Source of the DNA: a virus
Lineage: Duplodnaviria > Caudoviricetes
Virus record (IMG/VR): IMGVR_UViG_3300027819_000029
Coordinates: 1 to 38,975 of that record
Length of the DNA: 38,975 nucleotides
Reading direction: 5' to 3' (one strand)
A program made the translations under genes and the position numbers. Position 1 is the first letter of the stretch, and every line of letters starts with the position of its first letter. Below the pieces are notes generated by a model, which did not search any database, was not told where the DNA came from, and worked only from the letters and a program-made list of their open reading frames with translations. This document shows positions 1-38,975 of this stretch, piece by piece.

Positions 1-81
1 CGCCGCGTGCGCCCCGTGAAACGCGATTTTTGAAATAATATTCATTCATTTATTAGATACAATTATGAAATATCGGGAGAA

Positions 82-540
82 ATGGTGGAAATAGACACTC
101 GGGTGGTTGGGGTCGGGGATATTAAATTGAATCCCGACAACCCGCGCACGATTCAGGACCGCGATATGGCGTATCTCGTGAAATCAATTACTGATTTCCC
201 TGACATGATGCGCCTCCGGGAGATTGTCGTAGACGAAACGATGACCGTACTGGGCGGCAACATGCGCCTGCTGGCCTTACGGCAGGCGGGCGAGAAATCC
301 TGCACGGTGAAGGTGGTCTCTGGCCTGACCCCTGAGCGGAAGCGGGAGTTCATCATCAAGGACAACGGTTCCTTCGGCGCTTGGGACTTTGATGCGCTGG
401 CTAACTCGTGGGACGACCTTCCCCTGGTCGAGTGGGGCGTGAGGATGCCCGAGGAATGGTGTCCGTCGTCAGGAAGCAGCGAGGAAAAGAAAAGTGAAAC
501 GATGTGCCCTAAATGTGGGTGGGCCATAAATGCCGAGTAA
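82..540 (+). CDS. ParB/Srx-like N-terminal domain protein with C-terminal CPKCG zinc knuckle
   Basis: 'IKLNPDNPRTI...LVKSI..F...REIVVD...VLGGNMRLLAL' is the ParB-N pattern; typical position upstream of phage terminase genes. Confidence 0.75.
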   Translation: MVEIDTRVVGVGDIKLNPDNPRTIQDRDMAYLVKSITDFPDMMRLREIVVDETMTVLGGNMRLLALRQAGEKSCTVKVVSGLTPERKREFIIKDNGSFGAWDFDALANSWDDLPLVEWGVRMPEEWCPSSGSSEEKKSETMCPKCGWAINAE

Positions 541-868
541 AAACTGGGGCGGTGCTCGTGGCGGCTCCGGCAGAAAGCCCATCTGCATATCCGACAAGGA
601 AAAGAAGAACCTCATCAAGGCCGCGAAGGAAGCGTCGAAGCGAACCGGGAAAACGGTGTGGGATATCCTGATGATGCACATTTACAACGGGAAGGACCAG
701 CCCCGCGTAAGCGTAGCCGCCATCAAGGTGTTTCAGGATGCCGTCATCGCCAAGCAGTCCCACGAGACGAAGGAGATTTATAACTATTCCCCGGCGATCC
801 TGCCGGTTCTTGAGGATGACCCGTCGAGGATCGATATGGCGAAGGCGGCACAGTCTCCGGTCCATTGA
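530..868 (+). CDS. terS: probable terminase small subunit
   Basis: Basic N-terminus 'WGGARGGSGRKP'; stop overlaps the TerL start (TGATG at 866-870); synteny. Confidence 0.6.
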   Translation: MPSKNWGGARGGSGRKPICISDKEKKNLIKAAKEASKRTGKTVWDILMMHIYNGKDQPRVSVAAIKVFQDAVIAKQSHETKEIYNYSPAILPVLEDDPSRIDMAKAAQSPVH

Positions 869-3324
869 TGTTGGCCGCGTGGAAGCCGCACGACGGCCCC
901 CAGACGGAGTTCCTTCGGCGGGGTGAGTTTGAGATTCTGTTCGGCGGGGCGGCTGGCCCCGGGAAGACCGATTGCTTGGTCATCGCCGCCACGCGGTACG
1001 TCAGCAACCCGAATTACAAGGCCCTGATCCTCCGCCGGACGTTTCCTCAGTTGGAAGAGATCATGGACCGTTGCCGGAAGTATTACCCACTGATCGACCC
1101 GGGCGCGTACTTCCTCGCCACAGAGAAGCGGTGGCATTTCTCGTCGGGCGCTACGATCAAGTTAGGCCATTGCCAGCACGAGGCCGACCGGTTCAACTAT
1201 CAGGGGCAGGATTACCATTTCATCGGATTCGATGAGGCGACACAGTTCACGGCGCTGATTTATCTGTACCTGTTCTCTCGGTGCCGGTCCACGGACCCCC
1301 GGATTCGCCCGATGGTGCGCTCCACGTCGAACCCGGGCGGCGAGGGCCACCAGTTCATCAAGGAGCGGTTCGGCATCGGTAACATTGAGCCTCGCACCAC
1401 GATGTACGAGGAGTCCGTTGACCCGATCACCGGCGAGGCGCTTCGACTGTCGCGGACGTTCATCCCGGCGACGTTGGAAGATAACCCGACGCTGCTGCTG
1501 AACGATCCGGATTATCTGGCGCGACTGGCGGCGCTGCCGACCATCGAGTATCTTCGGCTCCGCGAAGGCCGGTGGGATGCCTTTGAGGGTCAGGCGTTCC
1601 GGGAGTTGAACCGGCAGATTCACTCCATCCCGGCGTTCGACATCCCGCCGGAGTGGACCCGGTACCGGGCCTTCGACTGGGGCTACGCGAAGCCGTTTTC
1701 CGTCGGATGGTACGCCGTGGACTTCGATGGGAGGATCTACCGGTACCGGGCGTGGTACGGGTGCAAGCGGGACGAGCGCGGGAAGTTGCTCCCCGACCAA
1801 GGCATCAAGATGACCGCGACGGACATCGCCCGGGGCATCAAGGACCGGGAGCGCGGGGAGCGGATACAGGTCGGACCCGCCGGCCACGACATCTGGTCGC
1901 GTAGGCCGCAGAAGGACGGGTCTCTTGGCATCTCGGTGTTCGATGAGATGTGCGCGGAGGGCGTGGTCTGGATCAAGGCGGACAATGACCGGATGCTCGG
2001 GCGCCAGCAGTTCCACAAACGACTGGAAGTTGACGAGGATGGAAAGCCCGGCCTGTACATCTTCCAGACGCCGGAAAACGAGGATTCCTTCTGGCGCACG
2101 ATACCGATGTTGCGGGAGTACGAGCGCAACCCGGAGGAGATTGAGGAGAAGTGCGAGGACCATTGTTTCGTCGGAGAAACTGGAATAACGACGGACCTTG
2201 GCGTGAAGCCGATATCCTCCCTTGTCGGTGTAACCGGGAGGCTATGGACAGCCGGGAATCAATGGTCGGAGTTCCACGGTTGCCGGGAGACAAGGAAGTC
2301 TTCCCCGCTTGTTCGGGTTACGTTCGTTGACGGGCACGATGTTTTTTGTACTCCCGACCACCGGTTTCTCACCACAGACGGGAAGTGGACCGAAGCGAAA
2401 AACTTGACAGGCAGGGAGGTACATAGTGCAATATCTCATCTTGTCAATGGAGGTGAGATATGGAAGTCCTCGTCATCAGCCCCACGATTCAGGAGTTCCT
2501 CGGAATCAGGTATTACAAGTGCGGACCTTACTTCCAACGAAAAGGAGTTCGCTTACATCGGACCGTGTGGGAGCAGTCCAACGGGAGGCCGGTTCCTGCC
2601 GGATGGCACGTTCATCACTCCGATAAGGACAGGGCGAATAATCAACCCGGAAATCTTTCGCTCAAAGAGGACGGAGAGCACCTATCCGTTCACGGAAAGG
2701 CCAACGACCACACAAAGGCGATGTTGGCCGCACGGGAAGCGGCAAAAATATGGCACTCCAGCCCCGCAGGTCGAGAGTGGGCGAAACGAAACTTCGAAAA
2801 GAACGTTCGAGGAGAAATACAGCGAAGGGTTGAAAAGAAGTGCGAGCAATGCGGAGCGGATTACCCCGGGTTATTTCAATCAAGGTTCTGCTCTCCCGGA
2901 TGCAAAACAAAGTGGCGATACGCCGCAGGGCTTGATCGGGTCATCAGAGAGTGCATTGTTTGCGGAAAGAAATTCGAGGTCAATAAATATCTCGGGTCCA
3001 AGTCCTGCTCTCGTAAGTGCGCTGGCGTCAGGAGCGGGAACACGCGCCGTGGCCGTCCTCAGGGTAGAAGAGGCGGGGAGGGGTGACGTTTACTGCCTCT
3101 CGGTTGACGATCTTCATTCGTTCGCGCTTTCGAACGGAGTAATCGTACATAACTGCTACGAAGAGGTCCGCTACTTCTTGATGAGCCGCCCAATTAAGCC
3201 GAGGCACCGGGTAAAGCCGGACCTTAACTCGTTCCAAGCGGAGCGGCGGAAGTTGATAAAGGCGCGGGCATACGCTTCGCGCCATGGGGTCAGTCTTACT
3301 GACGCATACGGGAGGATCCGATAA
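868..3324 (+). CDS. terL: terminase large subunit precursor containing an intein (mature ~488 aa)
   Basis: 'PHDGPQTEF', Walker A 'GGAAGPGKT', Walker B 'FIGFDEATQF', motif III 'STSNPGG', nuclease 'AFDWGY'; removing the intein restores 'EDH|CYEEVRY'. ATG 868 preferred over TTG 865. Confidence 0.95.
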   Translation: MLAAWKPHDGPQTEFLRRGEFEILFGGAAGPGKTDCLVIAATRYVSNPNYKALILRRTFPQLEEIMDRCRKYYPLIDPGAYFLATEKRWHFSSGATIKLGHCQHEADRFNYQGQDYHFIGFDEATQFTALIYLYLFSRCRSTDPRIRPMVRSTSNPGGEGHQFIKERFGIGNIEPRTTMYEESVDPITGEALRLSRTFIPATLEDNPTLLLNDPDYLARLAALPTIEYLRLREGRWDAFEGQAFRELNRQIHSIPAFDIPPEWTRYRAFDWGYAKPFSVGWYAVDFDGRIYRYRAWYGCKRDERGKLLPDQGIKMTATDIARGIKDRERGERIQVGPAGHDIWSRRPQKDGSLGISVFDEMCAEGVVWIKADNDRMLGRQQFHKRLEVDEDGKPGLYIFQTPENEDSFWRTIPMLREYERNPEEIEEKCEDHCFVGETGITTDLGVKPISSLVGVTGRLWTAGNQWSEFHGCRETRKSSPLVRVTFVDGHDVFCTPDHRFLTTDGKWTEAKNLTGREVHSAISHLVNGGEIWKSSSSAPRFRSSSESGITSADLTSNEKEFAYIGPCGSSPTGGRFLPDGTFITPIRTGRIINPEIFRSKRTESTYPFTERPTTTQRRCWPHGKRQKYGTPAPQVESGRNETSKRTFEEKYSEGLKRSASNAERITPGYFNQGSALPDAKQSGDTPQGLIGSSESALFAERNSRSINISGPSPALVSALASGAGTRAVAVLRVEEAGRGDVYCLSVDDLHSFALSNGVIVHNCYEEVRYFLMSRPIKPRHRVKPDLNSFQAERRKLIKARAYASRHGVSLTDAYGRIR
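2164..3153 (+). mobile_element. intein (330 aa) in the TerL nuclease domain
   Basis: Starts with Cys 'CFVGETGITT' (block A), has 'VFCTPDHRFLT' (block B) and 'DVYCLSV', ends 'NGVIVHN' followed by a +1 Cys. Confidence 0.93.
2460..3086 (+). CDS. HNH homing endonuclease with C-terminal Cys-rich zinc-binding repeats, nested out of frame inside the intein
   Basis: 'RLHRTVWE...VP.GWHVHHSDKDRANNQPGNL' HNH motif; CxxC/FCSxxC repeats; SD GGAGGTG at 2449-2455 before ATG 2460; different frame from TerL. Confidence 0.85.
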   Translation: MEVLVISPTIQEFLGIRYYKCGPYFQRKGVRLHRTVWEQSNGRPVPAGWHVHHSDKDRANNQPGNLSLKEDGEHLSVHGKANDHTKAMLAAREAAKIWHSSPAGREWAKRNFEKNVRGEIQRRVEKKCEQCGADYPGLFQSRFCSPGCKTKWRYAAGLDRVIRECIVCGKKFEVNKYLGSKSCSRKCAGVRSGNTRRGRPQGRRGGEG

Positions 3325-5187
3325 TTGGCAAAACGCGGTCGCCCCAAGAAGATAGAGATGCCGGATTCCGCCGAGCCGAGCAACGCGAAGAATTGGTTGC
3401 GCTGCATCGACCGTGCGAAGAAGGTCCGCCAGAACTGGCGCGACCGCATGCGCGTGTCGCTTGCGTATGATTACTTCGAGGGGATCCAGCGTCCCGCCGG
3501 GATCAACGAAAAAGAGTGGATCACGATCAATATGATCTACTCGAATCTCCTCGCCGAACTCCCTACCCTATACTCCACCGATCCGTACTTCTACGTGAAA
3601 TTGAAGAAATCTTTCAAGCCCGTACCCGAAACCATCGCCGCATACGAAGAGATGGCGAAGGTGCGTCAGGGCGGCCTGAACTACTACAAGGGCGAACTCG
3701 GCCTGAAGGAGAAATCCCGCCTCGCAATCTCCGACGCCTTCTTCCAGTACGGCGTGATAGAGGTCGCTCTGTCCGCCGACATGGAGGAGAACCCGAAGAA
3801 GGGTGAAGCCATTCTCGGCGAGGACGGGCGCCCGATGTTGGACGAGGACGACGCCCCGCTGTTGGAGCCGGAAGAGGTTCCCGCGAACGAGGCGTTCCAG
3901 TTGATCCGTCACCATCCCGACGATTTCCTCGTGGACGCAGACGCGGGACCGCTTGATGACGACGTGAAGTGGAAGGCCAAGCGGGTGAAGATGCGCCTTG
4001 AGGAAGTTCGAGATGATCGCAGGTTCGACCGCTCCGCCCGGCGGGACTGCAAGGCGACGGAGATGGACGACCAGACGGACAAGGAGCGCGAGGCCCGGAA
4101 GAAGGGCGGCACGCTATCCGCGCAACAGGAAAAAACCCCCTCCATCGTCGTGACGTGGTGGTTGTACGACCGGTGCTGTAAGCAGTTCCTCGTGGTAGCC
4201 GAGGGGAACGATGATTACCTGATCGCGCCGAAGGACATCCCCAAGGGCATCGAGAAGGATCCATTCGTGGACCTTCGGTTCACTCCGCGTTCCGACTCGT
4301 GGTATCCGATCCCACCTATCTCTCAGCAGATCGACCCGCAGCGCGAGTATTGCGAAACGCGGTCGAAGATGCTCAAGCATCGCAAGCGGTTCAATCGGAA
4401 ATACGTCATGTTCACCACGCCGTTCGGAGACAACGCCGAAAGCGAAGCGGCGAAACTGGAGAACGGAGACGATGGCGCGGTGCTGATGGCGACCACGCCG
4501 ACCGGATTCGCCCCCGTCATGCCGATTCAGGACGCCCCGCTGGATCAGAACATCCACGTCGAGTATGCGTACCTGCGGAAGGATTTCGAGGATGTTGCAA
4601 CCGGCGCGAATCAGCGGGGCAGCGCTCAGGGCGTGGATTCCGCGACCGAGGCCGGGGTCATCGAGAAGAGGACGCAGATCCGCGAAGGAGACCGGATCGG
4701 CATGGTCGGGGATTTTGTCATCGGCATCGGCAGGAAACTCGACCAGATGATACAAGCACATTGGAAGAAGGAGCAGGCGGTGAAGATCGTGGGGCCGCAG
4801 GGTGAGGAATGGATCACGATGCGCCCGCAGGATTACGAGAAGATCGAGGGGGAGTACGAGTACAGCATCAACGTCGGCGCGACCACGCCGCAACTTCCAG
4901 AGATCGAGCGTGCCCAGTGGCTTAGTTTCCTGGGAGTGGTGACGAACGCGCCGCAGTTGCTCCTGTCGAAAACACTCCTGAAGGAAACCGCCCGGATGCA
5001 CCACATCGAGAGCGACGCGCTTGTGGAGGAACTGTTCACGATAGGCCAGCAGATGATGTCGGGTGAGATTCCGATGCCGGGGGCGCAGGGGTCGCAGCCG
5101 AATACGCAGGGTACCGCGGCGGCCCGCACGGGCGGGCAGGCGGCAGGAAGCAATAACGTCATGTCGATGAGGGGAGGCCCCCGCTGA
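3325..5187 (+). CDS. portal protein (podovirus/P22-like)
   Basis: 620 aa directly after TerL; 'ITINMIYSN', 'DAFFQYGVI', 'SATEAGVI' and a Q/G-rich C-terminus fit P22-like portals. Confidence 0.8.
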   Translation: MAKRGRPKKIEMPDSAEPSNAKNWLRCIDRAKKVRQNWRDRMRVSLAYDYFEGIQRPAGINEKEWITINMIYSNLLAELPTLYSTDPYFYVKLKKSFKPVPETIAAYEEMAKVRQGGLNYYKGELGLKEKSRLAISDAFFQYGVIEVALSADMEENPKKGEAILGEDGRPMLDEDDAPLLEPEEVPANEAFQLIRHHPDDFLVDADAGPLDDDVKWKAKRVKMRLEEVRDDRRFDRSARRDCKATEMDDQTDKEREARKKGGTLSAQQEKTPSIVVTWWLYDRCCKQFLVVAEGNDDYLIAPKDIPKGIEKDPFVDLRFTPRSDSWYPIPPISQQIDPQREYCETRSKMLKHRKRFNRKYVMFTTPFGDNAESEAAKLENGDDGAVLMATTPTGFAPVMPIQDAPLDQNIHVEYAYLRKDFEDVATGANQRGSAQGVDSATEAGVIEKRTQIREGDRIGMVGDFVIGIGRKLDQMIQAHWKKEQAVKIVGPQGEEWITMRPQDYEKIEGEYEYSINVGATTPQLPEIERAQWLSFLGVVTNAPQLLLSKTLLKETARMHHIESDALVEELFTIGQQMMSGEIPMPGAQGSQPNTQGTAAARTGGQAAGSNNVMSMRGGPR

Positions 5188-5432
5188 TGCCGATTTACAC
5201 GTACAAATGTTCCCTCTGCGGTGAGGTTGATGGAGTTTGGGGACATGTCTCTGAGGAGCGCAAGGTCCACGACGAATGCGGTCGAACGATGACGCGGCTC
5301 ATCTCCCGGGCGAATATCACGCCGGTCATGCACGAACACGTCGAGTGGAACATGGGCCATGAGCCGGTAGTGGTCAAGGGGAGAGTTCATCACCGGCAAC
5401 TCTTGAAAGAGCGGGGTCTATCGGAGCGATGA
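5187..5432 (+). CDS. FmdB-like zinc-ribbon protein
   Basis: 'MPIYTYKCSLCG...CGRTMTRLIS'; common just downstream of phage portal genes. Confidence 0.75.
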   Translation: MPIYTYKCSLCGEVDGVWGHVSEERKVHDECGRTMTRLISRANITPVMHEHVEWNMGHEPVVVKGRVHHRQLLKERGLSER

Positions 5433-5614
5433 GAGTCTGCACGCCCCACATGAAACCAGCGGTCGAAACGGTCATGGTCCGGTCCACCGACCACGAGATT
5501 GATTTCTGCCCCGCGTGTCTTGAGTTCTTCAACCTGCTCCAAACGAAGGAGTTCTGGGAGATCGACGCGGAGGAAAAGAAACCGGCGGGACGCAAGAAGG
5601 TTTCCGCCGCGTAA
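5429..5614 (+). CDS. small hypothetical protein (CxxH/CxxC)
   Basis: ATGA coupling to the previous gene; 'CTPH...FCPAC'. Confidence 0.55.
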   Translation: MRVCTPHMKPAVETVMVRSTDHEIDFCPACLEFFNLLQTKEFWEIDAEEKKPAGRKKVSAA

Positions 5615-5639
5615 CATCCTACGCTTCGAGCGTGGACGC

Positions 5640-5670
5640 AAGCCCCGCAACCCAGCGGGGCTTTTTTATT
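5640..5670 (+). terminator. Rho-independent terminator/attenuator before the scaffold gene
   Basis: AAGCCCCGC-AACCCA-GCGGGGCTT stem followed by TTTTATT. Confidence 0.75.
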
Positions 5671-5706
5671 GGCATCAACAAATCCAGATAGGAGGAATCA
5701 TCGCAA

Positions 5707-6561
5707 ATGACAGACCTTGCGACGGCCCCTGCGGTCGGCGACGGGACGAGCCAAGGGACCGTGGCGGCAGCCACGATAACCCCGACGGCCCCCGTAACCG
5801 GCACGGAAGGACGAGCCAGCGTCACGGAAAGCGCCACGACACCGGCCCCCGCATCTTCGGGGACGAGTCAGGACGTGGATTTCACAGACGGTGTCAACCC
5901 CGAAACGCTACCACCGGAGATCCGCCCCTTGTGGGAGTCAACCCACAAGCAGATGAAAGCCGCGCTGACTCGCAAGTTTCAGGAGTTCGGCGCGGACCGG
6001 GATCTACTCACGCAGGCGAAGCAGTTCCTGCGTGATCCGATCACGGGGATGCAGCAGATGGCGGCCCAGCACGGCTACACGCTCACTCGCAGGGAAGCGG
6101 CTGCGGCAGTCGCGCAGCAGCAGGGGCAGCCCGCAGACCCCTGGCAGCCGGAGACCTACGAGGAAATCGTGGAGCGGGCCGCGGGCGAGGCGATGCGGAG
6201 GGCAGAGGAGAAGTTCGCCCCCCTGATCCAGAACGTCCAGCAGATGCAGGCCAAGAACATCGAGGCCCAGTTGGACGGCATCGACAAGGAATGGCGGAAA
6301 TACGAGCCGGAACTTCGAGAGATACTGGACAAGCATCCCAGTCTCATTGCGGATCTCCCAAGACTCTACAGGAACGCGGTACCCCCGGAAGTATTCGAGT
6401 CCCGGGCGGTACAGCACGCCCTGACGAGGATGAAGGAAACCGCATCGGCGGCGGCGGTATCGGGAAAAACAACCGTCTCACAGTCAACCCCGGCACCACG
6501 GAAAGCCACGAACTTCAACGAGGCGGTGTCAATCGCCAAGGAGAAGTTGGGGCTGAAATAA
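5707..6561 (+). CDS. capsid scaffolding protein
   Basis: SD AGGAGG; T/A/P-rich disordered N-terminus then helical region; lies between portal and major capsid gene. Confidence 0.7.
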   Translation: MTDLATAPAVGDGTSQGTVAAATITPTAPVTGTEGRASVTESATTPAPASSGTSQDVDFTDGVNPETLPPEIRPLWESTHKQMKAALTRKFQEFGADRDLLTQAKQFLRDPITGMQQMAAQHGYTLTRREAAAAVAQQQGQPADPWQPETYEEIVERAAGEAMRRAEEKFAPLIQNVQQMQAKNIEAQLDGIDKEWRKYEPELREILDKHPSLIADLPRLYRNAVPPEVFESRAVQHALTRMKETASAAAVSGKTTVSQSTPAPRKATNFNEAVSIAKEKLGLK

Positions 6562-6570
6562 GGAGGCAGC

Positions 6571-8525
6571 ATGGCAACCATCGGGGCGACCGCCCCCTCA
6601 CAGAACACGATCAACTACGACGCCCTGAACTGATCGGGGCTTTGGAGGTTTGCCTGTACCTGTTCTGGGCTTGTGCAGCCCACAGTGACATGCCCTGCAA
6701 AGGGTGACGCCGTTTGAGACTTCAAAGCGGAGTTCTCGGTTCTTGCTCCAAGGTTCAATGTGATGGGCAGTCAGATCGCGGCCGTTTGATCCGCATTTCT
6801 GGCATCTCCACCGATCACGCCTCAGGACAGCGAGGGACCATTCCTTGTGGCGAGTGCTGCTTCGCATAAGGCGGTTTTCGGAATTAATTCCGCCTTGCCA
6901 GTTCCAGTGATTAGGACCGGAATTGGCTTCGCTTGTTTTTCGTCTCCAATCGGCATCATGAACCGGATGCGATTTCCCCTTGTTATGAGGGACGTGGTTC
7001 TTCGTGAATCCTTGCTGATTCCCGAGACACTTACCCTTCCGGCTTTCGGAGATTTTCTTTTTCGTTTCTTCCGAATGCTTCTTTCCGGCAAAGGGGGCGA
7101 AATCTTTCCTTCCGGTCATCCAGTTCTTTAGTCGGCCCTCTGCATAGGCACGACGGACGGCATCGCCGATTAACTTCCTTGATTCTGGCGAATGCTTTGT
7201 TCCGGGTTTCATCGGCAAGTCTCCTTAGAAAACGGGCTTAATTCGGCGAAAATCTTACGATCCTGCTAACTACTACACTAACAGCGTACCGGCAGGGTGT
7301 CAAGTAGATAACGCCGAGCCAGCAGGAGGGATTACGAAAGGCCCTCCGGGCGCGTGTGACGGTCAGGGGTGAATAAATATAATCCCCATAAATAGCCCGG
7401 CCGAAAGGCGTGACATGACCTGAGCCTCCGGGAAACCGGAGGAAGCGGGAAATAGAAAGCCCGCGATAACAACACTGACTCAGTACCACGCTCGCGAACT
7501 ACCGCGAAACTATGGTCGACAACATCTTCAAATCCAACGGGTTCCTTGCCGCGCTGAAGTCTTACGGCGGCATCGAATACCAGGACGGCGGGGAGCGCAT
7601 CGCGCAACCGCTGATGTACGAGGACAACGGAACCGTCAAGTCGTACAGCGGTTACGATACCCTCGACACCACGCCGCAGGACGGCATGACCACGGCGTTC
7701 TTCCCGTGGTGCGAAGTGGCTGGCACCATCTCCATCTCCCGACTCGAAGAGCGCAAGAATAGCGGCGAGTCCGCGATCCTGAAGCTCCTCGAAAAGAAGA
7801 TCCTTCAGGCCGAGATGTCCCTGAAGGCGGCCATCAATTCCCAACTGGTCCTCGGCACGGTTTCCGGGGCGACCTTCGTTCCCGGCAACTCCGCGAAGGA
7901 TCTGTTCCCCCTGGGGTACTTCCTCCGGAAGCTCAACACTACCGACCCGACCACGGGCGGGAACGTCGGCAACATCGCGGGGGCGACGTACTCCTGGTGG
8001 AGGCACAAGACCGGCACGTTCGCGTCCGCGTCCGCCGACACGGGGAACTCGCTCGCCGTAGCGGTTACAACGTACAAGGGCATGAAGAACGGGTTGCACC
8101 GTCTGTACAACTGGTGCTCCAGGGGTGCCGACGGAACCGGCCCGAATATCATGCTTGCCGATCAGGTCAGCTACGAGACCTACGTCAACGCCATCCAGGA
8201 CCAGCGGCAGTACCAGGACGACAAGCTGGCCCAGATCGGCTTCGACAACATCAAGGTCCGGGCGGCTACGCTCATCTGGGACGAACTGGTCCCGGACATC
8301 TCGAACGGAACCGCCGCCATCACCCTGGGCTCCGTGTTCGCCCTGAACACGAAGTTCTACAAGCTGGTCATCGACTCGCAGACGGATTTCGTGACCACTC
8401 CGTTCATCGAGCCGGAGAACCAGACCGCGAAGACCGCGAAGATCCTCTTCATGGGGAACGCCACCGTTTCCAACATGCGGAAGCTCGGCGTGGCTTACGG
8501 AATCGCTCAGACCATCGCGTCGTAA
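6571..8525 (+). CDS. major capsid protein, spliced: join(6571..6626,7478..8525), 367 aa
   Basis: SD AAGGAGG + ATG 6571 gives MATIGATAPSQNTINYDAL then a stop; joining CT|A restores 'NYDALLSTTLANYRETMVDNIFKSN...'; the 7512 ATG has no SD; the body ('GGERI.QPL.Y', 'GFDNIKV') resembles HK97-fold capsids. Confidence 0.88.
6598..7212 (-). CDS. intron-encoded HNH endonuclease with NUMOD3 repeats (antisense to the intron)
   Basis: NUMOD3 'GKKHSEETKKKISES'; HNH 'VLRRDRWRCQKCG...LTAHHI.PW...NGVTLCRACH'; minus-strand SD AAGGAG (7221-7226) 8 nt from ATG 7212. Confidence 0.88.
   Translation of the reverse strand: MKPGTKHSPESRKLIGDAVRRAYAEGRLKNWMTGRKDFAPFAGKKHSEETKKKISESRKGKCLGNQQGFTKNHVPHNKGKSHPVHDADWRRKTSEANSGPNHWNWQGGINSENRLMRSSTRHKEWSLAVLRRDRWRCQKCGSNGRDLTAHHIEPWSKNRELRFEVSNGVTLCRACHCGLHKPRTGTGKPPKPRSVQGVVVDRVL
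6627..7477 (+). mobile_element. group I intron (851 nt) in the major capsid gene
   Basis: P1 GCCCU/GGGGC with U.G at the 5' splice site; P2 6644-6654/7214-7224; P3 CGGGCU/AGCCCG; P4 UUCGGCG/CGCCGAG; P7 ACGGUCA/UGACCU; P8 GCC-GAAA-GGC; P9 CCUCCGG-GAAA-CCGGAGG; terminal G 7477; splicing restores the frame. Confidence 0.9.
7275..7303 (-). promoter_or_regulatory. sigma70-type antisense promoter for the intron HNH, inside the ribozyme P5 region
   Basis: Minus strand TTGACA (7298-7303), 17 nt, TAGTGT (7275-7280) with extended -10 TG. Confidence 0.65.
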
Positions 8526-8600
8526 TTCAACCGTCAACCCCTCAACAACGCGGCGGGGAGTCGGGGCCTCGTGTCAGCCACAAAAAAGGGAGGTAGTGCA

Positions 8601-9985
8601 ATGTTGCTCCAGAGGATCAATTAGGTCCCTCTCCGTGTCGAGGACGGAGATGCAAACCGGGTGAATTCGGTGAACCCCGACCGGGAAACCGAGGGCAACG
8701 CCGAGCCAAGCCGGGGATACATCCCCGGAAGGTGTAGAGACTACCGGAGGGGTTCAGTCCCCTTAATAACCGGCCAGAGCGCCCGGGCCGAAAGGCATGA
8801 CATAGTCCACTCCCTTGGGTAACCAAGGAATCGAGTGCAATCGTTCAGACCCCGAGAAAATCTTCATCGTCGTGAAGAACACGTACTCAACCGCGTCACT
8901 CACCAACGGGCAGGCGGTGATCTGGGATTAGTCACATAGTCCCCCATCGTTTCTTCGGACCTAATTTAAGGGAGGACAGAACTTCAGGATGATTGGCGGG
9001 ATGATCCCTGCGACGGAGAACTTCCAGGTTCCCGATGGCATTATTCTGTTTGTTGCCGTCGATATGATGGACGATCTCGTAACGCCGCAGTTTCCTGCCA
9101 AGGTGCGTTTCCATGACGTGCCGATGTTCAAGCATACGCTTCCCGTTTACGGTGATTTCCCTGTAGCCCTGAGTGGAAATTCCCCCTTCTCCGTTGGCAC
9201 GTTTTTTACGGAAGAGGGGATCGCCGTAGCGGACCAGTCGCAGGTAGTGGGTATTGCACATCCCACGACCAGTGACTGGATTCTCGCAATCTTTAATGAC
9301 GCAGAGATTGGGAGAATCATGCTTGACAAATCGTCCTGTAGAATCCTTTTCCATTCGGTCCATGATTTATCCTCCTTGCTTGATAGTATGCCACAGACGA
9401 CAACGGAAGGCAAGAGGAACGATGGTGCAAACGGGGTGAACTCAGGGAAACCCGAACGGATAATGCCGAGGGCAATCCTGAGCCAAGCCGGGGATACATC
9501 CCCGGAAGGTGCAGAGACTACCGGAGGGGTTCAGTCCCCTTAATAACCGGCCAGAGCGCCCCGCTCGAAAGAGATGATATAGTCCGAGCCACCAGTAATG
9601 GTGGAACAACTTGTATGCCACGGACGCCGATGGCGTGGGAGTCACCAAGCCCACGGACACGGCAGCCGTGAAAGCCCTTCACAACGGGACCGCGTTCGCC
9701 GGTATCGCCGCGCAGACCATCGCGTCGGGCGCCTACGGGCTCATCCAGGTGTACGGGTACCACAGCGCGGTCCGCGTTCGCTCATGGACCGCCGGTGTCC
9801 CCGGCATCGCGGCGGGCACGGCTCTCGTTTGCGTGAGCGCCGTGTTCTGCCTGGAGAGCTACATCAACTACGCGCTGGCGACGAGTTCGCTGACGCAGGT
9901 CAACGTGAGGCACGCCGGGTTCGCGCTCGCGGCGCAGGCGTCCTGGACTACTAAGGCGATCGCGGTTTTTATAAAGGCTTTATAG
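8601..9985 (+). CDS. capsid decoration/cement-like protein, spliced: join(8601..8617,8838..8928,9614..9985), 159 aa
   Basis: SD GGGAGG + ATG 8601; joins AT|C and GAT|TAT give MLLQRINRSDPEKIFIVVKNTYSTASLTNGQAVIWDYATDADGVGVTKP...'AGIAAQTIASGAYGLIQVYG'; follows the capsid gene. Confidence 0.8.
8618..8837 (+). mobile_element. ORF-less mini group I intron (220 nt)
   Basis: P1 GGAU/GUCC; P2 UCUCCGU/ACGGAGA; P3 CCGGGUG/CGCCCGG; P4 UUCGGUG/CGCCGAG; P7 GAGACUA/UAGUCC; P8 GCC-GAAA-GGC; P9 CCUUGG-GUAA-CCAAGG; ends ...GAGUG at 8837. Confidence 0.9.
8703..8784 (+). repeat. 82-nt direct repeat of 9480..9561 (shared intron core)
   Basis: GAGCCAAGCCGGGGATACATCCCCGGAAGGTG(T/C)AGAGACTACC...CCAGAGCGCCC, one mismatch. 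Confidence 0.95.
8932..9363 (-). CDS. intron-encoded HNH endonuclease (antisense)
   Basis: N-terminal 'C...C...GMCNTHY' zinc motif; 'EHRHVME..LGRKL...EIVHHIDGNKQNN.IGNL'; minus-strand SD AAGGAGG at 9371-9377. Confidence 0.88.
   Translation of the reverse strand: MDRMEKDSTGRFVKHDSPNLCVIKDCENPVTGRGMCNTHYLRLVRYGDPLFRKKRANGEGGISTQGYREITVNGKRMLEHRHVMETHLGRKLRRYEIVHHIDGNKQNNAIGNLEVLRRRDHPANHPEVLSSLKLGPKKRWGTM
9385..9413 (-). promoter_or_regulatory. antisense promoter for the intron HNH
   Basis: Minus strand TTGCCT (9408-9413), 17 nt, CATACT (9385-9390) with extended -10 TG. Confidence 0.5.
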
Positions 9986-9987
9986 GC

Positions 9988-10050
9988 TTGACTTTATAAA
10001 AGCACCGCTGTATCCTGGGTGTGGATTCTAAATAATCCACACCCAGGAGG
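9988..10050 (+). promoter_or_regulatory. promoter plus RBS-sequestering hairpin for the free-standing HNH
   Basis: TTGACT (9988-9993), 17 nt, TATCCT (10011-10016); perfect 15-bp inverted repeat 10013-10027/10034-10048 overlapping SD AGGAGG (10045-10050). Confidence 0.7.
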
Positions 10051-10057
10051 TTTTTAA

Positions 10058-10648
10058 ATGACGAAGAGCGAAGAAGAAAAACGAAAGCACGCAGAATGGC
10101 ACCGGGAGTGGAGGAAAAAAAATCCAGAAAAAGCCCACGGATCTCCGGAATGGAGAAAACTTCATCCGGAAAAGGCAAGGGAAATTGATAGACGTAAGCG
10201 TGAGTTATATCGAGAAAAACGGTTAGAATACGCAAGGAAATACAACAAACCGTATTACGAAAAGAACAGGTCCGTAATTAGAGAAAAACAAAGCGATTAT
10301 TATAAAGAAAACGCGGAGGTAATAAAGGGTAAGGTTAGCGAGTATTATAAGAGAAACGAAATAAATATAAAAGAAAAGCGAAAAACATCCAGGATGGAAT
10401 TAATGGCATGGATGCAGGGAATTAAACAGCAATTAAATTGCTGTAAATGTCCAGAAAATCACCCATCCTGTTTAGAGTTCCATCACTTAGATCCAGAGAC
10501 AAAAGAGTATGCTGTTGGTAGGATGTTTAGCCTTAGCCTATCGTCAGAAAAATTGAAACAAATGATCTTGGAAGAGATGGGTAAATGTATAGTGCTTTGT
10601 TCAAATTGTCATAAAAAAGAACACCACAAAACAATCGGTTGTCCTTAG
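10058..10648 (+). CDS. free-standing HNH endonuclease
   Basis: AT-rich; long K/E/R/Y helical N-terminus; 'CCKCPENHPSCLEFHHLDP...KCIVLCSNCHKKEH'. Confidence 0.85.
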   Translation: MTKSEEEKRKHAEWHREWRKKNPEKAHGSPEWRKLHPEKAREIDRRKRELYREKRLEYARKYNKPYYEKNRSVIREKQSDYYKENAEVIKGKVSEYYKRNEINIKEKRKTSRMELMAWMQGIKQQLNCCKCPENHPSCLEFHHLDPETKEYAVGRMFSLSLSSEKLKQMILEEMGKCIVLCSNCHKKEHHKTIGCP

Positions 10649-10743
10649 TCGGGGTTTCACCTTTAACCAGCGGGTTCCTTCGGGACGCAAGTCGGAAGCC
10701 CCGACCTTCCGAGCCCGCGTAATTATCCAGTCGGGAGGATGCC

Positions 10744-10989
10744 ATGACTGCAAAGTATGGGAAGGACGAGCCGTTTTCTGATCCGGTGGTGATTTGCGAT
10801 TCGTGCAACGCGCTTCTGCTTGTCGTGGAGTTGAATGAACTCGGTATGTGCGAGAAGTGCGGCAATACTCGGGTACGCAACCTTCGGATCGTAACGGAAG
10901 AAAACCTGAAAACGCTCGAAGCGTGGAGAGACGAGGGGAAGATCGACCAAGAGTTCCTGGACATCTTCGGCCCGGTGCAAAAATCATGA
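10744..10989 (+). CDS. small zinc-ribbon protein
   Basis: CDSC...CEKCG; SD GGGAGG. Confidence 0.65.
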   Translation: MTAKYGKDEPFSDPVVICDSCNALLLVVELNELGMCEKCGNTRVRNLRIVTEENLKTLEAWRDEGKIDQEFLDIFGPVQKS

Positions 10990-12404
10990 GCCGCGTCCTC
11001 ATCGGTATTCCGTGCTACCGGGACGTATCGTCGGAAACCCTCGAAGATTACATGCGCCTCGCCTACTACTGTGGCCGGCGGATGCCGGAACACGAGTTTC
11101 TTCTGGCGATCAAGCCGAAGTCCGAGCAGTTCAGGGCGCGTAACGCCATCGTTGAGGCCGCGCTTCAGACGGCGTGCGATTACCTGTTCTTCCTCGACGA
11201 CGATCATGTCATCGACTGGGAGAATACCCGGGGGCCTACTCAGCGGTACGGGATGTTGCAGACGCTGATATCCCATATGGAGGCCGACCCGAAGCGGGGC
11301 ATCGTGGGTGCCCTGTACTATCATCGCGGTGGGGACTGCCGCCCGGTTCTGATGAAATACGGTCAGGACGGAGGCACCTACTGGATCCGCGAGGATCAGA
11401 TTACCGGCGAGATGCAGGAAGTGGCCGTACAGGGCGGCGGTTGCATGTTGCTGCGGATGTCGATGTTCGACAAGATCAAGTCTCCGTGGTTCGAGCCGGA
11501 ATTTGATCTTGGAACGGATTTACAGATATGCAAGAAGGCCGTCGGTGCGGGGTTCACGGTCTGGTGTGATACGTCGATCAAGGTCGGGCACGTGCTCAAC
11601 AAGCGCGAGATCATCACGCCGAACAACCGGCATCGGTATTCGATGGAGAACGCCGCGACTCTTTCCCAGTCGGGTGAGGGAGTGGAGACGGGGTGGGCGG
11701 TGAGTTCCGCCCTCCAACTCTACCGGATGGACGCGGAAGAGCATATGGGGATGACGATCAACGATATGGCGAAGATCGCCGAGAGGTACAACCCGGCAGA
11801 CATCGCCGCCGCTGGCGACGACCTGAAGAGTTACTACGGCTCCAGAGGCAAGGAGCAGTTGGCGAGGCAGGTTATTTTCCATCATAGCCCGGCCATGATT
11901 CAGCAGATGGAAATGATCCTCGGGATGATAAATAAAAACGCGGAAGGATACGCGCTGGATTTCGGATGCGGGTCCGCTCCGGTGAGCATGGAACTCGTCA
12001 TGCGCGGGCAGCGCGTTGACTTCATCGACGTGGACGGAGCCGGGGCTTACGAGTTCACGAAGTGGCGTGCGAAGAAGCGCGGCGTATCCGACCGGTGCGG
12101 GTGGACTTGGGGCGGGCCGTATGACTACGCCCTGATGCTTGATTCCATCGAGCACCTCCCCGATTGGAGGGAAGACGTAGGCAAGGTTTGCGATCTGCTG
12201 AAAGATGGCGGGGCGCTCATCACGAATTACTTCCTTAACCGGGATTTCGATAACCCGGAGCATATTTCCATGGATCATAAGGCCGTACAGGAGTTTCTTA
12301 TAAGCAAAGGCGTGTATCCGATCAACCTTATCCTCTGGACGAAATCGGACCTTGGGTTCATGGACAAGAAGGTCATGGACGGCGGCGTATGCGCTCCGTC
12401 CTGA
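10986..12404 (+). CDS. GT-A (family 2-like) glycosyltransferase fused to a class I SAM-dependent methyltransferase
   Basis: 'VLIGIPCY...ARNAIVE..L...DYLFFLDDD...GGGCMLL...DLQIC..A...G..VWCD' then 'ALDFGCGSA...DSIEHL'; ATG 10986 coupled to the upstream stop. Confidence 0.85.
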   Translation: MSRVLIGIPCYRDVSSETLEDYMRLAYYCGRRMPEHEFLLAIKPKSEQFRARNAIVEAALQTACDYLFFLDDDHVIDWENTRGPTQRYGMLQTLISHMEADPKRGIVGALYYHRGGDCRPVLMKYGQDGGTYWIREDQITGEMQEVAVQGGGCMLLRMSMFDKIKSPWFEPEFDLGTDLQICKKAVGAGFTVWCDTSIKVGHVLNKREIITPNNRHRYSMENAATLSQSGEGVETGWAVSSALQLYRMDAEEHMGMTINDMAKIAERYNPADIAAAGDDLKSYYGSRGKEQLARQVIFHHSPAMIQQMEMILGMINKNAEGYALDFGCGSAPVSMELVMRGQRVDFIDVDGAGAYEFTKWRAKKRGVSDRCGWTWGGPYDYALMLDSIEHLPDWREDVGKVCDLLKDGGALITNYFLNRDFDNPEHISMDHKAVQEFLISKGVYPINLILWTKSDLGFMDKKVMDGGVCAPS

Positions 12405-12599
12405 TGGAGATTGAGTACCCGCCCGACGCGGTTATCTTGAATGTCGGATGCGGCCACGACATCCGGAAGGGTGCCATCAATATTGACCTTTACCCGTGCT
12501 GATGAGCGCGGGTGTTTCGAGAAGAATTTGGAGTACTACAAACAGAAGCATGGGAACGTGTCAGAGCTAACAATGTCGGTATCCCCACAGGAGGTATGA
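12404..12599 (+). pseudogene. degraded methyltransferase remnant
   Basis: 'ILNVGCGHDIRKGAINIDLYP' (SAM-MTase motif I) stops at 12500-12502; a protein-like tail 'ADERGCFEKNLEYYKQKHG...' continues in another frame to 12599. Confidence 0.6.
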
Positions 12600-12603
12600 A
12601 GAC

Positions 12604-12894
12604 ATGGCAGACGTGATCTTGAAGAGGACGGCATTCGTAGAGGTGGTTGGAGGGGTGCATCGGTTCGCCGATTTCGCCCGCGTCATCACCCCGCTCGGCA
12701 CGATGGTGGAACCGTTCCTGCCATTCCAGAAAACATCGAACAACGGGTCGATCCAAGAGTACGACGCCACGGAAGAGATGTGCCGGGTAGACGACATCGA
12801 GCAGATAGACTCCGACAGGTTGCCGTCGCAGTTGGGAGACGGGGGATCGCCCTCCCTTCACGGCGGGAATCAGATGTCGCGGACGGGGAGGTAA
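12604..12894 (+). CDS. hypothetical (virion module) protein
   Basis: SD AGGAGG, operon continuity. Confidence 0.6.
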   Translation: MADVILKRTAFVEVVGGVHRFADFARVITPLGTMVEPFLPFQKTSNNGSIQEYDATEEMCRVDDIEQIDSDRLPSQLGDGGSPSLHGGNQMSRTGR

Positions 12895-12897
12895 GCC

Positions 12898-13215
12898 ATG
12901 TACGATGGCGTCTTCTCTCTGGACGGGGATCCGCACAACGGTACGTACACGGTAACCACGGGGGACCCTTACCAGACTCTCGCGGAGTTAGGGGTTAATC
13001 TGACCGCCCCGAACGGTCAGCGGGCACAGGGCGTCTTCATCACCGTGGAGACGAACGCGGCACGGTTCCTGTTTCCCGGTACCGGTATCATCGGACATTC
13101 CATCGCCTCGGCCGGTTCCATCTCGATCAAGGGGATGGCGTCCGTGGACAAGATCCGGCTGGCGAGCGCGGCGGCTGGTTCTGCGGCGACGTGTCGCGTC
13201 ACGCCGTATTTTTAA
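12898..13215 (+). CDS. hypothetical beta-rich virion protein
   Basis: SD GGAGG; G/A/T-rich composition. Confidence 0.65.
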   Translation: MYDGVFSLDGDPHNGTYTVTTGDPYQTLAELGVNLTAPNGQRAQGVFITVETNAARFLFPGTGIIGHSIASAGSISIKGMASVDKIRLASAAAGSAATCRVTPYF

Positions 13216-13243
13216 CCCGCCCTCCGTGGCGATGGTGGAATAA

Positions 13244-14272
13244 ATGAATCACCACTACAGAGCCTTCGGTAGTCTCTTCTTCCTGCTCCACCAGGGGAAG
13301 TTGCTCTGGCTCCTGAACGCTCCCGTCGTCGGCAGGTGGTTCCGTCGCGTCCTGCGGATCAGCGGGGAATCTTCGTCCGTCGGGCGTCGGCGCATCTTCC
13401 GCATCCTGCCTCACGCGATCTTCTGGTGGGACGGGCCGCGTCAGAAAGCGGAGTTCCGCACTCACGCGAAGTTCTCCAAGCGACTGTACTACGCCTTCCG
13501 TCCCCTGTGGTGGACGCTCCACGCTTGGGACTGGTGCGTTGCGGACCGGTGGGTTCCGCAACTGTCGTTCGGGTTCTCGACGTTGACTGCGTATCCCAAT
13601 GCAGACGCGGACGCTGGAAAAACATCCTGTGACGGCTTCACCGAAAGAACGAATGCGGCGGGGGAATCATGGGCAACGCTCATCGCGGGAGCGGGTACCG
13701 CATTCGATGTAGTTGAAACGGCAGGGTCGTATCTGAAAATCATCTCCGACACGACCACGAACGAATGGAGAACCCTGCGCCGAACGTTCCTCGGATTTGA
13801 TACGTCGGGGCTTACGGCATCGGCAAGCATATCGGCGGCAGTATTATCCATTATGGGTTATACGAAGCAGGACGCTCCCGGCATCGCTCCCAATTTGGAC
13901 ATATATGCGGCGACTCCGGCATCAAACACCGCGCTGGCGAGTACAGACCATGTCAACGTCGGCAACGTTTCGCAGACGGGATTGCCAGTAACCTACGCCA
14001 ATTGGCCGACAAGCGACGCTTGGGTTGATTTCACGTTTAACGCAACCGGCAGGGGGAACGTCAGCAAAACCGGGGTAAGTCTTTTCTGTACGAGAAACGC
14101 AAACTATGAGGTTTCCGGCACACCTCCCGCATGGTCCAGCGTATACGATGTCCGATTGTCGGGGTATCGCGCTGACAATGCCGGCACCGCCAACGATCCG
14201 AAACTGGTGGTGACGTATACGCTACCGATTATCCCCGTTGCGATGCATCACTACAATATGATGAGAGGGTAA
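13244..14272 (+). CDS. putative virion protein: W/F/R-rich leader plus a DNRLRE-like beta-sandwich domain
   Basis: 'RRTFLGFDTSGL...ISAAVLSI...DPKLVVTY' resembles DNRLRE/disaggregatase-like domains. Confidence 0.55.
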   Translation: MNHHYRAFGSLFFLLHQGKLLWLLNAPVVGRWFRRVLRISGESSSVGRRRIFRILPHAIFWWDGPRQKAEFRTHAKFSKRLYYAFRPLWWTLHAWDWCVADRWVPQLSFGFSTLTAYPNADADAGKTSCDGFTERTNAAGESWATLIAGAGTAFDVVETAGSYLKIISDTTTNEWRTLRRTFLGFDTSGLTASASISAAVLSIMGYTKQDAPGIAPNLDIYAATPASNTALASTDHVNVGNVSQTGLPVTYANWPTSDAWVDFTFNATGRGNVSKTGVSLFCTRNANYEVSGTPPAWSSVYDVRLSGYRADNAGTANDPKLVVTYTLPIIPVAMHHYNMMRG

Positions 14273-14275
14273 GCC

Positions 14276-15505
14276 GTGCAATTCCTGAAGCATAACGCAG
14301 CGGCCACGATCATGTTCGGTCCTTTCGTCGATAAGACCGACGGCGTTACCCTCAAGACGGATGCGACCACCATCACCGATATCGACCACGCGACGACAGG
14401 GATATTCTTGAGCAAAGCGGGCGCGGCGGCGGCTATTCGGCACCAGAATGTCACCGCCTCGGTTGCAGACGCCTACGGCATGATGAAAGTAACGTTGGAC
14501 ACGACGGACTTGAATGCTCTCGGCACCCTTGATGTCCTGTTCGCCAAGGCCGCAACATACCTGCCGGTGCATAAAGTTTTCATGGTTGTTCCCGCAAGCG
14601 TCTACGACGCCATGTTCGAGCATCCGGTCCATGACTTATCCGGGATGAATTTCGACGACCGGCTTCCTGTTCCGCAATTCGACACGATGTCCCCCGGCGA
14701 CCTGATGGCGAACGTCTACCGGTGGGACGGTGGGCGCGTGTCGAACCCTGCGACGGAAGGGGTGCCGGACGCGAGCGTTATAAATTGGAAAGGCGCTACC
14801 GCCCCGGCGATGACCGGGGATGCGTTCGCCCGACTTGGGGCACCCGCAGGGGCGTCCATCGCAGCGGACCTTCTCGTCATAGATAATTTCGTGGACGATC
14901 TTGAGACGCGGATCACAGAAGCGCGACTTTCGGAACTCGATGCCGGGACTCCGGGGAAGATGGCCTACGTTGCCGATGTAATCGCGGTGGACGTGGCGGG
15001 ACTGGACGGTGCGGCCATGCGCGGAACCGACAGTGCGGCCCTTGCGTCGGTCTGCACGGAGGGTCGCCTGTCAGAACTTGATGCGGCCACTCCCGGCAAG
15101 GCGGCGGCGGAGATCGACCTCATCAAGACGGACACGGCGGCGGTCCTTGTGGACACAGGCACCACTCTCGACGGCAGGATTCCGGCGGCGCTTGTGGGTG
15201 GGCGCATGGACTCGAACGCCTCGGCCATCGCCGGAGTCGCGGCAGCGGCAACGAACCTCGCCGCATCTGCCGGGGTTATCTACATCGGCTCCGTTACCGG
15301 CGCAGCGGCGACCACTACGCTCATCGACTCCGCTCTGACGCAGGCGGCGGATGGTTTCTGGATTGGACGCATCGTGATCTTTACGAGCGGGACGCTGAAG
15401 TATCAGGCGACCGACATCACGGCGTTCGACGCGGCAACCGATAAACTCACATTCACCGCGCTTACCGGCATTCCGGGCGCGGGTGATACCTACGTGATCG
15501 TATGA
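14276..15505 (+). CDS. putative virion structural/fibre protein
   Basis: A/T/D-rich; internal repeat E(A/G)RLSELDA(G/A)TPGK; located in the morphogenesis operon. Confidence 0.55.
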   Translation: MQFLKHNAAATIMFGPFVDKTDGVTLKTDATTITDIDHATTGIFLSKAGAAAAIRHQNVTASVADAYGMMKVTLDTTDLNALGTLDVLFAKAATYLPVHKVFMVVPASVYDAMFEHPVHDLSGMNFDDRLPVPQFDTMSPGDLMANVYRWDGGRVSNPATEGVPDASVINWKGATAPAMTGDAFARLGAPAGASIAADLLVIDNFVDDLETRITEARLSELDAGTPGKMAYVADVIAVDVAGLDGAAMRGTDSAALASVCTEGRLSELDAATPGKAAAEIDLIKTDTAAVLVDTGTTLDGRIPAALVGGRMDSNASAIAGVAAAATNLAASAGVIYIGSVTGAAATTTLIDSALTQAADGFWIGRIVIFTSGTLKYQATDITAFDAATDKLTFTALTGIPGAGDTYVIV

Positions 15506-15645
15506 GGACCCGACTCGCACTCTCGGCCACGCCGGGGAGAAATTACGGATCATTTACAGGAAGAGGGACGACGGAAGCCGGTCCATTCGATATGCCTACG
15601 CTGTCAACAATGCCAACGATACCAACGATACGGAGGGCGTTATGA
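15502..15645 (+). CDS. small hypothetical protein (47 aa, not in ORF track)
   Basis: MRTRLALSATPGRNYGSF...; ATGA overlaps at both ends fill the gap exactly. Confidence 0.5.
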   Translation: MRTRLALSATPGRNYGSFTGRGTTEAGPFDMPTLSTMPTIPTIRRAL

Positions 15646-15947
15646 GTGTGAAGCCGATTGCAATTTTCGAAGCCGACCGCTGCAAAGTGTACCTGTGGGA
15701 TGGGGTGACGCCAGACGCCCCCGGAGAGGCGTTGTCCTGCGACACGTTCACGCCCCGGGCCTTACAGGTCGAGGGAGATTTCACGAGGGCGTATCTCGAC
15801 GCCACCTGCGGCGGGGAGTGGGAGCCGATCGCTTCCATGCCCCTCGGCGGTATCGCCAAGGTGGACATTGAGGTACTGAAGGTCCGGCCACGGATCCAAG
15901 GTGCCGAGGGGATGAATGCAAAATTCTGGTTAACGGTGCGGAGGTAG
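15642..15947 (+). CDS. hypothetical virion protein
   Basis: SD GGAGGG; operon continuity. Confidence 0.55.
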   Translation: MSVKPIAIFEADRCKVYLWDGVTPDAPGEALSCDTFTPRALQVEGDFTRAYLDATCGGEWEPIASMPLGGIAKVDIEVLKVRPRIQGAEGMNAKFWLTVRR

Positions 15948-15950
15948 GTC

Positions 15951-16466
15951 ATGGCGATATTGACGAAAGACGAGATCAAAGAAGCCCTCGGGTTCATCGG
16001 GGACGCGAAGAAGATACTCGATATCTTCAACAAGGCCGAGTCCGCCATCGCCGTCCTCGGGCAACTCGACGCATCCGTGTCATCCCTCGGGAAGAAGGCG
16101 GAGGGACTGCGGGCGGAGGTTGCGGGACTGGAGGGGCAGAAGGCCAAGTTCGCGCAGGAACGCGAGGCGCAGAAAAAGACGCTGGAGGCGGACCGACTGT
16201 CCACCATCAACAGCATCGAGGCGGAAAATGCGGCGAATAAAGAAAAGGCGTCTGTTATAGCGCAGGAACGGAAGGCCCGCTGCGACGCCGCGCTTGAGAC
16301 GACGAACCAAGAGAGACTTGCCCTCGTCCGGGAGATCCACGGTCTTAGCATGTCCCGGGACGGGATCGAGGGGGACATCAAGGCGCTCATCGCCTCCCAG
16401 ACGACGGAGCAGTCACGCCTCGACGCCATCCTCGGCAAGATCGCGGAACTGAAAAGCCGCCTGTAG
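15951..16466 (+). CDS. coiled-coil protein
   Basis: Heptad-rich A/E/K/L sequence; SD GGAGGT. Confidence 0.65.
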   Translation: MAILTKDEIKEALGFIGDAKKILDIFNKAESAIAVLGQLDASVSSLGKKAEGLRAEVAGLEGQKAKFAQEREAQKKTLEADRLSTINSIEAENAANKEKASVIAQERKARCDAALETTNQERLALVREIHGLSMSRDGIEGDIKALIASQTTEQSRLDAILGKIAELKSRL

Positions 16467-17120
16467 ATGAACGCGCTCGAAACAGATGTCCTCAACGCGA
16501 TTGGCGAATCCCTGACCGCGCCGGACGTGTACTCCGACCTGACTCCGGTCCGCGACTCCATCAACGCGGCGATTCAGGAAGTATGCCTCGCCTCCGGGTC
16601 GTACACGCGGGTGTATCACCTGCCCCTATACGCGGGGCGCTTCTTCTACCGGATGGAATGGGCCGTCGATCATTTCGCATGGGTGGTCGAGTGCTGGAAC
16701 CGTCGACAGCGGAATAAACTCGTCCAGACGGACATCTCCACGCTGGCCCTTCAGGACCCGTGGTTCCTTAAGAACGTCGGCCCGCCGAACCGGTACGCGC
16801 AGATCGGATGGAAGTATCTTGGCTTCGACCGTGCTCCGTCCGCCCACGGGGACACGCTGGAGATCACCTGCGCTGTCATCCCGAAGGCGTACACGACGGA
16901 CTCCGACCCGATCAAGTTGCGCCCCGTATTCCGGCAGGCGGCGACACAGTACGCCGTCTCCGAGTTCTTCGCCTCCCGGGGGGATGCGACCCGGGCGGGC
17001 GAGTGGCTGGCGAAGTACCTGGAGACAGCGGGGATGGCAGCGATGAAGCCGATGATGCCGGAGAGGACCTTTCAGGTCGGAAAGGGGCGTCCCGAATGGG
17101 GAGTTTCAACAGTTCCTTAA
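16467..17120 (+). CDS. putative head-tail adaptor protein
   Basis: 'INAAIQEV...Y.LP...GPPNRYA...P.A' pattern typical of podovirus adaptors; position. Confidence 0.55.
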   Translation: MNALETDVLNAIGESLTAPDVYSDLTPVRDSINAAIQEVCLASGSYTRVYHLPLYAGRFFYRMEWAVDHFAWVVECWNRRQRNKLVQTDISTLALQDPWFLKNVGPPNRYAQIGWKYLGFDRAPSAHGDTLEITCAVIPKAYTTDSDPIKLRPVFRQAATQYAVSEFFASRGDATRAGEWLAKYLETAGMAAMKPMMPERTFQVGKGRPEWGVSTVP

Positions 17121-18112
17121 CTCGAATGCGCCGATTCCTACGCGACCCGTCCGGCAACATTTGGGCGTCCGACTACCTCCGCCGCGTGTGGAACGAGGCG
17201 CAGTTGGAGGTATTCCAGAAATGCGGCCTCATCGAGGAAGTCGGCGCCTACGCCTACCCGCCGCAGTACACGTATGCGTATACCCACGACTGGGAGGAAG
17301 CCTACGCGGAGGGGGACAAGTATCAGGCGCTTGAACTGTGGCAGGCGGACGGGAAAGTGGTTTCGTTCCCCTGGGAGCCGGCGCACTGGCTGACCACCGT
17401 GGACACGTTCGATGATGGGTACCGTTTCACGATGCCGTTCGAGGCGGGGATCGCTTCCCCGGCGGATTACGTTCCGATGCCGCTCCATGCTCAATTCCAG
17501 CGGGCGAAGTTCGTCGCGTGGGATGAGTCCCCCATCTACCCGATCAGTCAGAAGGAACTCGCGGAGAACGACTGGAACTACCGCCTCTCTTCAGGCACCC
17601 CGACGAATTACTGGCGACCGGATGCGGAGCATAACCAGTTCGTCCTGTACCCTCGGCCCTCCGGGATCACTTGGCAGGAAGATGAAATCGGGGACGCCTT
17701 CTCCGATACCCTCGGCGAGGGACTTATCGCGTGGACGGAGGGTTCGGTCGATGCGGTAGACACCGGTATGATTACCGGCACGGTGGACGCCGCGGGCGCT
17801 GTCCTGATGGTGTTCGACCGGCTACCCTACGATGTCGAGTCCGACGATACGACGTGGGACTCCGACCTTGATCTGCCCGAGTTCGCCATCCATTACATCG
17901 AGGCGGCGACAATGGAGCGTGCGTTCGCGGCGGACACCGACGGGCATATCCCCTCCCTCCGGGATTACTGGAAACTCCGCAAGGAGATCGGCATCAACGT
18001 GCTGTTGGGATACAAGAGGAGCCGGATGAAGAACCGCGACTACTGCATCGGAGCGCCCCGGGAGTCTCGTCGGTCCCGGCTGCGGCTGCCGAGCACGTAC
18101 CCGACGGGGTGA
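17096..18112 (+). CDS. second adaptor-like tail protein
   Basis: Start taken at MGSFNSS (17096); 'WNEAQLE...GTPTNYW...FVLYPRP...LDLPE' adaptor-like motifs. Confidence 0.55.
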   Translation: MGSFNSSLTRMRRFLRDPSGNIWASDYLRRVWNEAQLEVFQKCGLIEEVGAYAYPPQYTYAYTHDWEEAYAEGDKYQALELWQADGKVVSFPWEPAHWLTTVDTFDDGYRFTMPFEAGIASPADYVPMPLHAQFQRAKFVAWDESPIYPISQKELAENDWNYRLSSGTPTNYWRPDAEHNQFVLYPRPSGITWQEDEIGDAFSDTLGEGLIAWTEGSVDAVDTGMITGTVDAAGAVLMVFDRLPYDVESDDTTWDSDLDLPEFAIHYIEAATMERAFAADTDGHIPSLRDYWKLRKEIGINVLLGYKRSRMKNRDYCIGAPRESRRSRLRLPSTYPTG

Positions 18113-18116
18113 CGGC

Positions 18117-18773
18117 ATGGCAGAGTTTCCGATACCCGCATCAGTTGAGACATTCCACCAGAGGTATCTCCGCGCCAAGGAAGCACTGCTGAATAAAAGC
18201 GTACCCAGGTCTCCGCAGGGCTCTCCATTTGCGAATGTTCCGCTGACTTCGGAAGGCGTGAATTACAACGCTGGAATACCACAGCGTATCGCGGCGATGC
18301 TTTTAGAGGGCATCCTCGGCGGGGAACCGGGAAGCCCCGAGATGCTCCAGTCAGGGGCGATGAGTGCCTTTGCAATGCCGATTACGGTACCTCCTTCGTG
18401 GGCACTAACCAAAAACGAATTTAGTAAATTAAACCCTTGGGCCTTATCCGTCGCGGAATATGACAATAAGTTCCTGGGCAAATGGAAGTCTGGGGTAATG
18501 ACTGATGAAGGTAAATTTATCACGGGGTGGGACCACGGAGCAGCGAAAGAAAACGCAATAGAGGCAGGATATAACGTTACTGCTCCGCTGGGAGAAAGGT
18601 CCGGGTGGAGGGTGGCAGGAGAAACAATATTACAATCAGAGTTCCCAGAGGGTAACCCAGATATGTTGCATTTAGCCATCGTTAGAAAGGCATTGCGGCG
18701 CGGAGAAAAAGTTCCAAACAAAGTATTAAATGATTATCCTGACATCATGTCTGAATACGGTGGATTAAAATAA
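18117..18773 (+). CDS. hypothetical protein, lower GC
   Basis: Intact ORF coupled to the next gene; C-terminal 'H.AIVRKAL..GEKVP.KVL.DYPD' motif. Confidence 0.55.
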   Translation: MAEFPIPASVETFHQRYLRAKEALLNKSVPRSPQGSPFANVPLTSEGVNYNAGIPQRIAAMLLEGILGGEPGSPEMLQSGAMSAFAMPITVPPSWALTKNEFSKLNPWALSVAEYDNKFLGKWKSGVMTDEGKFITGWDHGAAKENAIEAGYNVTAPLGERSGWRVAGETILQSEFPEGNPDMLHLAIVRKALRRGEKVPNKVLNDYPDIMSEYGGLK

Positions 18774-20647
18774 TGCCCGTCCGATTCTCCCCTGACGGAA
18801 TGCTCGATGTCGCCACCGATGCGTCCGACCTTCCCTTCTCCGCTGAGGGTAAGGTTGCGCTGTCCGGGGCGATGACGCGATGTACGAATCTTCATCTTGA
18901 TAGGCAAGGGGTGGCGTCAACGCGCAAGGGTTCCACTCGACTGTCGGACGCGGCGGTGGGCACTCCGGTTCACCGGCTTGTCGAGATGGGCGGGGTCCGG
19001 TACGCCTTCGGCGGGACGGCCATCTATCGAAACGGGGTGTCGCTCGCGTCGGGCCTGACCTCCGCCAAATGGTCCGCGATCAAGTACAACGCTTACAACG
19101 TGGCTACGCAGTCCATCTTCGCGCTGAACGGTACCGACCGGAAGAGGATCACGGGATCGACGGTTGCGGAGTGGGGGATCACGCCTCCGACTGCGGCCCC
19201 CACGCTTTCCGGCAAGGTCGAGGGGTACGCCTATACGCAGGGGTGGGAGTCGACCTCGGGCCACGCGACCGCCGGATCGTACCAGTGGGGCACGACCTCC
19301 GGGAATTACCAGATCACCTACGACTGGGAAGCGGACATCACGGAGAACACTTCCGACTCCGCGACGTACCGGAACTTCTGGTTCTTCGAGTTGGTGACGG
19401 ATTACTCTGTATCGGGGCAGAGGATAGGCGTCAAATACACCTACTGCCGCAAATCCGGCACGACGCTGGAGTGCGAGAGTAACCCGTCAGATGCGGCGTA
19501 CATCGAGGCAGAGACGGGCATCTATGCGACGTGGGCGGCCTCCGGGGATTCGCAGGTGACGCACGTCCGGCTGTATAGGACGCTGCTCGCCGGGGCCGCA
19601 TTCTACTACTCGCACGAGGTGGCGATTGGAACGACATCTGACGCCCTCGATGTCCCTGACGCATCCCTTGGAACCGAAGTGGCAACGGACCACGACCGGC
19701 CCCCCCTCGGGTCCGTCGTGGTCGGCCCCGACTTCAACGGGTACTGTTTCATCGCCAAGGACAACCTACTGTATTTCTGCAAGCCGAACCAGCCGGAATA
19801 CTGGCCCGCGCTCTACTACGTCGAAGTAGCGGCCCCGCAGGAGGCGCTGAAGGGTCTCTCCCTGTTCAACGGACAGGTGTACGCGCTGACCGGGCGGGAT
19901 ATCTATCTGAACCAAGGGACCGGGTACCAATCATTCTTCCCCCTGCGGCAGTCGGCGGTGACGGGGGCGGTGGGGCAGGATGGGATCCTCGCCGTCCGGG
20001 GGGCCGGGCTTCTTCACGTCGGCAATGATGGCGTGTGGGCGTTCTCAGGGGCTTCGGACGACAATATAACGAACGCCAACTTCCGTCCCGTATTCGAGGG
20101 GAACACGACGCAGGGTATCGACGGGCGGGTCCTCGCCAACATGGGGAATTGCTGGCTTATCTCGTATCACGGGAAACTGTACTTCGGCTTCCCGGGCGGT
20201 GCGGCGACGTACCCCTCCGAGGTCATAATTACCGACCTCGGTACGAAGAAGCCGGTCCACTACGACTACGGGATAGCGTTCTCGGCGGTATGCGTCGATG
20301 ACACGAACGACCGGATCCTTGCGGCGGACACCTCCGGGTACGTGTGGGTACTCGAAGACGCCACGGTGACTACGGACAACGCGGTGGCGATTTCATGGGA
20401 TTGGCAGACCGGGGAGGCGTCGGATCAAGTGAGGATGTTCTTCCCCCGAAGCGCCAAATATGATGTTTCGGTAGGAGGGACCGCGACCGCGCAGATCATG
20501 CTTGACGGGTCAAGCATCCAATCTCACACGCTGACCGGTTCCCGCATCGTGACAAAGCGGCTCATCACCGGGAACAATGGGAAGCGTCTGCAATCCCGGA
20601 TCTACGGCACGGGTGCTGTGGACATCTGGGCTGTTGAACTCGATTAA
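18773..20647 (+). CDS. tail nozzle/stabilisation protein (P22 gp10/T7 gp12-like beta-propeller)
   Basis: 624-aa beta-rich protein; 'LYFCKPNQPEYWP'; position before GNAT and ejection genes. Confidence 0.65.
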   Translation: MPVRFSPDGMLDVATDASDLPFSAEGKVALSGAMTRCTNLHLDRQGVASTRKGSTRLSDAAVGTPVHRLVEMGGVRYAFGGTAIYRNGVSLASGLTSAKWSAIKYNAYNVATQSIFALNGTDRKRITGSTVAEWGITPPTAAPTLSGKVEGYAYTQGWESTSGHATAGSYQWGTTSGNYQITYDWEADITENTSDSATYRNFWFFELVTDYSVSGQRIGVKYTYCRKSGTTLECESNPSDAAYIEAETGIYATWAASGDSQVTHVRLYRTLLAGAAFYYSHEVAIGTTSDALDVPDASLGTEVATDHDRPPLGSVVVGPDFNGYCFIAKDNLLYFCKPNQPEYWPALYYVEVAAPQEALKGLSLFNGQVYALTGRDIYLNQGTGYQSFFPLRQSAVTGAVGQDGILAVRGAGLLHVGNDGVWAFSGASDDNITNANFRPVFEGNTTQGIDGRVLANMGNCWLISYHGKLYFGFPGGAATYPSEVIITDLGTKKPVHYDYGIAFSAVCVDDTNDRILAADTSGYVWVLEDATVTTDNAVAISWDWQTGEASDQVRMFFPRSAKYDVSVGGTATAQIMLDGSSIQSHTLTGSRIVTKRLITGNNGKRLQSRIYGTGAVDIWAVELD

Positions 20648-20676
20648 GTAAACCTACATCGTCGGGGAGGTAGGAG

Positions 20677-21192
20677 ATGGAACGAGGGGACAGGTACGCC
20701 ATCTGGCCGATATGCAAGACTGAAAACGGATGGTCGGTGCCGGATGAGTTGCTGATTAAGTTGTGGCAGCGGATGGTGGAGGAAGGCCGGGCCGCGAAGT
20801 TGTTCTACGGTGGCACTGTGACGAATGCGGCCGAATGGATCGACTGGCTGAAGGATCCGAAGAATCTTCCAGTTATCGTGATGGACGCCCGGGAGAAGAA
20901 GATCGCATGCGTCGCGTGGCTGAACAACGTGGATAAGGGATGCGCGCAGATTCATTTCTGTATGTACGGGTATCCGCATCCGGGGATCGGCATAGTGGCG
21001 CTTAAGTATTTCTCTACCTTCCCCGGGCTGCGCGTGATCGTGGGCGTCACTCCACAGGAATACGCGACCGCCATCCGGTACGCCAAGCGTATCGGGTTCA
21101 TTGAGGTGGGGGCGATTCCGAACATGCTCGACATGGCGCACGAGGGAAGAAGGATGGGCGCGGTAATAACTTATTACGAAGTGGGGAGGTAG
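20677..21192 (+). CDS. GNAT-fold protein of the podovirus tail module
   Basis: 'AQIHFC...IVGVTP...AIRYAKRIGF.EVG.IP'. Confidence 0.65.
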   Translation: MERGDRYAIWPICKTENGWSVPDELLIKLWQRMVEEGRAAKLFYGGTVTNAAEWIDWLKDPKNLPVIVMDAREKKIACVAWLNNVDKGCAQIHFCMYGYPHPGIGIVALKYFSTFPGLRVIVGVTPQEYATAIRYAKRIGFIEVGAIPNMLDMAHEGRRMGAVITYYEVGR

Positions 21193-21195
21193 ATC

Positions 21196-21741
21196 ATGGG
21201 CGTCGGAAAAGGAAAGCAGACTCCAGCAACTTCTCCATATGAGGCGGCGCAGGCGCAGATCGCGCAGCAGACGTACAAGGAGACCACGCCGATCCGGGAG
21301 GACCTTCTCTCCCAGATGACGAATTTCCTGCAAGGAGGATTCGACCCCGCCAAGTCTTCCACGTTTGCTCCGCTGTACGCGAACGCCCGCTCCGGGATCG
21401 AGTCGCAGTACAACGTGGCGAAAGATAGCGTTCTTGGGAATACCCCGAGGGGAGGGGCGCAAATCAGCGCACTTACCGGGTTGGCGTCGGACCGCGCTGG
21501 TAATCTGAGCAACGCGCAGAATACAATCTTCTCAAGCATCTTCAACGACATCCTCCAGAAGGCCTACGGAGTGGCGTTCAACGCGCCGCAGCAATCAATG
21601 GCCGGATTAGGGCAGGCGGGTACTTCATACGCGGACAGGTACGGAGCCGCGAATCAGGCGTACAGCGCACAACAGAAAAACTGGATGGATCTTGGTACGA
21701 ATATGGGACAAGGACTCGGATCAATGCTCGGCTGGAAATAG
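21196..21741 (+). CDS. putative internal virion/ejection protein
   Basis: G/A/Q/S-rich; 'MGVGKGK' start; follows nozzle and GNAT genes. Confidence 0.55.
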   Translation: MGVGKGKQTPATSPYEAAQAQIAQQTYKETTPIREDLLSQMTNFLQGGFDPAKSSTFAPLYANARSGIESQYNVAKDSVLGNTPRGGAQISALTGLASDRAGNLSNAQNTIFSSIFNDILQKAYGVAFNAPQQSMAGLGQAGTSYADRYGAANQAYSAQQKNWMDLGTNMGQGLGSMLGWK

Positions 21742-21750
21742 GAGGAGGCT

Positions 21751-23025
21751 ATGGGAGAAGAAGACGGAGGAAACGTCCTGCTTGGACTTATCCCGGGATT
21801 CGGTCAGGGATTTCAGCAGGCACGAGAGGCGAAGAAAAAAGACGCCTACCTTGCCGCGCAGACGGATCTGATAAAGCAGGAGGCCAAACTTAAAGAGAAG
21901 GCCCTTGTCATTGAATCCATGAAAGAGGACATCTTCGGCAAAATGACGCCGGAGCAGCAGATGAGGGCATTGTATCCGAAAGCAGAAGGAGAAGAGTCAT
22001 TTAAGGAGATGTTGAAGACATTCGGAATGAATGCTCCCGGCGGCGTACCTGCTGCTACTCCTGCCGCACCTTTCGGCGGCGGATCTTCCATGTTTCCGTT
22101 GGATCCAAGCGTTACCGCCGCTCCGTCATTTTCACAGCAGGCCGCGAGCCTCCTTTCGCCGAAGCCGGAGTTCTCGTTCGACTCCACGGGCAAGATCATC
22201 GTGAAGATGAACCAGCAGAAGACGCGCAGGAGGGACGTTGAGGGCCCGGAAGGTAGGCCGGTTTCCATCCTCGAAACGGAAGAGGGCGTTGGGATCCCCG
22301 GCGGGGCGTTGCCGGTTCCGGTAAAGCTGGAGGAGAGAAAGAGGAAACTACCCGACGGAACGGAGATTTCCTACGACGTGGACCCGTACACGGGACGACC
22401 GGCCGGTGTTGGAGTAACGCCGAAGTCTGGTACTCCGTATCGCGTATCCGCCCCCGCACCCGTGGAGGAGTTCAAGTACACCGATCCGACAGGGACGGAG
22501 TACAGCGTCATCAGGAACAAGCAGACCGGGGCGAACGTTACCACTCCCGTACCCGTTGCCCCGATGAAGGGCACGCTCGCCACCGAAGGCGGAAAGATCG
22601 AAGGGATCACGAAGGGGCTGGAGAACGTAAAGAAGATCCGGTCGAAGATCATGAACAAGGACGGATCGGTCAATCGCGCATTGATCCTGAAGATGTGGGC
22701 GCCGATGGGCGGAATCGGAGAGGGACGGCAGATGAACAGCCTCTTCCGCGAAGCCCTCGACGTGAAGATCCGGTTCATGACCGGCGCGGCCATATCGAAA
22801 GAGGAGCTGCCGTTTTACGAGTCTACCTATCTCCCTCACCCGCTGGACTCCGATGAACTGATCGTCGACAAACTGAACCGTCAGGAGCAGTTCCTTCAGG
22901 GGGCGGGGGCCGCTGTAGACCCCTCGGGGATATCGGCAGGGAGGGTGAAAAAGGCTACGGGTAAACCTCCGGTGCTTGGGAAGGAAAAGCCGAAGGGACG
23001 ATTTGAGATCATCGGGGTGGAATGA
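21751..23025 (+). CDS. putative ejection protein
   Basis: 'G..QGFQQA' N-terminus and 'RFMTGAAISKEE' motif; synteny. Confidence 0.5.
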   Translation: MGEEDGGNVLLGLIPGFGQGFQQAREAKKKDAYLAAQTDLIKQEAKLKEKALVIESMKEDIFGKMTPEQQMRALYPKAEGEESFKEMLKTFGMNAPGGVPAATPAAPFGGGSSMFPLDPSVTAAPSFSQQAASLLSPKPEFSFDSTGKIIVKMNQQKTRRRDVEGPEGRPVSILETEEGVGIPGGALPVPVKLEERKRKLPDGTEISYDVDPYTGRPAGVGVTPKSGTPYRVSAPAPVEEFKYTDPTGTEYSVIRNKQTGANVTTPVPVAPMKGTLATEGGKIEGITKGLENVKKIRSKIMNKDGSVNRALILKMWAPMGGIGEGRQMNSLFREALDVKIRFMTGAAISKEELPFYESTYLPHPLDSDELIVDKLNRQEQFLQGAGAAVDPSGISAGRVKKATGKPPVLGKEKPKGRFEIIGVE

Positions 23026-24521
23026 TGCCGACCTACACGGCCCGCGATAGCCAGACCGGGAAAACGGTCACGTTCAAATGGAACGGCGAGGCTCCCCCGA
23101 CTGATGCGGACATGGGGGAAGTATTCGCGGCGGCAGGGAAGATACTTCCTCCTACGCCTCCGTCTTCGCTTGAACGGTTCGGCAAGGCCACGCGAGACAC
23201 CTTCCCCGTCGCTGGCGCGATGATGGGAGGAGCAGCAGGGGCGATTGCCGGGGGTCCACTTGGCGGTCTTCTTGGCGGTATCGCCGGAGGAGGCGGGGGG
23301 TCCCTGATAAAGCAGGGGTTGGATTATCTTTCCGGGGAGCAGGTTACTCCGGAACAGGCCGTGTCGAACGTGGCCGCCGATACAAAAGCAGCGGCTTACG
23401 GCGAAATGATCCCCGGGGCAGGGATTGCGGCGGCAAAGGGCGTTTTGCAGTCTCCCATCGTGCAGAAGGGGGCGGCGTGGGTTGCAGATGCGTTCCCTAC
23501 CGGGAAATATCTACTGAGCAGATACGCCAGCAAGTTTTACAGAGAAGTTCTGGCCTCCCGCTCTCAGGCGTTCGGAGAATTGATCGGGAAAGATATCCCT
23601 CCGGGGGAGAACATCCTGGAGGTCGGTCCTATTGTGAAAAAGGGTATAAAGTCCGAGGGGAAGAAGGCGTATGCCGCTGCGAAAGATATTGGCGGGGATG
23701 CCATTATATCCGTTCCGCAGTACCGGGAAAAATTGGGCTTGGCGGCGCAGGATTCCAAGATTATCTCTGACGACAAGGCATACAAGTGGGTTCAGGGCCA
23801 ACTGGAGATGTCTAAAAACGGGACAATGACGTTCCCGCAAGTGGATGCCGCGCAATCCAAGATAAACACGATGCTCTGGGGTAGGAGTCCCGATAGGGCT
23901 GAGAGTGTTTGGGGTGGCGGCCTGCTTGAGGATATTTCCCGATGGGATCAACGGCAGGCATCCCCGGAAAAACTGGCGCAGGCGTACCTAAAGGCCCGCT
24001 CCCTCTACAAGGACTCCCGGGGGTTCGACTCCATATATTCGGTATTCCGGCGAGGCACAAAGGTCCTGGAAGACGGGTCTGAGGCGCTGAACGTGGGGGC
24101 GGCGAAGGTGGAACTCAACCGGCAAGAGGATGCCATCGTCCGGCAGTTCGGAAAGACAGAAGGACCAAGGATTGTATCTAAACTGAAGGAGTTCCTTAAT
24201 CTCGCTGGCGCGGCCATGAAGGAAAGGAACATCCATCCTCCCGTATCAGCCGAACAACTGATGGCGCACGGTGTCGCTGCGGGGGCATTGGGATCCTTCG
24301 GAGTGCCGAAGGAGTGGCTTGTTGTGCCCTACGGGTTCTCTCTGTTCGCGGCTCATTCTGTTGCTTCACCAAAGGGGTATTTGAGGGCGGCGAAGGCGGG
24401 TAAACTTCCATCCATGCCACCTTTACTGAAACTCGGGGCGAAGGCGGGAACAATGAGGGCGGCGCAGGAATTACAGGATGACCCCACGCAGGGCGGCGCG
24501 ATACCGCTTCGGCAGGAATAG
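23022..24521 (+). CDS. putative ejection/DNA-transfer protein
   Basis: Glycine-zipper hydrophobic segment 'GAMMGGAAGAIAGGPLGGLLGGIAGG'; synteny. Confidence 0.55.
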   Translation: MMPTYTARDSQTGKTVTFKWNGEAPPTDADMGEVFAAAGKILPPTPPSSLERFGKATRDTFPVAGAMMGGAAGAIAGGPLGGLLGGIAGGGGGSLIKQGLDYLSGEQVTPEQAVSNVAADTKAAAYGEMIPGAGIAAAKGVLQSPIVQKGAAWVADAFPTGKYLLSRYASKFYREVLASRSQAFGELIGKDIPPGENILEVGPIVKKGIKSEGKKAYAAAKDIGGDAIISVPQYREKLGLAAQDSKIISDDKAYKWVQGQLEMSKNGTMTFPQVDAAQSKINTMLWGRSPDRAESVWGGGLLEDISRWDQRQASPEKLAQAYLKARSLYKDSRGFDSIYSVFRRGTKVLEDGSEALNVGAAKVELNRQEDAIVRQFGKTEGPRIVSKLKEFLNLAGAAMKERNIHPPVSAEQLMAHGVAAGALGSFGVPKEWLVVPYGFSLFAAHSVASPKGYLRAAKAGKLPSMPPLLKLGAKAGTMRAAQELQDDPTQGGAIPLRQE

Positions 24522-24839
24522 ATGACCGAACTCCGCCGCGTCTACCGGATAAACTCGTCCGACCTCGGGGAATTGAACCGGGTGCTGGCGGACCTCGCGG
24601 ACCGGATGGATCAACTGGAGGGGTACCGGGGCAAAGGTGATTTCAAGACGATCCCTTCCTCGGCTCAGGGGGCGTCCGCTTCGACGGATCTTGCAAGGTA
24701 CGGAGATGTCATCACCTATGCGGACGCGGCGGCTGGCGGCGTGTTCGGCTCCGTCATCGTCACCATATCGGCCAACACGCTGAAGATTTACGCCGTGGAC
24801 GATAGCGCCACAATTCTTCATGGAATGGGGAACGTATGA
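24522..24839 (+). CDS. hypothetical tail protein
   Basis: Operon continuity. Confidence 0.55.
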   Translation: MTELRRVYRINSSDLGELNRVLADLADRMDQLEGYRGKGDFKTIPSSAQGASASTDLARYGDVITYADAAAGGVFGSVIVTISANTLKIYAVDDSATILHGMGNV

Positions 24840-25111
24840 GCGCGACCGACGTTAAATCCCGGATCGGCCTTGAGGACCTGAAAGTGGGGATCGGGTCATT
24901 TGAGAGGCGCTCATCCACCGGGGCACTCATAACCTTCACAAAGATACACTCCATCGGGGATCGCGGGACCGCCGCTCCCACTACCGGAGAATGGACCCGT
25001 GGGGACATTCGGTGGAACTCGGAACCATCGGCGGGGGGCATCATCGGATGGATATGTGTCACTACCGGCACTCCCGGGACATGGAAGGAATGGGGGCTAA
25101 TAAATGCGTAG
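24836..25111 (+). CDS. short tail-spike anchor-like protein
   Basis: Both halves align by eye to the N- and C-termini of 26385..28157. Confidence 0.6.
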   Translation: MSATDVKSRIGLEDLKVGIGSFERRSSTGALITFTKIHSIGDRGTAAPTTGEWTRGDIRWNSEPSAGGIIGWICVTTGTPGTWKEWGLINA

Positions 25112-25121
25112 GGCATTCTCC

Positions 25122-25931
25122 ATGAAGAAGATCGTTGCGCTGGCGCTCGCCGCGTTGTTCTACCTGTCGATCCTGCCGCCGGTGGGCGCGGTCAACTGGA
25201 CCTTCACGGATAACGTGACCGTCAATGGGACGCTGACCGTGGTCGGTGCCCCCACCTTCACCGATAACACGATCAATGGGGCGGACCTCGTAGATTCCAC
25301 TGTGACCTCTGCGAAGATTCTCGACAACGCCATCGTCAACGCGGATATAAACTCTGCCGCGAATATCGCGGGGTCGAAACTCCTCGACAACTCCGTTACC
25401 TCGGCAAAACTCGTGGACAACACGGTTGCGATCTCAAAACTTGCCACCACAGGGACAGCGGACAATACTGGGTTCCTTCGCGGCGATGGTGCATGGGCTA
25501 CATCGGTAAGCACCACAGGGTTGAGTATATGCAATCTATCAAAATCTGCCACTCAAAGCATAACGGGGGGCGCTGAGACTTACATTATATGGGAAACAGA
25601 AGATAGCGATGTTCTTTTGGCGCACAACCCGGCAGTAGACAACACAATCATAACTATTCCAACCGGGTATACATACGCCAACTTCTACGTAACAACGCTT
25701 TGGAATGGAACTGCCACAGCGGGAGCAAACAGGCAGGCGTTGTTGACCAAAAATACAACCACAATCGCGGCGAATATCACTACTCCATATACAGGCGCCT
25801 CGGCAACAAATATGCTGGTGTCTGGTTGGATTCCTGTTTCAGCGGGAGACAATGTAGCCGTGAAAGCATTATCTACCGACAATGCGGTGCTTAATGCAAA
25901 TTATGGGTATTTTAGGGCGGAATTTAAGTGA
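25122..25931 (+). CDS. tail-fibre-like protein with predicted signal peptide
   Basis: MKKIVALALAALFYLSILPPVGA| leader; repeats 'D(N/S)xVTSAKI/L'; 'FLRGDGAW' fibre motif; C1q-like C-terminus. Confidence 0.65.
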   Translation: MKKIVALALAALFYLSILPPVGAVNWTFTDNVTVNGTLTVVGAPTFTDNTINGADLVDSTVTSAKILDNAIVNADINSAANIAGSKLLDNSVTSAKLVDNTVAISKLATTGTADNTGFLRGDGAWATSVSTTGLSICNLSKSATQSITGGAETYIIWETEDSDVLLAHNPAVDNTIITIPTGYTYANFYVTTLWNGTATAGANRQALLTKNTTTIAANITTPYTGASATNMLVSGWIPVSAGDNVAVKALSTDNAVLNANYGYFRAEFK

Positions 25932-26338
25932 AGATAGCAGGACCCATCACGATGGCGTTCGTTTTGTTCATCTTCGCGTCTTCGGCGGCAGCCTTAGATC
26001 CGTGGACGAAAACGGACACGGCGTTCCAAGCCGCCGTAGTCGCAACTCAGATAGCCGATTGGTCGCAGACAAGATATGCGGCAAGAAGTTGGAACTGGAA
26101 AGCGGAGGGGCGCGGCAACGGAACTCACGCTTATTACAAGGAAAACAATCCTCTATTGGGGGAGCATCCAAGCGGGGATAAAGTTGATTCTTATTTTGCC
26201 GTCAGTATTGTCGGGAATGCGTTGGTTTCTGCCATCCTTCCTAATCCGTACAGAAGGATTTGGCAGACGATAAGTATTGTTTATGAGGCTAATGTCGTGA
26301 GGAGGAATTACCAAGTTGGCGTAAGGATGAGATTCTGA
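25928..26338 (+). CDS. exported/membrane protein
   Basis: Signal peptide ending AAA|; 'DW.QT...E.NPLLG.HPS'; C-terminal Phe. Confidence 0.6.
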   Translation: MKIAGPITMAFVLFIFASSAAALDPWTKTDTAFQAAVVATQIADWSQTRYAARSWNWKAEGRGNGTHAYYKENNPLLGEHPSGDKVDSYFAVSIVGNALVSAILPNPYRRIWQTISIVYEANVVRRNYQVGVRMRF

Positions 26339-26384
26339 TGCGATTTCCGATTTCCGGCTTCACCCTAAAGCGATAGGAGGCCCC

Positions 26385-28157
26385 ATGCGCCGTTTTCTCC
26401 TCGCATCCCTCATGGGGATGCTGATAAGTACCCTTGCGTTCGGAGTGGATATCAAGTCGCAGATCGGTACGCAGGACTTGAACATGGACGCGGACGGTGC
26501 GGCCCACGGTACGTTCCAGCGGCGCACATCTACAGGCGGCACGATTACGCTGGACAAGATCGACGGGAACCAGATCCCGTGGTCGAATGCCTACACCAGA
26601 ACTATCCGCCCCGCCGACCTCATCACGAAGGGGCCGTGGGTGGACGTGAGGGCGTATTTACCGGCGGGCTACGTTACCGACGGGTCGGTGGATTACTCGA
26701 CGCAGGTACAGCAAGCCCTTGATAATATAACCGCGAATGGAACGCTTGTCATCCCCTTGACTGTTGGCGTAGGTGCCGCAAGTTGGGTTGGATTGACCAT
26801 TGCCAGTAAGTCGTATGTTTCTATTGTTGGAATGGGCGGTGGGGGGTTTAAGTTACTGGCGCAACCCACGCAATCGGCATTGGCTGGAACATACCACCCC
26901 ATATTAAAAGTGTCGTCCTCTTCACACATAAATATAGTAAACCTTGTCATAAACCGGAACGGGATCGAGAGTATGGGGATTGCGTTTGTAGATGTAAGTG
27001 ACTCTAGCATACGTAATAACTATATCTACGGGGCACCGTCTACCGGAAGCGTCAACAATCTTAATGTAGGGTCAGGCGGATATTGTTATAGAAATACATA
27101 CTCCGGCAACCTGATTGAGGGTGGTTCTCACGGGTTCTTGTTGGGATACAATTTGACCAACTATGAAACTGGATCTGTAATAACAAACAATCGCATACGG
27201 AATTTAGACGGAGATGCGATAGTGTATGTGGGCGGACACGGCATTATAGATGGCAATTACATGGATAATGTTAATGTGGGGGCGCTTGCGGGTTGTCTGA
27301 CCGGGGCAGACAATACAAACGATATAGGTAGATTTATAACTATCAGTAATAATACGATAAATGATACAATCTGGTTCGGAATACAGATGGATTCCGTTTC
27401 AAATGCCATCCTTAAGCACATAACAATATCAGGAAATGTATTATCCAGAACAGGGTATGACGGAATATATGCTCCATTTACATCCTACCTTTCTATATAC
27501 GGTAATACAATCTATGGTTACGGGTGGGATAATACACAAAACTCCCACGGAATAACAGCGGGGCTTGGCGGCAGGGATGTTGTGATAGCCAACAACACGA
27601 TAGACGGGGTATATACAACTGGAGCGGCGCAAGCCGGTATTTATATAATCATTGGATCTCAAGGGTCTGACAATAACTATATTGTTGATGGGAACACAAT
27701 AAGTAAAGGTTACAGGGGAATATATTATGCTTCGGAGGAAGGATATGTATCGAGTCATCATAAAATAACAAACAACATAATAACTGGCGTTGGTCTTGAC
27801 GGTGTTATTATATCATCGGACGATTTTACTGATATTTACTTTTCCGGCAATACAATTAAAGACAGCGCGAGGTATGGTTTATATAATGCACATCCAGTGA
27901 GCAGACAATTATACGGGGCAAACAACGTATACGAGAATAATACATCAGGCAATATACTCGGCGGCGGACCAATAATGATTTATGGAAATAATACTGCCCA
28001 TGCTTTCCTCTCTGCCGCCCCCACGGATAACACAGTTACATGGAATGCAAACGATATCACTTGGAAATTGGGGACAGATAATGTGATTGGTTGGAAATGT
28101 ACGGTGGCAGGTGCTCCTGGAACGTGGAAATCCATGACGATCACGCTGGAACCGTAA
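26385..28157 (+). CDS. tail spike with right-handed parallel beta-helix (pectate-lyase-like), predicted signal peptide
   Basis: 'KGPWVDVRAY...DGSVDYS..VQQALD'; many 'I.GN.I' beta-helix repeats; AT-rich; leader MRRFLLASLMGMLISTLAFG|. Confidence 0.8.
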   Translation: MRRFLLASLMGMLISTLAFGVDIKSQIGTQDLNMDADGAAHGTFQRRTSTGGTITLDKIDGNQIPWSNAYTRTIRPADLITKGPWVDVRAYLPAGYVTDGSVDYSTQVQQALDNITANGTLVIPLTVGVGAASWVGLTIASKSYVSIVGMGGGGFKLLAQPTQSALAGTYHPILKVSSSSHINIVNLVINRNGIESMGIAFVDVSDSSIRNNYIYGAPSTGSVNNLNVGSGGYCYRNTYSGNLIEGGSHGFLLGYNLTNYETGSVITNNRIRNLDGDAIVYVGGHGIIDGNYMDNVNVGALAGCLTGADNTNDIGRFITISNNTINDTIWFGIQMDSVSNAILKHITISGNVLSRTGYDGIYAPFTSYLSIYGNTIYGYGWDNTQNSHGITAGLGGRDVVIANNTIDGVYTTGAAQAGIYIIIGSQGSDNNYIVDGNTISKGYRGIYYASEEGYVSSHHKITNNIITGVGLDGVIISSDDFTDIYFSGNTIKDSARYGLYNAHPVSRQLYGANNVYENNTSGNILGGGPIMIYGNNTAHAFLSAAPTDNTVTWNANDITWKLGTDNVIGWKCTVAGAPGTWKSMTITLEP

Positions 28158-28288
28158 TGCCCCCCAACTTCTTCTCTCGGAGGCTCCCATGAAACGCCTG
28201 ACCCTGCTCGTCCTGCTGCTGGCCCTCGATGGTGGAGAGTGATGCGCTCCAACTTCAAATCGTCGCTGAACAATCTGAGGGAGAAGGC

Positions 28289-28630
28289 ATGACCCTTTCC
28301 GAACGCCAACAGGTATTCGCCCGCAACGTGGCGAAGTTGATCCTCTACATGGCGGAAAGTAATTATGCCTGCACCTTCGGGGAGGCGTTGCGAACGCAGG
28401 AGATGGCCGACCTGTACGCCAATCAGAACAAGGGGATCAAGAACTCCCTGCACCTGAAGCGACTCGCTATAGACCTGAACTTGTTCAAAGACGGGAAGTA
28501 TCTTTCGGATACGGAATCCCATCGCCCCTTCGGGGAATGGTGGGAGACGCTGGACCCGATGAATCGGTGGGGCGGAAGGTTCAAGGATGGCAACCATTAC
28601 TCTATGTCCGATGATGGTAAAAATGCATAA
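28289..28630 (+). CDS. endolysin, peptidase M15 family
   Basis: 'R...Q...S.H..RLAIDL...RWGGRFKDGNHY' zinc motifs; start at MTLSERQ (28289). Confidence 0.85.
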   Translation: MTLSERQQVFARNVAKLILYMAESNYACTFGEALRTQEMADLYANQNKGIKNSLHLKRLAIDLNLFKDGKYLSDTESHRPFGEWWETLDPMNRWGGRFKDGNHYSMSDDGKNA

Positions 28631-29046
28631 TGTTCTTCTACATGGTGCGCCTTGCACAACCAACGGACCTCTAATGGTTTCGCATAATCGGCATGATGTG
28701 CTTCAGGGTCGCCTGATCCACATATATTGCACGCCTTACGGATCAATCTTCCGTCCCTTATGGCGTTGGAAACGGCAGTTTGAGCGGCCCGCTTCTGTTG
28801 GTTTTTGGTTCTCCATTTTTTCATTCTGGCAGATATTACTTTTTTGCCACGATCGGATGATGCCCATGAAGCATACGTTGATTTTCCTTCCGGGCTATTC
28901 CTTTGCATCCGGCACCATTCATTGTGGCAAGGCTTGCAACGCGGAGTGTAATAACCACCAGAACAGAAATATTCCGACAGGGGTTTTTCTATGGAGCATG
29001 ATTTGCAAACCTTTGTTTTCCCATCGTCTTTACGCGGCATCACCAT
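28597..29046 (-). CDS. HNH-like (His-Me finger) endonuclease, antisense within the lysis region
   Basis: 'CKSCSIEKPLSEY...CKPC' zinc finger; 'CNICG...EAHHADYAKPLEVRWLCKAHH'; minus-strand SD GGAGG at 29052-29056. Confidence 0.8.
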   Translation of the reverse strand: MVMPRKDDGKTKVCKSCSIEKPLSEYFCSGGYYTPRCKPCHNEWCRMQRNSPEGKSTYASWASSDRGKKVISARMKKWRTKNQQKRAAQTAVSNAIRDGRLIRKACNICGSGDPEAHHADYAKPLEVRWLCKAHHVEEHYAFLPSSDIE

Positions 29047-29074
29047 AATGGCCTCCATGTATCAAGATGTAACT

Positions 29075-29103
29075 ACTATATCACTACAAGATGGCAGATG
29101 CAA
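29075..29103 (-). promoter_or_regulatory. antisense promoter for the HNH gene
   Basis: Minus strand TTGCAT (29098-29103), 17 nt, TATAGT (29075-29080) with extended -10 TG. Confidence 0.6.
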
Positions 29104-29130
29104 CCATTACGAGATGAGGGAGGGGTGACT

Positions 29131-29496
29131 ATGAGATGGAATACAACTGTTGGGGTGCTCATGGCAATTGCTCTTGGTGTAACGACGATGTTCGCGTGGC
29201 CTGCCCACGCCTTCACGCTGACGTGGAGCAACGTGACTTCCTACACCGACAATTCATTGATCGGCTCCGAAGCCGGTGGGGTGTTCTACAACGTGGAGAT
29301 GGACGGCGCGCAGGTCGCCACAAGAATCGCCGCAACATCGTGGATCCTCCCCGCGGTCGGAAAGAAAACGGCGCACACGTTCAGGGCGCAAGCGGTCCTC
29401 GGGACCGGTGAGACATCGCTGTGGTCGCCCGTGTATTCGTGGACCTCCCCGGCGGGGAATCCGGGGGCGCCGGGACAACTCCGGGTTGCTCCATAG
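29131..29496 (+). CDS. secreted fibronectin type III-like protein
   Basis: Signal peptide ending AHA|; 'TLTW...YNV...HTFRAQAV...S.WS' FN3 pattern. Confidence 0.65.
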   Translation: MRWNTTVGVLMAIALGVTTMFAWPAHAFTLTWSNVTSYTDNSLIGSEAGGVFYNVEMDGAQVATRIAATSWILPAVGKKTAHTFRAQAVLGTGETSLWSPVYSWTSPAGNPGAPGQLRVAP

Positions 29497-29522
29497 CCAA
29501 CAGAACGTAAAGGAGGCATGAA

Positions 29523-29837
29523 ATGGACTTCTTAACGCTCATCCAAGGCGTCATGGACTGGATCGCCGTCGTCGTCGCCATCGTGGTGACGCAGGGGGTC
29601 AAATACTGGCTCCCCACGCCGTCCGTCTACACGAGTACGGATACGATCCCCGGCCACCTTGGGACACGCTTCCTGCCGTTCGTGCCCATCATCGTCGGGC
29701 TGGCGGTCGTGTTCCTGCGGTGGAAACTGGCCGGGGGCAAGGAAGCGCTGGACCCCGTGTTCGTCCGAGGGATCATGTCGGGCATCGCGGCCGGACACTT
29801 CTACAAGACGTGGAAAGTCTCGATCATCGGAACATGA
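29523..29837 (+). CDS. putative holin
   Basis: 104 aa, 2-3 hydrophobic segments, lysis region, SD AAGGAGG. Confidence 0.55.
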   Translation: MDFLTLIQGVMDWIAVVVAIVVTQGVKYWLPTPSVYTSTDTIPGHLGTRFLPFVPIIVGLAVVFLRWKLAGGKEALDPVFVRGIMSGIAAGHFYKTWKVSIIGT

Positions 29838-29847
29838 GGGAGGCAGC

Positions 29848-30435
29848 ATGTGGGAAAAGTTAAAGACCCTTGCGTCGGGTGCTTCGATCCCTTGGGGGCT
29901 TCTTGCCCTCGGTTTGCTTGTGCTTGCTTTCTTGCGCTACGCCCCGGACTCCCTGAAGCCGTGGGGAAACACCCCCCAACCTGCCGTCCAGCCGAAGGAC
30001 CCGGCGGCAAAGGTGGAGCGCATCGAAGTCCCCGGCCCGGTCCGCATAAAGGTCATCGAAAAGATAAAGTACGTTGACCGCTTCCCCGACGTGCTCACCC
30101 CGGCCACGGTGCAGGACAACTCCGCCCATGTGATCGCCTCCGCGACCATCCCCCCATCCTCGGCAGGCGGTACAGCCTCGGCCATCCTCCGGTATCAGGA
30201 CGGGGTAGGCGTGGGGTCGATCGAGTACAGGCCAGCAACGCCGCCATTCTTCGCCATCCAGAAGGAATTCGGGGTCCGGGCGGGTATGGGAACGGGGGGG
30301 CTGGTCATAGGCGAGTTATACGCTCGTCCGCTGAGAATTGGTCCAGTAACGGTGGAAGTGCGCGGGTGGGGCAAGCGTGATGATCGAAGCGGGGCCGATT
30401 TTGGAGCCGCTATTTTAGGCGATATGCGCTTCTGA
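29848..30435 (+). CDS. membrane-anchored protein, spanin-like candidate
   Basis: N-terminal TM helix, 'VERIEV...KVIEKIKYV' stalk, C-terminal amphipathic strands ending in Phe; start MWEKL. Confidence 0.5.
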   Translation: MWEKLKTLASGASIPWGLLALGLLVLAFLRYAPDSLKPWGNTPQPAVQPKDPAAKVERIEVPGPVRIKVIEKIKYVDRFPDVLTPATVQDNSAHVIASATIPPSSAGGTASAILRYQDGVGVGSIEYRPATPPFFAIQKEFGVRAGMGTGGLVIGELYARPLRIGPVTVEVRGWGKRDDRSGADFGAAILGDMRF

Positions 30436-30852
30436 TGGCAAATCGGGGAAATACGAGATGGAACCATTATGCAAAACTACCGCCAATATGTCTCTTTTGT
30501 CTTTTATGTGCTTACTGTAAGCCAACTTGCCCGTGCCGGGGGTAATGTATCCCGTGGTGACTTCAACCCTCAATAAAGTTCCGTTCCTAAATGCTACCAT
30601 GTCGCATGGGGATGACGGACTAAGTGCCCTGAATACTTCCCATCCTCGCAACATTAGGTCTACCGATGCCCGTAATTCATTCAGGGCACCAACAGCCCCG
30701 GGGGATATGTTTGGGCACGGGTTGACATTCCTGTATCGTTTGCGTTCGTGCAATTTTGAGCATTTCCCCGAACAGGTTTTCGCTCTTTTCCTGAACCTGT
30801 CGCCCGGGATGGGTTCTCCGCACTCCAAGCACAATGCATTCATGGTTTCCAT
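30415..30852 (-). CDS. PD-(D/E)XK homing-endonuclease-like protein with N-terminal zinc finger
   Basis: 'CLECG...TCSGKC' then 'GAVG..NE..A..DL..RGWEVF...CDMV...LRVEVTT', like group I intron-associated PD-(D/E)XK nucleases. Confidence 0.7.
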   Translation of the reverse strand: METMNALCLECGEPIPGDRFRKRAKTCSGKCSKLHERKRYRNVNPCPNISPGAVGALNELRASVDLMLRGWEVFRALSPSSPCDMVAFRNGTLLRVEVTTGYITPGTGKLAYSKHIKDKRDILAVVLHNGSISYFPDLPSEAHIA

Positions 30853-30858
30853 GCCTCC

Positions 30859-30887
30859 ATAATAGGGGTCTTAGGGGGATAAGTCAA
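30859..30887 (-). promoter_or_regulatory. antisense promoter for the PD-(D/E)XK gene
   Basis: Minus strand TTGACT (30882-30887), 17 nt, TATTAT (30859-30864). Confidence 0.65.
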
Positions 30888-31002
30888 GTGTTCATGTGGC
30901 AAAGGGCATTTGGGAAGAGGGACGACCGTTCCGGGGCAGATTTCGGGGCGGCTATACTTGCGGATTACCGTTTCTGAGCAAAATAAAGGCGGGAGGCAAC
31001 CT

Positions 31003-31308
31003 GTGGCCGAACATTCGCGAAAGATGGTACTTACCGAGGCCGATATAGACGCCATCGCCGTCATCGTTGAGTCCCGCCACGTCTGCCGGTACGACATTGA
31101 ACCGGACGACATGAAGGCCCTACTGTCGTTCGTCAGGGTGTTCCAGCGGGGCGCTATGGACATCAAGGGGGCTACCCGGAGCCTATTCATCAAGAAAGTG
31201 ATCCCACGGTTAATCATCGGATCACTCCTGACCATGCTGGCGGACTACCTGGGGCTGTTGAGGCCGGTCCTTAATGTGGCCATGAAGGTGATGAAGGGGG
31301 GCGGGTAA
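31003..31308 (+). CDS. hypothetical membrane protein
   Basis: SD GGGAGG before GTG 31003; C-terminal hydrophobic helix. Confidence 0.55.
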   Translation: MAEHSRKMVLTEADIDAIAVIVESRHVCRYDIEPDDMKALLSFVRVFQRGAMDIKGATRSLFIKKVIPRLIIGSLLTMLADYLGLLRPVLNVAMKVMKGGG

Positions 31309-31356
31309 GCCCCCTGCTACAGTTCCTCACCGGGGCGCCGGGGTAGGCGGCTCCCT

Positions 31357-31393
31357 CACTTCCATCTTCACCACCTCCCCCGCGCGGAGGAAG
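31357..31393. repeat. 37-nt direct repeat of 32043..32079 flanking the Mom-like gene
   Basis: CACTTCCATCTTCACCACCT(C/T)CCCCGCG(C/T)GGAGGAAG, 35/37 identical. Confidence 0.85.
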
Positions 31394-31405
31394 GCAGAAT
31401 GGGTT

Positions 31406-32023
31406 CTATAACAACAACGGTTGTGCCGTAATTTCCTTACTTGCATCATATCGTTCCGTGTTACCCTTTGGATATGTTTGGGTTGGATAGTTCAATGAAG
31501 ACAACATATCCTTTATTTCTCTATGGCTACCAATGAAATATACGTATCGGTGCTTTGATGTCCTTGGTTGCCTAATTGATTTGTCTCCGCCGTGATGCCT
31601 TGCGTGTTTTCCTTCACCGGAATAAATGTCCGTCCTTTCCTTCGTGCACCCGGTATAAAGCCAATTGGTTGCTTGGTATATGTACCCGATGTGCCCTTTC
31701 CCTACATCTGCATAACTAACTATAATCCTTGGTCTATCCAACTGCTTCAGGCTGGATGACACCAATACGCTCGCCCTGTTATTCCCTCCGTCTTCTATGC
31801 AAACCCTGTTTAATTCAAGAACTATTTTGGCATATTTTTTACCGCATATCCCGGAGCAAAGATATGGGGATGCGGGCACTCCGTAGGTGGCTATGCCCAC
31901 CAACATATTTCCTTCGTACAATCCAAACGCATCTGTAATGCATGGCAATCTCTTGGCGTAATGTCTTTCCAATATCCAAGGATAAGTCACCTCTGAGGAT
32001 ACTCTGTAAACATTGGATTTCAT
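31406..32023 (-). CDS. Mom-like (GNAT-fold) DNA adenine modification protein
   Basis: 'I...HY...FGL...G...YG.P...ELNR...IVSYAD...H.G.IYQATNWLYTG...KHRY' signature; low GC. Confidence 0.7.
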   Translation of the reverse strand: MKSNVYRVSSEVTYPWILERHYAKRLPCITDAFGLYEGNMLVGIATYGVPASPYLCSGICGKKYAKIVLELNRVCIEDGGNNRASVLVSSSLKQLDRPRIIVSYADVGKGHIGYIYQATNWLYTGCTKERTDIYSGEGKHARHHGGDKSIRQPRTSKHRYVYFIGSHREIKDMLSSLNYPTQTYPKGNTERYDASKEITAQPLLL

Positions 32024-32178
32024 ACCTTCACTTCCCCTCCCCCACTTCCATCTTCACCACCTTCCCCGCGTGGAGGAAGCAGGCATGCATTTCCCCTCCT
32101 TCGCCCTACGGCGGACAAGCGGTACAATAAATATCGCAAACATCCCGAGAGTGGCCCATGCTTTCAACCAGAAGTCGT

Positions 32179-32736
32179 TCATCCCCCCTCCTTCGCCGCG
32201 AGGGCGGCGCGTTCGGCGTCCAAGAACTTCCGCGTTGCATCCTGCCATTTTGTCCATCCGCAAAAGTGGGCATTCCCCTCAAAAATGCAGTCACAATCCG
32301 GCCCATCACCGAGGGCAGAATCCAACAATTTACAGGCATCGGAAAGTAAGCCATCCAGCCGCGCCACCTTCGCCTCGTGTCGGCAGGGGCCGGTGGAATT
32401 TAATATGGCGGCAACCTCCCCCAAAATGGTCCCTCTTCCTCGGATAGTTCCCACATATCCGATCTTCTCCCTCGCCCTGCACAGTTGCGCCTCGGATGCG
32501 GCGAGGCGGGATTGCTTTGTCTCAAGGGATACAGTCGCGTCGTGCAGTTCTTTTTCCAGCCATTTCTCGCGTTCCTCCAACTCCCTGATCCTCGCGTCCT
32601 TCTCGGCTTCGCGGGTGAGGGAGGCGCGGAGGGAGTCGATAAGTATTCGTAATGCCATCCTTGGATTTGTCTGCGCTATATTCGCAACCGTCCAACTGAG
32701 CCTCTCATCCTTCAGGTCGGTTATCAGGTCCATCAC
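32179..32736 (-). CDS. hypothetical coiled-coil early protein
   Basis: Overlap-coupled leftward operon. Confidence 0.55.
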   Translation of the reverse strand: MMDLITDLKDERLSWTVANIAQTNPRMALRILIDSLRASLTREAEKDARIRELEEREKWLEKELHDATVSLETKQSRLAASEAQLCRAREKIGYVGTIRGRGTILGEVAAILNSTGPCRHEAKVARLDGLLSDACKLLDSALGDGPDCDCIFEGNAHFCGWTKWQDATRKFLDAERAALAAKEGG

Positions 32737-33002
32737 TTTCCTCCTTTGCGGATCGTGGCGGTTTCCCGCCAGCGCCTATTCCCTCTGACGGCATCCGGGA
32801 ATGTTATCCCGGCGCATCCTGGCGGCCTGCTGGCCCAGTCGTAATAGATGCTGATGCAGTCGGCGCGGACGGCGGCGACGAGGGCGGTGATGAGGCGGCC
32901 CGCCAGCCTTGCATCGGCAACCCGATCATTGAGAGAATCATCAACATCAATAGGCAAGCAGACGATTTTCCTTAACTCCTTCTCTTCCTTCAGCCGCTTC
33001 AC
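32733..33002 (-). CDS. hypothetical early protein
   Basis: Overlap-coupled leftward operon. Confidence 0.5.
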   Translation of the reverse strand: MKRLKEEKELRKIVCLPIDVDDSLNDRVADARLAGRLITALVAAVRADCISIYYDWASRPPGCAGITFPDAVRGNRRWRETATIRKGGK

Positions 33003-33174
33003 GGCGACACCGGGGAAGGGGGGAGGGGTACTTGCTCAATCCCCATGTCGGCCCCTATCTCGCATTCGTCGCAGGTTCCGGGGCATCCTACCCAATCGTA
33101 GCAATCAATTTCTTCTATTGTGTCGGGCATCTTCCCTCCCCTCTCGGCGTCCATCCCCGTCAGCGCGAGGGTGG

Positions 33175-33894
33175 TCATCTTCCGGTGGACCTGCGCGATG
33201 TCTCGGGCCATGTCTTCACTCCCGGGCACGTGAAGGACGCCTTCTGCGCGGTGACGGTGCGTCGGATGGCGACCTCATCGGCTTGGAGATACGTCAGCGG
33301 AGCCTTCCCCGATGCGACCGCCAACACGAGGGCCTTCAGGTCGGATACCTCCATCTTCCAAGTGACGACCTCCGCGCTGCCGGCCAACTTCGGCGGGGGA
33401 GGGGGCGCCGGGACGAACACGGGGGCGACGATGGCCTCGTGGATGATGGCGGCGGCCTCCTCCCGCTCCCCGGCGGCTTCCGCTTCGGCGGCGGCACGGA
33501 GGGCGGCTTCCTCGGCCTCCTTGCGGGCCTTCGCCTCGGCGATCCGCTGCTCCTCCTCCCTGCGCTTCCGGTCCTCCGCGTCGAACCGCATGATCTCCCG
33601 GTTGACGATACCCTCCGCCTCCACGATGGGGGCTTCGGCGGCGGTCTTCTCCGCGACCATCTTGGCGCGGTTATCGTCGGCCAGTCTCTTCGCCGCCTTC
33701 CATTCCTCGATCTTCGGGTCATAGAATGCGTCGATCACCTTCCGGGCGCGGCGGCAGTCGAGGAAGAAGGCGTTGGCGGCCTCCTTCGTCTGGTAGTCGA
33801 TCACCACGATGGATCGGGCGCTGTTGGGGAGGGCGAGGGCGACGGACTGCGCCTCAGCCTCGGCCACGTCGATGGTGCGGGCGGGGTCACTCAA
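33175..33894 (-). CDS. coiled-coil protein of the recombination module
   Basis: E/A/R-rich helix plus 'W..EV.D...L...D...I...PGV' C-terminus; adjacent to exonuclease/SSAP. Confidence 0.6.
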   Translation of the reverse strand: MSDPARTIDVAEAEAQSVALALPNSARSIVVIDYQTKEAANAFFLDCRRARKVIDAFYDPKIEEWKAAKRLADDNRAKMVAEKTAAEAPIVEAEGIVNREIMRFDAEDRKRREEEQRIAEAKARKEAEEAALRAAAEAEAAGEREEAAAIIHEAIVAPVFVPAPPPPPKLAGSAEVVTWKMEVSDLKALVLAVASGKAPLTYLQADEVAIRRTVTAQKASFTCPGVKTWPETSRRSTGR

Positions 33895-33978
33895 CGGGGG
33901 CCTCCTCCGCCGTCAGGTCGATTACTTCGCTCTCGATAATGAGATACCCGGACTTCATCTTCACCGTCAGAACCGCCT

Positions 33979-34551
33979 TCATGCTTCCCCCTTCTTCCAT
34001 CTCTCGACCACCATCGCGCCGAGGAAGATTTGAAAGTTTCTTTTCAGGTCTTTTATTTCATCCAGCCGATACGTGCCGTCATCCCGAAGGTGCAGGGAGA
34101 AGCATTTCGCGCAATGGATGTCCTCGGACACCCGGACCATCTCCCGATATGCGGCGACCTGAATCTGTGTGGCGCGGTTCGGCACTCCTGTCTTCATGTC
34201 GGCCAAAGAGGTGACACCATCCATCAGGAAGACCCGATCCGGCTTCCCCGCGTACAGGTATGCCGCGTGATACATCGGCTTCTCCGACAGCAATATCTCA
34301 GGCCGCTTGTCCTCGATGAACCGCTGATAGGCTTCGCAGTAGGGCCGCAGGGTATCGTCAAGGATCTCCCAGTCCAGCGTACCCCGGTCGATCATCTCCG
34401 TGGCGGTATGGACATACGATCCCCGCGCCATCGCGTCGGCATTGGAGAAGCGGTAATCCGCGATGCCGGAAAGGGAGAGGATCTCCGTAACGGATTCCAA
34501 CTCCCGCCCATCGAGCCAATAGGAATGATCCTCTCCCCGGAAGGTGAACAT
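33979..34551 (-). CDS. PD-(D/E)XK exonuclease (recombination partner)
   Basis: 'H.YWLDG...SVTEIL...RGSYVH...E...YAGKPDR...LADMKTG...Q..AY'. Confidence 0.8.
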   Translation of the reverse strand: MFTFRGEDHSYWLDGRELESVTEILSLSGIADYRFSNADAMARGSYVHTATEMIDRGTLDWEILDDTLRPYCEAYQRFIEDKRPEILLSEKPMYHAAYLYAGKPDRVFLMDGVTSLADMKTGVPNRATQIQVAAYREMVRVSEDIHCAKCFSLHLRDDGTYRLDEIKDLKRNFQIFLGAMVVERWKKGEA

Positions 34552-35381
34552 TACGCGGCGACCTCCGGCTTCGGGATGAACGGTTTCGCCAACTCCCGCG
34601 CCCGCCCAAGGGTCGAATTGAGCCACTTCGCAGTAAGGCGCTTCGGGTCCGCCTGATATTTCTCCGCGCCATCCGCCCCCGTGAATACCGTGAACTCCTT
34701 CATGGCGACCTCGACGGTGATCGACTTGGCGGCGGCGTACACGGCGCAAAGGTCGATGATCTCCCCGCGCTTCTCATCGTCCGTCTTCCCGCCGTCCTCG
34801 GGTTTCTTCTCCTGGGGGGGCTTCGTGGTCGCCTTCTCCTCCGTTCCCGTCATATCCTCGGCGGGAGTCGGGGCGTAACCGGCCAGCACGACGACCCATG
34901 CGAACACGTTCCGGAGGGCTTTCGCGCAAGCGCGGGTCTGCGCCATCGACCGGAGTTGGAAGAAAGGAACCTGCTCCTCGCCCACCTTGTTTCTCACCCG
35001 GTTTTCCTTCGGGCCGGACCATTCGTACTTTGACCGCGTGGACCACTTCTCCTCGTCGTTCATGCACATCGCCTCGGCAGCAGAGATAACCGCGCCGTCC
35101 TGCCGGATCACGGACGCCCGGGCGAGAAATCCCTTGGCGGCTCCGTAGTCGATGAACTCGGTGGAATCGACCTTCACGGTCGCCCCGTAGAACCGGGCCA
35201 ACAGCATCCAATCTTCAAACTCCAAATACTGCTCGCCGTTCATCATGACTTTCTTGTCTTTCTTGGCGAGCACATCCTTGAGTGCCTTTGCCGCCTTCTT
35301 CGCCTCCGCGAGTACCACTTCCGGCTCCCTGGAAATGATGATCCCGTGGGTACCTTCTTCGTAAATTGCCAGATCCGACAT
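34551..35381 (-). CDS. single-strand annealing recombinase (SSAP)
   Basis: 'SMAQTRAC.KALRN...GY.PTPAEDM'; adjacent to an exonuclease. Confidence 0.65.
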   Translation of the reverse strand: MSDLAIYEEGTHGIIISREPEVVLAEAKKAAKALKDVLAKKDKKVMMNGEQYLEFEDWMLLARFYGATVKVDSTEFIDYGAAKGFLARASVIRQDGAVISAAEAMCMNDEEKWSTRSKYEWSGPKENRVRNKVGEEQVPFFQLRSMAQTRACAKALRNVFAWVVVLAGYAPTPAEDMTGTEEKATTKPPQEKKPEDGGKTDDEKRGEIIDLCAVYAAAKSITVEVAMKEFTVFTGADGAEKYQADPKRLTAKWLNSTLGRARELAKPFIPKPEVAA

Positions 35382-35392
35382 GACTGTCCTCC

Positions 35393-35590
35393 TTAGTTCG
35401 ACTGATGATGCGCGGCGTGTTCGGACTGGTTGGCAAACACCGATAGATTCTCGGACCTGTTGTCATCTTTCATGGCATTCTTGTGGTGGACTACTTCTCC
35501 AAGGAAGAGGTGTCTTCCGATCATTTTCTCCGCGACAAGGACATGCTCGAAAACGTACCCTCCGGCGTCTGCCCGATGATGGTCGGGCAT
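35393..35590 (-). CDS. minimal/truncated HNH endonuclease
   Basis: 'PDHHRA...GYVFEHVLVAEK.IGR.L..GEVVHHKN..KDDNR.ENL'; no DNA-binding extension. Confidence 0.65.
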   Translation of the reverse strand: MPDHHRADAGGYVFEHVLVAEKMIGRHLFLGEVVHHKNAMKDDNRSENLSVFANQSEHAAHHQSN

Positions 35591-35730
35591 CACTCCCCCC
35601 GCTCCGCGATCAGCACTATCAGGCACGCCCCGGCCATTACGAGGACCGCCACGTCCCGGTGGTTCGAATGCGCGAGGACGAGGCCTGCGACGAACAGGGC
35701 GCCTACGAGAAAATGTTGACGGAGGGTCAC
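35590..35730 (-). CDS. small two-helix membrane protein (46 aa, not in ORF track)
   Basis: MTLRQHFLVGALFVAGLVLA...VAVLVMAGACLIVLIAERGE; coupled at both ends. Confidence 0.5.
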   Translation of the reverse strand: MTLRQHFLVGALFVAGLVLAHSNHRDVAVLVMAGACLIVLIAERGE

Positions 35731-35891
35731 TTCCCGCCCCACACCAGCAGCACGAACACCCCAGACGCGAGCGCCACGAGGATAAGCGTCGCCCAGTTCT
35801 GCGCCCTGTTCATAATCTCCGCGCCGGACTTGATGACGATTGGGTTTCTGGCGAGATCACCGCGTCGGTAGAAGGAAAGGTCGAGACTCAT
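35727..35891 (-). CDS. small membrane protein
   Basis: MSLDLSFYRRG...WATLILVALASGVFVLLVWGGK. Confidence 0.5.
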   Translation of the reverse strand: MSLDLSFYRRGDLARNPIVIKSGAEIMNRAQNWATLILVALASGVFVLLVWGGK

Positions 35892-36103
35892 GGATTCACC
35901 CCCAGAATTTCCGGCATCGTCTTCGCCCGGTACTTCATCTCGCGGCCCTTGTACTTTTCCTTCACGATCAGCCCCGCGTCGTGGAGCTCGTCCAGGCGCT
36001 TGGAGGGCGTCGTCGTGAAACAATCCTTGACGATCTCCGTGGAGGTGACGAAGCCGCCGCGCTGTTTCAGGTAGCGCAAGATGGCTTCCGCTTGGGGCTT
36101 CAT
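35888..36103 (-). CDS. winged helix-turn-helix protein
   Basis: 'QAEAILRYLK..G..TS.EI.......SKRL.EL...GLI'. Confidence 0.65.
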   Translation of the reverse strand: MKPQAEAILRYLKQRGGFVTSTEIVKDCFTTTPSKRLDELHDAGLIVKEKYKGREMKYRAKTMPEILGVNP

Positions 36104-36207
36104 GCGCGGCCCTCCTGCGGTCCCCTGAACGCCGCGATGATGGCGCGGTCCACGATCTTCTCGATGATCGCCGCGTCTTCCTTGCTCACGTTGAATCGAA
36201 CGTTCAT
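36100..36207 (-). CDS. small first gene of the leftward operon (35 aa)
   Basis: Strong SD AAAGGAGGAG before MNVRFNVSKED. Confidence 0.5.
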   Translation of the reverse strand: MNVRFNVSKEDAAIIEKIVDRAIIAAFRGPQEGRA

Positions 36208-36558
36208 CTCCTCCTCCTTTCGTTTTAGTGGCCCCGGCGGGGCGCTCTCGCTCCCTCGCGGCATGTGCTCACGCGAACGGACGGGGGGGACCTTGCGGGG
36301 CGGCGGATGGGCGCTCCGACTTAGCGATTCCGCCCGTAGGCACCATCCCTTGGACTCCCCCGACTCCGTGGGGAGTACCGCCCCTATCAAAATCTAGATC
36401 ATCAAAGAGCGCCTTTCGCTGGCCCCGCCAAGGCTTCGCGGGATTAAGGGCTGCCATGTGCCGCCCGCCGGTGCTACCACTCTTTCCCCGCCTCTCCTCC
36501 GCCACCTGGATCGCTTTCGCGGGTCCCGCAGGTTCGGGCGGGAGGGGATGTTGAGGTG

Positions 36559-36648
36559 ATACTCTCACGCATCCGGGAATGTGTCAACAATTATTTTTAG
36601 AGAAGGTGAAAGAAATAATTTGACACGGTAACAGCGATCCATTATAAG
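36559..36648. promoter_or_regulatory. back-to-back divergent promoters with inverted symmetry
   Basis: Left: TTGACA (36582-36587, minus), 17 nt, GAGTAT with TG; right: TTGACA (36620-36625), 17 nt, TATAAG; AT-rich spacer with GTGTCAA.AATTATTT / AAATAATT.TGACAC symmetry. Confidence 0.7.
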
Positions 36649-36667
36649 TATCCAAGGAGGGAATGCC

Positions 36668-36874
36668 ATGCCGCTAAAATTCAACGATGCCGAACGCCAT
36701 ATCCTTATCACGAAGGCGGGGCTATATCCGCAGTTGCTTGATTCGTGGGAGCGCGGAGTTTGCAATCCTGGCAAGGATAATGCCCTGGTCGTCGTGGAGT
36801 ACACGGGCCGCGACCTCGTTGACGTGCTATACGGGCGTAACCCGGAGGAGAAACCGAAGGCCGCATCCGCATGA
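36668..36874 (+). CDS. Cro/XRE-like HTH regulator
   Basis: 'AGL...LLDSWERG..NPG....L.V...TG..L.DVLYG'; first gene after the rightward promoter; SD AAGGAGG. Confidence 0.7.
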   Translation: MPLKFNDAERHILITKAGLYPQLLDSWERGVCNPGKDNALVVVEYTGRDLVDVLYGRNPEEKPKAASA

Positions 36875-37047
36875 CCTTCTCCTCCCCTCGGTACTCCGTA
36901 CCACGCGGCGGGTGGACTTGGAACGATGCGCCGAAGCCTCCCGCGCAACGATGCAGCCACCCCGGATGCGGCGCCATCCTGAAATCCCATCCGGCGTATC
37001 GCAAGACCGACTGTTGCCGGAAACATTACCGCGTGAGCGTCGCCTGA
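36871..37047 (+). CDS. small zinc-finger protein (58 aa, not in ORF track)
   Basis: 'CSHPGC...CCRKH'; ATGA/TGATG coupling. Confidence 0.55.
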   Translation: MTFSSPRYSVPRGGWTWNDAPKPPAQRCSHPGCGAILKSHPAYRKTDCCRKHYRVSVA

Positions 37048-37259
37048 TGCCCCGGCGCCTCGGCTCCCCGATCACGGATCCTCACGGTGTCTCCATCGAA
37101 GTCACCTGCCGGGGCAGCAGCAAGCGCGTTTCCTTGCGGTCGTGGAATCGATACGACGGCACCCTTGCCCATCATTTCACGCTGGCAGAATTCGCGCACG
37201 CCCTCGGGCTGACGATACCGCCGCGCTCCACGAAGAAGCGGGGGAGGAACAGGGTATGA
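37047..37259 (+). CDS. hypothetical protein
   Basis: Coupled at both ends. Confidence 0.5.
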   Translation: MPRRLGSPITDPHGVSIEVTCRGSSKRVSLRSWNRYDGTLAHHFTLAEFAHALGLTIPPRSTKKRGRNRV

Positions 37260-38110
37260 GGTGCCCGCTCGCCATAGATCTGTACTGTGGCCTTGGCGGC
37301 TGGACCGAGGGGCTGCTGGCAGAAGGGTATCGGGTGATCGGTTTTGATATTGAGCGACACGTTTACGGCGACCATCGATACCCGGCGCAACTTGTCATCC
37401 AGGACGTGACGACACTGCATGGGGCGCGGTTCAAGCGGGCGGCGCTGATTGTCGCCAGTCCTCCATGCCAGGCATATTCCTATAGGGCGATGCCATGGAG
37501 TCGCGCCAAGGCCCTGCCCCCGCCCGACAACGCATTATTCGACGCCTGCTTTCGGATACAAAGGGAAGCCTCCGCGGCGGCGGGACGCCATATACCGATG
37601 GTGGTCGAGAACGTCAGAGGAGCACAGAAATGGGTCGGTAAAGCGGCTTGGAATTTCGGTTCCTTTTATCTGTGGGGAGACGTCCCTGCGCTGATGCCAA
37701 TGACAAGAGTATACAAATCGCAGGGGATGAATTGGTCGGACCGGAGCAAGCGCGGGCAGGACTTTACCAGAATCGCAGGGGAACACGCGAAGAAACTGAG
37801 CGGATTCAGGTTTGATGGGAGCGGAAGGTCATTCCAGTCGGCTTGCGTTGACCACATAAAGGGTACCCCGCATCGCCCGAAAGGGCATTGGACGAATCCC
37901 GAGGAAAACGGGACGAAGCAGGGCGGCGATTGGTTTAATAATTCGCAGCCGTCAATTTCGCGATTGACCGGATCAAAAAGCCCCGCCCGCAAGGCCGCCT
38001 CTGCGATGATCGCCAAAATACCCCTCATATTGTCTCGGCATATCGCGCAGTGCTGGAGGCCGAAGACGGACGAGATCATCGGCAGGGCCATCATGGAGGC
38101 CACCGTATGA
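37256..38110 (+). CDS. DNA (cytosine-5) methyltransferase-like protein
   Basis: Motif I 'IDLYCGLGG', motif IV 'SPPCQAYS', motif VI 'VVENV'. Confidence 0.8.
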   Translation: MRCPLAIDLYCGLGGWTEGLLAEGYRVIGFDIERHVYGDHRYPAQLVIQDVTTLHGARFKRAALIVASPPCQAYSYRAMPWSRAKALPPPDNALFDACFRIQREASAAAGRHIPMVVENVRGAQKWVGKAAWNFGSFYLWGDVPALMPMTRVYKSQGMNWSDRSKRGQDFTRIAGEHAKKLSGFRFDGSGRSFQSACVDHIKGTPHRPKGHWTNPEENGTKQGGDWFNNSQPSISRLTGSKSPARKAASAMIAKIPLILSRHIAQCWRPKTDEIIGRAIMEATV

Positions 38111-38325
38111 CCCCCTGCCCCTGCTGCTCCTCCCCTCGCCCGCTCAACCTGCCGATCATCGGCATCCAGTACGGTATCGACGAATCCCCCGCGCTGATCC
38201 TATGGAATTGCCCGTGCGGGACAACGAGGGCGATCAAATGGGCCTCCGCCACCCTCCCGGAGCGGCAGCAGGCGCACCTCGCGGAAATGGCGCTGAGGCC
38301 GAGGAGTGAGGAGATGATGGGATGA
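38107..38325 (+). CDS. small zinc-binding protein
   Basis: CPCC...NCPCGTT; coupled start. Confidence 0.5.
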   Translation: MTPCPCCSSPRPLNLPIIGIQYGIDESPALILWNCPCGTTRAIKWASATLPERQQAHLAEMALRPRSEEMMG

Positions 38326-38340
38326 CCCTCCACGAACGCC

Positions 38341-38369
38341 TTGACAGCGCGGGGGATAGGGGTTATAGT
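38341..38369 (+). promoter_or_regulatory. sigma70-type promoter upstream of the replication gene
   Basis: TTGACA (38341-38346), 17 nt, TATAGT (38364-38369). Confidence 0.7.
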
Positions 38370-38507
38370 GGGGGTATTAAATATGCGTCGAGGGTGACGG
38401 CCCATGACGATCCACGGTAAAAATACGACCTCCGGTGAACGATGCGCTCCTGCGCTTGCGTTCTTTACCGCCGTCGTGCCGTCACATCACGGCGGACGGA
38501 GGACAAT

Positions 38508-38975
38508 TTGACTCCACAATTCCGAATAAAGAATTGGAAGAAACATCAGCACTATAAAGGCCGCCGCCCCCCTTGGATAAAACTTCACGCCGCCCTTCTG
38601 GACGACTACGAATTTGAGTGCTTGCAGGATGATAGCAAGATGCACCTTATCGCTATCTGGTTACTTGCAAGCCGGTCCCGAGACTGCCACCCTGACGGAG
38701 ATCCCCTCCTACCTGAAGATGAACCGTACCTCACAAAAAAGGCGGGACTAAAAAAGAAGGTGTCTCTAACCCCCTTATTCTCAAGCGGTTTCCTTGTACG
38801 CTATCAACTTGATAGCAACTTGATAGCAGAGCGCAAGCAACTTGTACCTACAGAGACAGAGACAGAGACAGAGACAGAGACATATAAAGAAGAGACATAT
38901 AAAGAAGAGACATATAAAGAAGAGGTAGATACAGAAGGATCATTGTCGGCTACCGCCGACCTCCCCTACCTTTGG
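38508..38975 (+). CDS. phage replication initiator, 5' part (runs off the window)
   Basis: SD GGAGG (38498-38502) + TTG; 'FRIKNWKKHQHYK.RRPPWIKLH..LLDD.EF..L...K..LI.IWLLAS'; open to the window end, with a 'TETETE' linker. Confidence 0.75.
   Translation, partial: MTPQFRIKNWKKHQHYKGRRPPWIKLHAALLDDYEFECLQDDSKMHLIAIWLLASRSRDCHPDGDPLLPEDEPYLTKKAGLKKKVSLTPLFSSGFLVRYQLDSNLIAERKQLVPTETETETETETYKEETYKEETYKEEVDTEGSLSATADLPYLW
38800..38924 (+). repeat. iteron-like repeats within the initiator gene (putative origin)
   Basis: Palindrome GCTATCAA-C-TTGATAGC, tandem CAACTTGATAG x2, (ACAGAG)x5, (GAGACATATAAAGAA)x3. Confidence 0.7.

What the first reader, a model, noticed from the sequence alone, without database searches (positions are those of the whole stretch)
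6571..8525. Major capsid gene split by a cryptic group I intron
Seen: a strong SD starts a 20-codon ORF that stops, and the capsid body at 7512 has no SD. Removing 6627..7477 (after the U of a P1 U.G pair, ending in G) fuses them in frame into a 367-aa protein. P1-P9 can be paired, and loop ACUGA can pair with exon-2 UCAGU (P10). P7 is a variant (ACGGUCA/UGACCU) that fits the known covariation of a bulged C with a G-C pair at the guanosine-binding site. Known: most characterised phage group I introns lie in DNA-metabolism genes. Inference: the most abundant virion protein depends on ribozyme splicing, and ORF callers will truncate it.
Basis: partly seen in the sequence, partly recalled or inferred. 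Interest (0 to 1): 0.8.

Follow-up and report, generated by a model that had tools for sequence, protein, structure and literature searches.

The report
Capsid intron with rewired catalytic core
An 851-base intron of the self-splicing (group I) type interrupts this uncultured phage's major capsid gene, so capsid production likely depends on RNA splicing; capsid introns are already known, but this one belongs to a phage intron lineage with an altered catalytic helix that turned up only in virion and packaging genes.

Summary
Confirmed. Removing 6627-7477 gives a 367-aa capsid protein, matching uninterrupted homologues residue for residue at the junction. A public contig joins 6626 to 7478 exactly, most likely an intron-less allele. 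The group I core covaries across 15 relatives, and three other phages carry the intron at the same site with re-paired P1. Splicing was not observed. The layout is published: mycobacteriophage LittleE has a spliced capsid intron with a bottom-strand endonuclease (PMC3706429). This scan also noted it repeatedly on other DNA. The new part is the P7 variant. It is rare (71 versus about 5,800 viral stretches) and mostly missed by Rfam. All 30 assigned hosts are virion or packaging genes, versus 16 of 39 for canonical introns. New variant of a known kind; moderate interest.

The parts
6561..6567 (+). Shine-Dalgarno-like AAGGAGG of the capsid gene, overlapping the stop of the upstream 284-aa ORF (likely scaffold)
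   Evidence: sequence
6571..6626 (+). Capsid exon 1 (18 codons + 2 nt), ending in the U of the P1 U.G pair
6627..7477 (+). Group I intron I1, 851 nt, ending in omega-G 7477
   Evidence: (joint 6626->7478)
6622..6640 (+). P1 with internal guide; its loop 6629-6633 pairs with exon 2 7480-7484 (P10)
   Evidence: re-paired in L248, L307, L326
6644..7224 (+). P2 helix (6644-6654 with 7214-7224) whose loop L2 holds most of the endonuclease gene
   Evidence: short HEG-less P2 in L307
6598..7212 (-). Antisense NUMOD3 + HNH endonuclease ORF, 204 aa, SD AAGGAG 8 nt upstream; runs through P2 and P1 and stops inside exon 1
   Evidence: 64% identical to the L248 intron ORF
7275..7303 (-). Candidate sigma-70 promoter for the endonuclease inside the P5 extension (TTGACA, 17 nt, TAGTGT; 9 of 12)
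   Evidence: not called by the scanner here; 12 of 12 at the same place in L248
7233..7421 (+). Catalytic core P3-P8; variant P7 7359-7365/7416-7421 with G264-C311 equivalent (7361/7420) kept and G at position 261 (7358)
7425..7464 (+). P9 and P9.1 hairpins
7478..8525 (+). Capsid exon 2; major head protein family phrog_9953
8618..8837 (+). Intron I2 (220 nt, no ORF, canonical P7) in the next gene
8929..9613 (+). Intron I3 (685 nt, canonical P7) in the next gene, with an antisense HNH ORF 9363..8932

Best explanation
An 851-nt group I intron interrupts the major capsid gene after nucleotide 6626 and is predicted to splice itself out of the mRNA, restoring the 367-aa capsid protein, while an HNH endonuclease gene on its opposite strand likely spreads it to intron-less alleles. 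Shown: the boundaries, the reading frame, the conserved and covarying fold, the intact endonuclease ORF, and alleles with and without the intron. Inferred from group I chemistry: a free guanosine bound at the G264-C311 pair of P7 attacks the U.G site in P1; P10 then aligns exon 2 and omega-G 7477 for ligation. The P7 variant is likely a functional core in which the A261-A265-U310 base triple has become G261-G265-C310. Inferred for mobility: a host-type promoter in the P5 extension transcribes the endonuclease backwards, independently of capsid transcription, and the enzyme cuts or nicks intron-less capsid genes so that repair copies the intron. Relatives at this site show full, shortened, remnant and absent endonuclease genes, as expected of a homing life cycle.
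For: Join gives 367 aa; P0002 and P0003 are 367 aa and P0003 matches the junction; 110 of 120 homologues are 362-376 aa. 61 of 88 capsid loci run uninterrupted across the site, 2 carry the intron, 25 do not reach it (the sets overlap). Contig 26 of run X9 joins 6626 to 7478 with 147 nt on the short side and 1 difference in all. 96.9% of 675 cells paired, 27 of 45 pairs with two-sided changes, 0 of 500 shuffles, slid controls 30-41%. P1 differs but stays paired in L248, L307, L326. RF00028 recognises 5 of 20 more distant variant-P7 cores at E<0.01. HNH and NUMOD3 exceed Pfam cut-offs. G261 in 45 of 56 variant cores, A in 138 of 139 canonical ones; the Tetrahymena triple is in PMC10020454 (passages). 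LittleE precedent with RT-PCR (PMC3706429, passages).
Against: No spliced RNA: the one RNA-labelled run held only a diverged intron-less relative. RF00028 gives no hit on this intron. P7 is invariant in the alignment and was part of the search pattern, so one search does not test it. The structure was derived from the window sequence, which favours it over slid controls. The promoter's second hexamer has only 3 of 6 matches and was not called. P10 needs a bulged base at exon 2 position +2. Endonuclease activity and target are untested. The record is about 47% complete, so a second capsid gene cannot be excluded; none was found.
Confidence: 0.9

Rival explanations
1. The intron is real but needs a protein helper (its own ORF product or a host factor) and does not self-splice alone.
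For: Altered P7 and G261 depart from the consensus; RF00028 misses it. Protein-assisted group I splicing is general knowledge (recalled).
Against: ORF-less members exist at the same site (L307, 279 nt), so the ORF is dispensable; the G264-C311 pair is kept and peripheral helices covary.
Confidence: 0.12
2. No splicing is needed: capsid is made from ATG 7512 as a 337-aa protein, perhaps from a plus-strand promoter-like site at 7356-7383.
For: Open 337-aa ORF; promoter-like match 10 of 12; 2 of 120 homologue records begin at that Met.
Against: No SD at 7512; 110 of 120 homologues keep the N-terminal arm; exon 1 is 100% identical to an intron-less homologue; P1 and P10 track the exon sequence in relatives; the promoter-like letters are conserved ribozyme core; two other short records are mis-calls of intron-bearing genes.
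Confidence: 0.04
3. The insertion has inactivated the gene (dead intron, defective phage) or is an assembly artefact.
For: No RNA evidence; partial genome.
Against: Identical in a longer independent contig (L220, 0 differences over 7,044 nt); one 3,028-nt contig of run X3 spans 6200-8732; intact pairings and ORFs; the same intron in three divergent phages.
Confidence: 0.03
4. The element is excised from DNA rather than RNA, and the X9 joint is that product.
For: The exact joint was seen in a run guessed to be DNA.
Against: No recombinase, no terminal repeats (ends GA..TG); full ribozyme fold; X9 lacks cover over most of the intron, which fits an intron-less strain.
Confidence: 0.01

Closest known systems
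Mycobacteriophage LittleE major capsid gene intron (Pope et al. 2013, PMC3706429; passages and outline read; record JF937101)
   Same: Intron of about 820-850 nt in the major capsid gene, U at the end of exon 1, terminal G, endonuclease gene on the bottom strand; splicing shown there by RT-PCR and protein sequencing.
   Different: LittleE has a canonical P7 and its ORF lies downstream of the core; here the ORF is a NUMOD3-HNH in loop L2, overlaps P1 and exon 1, and P7 is the variant. Different capsid family.
Group I introns in crAss-like phage MCP genes (Yutin et al. 2021, PMC7886860; passages)
   Same: Capsid genes split by group I introns, with an intein in the terminase, as in this window. 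Some variant-P7 hits are in crAss-type capsids.
   Different: The passages read give no structure or subgroup; this phage's capsid is of the Myxococcus phage Mx8 type.
Rfam RF00028 / Tetrahymena group I core (PMC10020454; passages)
   Same: P3-P7 pseudoknot, P4-P6 domain, bulged P7 with G264-C311, J8/7.
   Different: Three P7 pairs differ (G-C, U-A, C-G for A-U, C-G, U-A), G replaces A261, and the model does not score this intron.
Subgroup IA2 phage introns (as defined in PMC3428280; passages; diversity discussed in PMC11878797; passages)
   Same: Phage intron with an HNH gene and an extra hairpin between P7 and P3.
   Different: One hairpin here, whereas IA2 has P7.1 and P7.2 linked by G-U-A.

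Membership tests
Group I intron | U.G pair at the 5' splice site in P1 | tested here: met
   kept in L248, L307, L326
Group I intron | Terminal omega-G and precise exon join | tested here: met
   G7477; joint 6626->7478
Group I intron | Core helices P3, P4, P6, P8 in canonical order with covariation | tested here: met
   27 of 45 pairs with two-sided changes; P3 5 of 6 pairs
Group I intron | P7 with bulge and G264-C311 guanosine site | tested here: met
   pairing is complete, but P7 was fixed by the search pattern so its covariation within the family is not tested
Group I intron | Score above the RF00028 gathering cut-off | tested here: not met
   no hit at E<=5; 2 of 20 more distant variant cores pass. 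PMC11878797 calls the model incomplete
Group I intron | Guanosine-dependent self-splicing | not testable with these tools
   no spliced RNA in the runs laid
Subgroup IA2 | P7.1 and P7.2 linked by G-U-A | tested here: not met
   single hairpin 7366-7387; some distant variant-P7 introns have two
GISSD subgroups (IA1, IA3, IB, IC, ID, IE) | Best match to a subgroup covariance model | not testable with these tools
   GISSD models are not held here
HNH homing endonuclease | HNH domain with DNA-binding NUMOD3 motif | tested here: met
   PF01844 35.6 bits (cut-off 21.4), PF07460 37.6 (20.4)
HNH homing endonuclease | Cleaves the intron-less allele near the insertion site | not testable with these tools
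   intron-less alleles exist; activity untested
Phage major capsid protein | Homology to annotated major head proteins | tested here: met
   phrog_9953 E 1.8e-39; Mx8 major virion protein 28.6%, E 1e-21; no Pfam or PDB sequence match

The most novel reading that the evidence does not exclude
The intron is the type member of an undescribed group I subgroup whose guanosine-binding sandwich uses a G-G-C triple in place of the near-universal A-A-U, and which has specialised on late virion genes, having colonised at least seven unrelated major-capsid families and terminases while avoiding DNA-metabolism genes.
Probability: 0.35. Interest if true: 0.6.

Novelty: new variant of a known kind. Interest (0 to 1): 0.4.

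Why it matters
The capsid intron itself adds an example to a published phenomenon and warns that gene callers truncate such capsids. The variant core offers a natural compensatory test of a base triple next to the guanosine site of group I ribozymes. Its restriction to virion and packaging genes makes a standing question testable: what decides which host genes an intron lineage invades. It also shows a class of phage introns that the standard Rfam model mostly misses.

Tried and rejected
Rfam on the window: no hit for I1. A covariance model of the family was not built (alignment too long to calibrate), so family counts rest on exact patterns, which miss members with long inserts or changed letters. 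The first pattern scan was mostly noise (about 23 of 120 hits intron-like); tighter patterns were used. Endonuclease homologue scan gave only distant HNH proteins. Blastn of the core against 50,697 named phage records found no relative; three named introns reached through distant members lacked this P7: two canonical, ICP1 another variant. L359 was a chance pattern hit with no match. RNA-labelled runs X18-X20 had small shares and no exact junction; X20 holds a diverged intron-less relative: no evidence either way on splicing. In genome contigs 5 of 16 hits were real, in MAG contigs of mixed taxonomy, so no host is assigned. PDB sequence search and ESM Atlas added little. My regex picked a wrong exon end for L326; its intron (358 nt) was read by hand. 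Literature searches that found no description of this P7 variant; figures, GISSD and supplements were not seen and could hold it.

Full report
Observation. The window is a linear viral record, about 47% complete, with terminase, portal and head genes in order. ATG 6571 follows AAGGAGG and opens 20 codons; the frame of the long ORF at 7512 is open back to 7479. Removing 6627-7477 gives one 367-aa ORF. The protein is a major head protein (phrog_9953), related to the Mx8 major virion protein.

The join is right. Of the 120 best homologues, 110 are 362-376 aa. P0002 (96% identical) and P0003 (90%) are 367 aa, and P0003 has the predicted junction letter for letter. Two of 120 start at the internal Met. 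Two other short records are mis-calls of intron-bearing genes (P0081 = L248, P0006 = L222). Of 88 capsid loci, 61 cross the site uninterrupted, 2 carry the intron (L220, an identical copy, and L248) and 25 do not reach it (viral and metagenome sets overlap). Relatives have other introns near codons 68 and 86 (L016, L222, L221). A contig of run X9, guessed to be DNA, joins 6626 to 7478 exactly; I read it as an intron-less allele. No spliced RNA was found.

The fold is group I. P1 ends in U.G; P3, P4, P5, P6a, P7, P7.1, P8, P9, P9.1 and P10 pair, as does an 11-bp P2. RF00028 misses it. An alignment of 15 cores gives 96.9% paired cells and 27 of 45 pairs with two-sided changes, against 30-41% paired for slid controls. 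Caveats: related sequences can beat shuffles, the structure came from the window, and P7 was fixed by the search pattern. Three other phages hold the intron at the same capsid site, in capsids 55-67% identical to each other or to ours: L248 (753 nt), L326 (358 nt, read by hand) and L307 (279 nt). P1 stays paired with different exon letters.

Loop L2 holds a minus-strand 204-aa NUMOD3-HNH ORF, 7212..6598, with an SD; it runs through P1 and stops in exon 1. L248 has the same ORF (64% identical), L326 a remnant, L307 none. A TTGACA-17-TAGTGT site lies on the minus strand in the P5 extension (9 of 12; not called by the scanner); L248 has a 12 of 12 site at the same distance. Among 30 loci scanned, such a site was printed only for the window, L248 and L306, all three with an antisense HNH ORF. 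The next gene carries two canonical introns, 8618-8837 and 8929-9613, both with exact intron-less joints in public contigs; the second also has an antisense HNH ORF.

The P7 variant. The same pattern form found 71 stretches with the variant P7 in the whole viral collection and an estimated 5,800 with the canonical C-bulge P7 (from 2 of 64 parts). The base before P7 (position 261) is G in 45 of 56 distinct variant cores, unfiltered and including chance hits, and A in 138 of 139 canonical cores. The Tetrahymena structure has an A261-A265-U310 triple under the guanosine (PMC10020454, passages), so a G261-G265-C310 triple is the likely counterpart. This is inference; a minority of true members keep A261, and shared ancestry can produce such a correlation. 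RF00028 missed 20 of 20 variant cores at its cut-off in one set and found 5 of 20 at E<0.01, 2 above cut-off, in a partly overlapping set.

Host genes. For the close subfamily, 27 of 28 hits were real: 21 major capsid genes, 5 in a small gene just before a capsid gene, 1 unresolved. For the wider class I kept 46 distinct cores of 71 hits and sent ORFs from 42; 30 got a host family: 24 major capsid (7 PHROG families), 4 large terminase, 1 tape measure, 1 virion protein, none in DNA metabolism. Three more are followed by TnpB-like ORFs. For the control I kept 64 of the first 80 canonical loci; 39 got a host: 21 DNA or RNA metabolism, 8 major capsid, 8 other virion or packaging, 2 lysis. Fisher P is about 4e-7, but tallies are by hand, unassigned loci were dropped, E-value cut-offs differed (1e-4 and 1e-8) and loci are not independent.

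Mechanism. Most likely the capsid mRNA self-splices by the standard two-step guanosine pathway (0.9 for a functional intron). The backward endonuclease, on its own host-type promoter, likely drives homing before or apart from late transcription. Its transcript must overlap P1 and exon 1, so antisense interference with splicing is possible but untested.

Comparison with what is known. LittleE has a capsid intron with a bottom-strand endonuclease and proven splicing; the same paper cites a capsid intron in Tuc2009 (PMC3706429, passages). Its P7 is canonical. crAss-like phages typically have MCP introns (PMC7886860, passages). PMC11878797 (passages) says phage intron diversity exceeds current subgroups and the Rfam model is incomplete. 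PMC6125680, PMC2988022 and PMC3428280 were seen as passages only. Earlier notes of this scan report capsid introns, antisense self-promoted HNH genes and variant P7 helices in other genomes; they are unchecked and not counted as support. I found no paper describing this P7 variant, but GISSD, figures and supplements were not seen.

Verdict. Real and correctly placed. As a capsid intron it is ordinary; as a member of a rare, virion-gene-restricted lineage with a likely swapped base triple it is a new variant of a known kind. Interest 0.4.

Noticed in passing
window 8601-9985: The gene after the capsid (159 aa once joined; no family hit) is split by two canonical group I introns, 8618-8837 and 8929-9613; intron-less homologues exist (L222, L223). 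The second intron has an antisense HNH ORF with SD and a promoter-like site.
   Followed up: partly
window 865-3324: Large terminase contains an intein (PF14890).
   Followed up: no
window 10058-10648: Free-standing AT-rich HNH endonuclease ORF after a terminator-like hairpin at 10013-10048.
   Followed up: no
L221 1017-1680, L222 2302-3000, L016 2080-2707: Close relatives carry other group I introns in the same capsid gene near codons 86 and 68; the gene is a multi-site intron target.
   Followed up: partly
L221 and L222 at the I1 site: Intron-less close relatives are heavily recoded around the I1 insertion site, which could reflect escape from the endonuclease.
   Followed up: no
L340, L386, L398: Variant-P7 intron cores directly followed by TnpB/IS605-like ORFs, an IStron-like arrangement.
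   Followed up: no
L543 (Vibrio phage ICP1 record) 1645-1750: Group I-like core with yet another P7 variant beside an HNH gene in the tape-measure region.
   Followed up: no
window 7356-7383: Plus-strand promoter-like match (10 of 12) overlapping P7 and P7.1, conserved in the subfamily as ribozyme sequence.
   Followed up: no
window 31406-32023 and 37142-38110: Mom-family protein and a C-5 cytosine methylase: likely DNA modification genes.
   Followed up: no

Follow-up and report, generated by a model that had tools for sequence, protein, structure and literature searches.

Three group I introns interrupt two neighbouring head genes of this phage, and two of them, introns 1 and 3, contain HNH nuclease genes encoded on the opposite strand. 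These nuclease genes are probably self-expressing homing-endonuclease cassettes, a reading to which we give roughly a two-in-three chance, and their overlap with the head-gene RNA would be a by-product. A selfish mobile cassette is likely, rather than a splicing switch, because some relatives keep the intron while the nuclease gene and its promoter decay.

Group I introns in two neighbouring head genes

The window, that is, the whole 38,975-nt stretch that was analysed, encodes the major capsid gene on the plus strand as exon 1 (6571..6626, with the ATG at 6571 and, as its last base, the U that forms the U.G pair in P1) and exon 2 (7478..8525), separated by the 851-nt intron 1 (6627..7477, plus strand). 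Exon 1 agrees with the uninterrupted homologs L003-L015, and the spliced 367-aa protein was identified as the phrog_9953 major head protein (E 8e-37). The second head gene (8601..9985, plus strand) is composed of exons at 8601-8617, 8838-8928 and 9614-9985, and is interrupted by intron 2 (8618..8837), which contains no ORF, and by the 685-nt intron 3 (8929..9613), both on the plus strand. Removal of introns 2 and 3 gives a protein of 159 aa, and this product and that of the capsid gene without intron 1 are both back in frame and match uninterrupted homologs. The initial annotation had placed both ORF-bearing introns in the capsid gene, which holds for intron 1 but not for intron 3, located in the next gene. 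The product of this second gene is probably a lambda-gpD-like capsid decoration (cement) protein: the atlas lead was Phage_cement_2, and a low-confidence model of the homolog L005 (mean pLDDT 54.8) matched capsid chains with a best Z of 7.9, while a Foldseek search with the gene-2 model returned zero matches at E<=0.001.

The intron borders were confirmed by intron-minus DNA alleles. Exact DNA joints were found for intron 1 in run X9 (6626>7478) and for introns 2 and 3 in runs X3 and X6 (8617>8838 and 8928>9614), and intron-plus and intron-minus alleles were present together within the same runs. Among the listed RNA runs none contained the locus; run X14, taken by guess to be RNA, yielded short pieces only and was left out of the evidence. 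An assembly or annotation artefact was ruled out, since contigs from several studies show the antisense-nuclease layout. The borders are also those of group I introns, with U6626, U8617 and U8928 in P1 hairpins and G7477, G8837 and G9613 as terminal bases.

Introns 2 and 3 align to the core of the Rfam model RF00028, intron 3 with 54.3 bits, above the gathering score, and intron 2 with 44.7 bits (E 2e-8), below it. Their cores are 87.5% identical over 160 nt, and the core of the cyanophage S-PM2 psbA intron is 74% identical to intron 3 over 116 query bases. Intron 1 was unmatched by RF00028 even at E<=1, and a blastn search of 50,697 phage records with its core found nothing at E<=1e-3; it was recognized as a group I intron by covariation where Rfam failed. 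In the intron-1-type core (the P3-P7 pseudoknot, P4, P6, P8 and the G-C guanosine-binding pair) 98.4% of 438 cells are paired, and compensatory changes were found in 20 of 34 pairs, a number reached by 0 of 500 shuffles. The P7 of intron 1 is atypical (GGUCA/UGACC); being invariant in this type, it contributes no covariation.

Antisense nuclease genes and their predicted promoters

HEG1 (6598..7212, minus strand) starts with ATG and encodes 204 aa with NUMOD3 and HNH matches in Pfam (E 2e-9 and 1e-8, scored on the 206-aa TTG form); residues H151, N167, C172, C175 and H176 are invariant in all eight aligned proteins. HEG2 (8932..9363, minus strand) encodes 143 aa with an HNH_3 match (E 6e-10), and its ortholog in contig L138 is 59% identical at the protein level. 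PDB sequence searches gave weak matches only, to the GVE2-type HNH 5h0m (E 0.002) and to the I-TevI DNA-binding domain (E 0.13).

As the initial annotation described, both ORFs lie on the minus strand within a long-range P2 stem, in agreement with the Pfam matches, the P2 pairings and the fold of the ortholog L314. In intron 1, P1 (6622..6640; GCCCU-GA...UCGGGGC, the hyphen marking the exon end) is followed by the P2 5' strand (6644..6654), which pairs with 7214-7224; in intron 3, P1 (8924-8943) is followed by P2 (8944-8955 with 9414-9425). Random 25-nt window pairs equal these P2 pairings in 83/3000 cases for intron 1 and 47/3000 for intron 3. In L314, an ORF-less intron at the same site as intron 1, P2 folds as a short hairpin, which locates the nuclease insert in L2; the ORFs of introns 1 and 3 are both found in this peripheral loop. 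Since they lie on the opposite strand, the nucleases are not translatable from the intron RNA and need transcripts of their own, as had been argued.

The predicted sigma70 promoter of HEG1 (7275..7303, minus strand; TTGACA-17-TGtTAGTGT, read from 7303 to 7275) lies in the P5 extension, and that of HEG2 (9385..9413, minus strand; TTGCCT-17-TGgCATACT, read from 9413 to 9385) in L2. Both sites are present where the initial annotation had put them; however, a consensus promoter scanner listed neither (HEG1 -10 box 3/6, HEG2 site 8/12), a result that counts against the cassette reading. The window promoters were subsequently ranked with an ad hoc score, which placed the HEG1 site among the top 4 window sites and the HEG2 site among the top 13; in shuffles, ~0.9 sites scored as high as the HEG1 promoter and ~5 as high as the HEG2 promoter. 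The HEG2 promoter recurs in register in L138 as TTGACA-17-TAAACT, and an AGGAGG SD lies between this promoter and the HEG2 ATG. The HEG1 SD, TAAGGAGA at 7227-7220 on the minus strand, is partly the complement of the P2 3' strand (7214-7224), as previously noticed, and these letters are identical in the ORF-less L314.

The HEG1 stop (6598-6600) lies 29 nt inside exon 1 and the HEG2 stop (8932-8934) in the P1 loop, both as first reported. Relative to the splice site, the stops are found at -2..+1 in L314 and L353, at -1..+2 in L138, and at +4..+6 and 29 nt into the exon in the window. Because these positions differ among orthologs, the overrun of HEG1 into the exon looks like a one-base accident on comparison of the sequences, and the idea that it is a designed feature was rejected; the overrun is uninformative on where the RNA ends. 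On the antisense strand downstream of the nuclease ORFs, no hairpin followed by a proper U tract was found. The HEG transcripts would carry the complement of P1 and the 5' splice site, as had been proposed, and also that of P2. A candidate antisense terminator between the head genes, seen in L138, was discarded as unspecific: intron-less homologs, L005 and L016 among them, have a similar hairpin preceded by an A-run, and in the window the hairpin is weak.

Orientation of nuclease genes in relatives

In the survey of the intron subtype, 28 of 47 pattern matches were intron-like, ten of them with a sense nuclease ORF and one (L311) with an antisense one, and in both surveys sense placement was commoner than antisense by number of sites. 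In the sense members L296, L297, L302 and L320, a TGnTAnAAT box of their own lies 6-7 nt upstream of the ATG (read by eye; the ad hoc score skipped the last 12 nt before starts), and sense HEGs in 5' loops read on into the core in L296, L297, L302, L310 and L320. Four separate antisense lineages were found, all close to the 5' ends of head genes, a position that also counts against the cassette reading. Sense-HEG introns occur in head genes too, so that no enrichment of antisense HEGs in head genes is shown. Two free-standing nuclease genes elsewhere in the genome (28597-29058 and 30415-30852, both on the minus strand) face the late genes, each with a similar promoter upstream.

The backward orientation could have been selected for the benefit of the nuclease, by allowing expression outside the late programme (early or in a prophage), attack on intron-minus co- or superinfecting relatives, and a ribozyme core free of ribosomes. 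The sense HEGs that run into the core are in line with this idea, as is the harm that translation into the core does to td splicing in T4 (PMC2988022); the four separate antisense lineages, the competing intron-minus alleles in the same runs and a report that phage competition can involve intron nucleases (PMC11620839) also speak for it. In addition, divergent promoters at 36587 (minus) and 36620 (plus) resemble a temperate-phage switch, and one relative was found in a Smithella genome bin. Such selection is nevertheless rather unlikely, given that sense placement is commoner by site number in both surveys and that neither an integrase nor a repressor was identified among the scanned ORFs of this record, which is estimated to be 47% complete.

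Decayed and ORF-less relatives

Several relatives document the decay of the cassettes. A 930-nt intron-1 contig from run X6 has three differences from the window, all within the cassette, including Asn167 to Thr, which replaces the invariant Asn of HEG1 and is present in one run only, and T7279G, which alters the conserved second base of the HEG1 -10 box. T7279G is also carried in X10 (contig depth 2.5); it sits in an unpaired loop base and the ribozyme is predicted to be intact. Both introns are kept in L353 and L365, where the ORFs are reduced to deleted remnants and the intron-3 -10 box reads TGTACT. L353 retains a TTGACT and a TGtTATTGT box, with a spacing that is not promoter-like. The antisense strand of the ORF-less L314 retains an SD, an ATG and an 11-codon frame, as well as the site TCGACA-17-TAAGAT (9/12), which is listed by the scanner, with 0.4 such sites expected in 700 nt. 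The site kept without an ORF in L314 and the boxes partly kept in L353 are evidence against the cassette reading; as each of the two L314 boxes overlaps P5 helices, their persistence can be explained by RNA structure. Compared across these sequences, promoter decay appears mostly to go together with nuclease decay.

A metagenome scan for same-site orthologs of intron 1 found L336 only, apparently the window's own sequence and not independent, and two viral scans for further orthologs of intron 3 led back to the L138 contig alone. Among 26 genome matches, six were inspected and three of these were introns. Custom nhmmer profiles applied to 151 HEG-relative and 15 capsid loci detected a minus-strand intron core in L138 only, and most relatives of both nucleases are therefore without a detected intron nearby.

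The claim of the initial annotation that these transcripts control capsid splicing amounts to proposing that the antisense mRNAs, made early, have been selected as a brake on the splicing or translation of head proteins, which they would delay by pairing with P1, the 5' splice site and the region bound by ribosomes. In its favour are the geometry, which makes these mRNAs perfectly complementary to P2, P1 and exon 1, the negative search for a strong terminator, the promoter-like site, SD and mini-frame that persist in L314 without a nuclease, the position of all antisense lineages at head-gene 5' ends, and reports of regulated splicing and an antisense RNA from the psbA intron locus of S-PM2 (PMC5931967). 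We consider it improbable, since the promoter-down allele, which X6 combines with a nuclease that looks dead, stands by itself in X10, the -10 box of L365 is decayed, the boxes of L314 lie over P5 helices, where RNA structure can explain their retention, and intron-minus and sense-HEG relatives do without such a brake, the latter in head genes also, with no enrichment shown. The claim is further weakened by the joint decay of promoter and nuclease, the non-conserved ORF stops, the sense orientation of the same NUMOD3/HNH family in sister introns, the free-standing antisense cassettes with similar promoters elsewhere in the genome, and the capsid intron of mycobacteriophage LittleE, which is efficiently spliced despite its bottom-strand endonuclease (PMC3706429). 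It is likewise improbable that the backward mRNAs act as a head-assembly timer: produced early by host polymerase, they would bind P1 and the start of the capsid gene and restrain splicing until overtaken by late transcription, and lineages such as L314, in which the antisense promoter outlasted the nuclease, would possess a domesticated antisense regulator of a ribozyme. Least probable of all are silent relics, with promoter-like sites that are remnants or chance and no antisense RNA made: the 3/6 match of the HEG1 -10 box, the absence of both sites from the scanner output and the degenerate alleles nearby would fit, but both ORFs are full length, the invariant HNH residues of HEG1 are intact, and HEG2, at 59% protein identity, and its promoter, in the same register, are conserved in L138.

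Discussion

If the HNH genes of introns 1 and 3 are self-expressing homing cassettes, host RNA polymerase would transcribe each from its own predicted promoter, probably early, ahead of the late operon. HEG1 and HEG2 would then cut intron-minus alleles, and repair would copy the intron in. Having its own promoter, such a cassette could function in either direction, and the backward orientation would additionally spare the precursor RNA from ribosomes. The complementarity of the HEG mRNA to P2, P1 and exon 1 would follow simply from the location of the cassette; the antisense overlap may cost some splicing, likely as a by-product and not as a selected switch. The cassettes would pass through the ordinary cycle of HEG gain, decay and loss, with the promoter decaying alongside; HEG decay is described as the usual life cycle in the available part of PMC13619312.

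An intron with an antisense nuclease is a layout already known from LittleE and from nuclear rDNA introns. In LittleE, gene 13 (major capsid) has an intron of ~820 nt with the endonuclease gp14 on the bottom strand, and splicing was demonstrated by RT-PCR and protein sequencing (Pope et al. 2013, PMC3706429), whereas in the window it is predicted. In both, the intron that interrupts the major capsid gene follows an exon-terminal U, ends in G and carries its endonuclease ORF on the bottom strand, and a further virion gene has a sister intron without an ORF. Intron 1 has this LittleE-type layout (group I, major capsid gene, opposite-strand nuclease), and intron 3 has it in the next head gene. 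In the available portion of PMC3706429, gp14 is LAGLIDADG-related according to the text or HNH according to a legend, and neither loop position nor promoter is given. In the window, two neighbouring head genes each have an HNH cassette, placed in L2 and with a predicted promoter, and the likeness to LittleE is one of layout.

I-DirII and I-DsqI are encoded antisense in nuclear rDNA group I introns and have their own internal promoter (PMC3073962, PMC9548176), and antisense interference with the precursor was raised there as a hazard. Unlike the window nucleases, they are eukaryotic His-Cys enzymes with Pol II promoters, and I-DsqI lies in P9; separation of both RNAs between nucleolus and nucleoplasm was proposed, a solution that a phage cannot use. 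The gene for T4 I-TevI, in the td intron, also has its own promoter and overlaps ribozyme helices, an overlap that is common among HEGs (PMC3073962 Table 1), but it is sense, lies in P6 and is controlled by a late promoter and a hairpin (PMC2988022). T4 segD is antisense between capsid genes 23 and 24, but is described in the available part of PMC2988022 as free-standing and without its own promoter. The S-PM2 psbA locus, a phage group I intron locus, expresses the antisense RNA CfrI (PMC5931967, PMC2984593); this RNA is non-coding, lies at the psbA 3' end beside a free-standing sense nuclease, and its role in splicing is a suggestion of those reports. Searches of the open-licence literature turned up no account of phage intron splicing controlled by a HEG mRNA, and term look-ups for antisense intron HEGs in the available text of PMC3428280, PMC3984707, PMC6669764, PMC12724721, PMC11878797 and PMC11835236 found nothing.

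The available text of PMC9548176 calls it unsolved how cells cope with an mRNA that is antisense to a precursor they need, and a test of this in a phage was not found in the literature. The locus described here is suited to such testing, with two cassettes in adjacent genes, intron-minus targets, ORF-deleted orthologs and a natural promoter variant. The capsid intron subtype is missed by Rfam, and capsid genes that contain it would be annotated with a truncated start.

Introns in the head genes

The major capsid gene (start at 6571, plus strand; phrog_9953) is interrupted by intron 1 (6627-7477(+)). The second head gene (8601-9985(+)), located directly after it, contains the ORF-less intron 2 (8618-8837(+)) and intron 3 (8929-9613(+)). 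Exon joining produced proteins of 367 aa and 159 aa, respectively, matching uninterrupted homologs among 15 related loci fetched; the 38,975-base record has an estimated completeness of 47%. The intron-1-minus joint (6626>7478) was found exactly in a DNA contig of sequencing run X9, with 147 letters on its short side. The joints for introns 2 (8617>8838) and 3 (8928>9614) were exact in DNA contigs of runs X3 and X6, with short sides of only 26-28 letters, and are therefore weaker. These exact joints indicate that intron-minus alleles exist for the three introns; for introns 2 and 3, both alleles coexist in the same runs.

Rfam scores were 54.3 bits for intron 3 and 44.7 bits for intron 2. Intron 1 had no Rfam match; for this intron, an alignment of 13 relatives showed 98.4% pairing, with compensatory changes in 20 of 34 pairs. 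Its subtype (window 7226-7477; loci L290-L335), which Rfam misses, is characterized by P7 GGUCA/UGACC and a 3' GAAAUAGAAA motif, and was found at about 28 loci in viruses, frequently within head genes; blastn against 50,697 GenBank phage records returned no match. The conserved P7/P7.1 region of intron 1 contains a sense promoter match (7356-7383(+); 10/12; GTGACG-16-TATAAT), which was found again in the related loci L314 and L353, a recurrence that may reflect ribozyme conservation alone.

The initial annotation placed two antisense HNH ORFs in capsid introns. The ORFs and their layout were confirmed, but intron 3 sits in the next head gene, which does not encode the major capsid protein. In a low-confidence model, a homolog (87% identical) resembles capsid chains of phages, lambda gpD among them, with a middling best Z of 7.9; this gene therefore probably encodes a decoration protein. 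In L006, L016 and L017, a decoration-like gene is present in two to three tandem paralogous copies 3' of the capsid gene. The L016 capsid homolog (L016:2090-2710) carries a different insertion farther downstream, whose sense 172-aa ORF contains a LAGLIDADG-like motif. The head module also includes a fused glycosyltransferase-methyltransferase gene (10848-12404).

Antisense nuclease cassettes

Both antisense intron ORFs are HNH genes, namely HEG1 (6598-7212(-), intron 1) and HEG2 (8932-9363(-), intron 3). They are enclosed by P2 stems that random 25-nt pairs equalled in 83/3000 and 47/3000 trials; in the ORF-less same-site ortholog L314, P2 folds as a plain hairpin. Re-examination reproduced the ORF stops, the SD overlap and the coordinates of the predicted promoters, 7275-7303(-) in the P5 extension for HEG1 and 9385-9413(-) in L2 for HEG2. 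These rank within the top 4 and top 13 window sites by an ad hoc score, and a consensus promoter scanner lists neither. The related locus L138 retains the intron-3 site in register (TTGACA-17-TAAACT), preceding a 59%-identical antisense HNH. Helices follow the usual group I intron naming, and the second base of the -10 box is a conserved one.

The best explanation, to which we assign a probability of roughly two in three, is that introns 1 and 3 carry autonomous homing cassettes with predicted transcription, the overlap of HEG mRNA with the head precursor being a by-product. Host polymerase would transcribe the HEGs from their predicted own promoters, and the resulting nuclease would cleave intron-minus alleles, whose repair would copy the intron; the steps from nuclease to copying are taken from established HEG biology (PMC3073962, section 5). 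The antisense overlap is probably tolerated because late head mRNA would be far more abundant and made later.

Orientation was surveyed with a core pattern for intron-2/3-like introns (120 loci sampled from about 1500, flanks fetched for 80). Among the matches listed for the 80 flanked loci, eight loci of one lineage have a capsid intron whose P1 loop contains an antisense HNH (Pfam was run on four). Sense nucleases lie inside the intron, judged by position relative to core motifs, in another 8/80 (L035, L039, L050, L051, L054, L060, L065 and L092). Pfam input comprised 55 of 81 candidate ORFs plus two extra, near-duplicates and apparent host genes being omitted. In L096 and L097 the capsid intron at the site used by the antisense lineage is ORF-less, and a free-standing HNH lies upstream on the opposite strand. 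The intron-1-subtype pattern matched 47 times; visual inspection accepted 28 matches as intron-like, ten with sense nucleases and one (L311) with an antisense nuclease. HEG1's HNH family also covers most of these sense nucleases, four of which have their own extended -10 box immediately 5' of the ATG. Antisense placement thus recurs, as the rarer arrangement among cassettes with a promoter of their own. That the backward orientation was itself selected, for early or prophage expression and a ribosome-free core, is plausible but much less likely than the by-product explanation.

The ORFs overrun the 5' P2 strand and the guide sequence as first annotated; stop positions differ among orthologs. 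For the same-site intron-1 orthologs L314 and L353, the antisense stop codon spans -2..+1 relative to the splice site. The window has lost this stop through an A-U to G-C change in the P1 pair that comes first after the splice site, and the frame extends 29 nt into exon 1; polarity from these two orthologs points to overrun as the derived state. For intron 3, the stop is at -1..+2 in L138 versus +4..+6 in the window. The ORF end does not determine the RNA end. On the minus strand, the search downstream of the HEG ORFs gave no hairpin followed by a proper U tract, and any antisense transcript would therefore span P1 and exon 1 regardless of where the ORF stops. A selected antisense brake on splicing, as initially proposed, is poorly supported and improbable; the observation behind it was upheld with the correction for intron 3, and its interpretation only in part.

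Decay of nuclease and promoter

A Smithella genome-bin contig (L353, L365) retains both introns, in which the nuclease genes are reduced to remnants by internal deletions. Its intron-3 -10 box is TGTACT, with the conserved second A gone; in its intron 1, the -35 box and an extended -10-like box persist but are wrongly spaced. A 930-nt intron-1 contig from run X6 differs from the window at three positions, all within the cassette. Asn167, which is invariant in 8/8 aligned proteins, is replaced by Thr; Arg132 is replaced by Cys, a frequent variant shared with X4, X5, X7 and X10; and T7279G alters the -10 box of the predicted HEG1 promoter. T7279G was present in two of the five runs covering the site, X6 (depth 29.5) and X10 (depth 2.5). 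ORF-less L314 counts against the autonomous-cassette explanation: it retains an antisense promoter match of 9/12, although both of the boxes overlap P5 helices, and it also has an SD and an ATG, with a frame of 11 codons that closes at the splice site.

Other elements and known systems

Two free-standing endonuclease genes (28597-29058(-) and 30415-30852(-); phrog_2340, PDDEXK_5 weak) face the late operon, with strong sigma70-like sites in front, and overlap their neighbours' 3' ends. The terminase gene (865-3324(+)) carries an intein, its frame open throughout, containing an HNH ORF in another frame (2460-3086(+); own SD, 208 aa, phrog_15471, E 8e-44). This arrangement resembles the out-of-frame HNH of the ShiLan element (PMC11855218), but the terminase element does have intein motifs. 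A free-standing HNH gene (9988-10648(+)) has a promoter-like site of its own (TTGACT-17-TATCCT); part of its SD is covered by a perfect 15-bp hairpin (10013-10048), resembling those of T4 I-TevI and segB. A Mom-family DNA modification gene was located at 31406-32023(-). Divergent sigma70-like promoters at 36559-36648 (36587(-) and 36620(+)) resemble a temperate-phage switch, with no repressor or integrase identified among the ORFs scanned.

The layout itself is already known. Like HEG1, a bottom-strand endonuclease lies within the LittleE capsid intron, which is spliced in vivo (PMC3706429). Nuclear rDNA introns share antisense HEGs with own promoters, established there (PMC3073962 and PMC9548176) and predicted here. 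T4 segD is antisense between capsid genes (PMC2988022), and ORFs commonly overlap intron helices (PMC2988022 and PMC3073962). A search of open-licence papers yielded no test of splicing control by antisense HEG mRNA. To this known layout the window adds a pair of cassettes in neighbouring genes, a decay series that can be followed and the natural promoter variant T7279G, which falls in an unpaired loop base and therefore makes the regulatory question directly testable.

Follow-up and report, generated by a model that had tools for sequence, protein, structure and literature searches.

The window analysed here is the full length of a linear virus record of 38,975 nt, 47% complete. It contains a predicted capsid cement gene of a groundwater phage, which consists of three exons and two related inserts of 220 nt (8618–8837) and 685 nt (8929–9613). 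The following features are found at this locus.

6627–7477, + strand: 851-nt group I-like intron of the major capsid gene, the third intron; skipped in a contig of sequencing run X6
8588–8595, + strand: Shine-Dalgarno-like GGGAGGT before the cement start codon, seen in the sequence
8601–8617, + strand: exon 1, 17 nt, 3' end GGAU
8618–8837, + strand: intron 1, group I, P7.1/P7.1a type, without ORF; from Rfam, helices and intron-less DNA contigs
8703–8784, + strand: first copy of the core block, from the P4 end through P6, the P7 5' strand and P7.1 into the P3 3' strand
8838–8928, + strand: exon 2, 91 nt, 3' end GGGAU; corresponds to residues 7–36 of the uninterrupted homologue P0002
8929–9613, + strand: intron 2, group I, whose P2 loop holds a nuclease gene; from Rfam, helices, contigs and relatives
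8932–9363, − strand: antisense gene for an HNH endonuclease of 143 aa with the HH-DG-N-N motif intact (Pfam HNH_3, E 6.3e-10)
9371–9413, − strand: candidate HNH promoter TTGCCT-17-CATACT with extended TG, and Shine-Dalgarno sequence AAGGAGG
9480–9561, + strand: second copy of the core block
9614–9985, + strand: exon 3, 372 nt including the stop codon; 96% identical to P0002

A 159-codon open frame is obtained only when both inserts are taken out. The unspliced frame, and the frame after removal of intron 2 only, stop after 7 codons, and removal of intron 1 only leads to a stop after 36. Joining exon 1 to exon 3 shifts the frame and leads to a stop after 24 codons. The exon and insert lengths, the 159-aa frame, the need for both excisions and the frameshift upon exon-2 skipping, all given in a preliminary description of this DNA, are exact. 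The joined product is identical to P0002 at 154 of 159 residues, and at 36 of 36 in residues 1–36, which run across both junctions. A search with exon 3 found 591 relatives, 120 of which were listed; 116 of the 120 listed are 157–160 aa long. The first 40 columns are gap-free in 109 of the 116 full-length homologues among the matches listed, so the homologues align across the joined exons. P0004 (144 aa) and P0008 (146 aa) could be alleles interrupted at site 1 or proteins with mis-called starts. Gene callers report merely a 124-aa fragment (P0001) and a shortened capsid gene, and the joined frames correct this annotation for a widespread phage family.

The cement protein received no name from Pfam or PHROGs. 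The structure model of P0002 draws on 116 homologues among the matches listed and has a pLDDT of 80.9. It resembles a capsid chain of HFTV1 (Z 12.5, rmsd 2.1, 113 aligned) and other capsid-associated chains of Pam3 (Z 10.1), Sf11 (Z 9.8) and TW1 (Z 8.7), and the top Foldseek ranks are phi29 gp8.5 (E 1.9e-4) and Pam3. This is the all-beta decoration fold shared with capsid cement proteins of the lambda gpD, TW1, Pam3 and phi29 gp8.5 type, although a fold is not proof of function. The gene lies directly behind the major head protein gene, which ends at 8525 (phrog_9953, E 8e-37), and this synteny is kept in relatives. Based on the fold matches and on the position behind the major capsid gene, the prediction of a capsid cement or decoration protein, as the preliminary description had it, is well supported.

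The head module of the window comprises a terminase with an intein, a portal and the major head protein. The intein-bearing large terminase subunit is at 865–3324 (Pfam Intein_splicing, E 1.2e-10). A glycosyltransferase-methyltransferase fusion gene lies within the module at 10848–12404. Elsewhere in the window there are a Mom-like DNA modification gene (31406–32023), and a 43-nt repeat at 31351–31393 and 32037–32079 (93% copies; 32976 and 33985 hold weaker ones). Close to the right end, a 15-nt unit is repeated in tandem (38876–38935).

Anatomy of the two introns

The Rfam model RF00028 matches intron 2 with 54.3 bits, above the cut-off of 50, and intron 1 with 44.7 bits, below that cut-off (E 2.4e-8). 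The helices can be placed as follows.

Intron 1: P1 8614–8618/8624–8628, with an in-frame UAG in L1; P2 8631–8649
Intron 1: P3 8657–8663/8780–8786; P4 8666–8671/8700–8705
Intron 1: P7 8739–8743/8803–8807; P8 8787–8796; P9 8813–8828
Intron 1: P9.0 8809–8812/8833–8836; terminal G 8837
Intron 2: P1 8924–8930/8937–8943; P10 8935–8938/9614–9617; P2 8944–8953/9416–9425
Intron 2: P3 9432–9438/9557–9563; P7 9516–9520/9580–9584
Intron 2: P9.0 9586–9588/9610–9612; terminal G 9613

Both introns have P2, P3, P4, P6, P7 (GACUA/UAGUC), nested P7.1/P7.1a, P8 and P9. The 5' splice sites are marked by U.G pairs in P1, U8617.G8625 in intron 1 and U8928.G8939 in intron 2, and each P1 loop holds an in-frame stop codon. 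Intron 1 ends at G8837 with a 4-bp P9.0; intron 2 ends at G9613 with a 3-bp P9.0 and a 4-bp P10. Both 5' exons end in GGAU. The guides, reported earlier as GUCC, begin in fact with GUCCC in both introns. The compensatory differences between the two introns in P3, P4 and P8, noticed before, are real when the helices are checked.

When eight family cores are aligned, pairing is kept in 99.5% of 384 cells, and both sides have changed in 24 of 49 pairs. None of 500 shuffles scores as high, and slid controls pair at 34–48%; a high score is favoured by the relatedness of the rows and by a structure that was derived from intron 1. All five pairs of P7 are invariant, and six of the seven pairs of P6a covary. 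Covariation is also seen in the extra nested helices P7.1 and P7.1a, between P7 and the P3 3' strand. Extra helices at this place are a mark of subgroup IA, to which the introns may belong; the nesting is reminiscent of IA1 rather than of IA2 with its side-by-side P7.1/P7.2. In the local fold of 8601–8960, the native U.G pairs have probabilities of 0.74 (intron 1) and 0.995 (intron 2), and the cross pairs 0.0. The Rfam matches, the helices and the covariation agree with the earlier reading of two group I introns, which are likely to be self-splicing.

The extra length of intron 2 is the HNH gene in its P2 loop, which the preliminary description overlooked. The ORF is enclosed by the 10-bp P2, and the HNH motif is at residue 99. 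The gene ends in a stop codon 4 nt into the intron, counted from the 5' splice site, and thus overlaps the guide sequence on the opposite strand. HNH orthologues are intact in three related loci (L021, L179 and L194) and reduced to a truncated remnant in a fourth (L225), as expected from the gain-and-decay cycle through which homing nucleases pass. The candidate promoter is below the threshold of the consensus scan, and similar -10 boxes are present in all six of the other family introns. Intron 2 is most likely mobilised by this HNH protein, and intron 1 could be taken along with it. A free-standing HNH gene follows the cement gene directly (9988–10648), with a sigma70-like promoter at 9988–10016 and a 15-bp hairpin at 10013–10048. 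It is a second candidate for a helper nuclease of intron 1.

Alleles, site occupancy and the repeated core block

Intron-less joints are found in public DNA sequencing runs. Contigs joining 8617 to 8838, lacking exactly 220 nt, occur in X3, X6 and X5, and contigs joining 8928 to 9614, lacking exactly 685 nt, occur in X3 and X6. The shorter side of these joints is just 26–28 nt, under the caution level of 30–31 nt, and the sites are exactly as predicted. Close relatives, and not the window's own population, may be their source. In X3, depth is 62–77 for intron 1 and 47 for its skip, and 78–95 for intron 2 and 31 for its skip. These values hint at alleles with intron 2 only, bearing in mind that depth does not measure the fraction of genomes, that exon 2 is a separate node and that the alleles are unphased. 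In the four runs labelled RNA-seq (X9, X13, X16 and X20; contigs, which may be DNA), no spliced joint identical to the window was seen, which speaks neither for nor against splicing; all they contain is unspliced fragments or an intron-less relative that has diverged. X1, X2 and locus L146, which is 100% identical to the window over 8369 nt, possibly represent the source sample and are left out as independent evidence.

The cement loci fetched number 105 (21 viral, 79 metagenome and 5 genome loci, with duplicates among them). The five genome matches fall in bins of five unrelated taxa, and a host assignment was dropped. Site 2 is filled in nine other loci among the 105. Eight of them (L021, L179, L197, L190, L194, L202, L206 and L225; L179 and L197 are near-identical) have an intron of the same family, and the insert of L204 has a different core. 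L214, with only a 30-nt intron-like 3' end just before exon 3, is left out of this count. L204, together with the 30 nt of L214, suggests independent invasions of site 2. Site 1 is empty in all 84 loci aligning from residue 1 among the first 100, and also in L225–L229; it is filled in the window and L146 only. Empty, site-2-only and two-intron loci are thus all present, which provides the comparison of relatives with zero, one and two introns proposed earlier. A pattern for the site-1 junction has eight viral matches, none with an intron core behind it, and two intron-1-specific patterns have no viral match. None of the 125 family cores collected lie two to a locus, in a viral scan covering 29 of 64 parts and with many loci short.

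Among the 88 U positions of the spliced coding sequence, GGAT occurs twice, at the two intron sites. Calculated post hoc, the chance of this coincidence is 1/87, 3/87 with wobble, or about 1/21 when the count is limited to the first 108 nt. The GUCCUCC guide of L179, L194 and L225 can form 6 bp with the exon-1 end of the window. In L194 and L225, the guides form five contiguous pairs (one wobble) with their own empty site 1, and five pairs, two of them wobbles, with their own exon. In a tree of 79 cores, intron 1 is placed among the site-2 introns (93/97), plus an intron of the same family from another, apparently capsid, gene (L034). Because the family is also present in that gene, intron 1 need not derive from site 2. 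The L034 intron (1600–2700) is near the 5' end of the gene in another phage and has a sense-strand nuclease-like ORF.

The occupancy of the two sites, the restriction of GGAT to them, the guide pairing and the tree together suggest that site 2 is likely the older site, and that intron 1 is most likely an ectopic, nuclease-less member of the site-2 intron family. The earlier proposal of a spread to a second GGAU site is supported for the family and the sites. A direct copying of the resident intron 2 is not supported: the flanks of the two introns are 63% identical, and trees of flanks only place the donor of intron 1 without support.

The two copies of the core block (8703–8784 and 9480–9561) are identical at 81 of 82 positions on recounting, with the lone mismatch at 8735. 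The best match of the first copy among other family members is 73/82. Outside the block, introns 1 and 2 are no closer to each other than to other family members, and their P9 regions are alike at 12 of 29 positions. A block identity of 0.99 thus stands at a flank identity of 0.63, where 27 other pairs have block identities of 0.74–0.90. The binomial P for this excess is 6e-7 when the median ratio is used and rises to 3e-3 with the most conservative one. The simplest reading is recent gene conversion, which is likely and in line with the core homogenisation suggested earlier. The literature searched, which excludes most subscription journals, held nothing on point about gene conversion between neighbouring phage introns.

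Origin of intron 1 and comparison with other phages

The reading we favour, with a probability of about 0.8, is that the cement gene carries two group I introns of one family, which likely self-splice in turn; intron 2, with its nuclease gene, would have been there first, and intron 1, which has none, would have come later to the only other GGAU site. Each intron would fold locally on the late mRNA, where the stop codons in the P1 loops would release ribosomes before the guide, and each would splice with its own U.G pair, P9.0 or P9.0/P10, and terminal G. In mixed infections, the antisense HNH gene would be expressed from a promoter of its own, its product would nick or cut alleles without the intron close to site 2, and intron 2 would be copied in. 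A family member would have reached site 1 through pairing of its guide with GGAU, most likely by reverse splicing. In T4, flanking DNA is co-converted during homing, as described in the available part of PMC2988022, and therefore the nuclease-less intron 1, 91 nt away from site 2, could ride along and would likely spread as a passenger by co-conversion. The nested pattern of alleles, which are unphased, fits such spread. Recombination between the adjacent cores would recently have homogenised P6–P7.1, and crossovers deleting exon 2 would be purged as P3-mismatched chimeras with a frameshift.

It can be speculated, as a tentative and rather doubtful extension, that this phage population documents, while it is still going on, the jump of a group I intron by RNA-guided reverse splicing, 91 nt upstream in its own host gene. 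The newcomer would hitchhike on the antisense HNH of its sister, and the sisters would exchange their core yet keep P3 and P9.0 distinct, preventing cross-splicing and collapse. The portion of a 2014 review that is available (PMC3984707) states that transposition by reverse splicing is without direct experimental evidence. The literature searched, with most subscription journals outside it, held nothing on point about ectopic reverse splicing within one phage gene. If the extension is true, alleles from the same waters that have no, one or two introns would allow the ectopic spread of group I introns to be tested directly. What this locus adds is a series in which empty, site-2-only and two-intron alleles can be compared, with one guide target in common and a core that was likely converted; the series would make both ectopic spread and passenger homing testable within one short gene.

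Intron 1 could instead have arisen at the DNA level, if the HNH protein cut a look-alike sequence near codon 6 and illegitimate repair copied the ribozyme core, with guide pairing deciding survival only. An intact HNH gene adjoins, relaxed nuclease specificity has been proposed as a path to ectopic sites (in the available part of PMC3984707), and insertion must be precise on either route. We consider this route unlikely, since sites 1 and 2 are alike in little except GGAT, intron 1 has no nuclease remnant, and a DNA route alone would not put the insertion exactly behind the U of GGAU. More improbable still is that intron 1 is a direct duplicate of intron 2, made by one transposition in this lineage, with flanks that diverged fast and a block kept by constraint and not by conversion. 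The GUCCC guide of both introns would suit such an origin, as would the whole-core tree, which pairs them as sisters (93/69), and the four states that only these two introns have in common outside the block, among them J2/3 and the last bases; intron 1 shares three such states with L225. The sister status is lost, however, once the block is removed. In other members the block varies freely with compensation (61–74 of 82), as in P6a, so constraint alone does not yield 81/82 at 63% flank identity. Misassembly as the source of the repeat or of the inserts is hardly credible and largely refuted, and so is the reading of the gene as a dead pseudogene. The runs are all short-read contigs, none of which spans the whole region, and L146 is perhaps from the same sample; against this, in X2 the repeat is one unitig with about doubled depth (31, with flanking unitigs at 16–19), the unitigs of X2 and X3 end at identical repeat boundaries, and the 82-nt repeat is found in assemblies of other studies. 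Strains in X3 and X6, from other studies, have SNPs in the capsid gene and carry these same introns, the exons are intact, and the helices covary.

The orf142 introns of Staphylococcus phage Twort were reportedly described by Landthaler and Shub in 1999. According to the available parts of PMC11878797 and PMC3073962 (record AF132670), orf142 is a tail tube gene with three group I introns, a published and experimentally tested precedent for the twin arrangement that was overlooked before. Both genes are late virion genes with several similar group I introns and short exons. In our reading of Twort (L238), GUGCC guides follow two exons with the same AGCAT end, and a block of 70 nt is identical between introns 2 and 3. 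The Twort block spans P7'–P9 and the 3' splice site up to the terminal G, an extent that may promote the skipping observed in that phage, whereas the block of the window is internal and the 3' ends are orthogonal. Unlike Twort, the window has an HNH gene in one intron, and intron-less and one-intron alleles are available.

Twort bears on another explanation, in which the two introns act as a programmed switch: interchangeable guides would leave out exon 2 at a fixed rate and thereby adjust how much cement protein is made. Exon skipping is known for Twort orf142 and the SIOphi polymerase (>47% of transcripts), as far as the available part of PMC11878797 describes it, and either guide can form 4–5 bp with either exon end. 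The guides are thus similar, as noticed earlier, but their interchange is weakened in several ways. Guide 2 favours its own exon end (-7.2 kcal/mol versus -3.5 with the exon-1 end), and its pairing with exon 1 has a probability of 0.0 in the local fold. Cross P9.0 pairs between the introns fail, and chimeric P3 helices are mismatched (-8.8 and -10.7 versus the native -15.0 and -14.5 kcal/mol), a loss of 4–6 kcal/mol. Given the orthogonal 3' ends, exon skipping is predicted to be rare, and deletion of exon 2 is predicted to be disfavoured though possible. The skipped product would be the 24-codon frameshift. An exon-1/exon-3 joint was not seen in contigs of eight runs, mostly DNA, though absence is not demonstrable from contigs. 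We regard a programmed switch as very improbable.

In mycobacteriophage LittleE, splicing of a capsid-gene intron has been demonstrated by RT-PCR and N-terminal sequencing (available part of PMC3706429). LittleE and the window both have a group I-type intron in a capsid gene and an HNH gene transcribed leftwards. The LittleE intron is single and in the major capsid gene, so far as that source goes, which differs from the cement gene of the window; the third intron (6627–7477) is the closer counterpart. The arrangement as such is already known from Twort orf142 and LittleE.

The closest annotated sequence to intron 1 by coverage is the psbA intron of Synechococcus phage S-PM2 (71.9% over 50%, E 3e-6). 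Like intron 1, it has no ORF, and it depends on a neighbouring nuclease (collaborative homing; available part of PMC3984707), a dependence that is proposed for intron 1. The nuclease of S-PM2 is described there as free-standing with the intron's own site as its target, while the candidate helper in the window is in a sister intron 91 nt away. CrAss-like phages have major capsid genes in several fragments through group I introns (PMC7886860, as far as available). They share intron-rich capsid genes and a terminase intein with the window; they are another phage group, and in that source their introns are recognised by encoded protein domains.

The preliminary description counted the two introns of the cement gene and overlooked the third, in the major capsid gene (6571–8525). 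The true start of that gene is 6571, not 7512, and the joined product has 367 aa. The third intron has a different P7 (GGUCA/UGACC-like) and is undetected by Rfam. It carries an antisense NUMOD3-HNH ORF (7218 to 6598) with a candidate promoter TTGACA-17-TAGTGT in the P5 region. In L225, a nuclease-less intron is at the same site. The major capsid genes of relatives are interrupted at two more sites, after about residue 68 in L020, L209 and L171, and at residues 86–93 in L148. These further inserts are about 0.6–1.6 kb long, and that of L171 has a group I core. With these interruptions at further sites, the head genes of this phage family are intron hotspots, and virion genes join nucleotide-metabolism genes in this respect. 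Outside the head genes, a cyanophage psbA in L025 is apparently split by at least two nuclease-carrying introns, one of the same P7.1 type.
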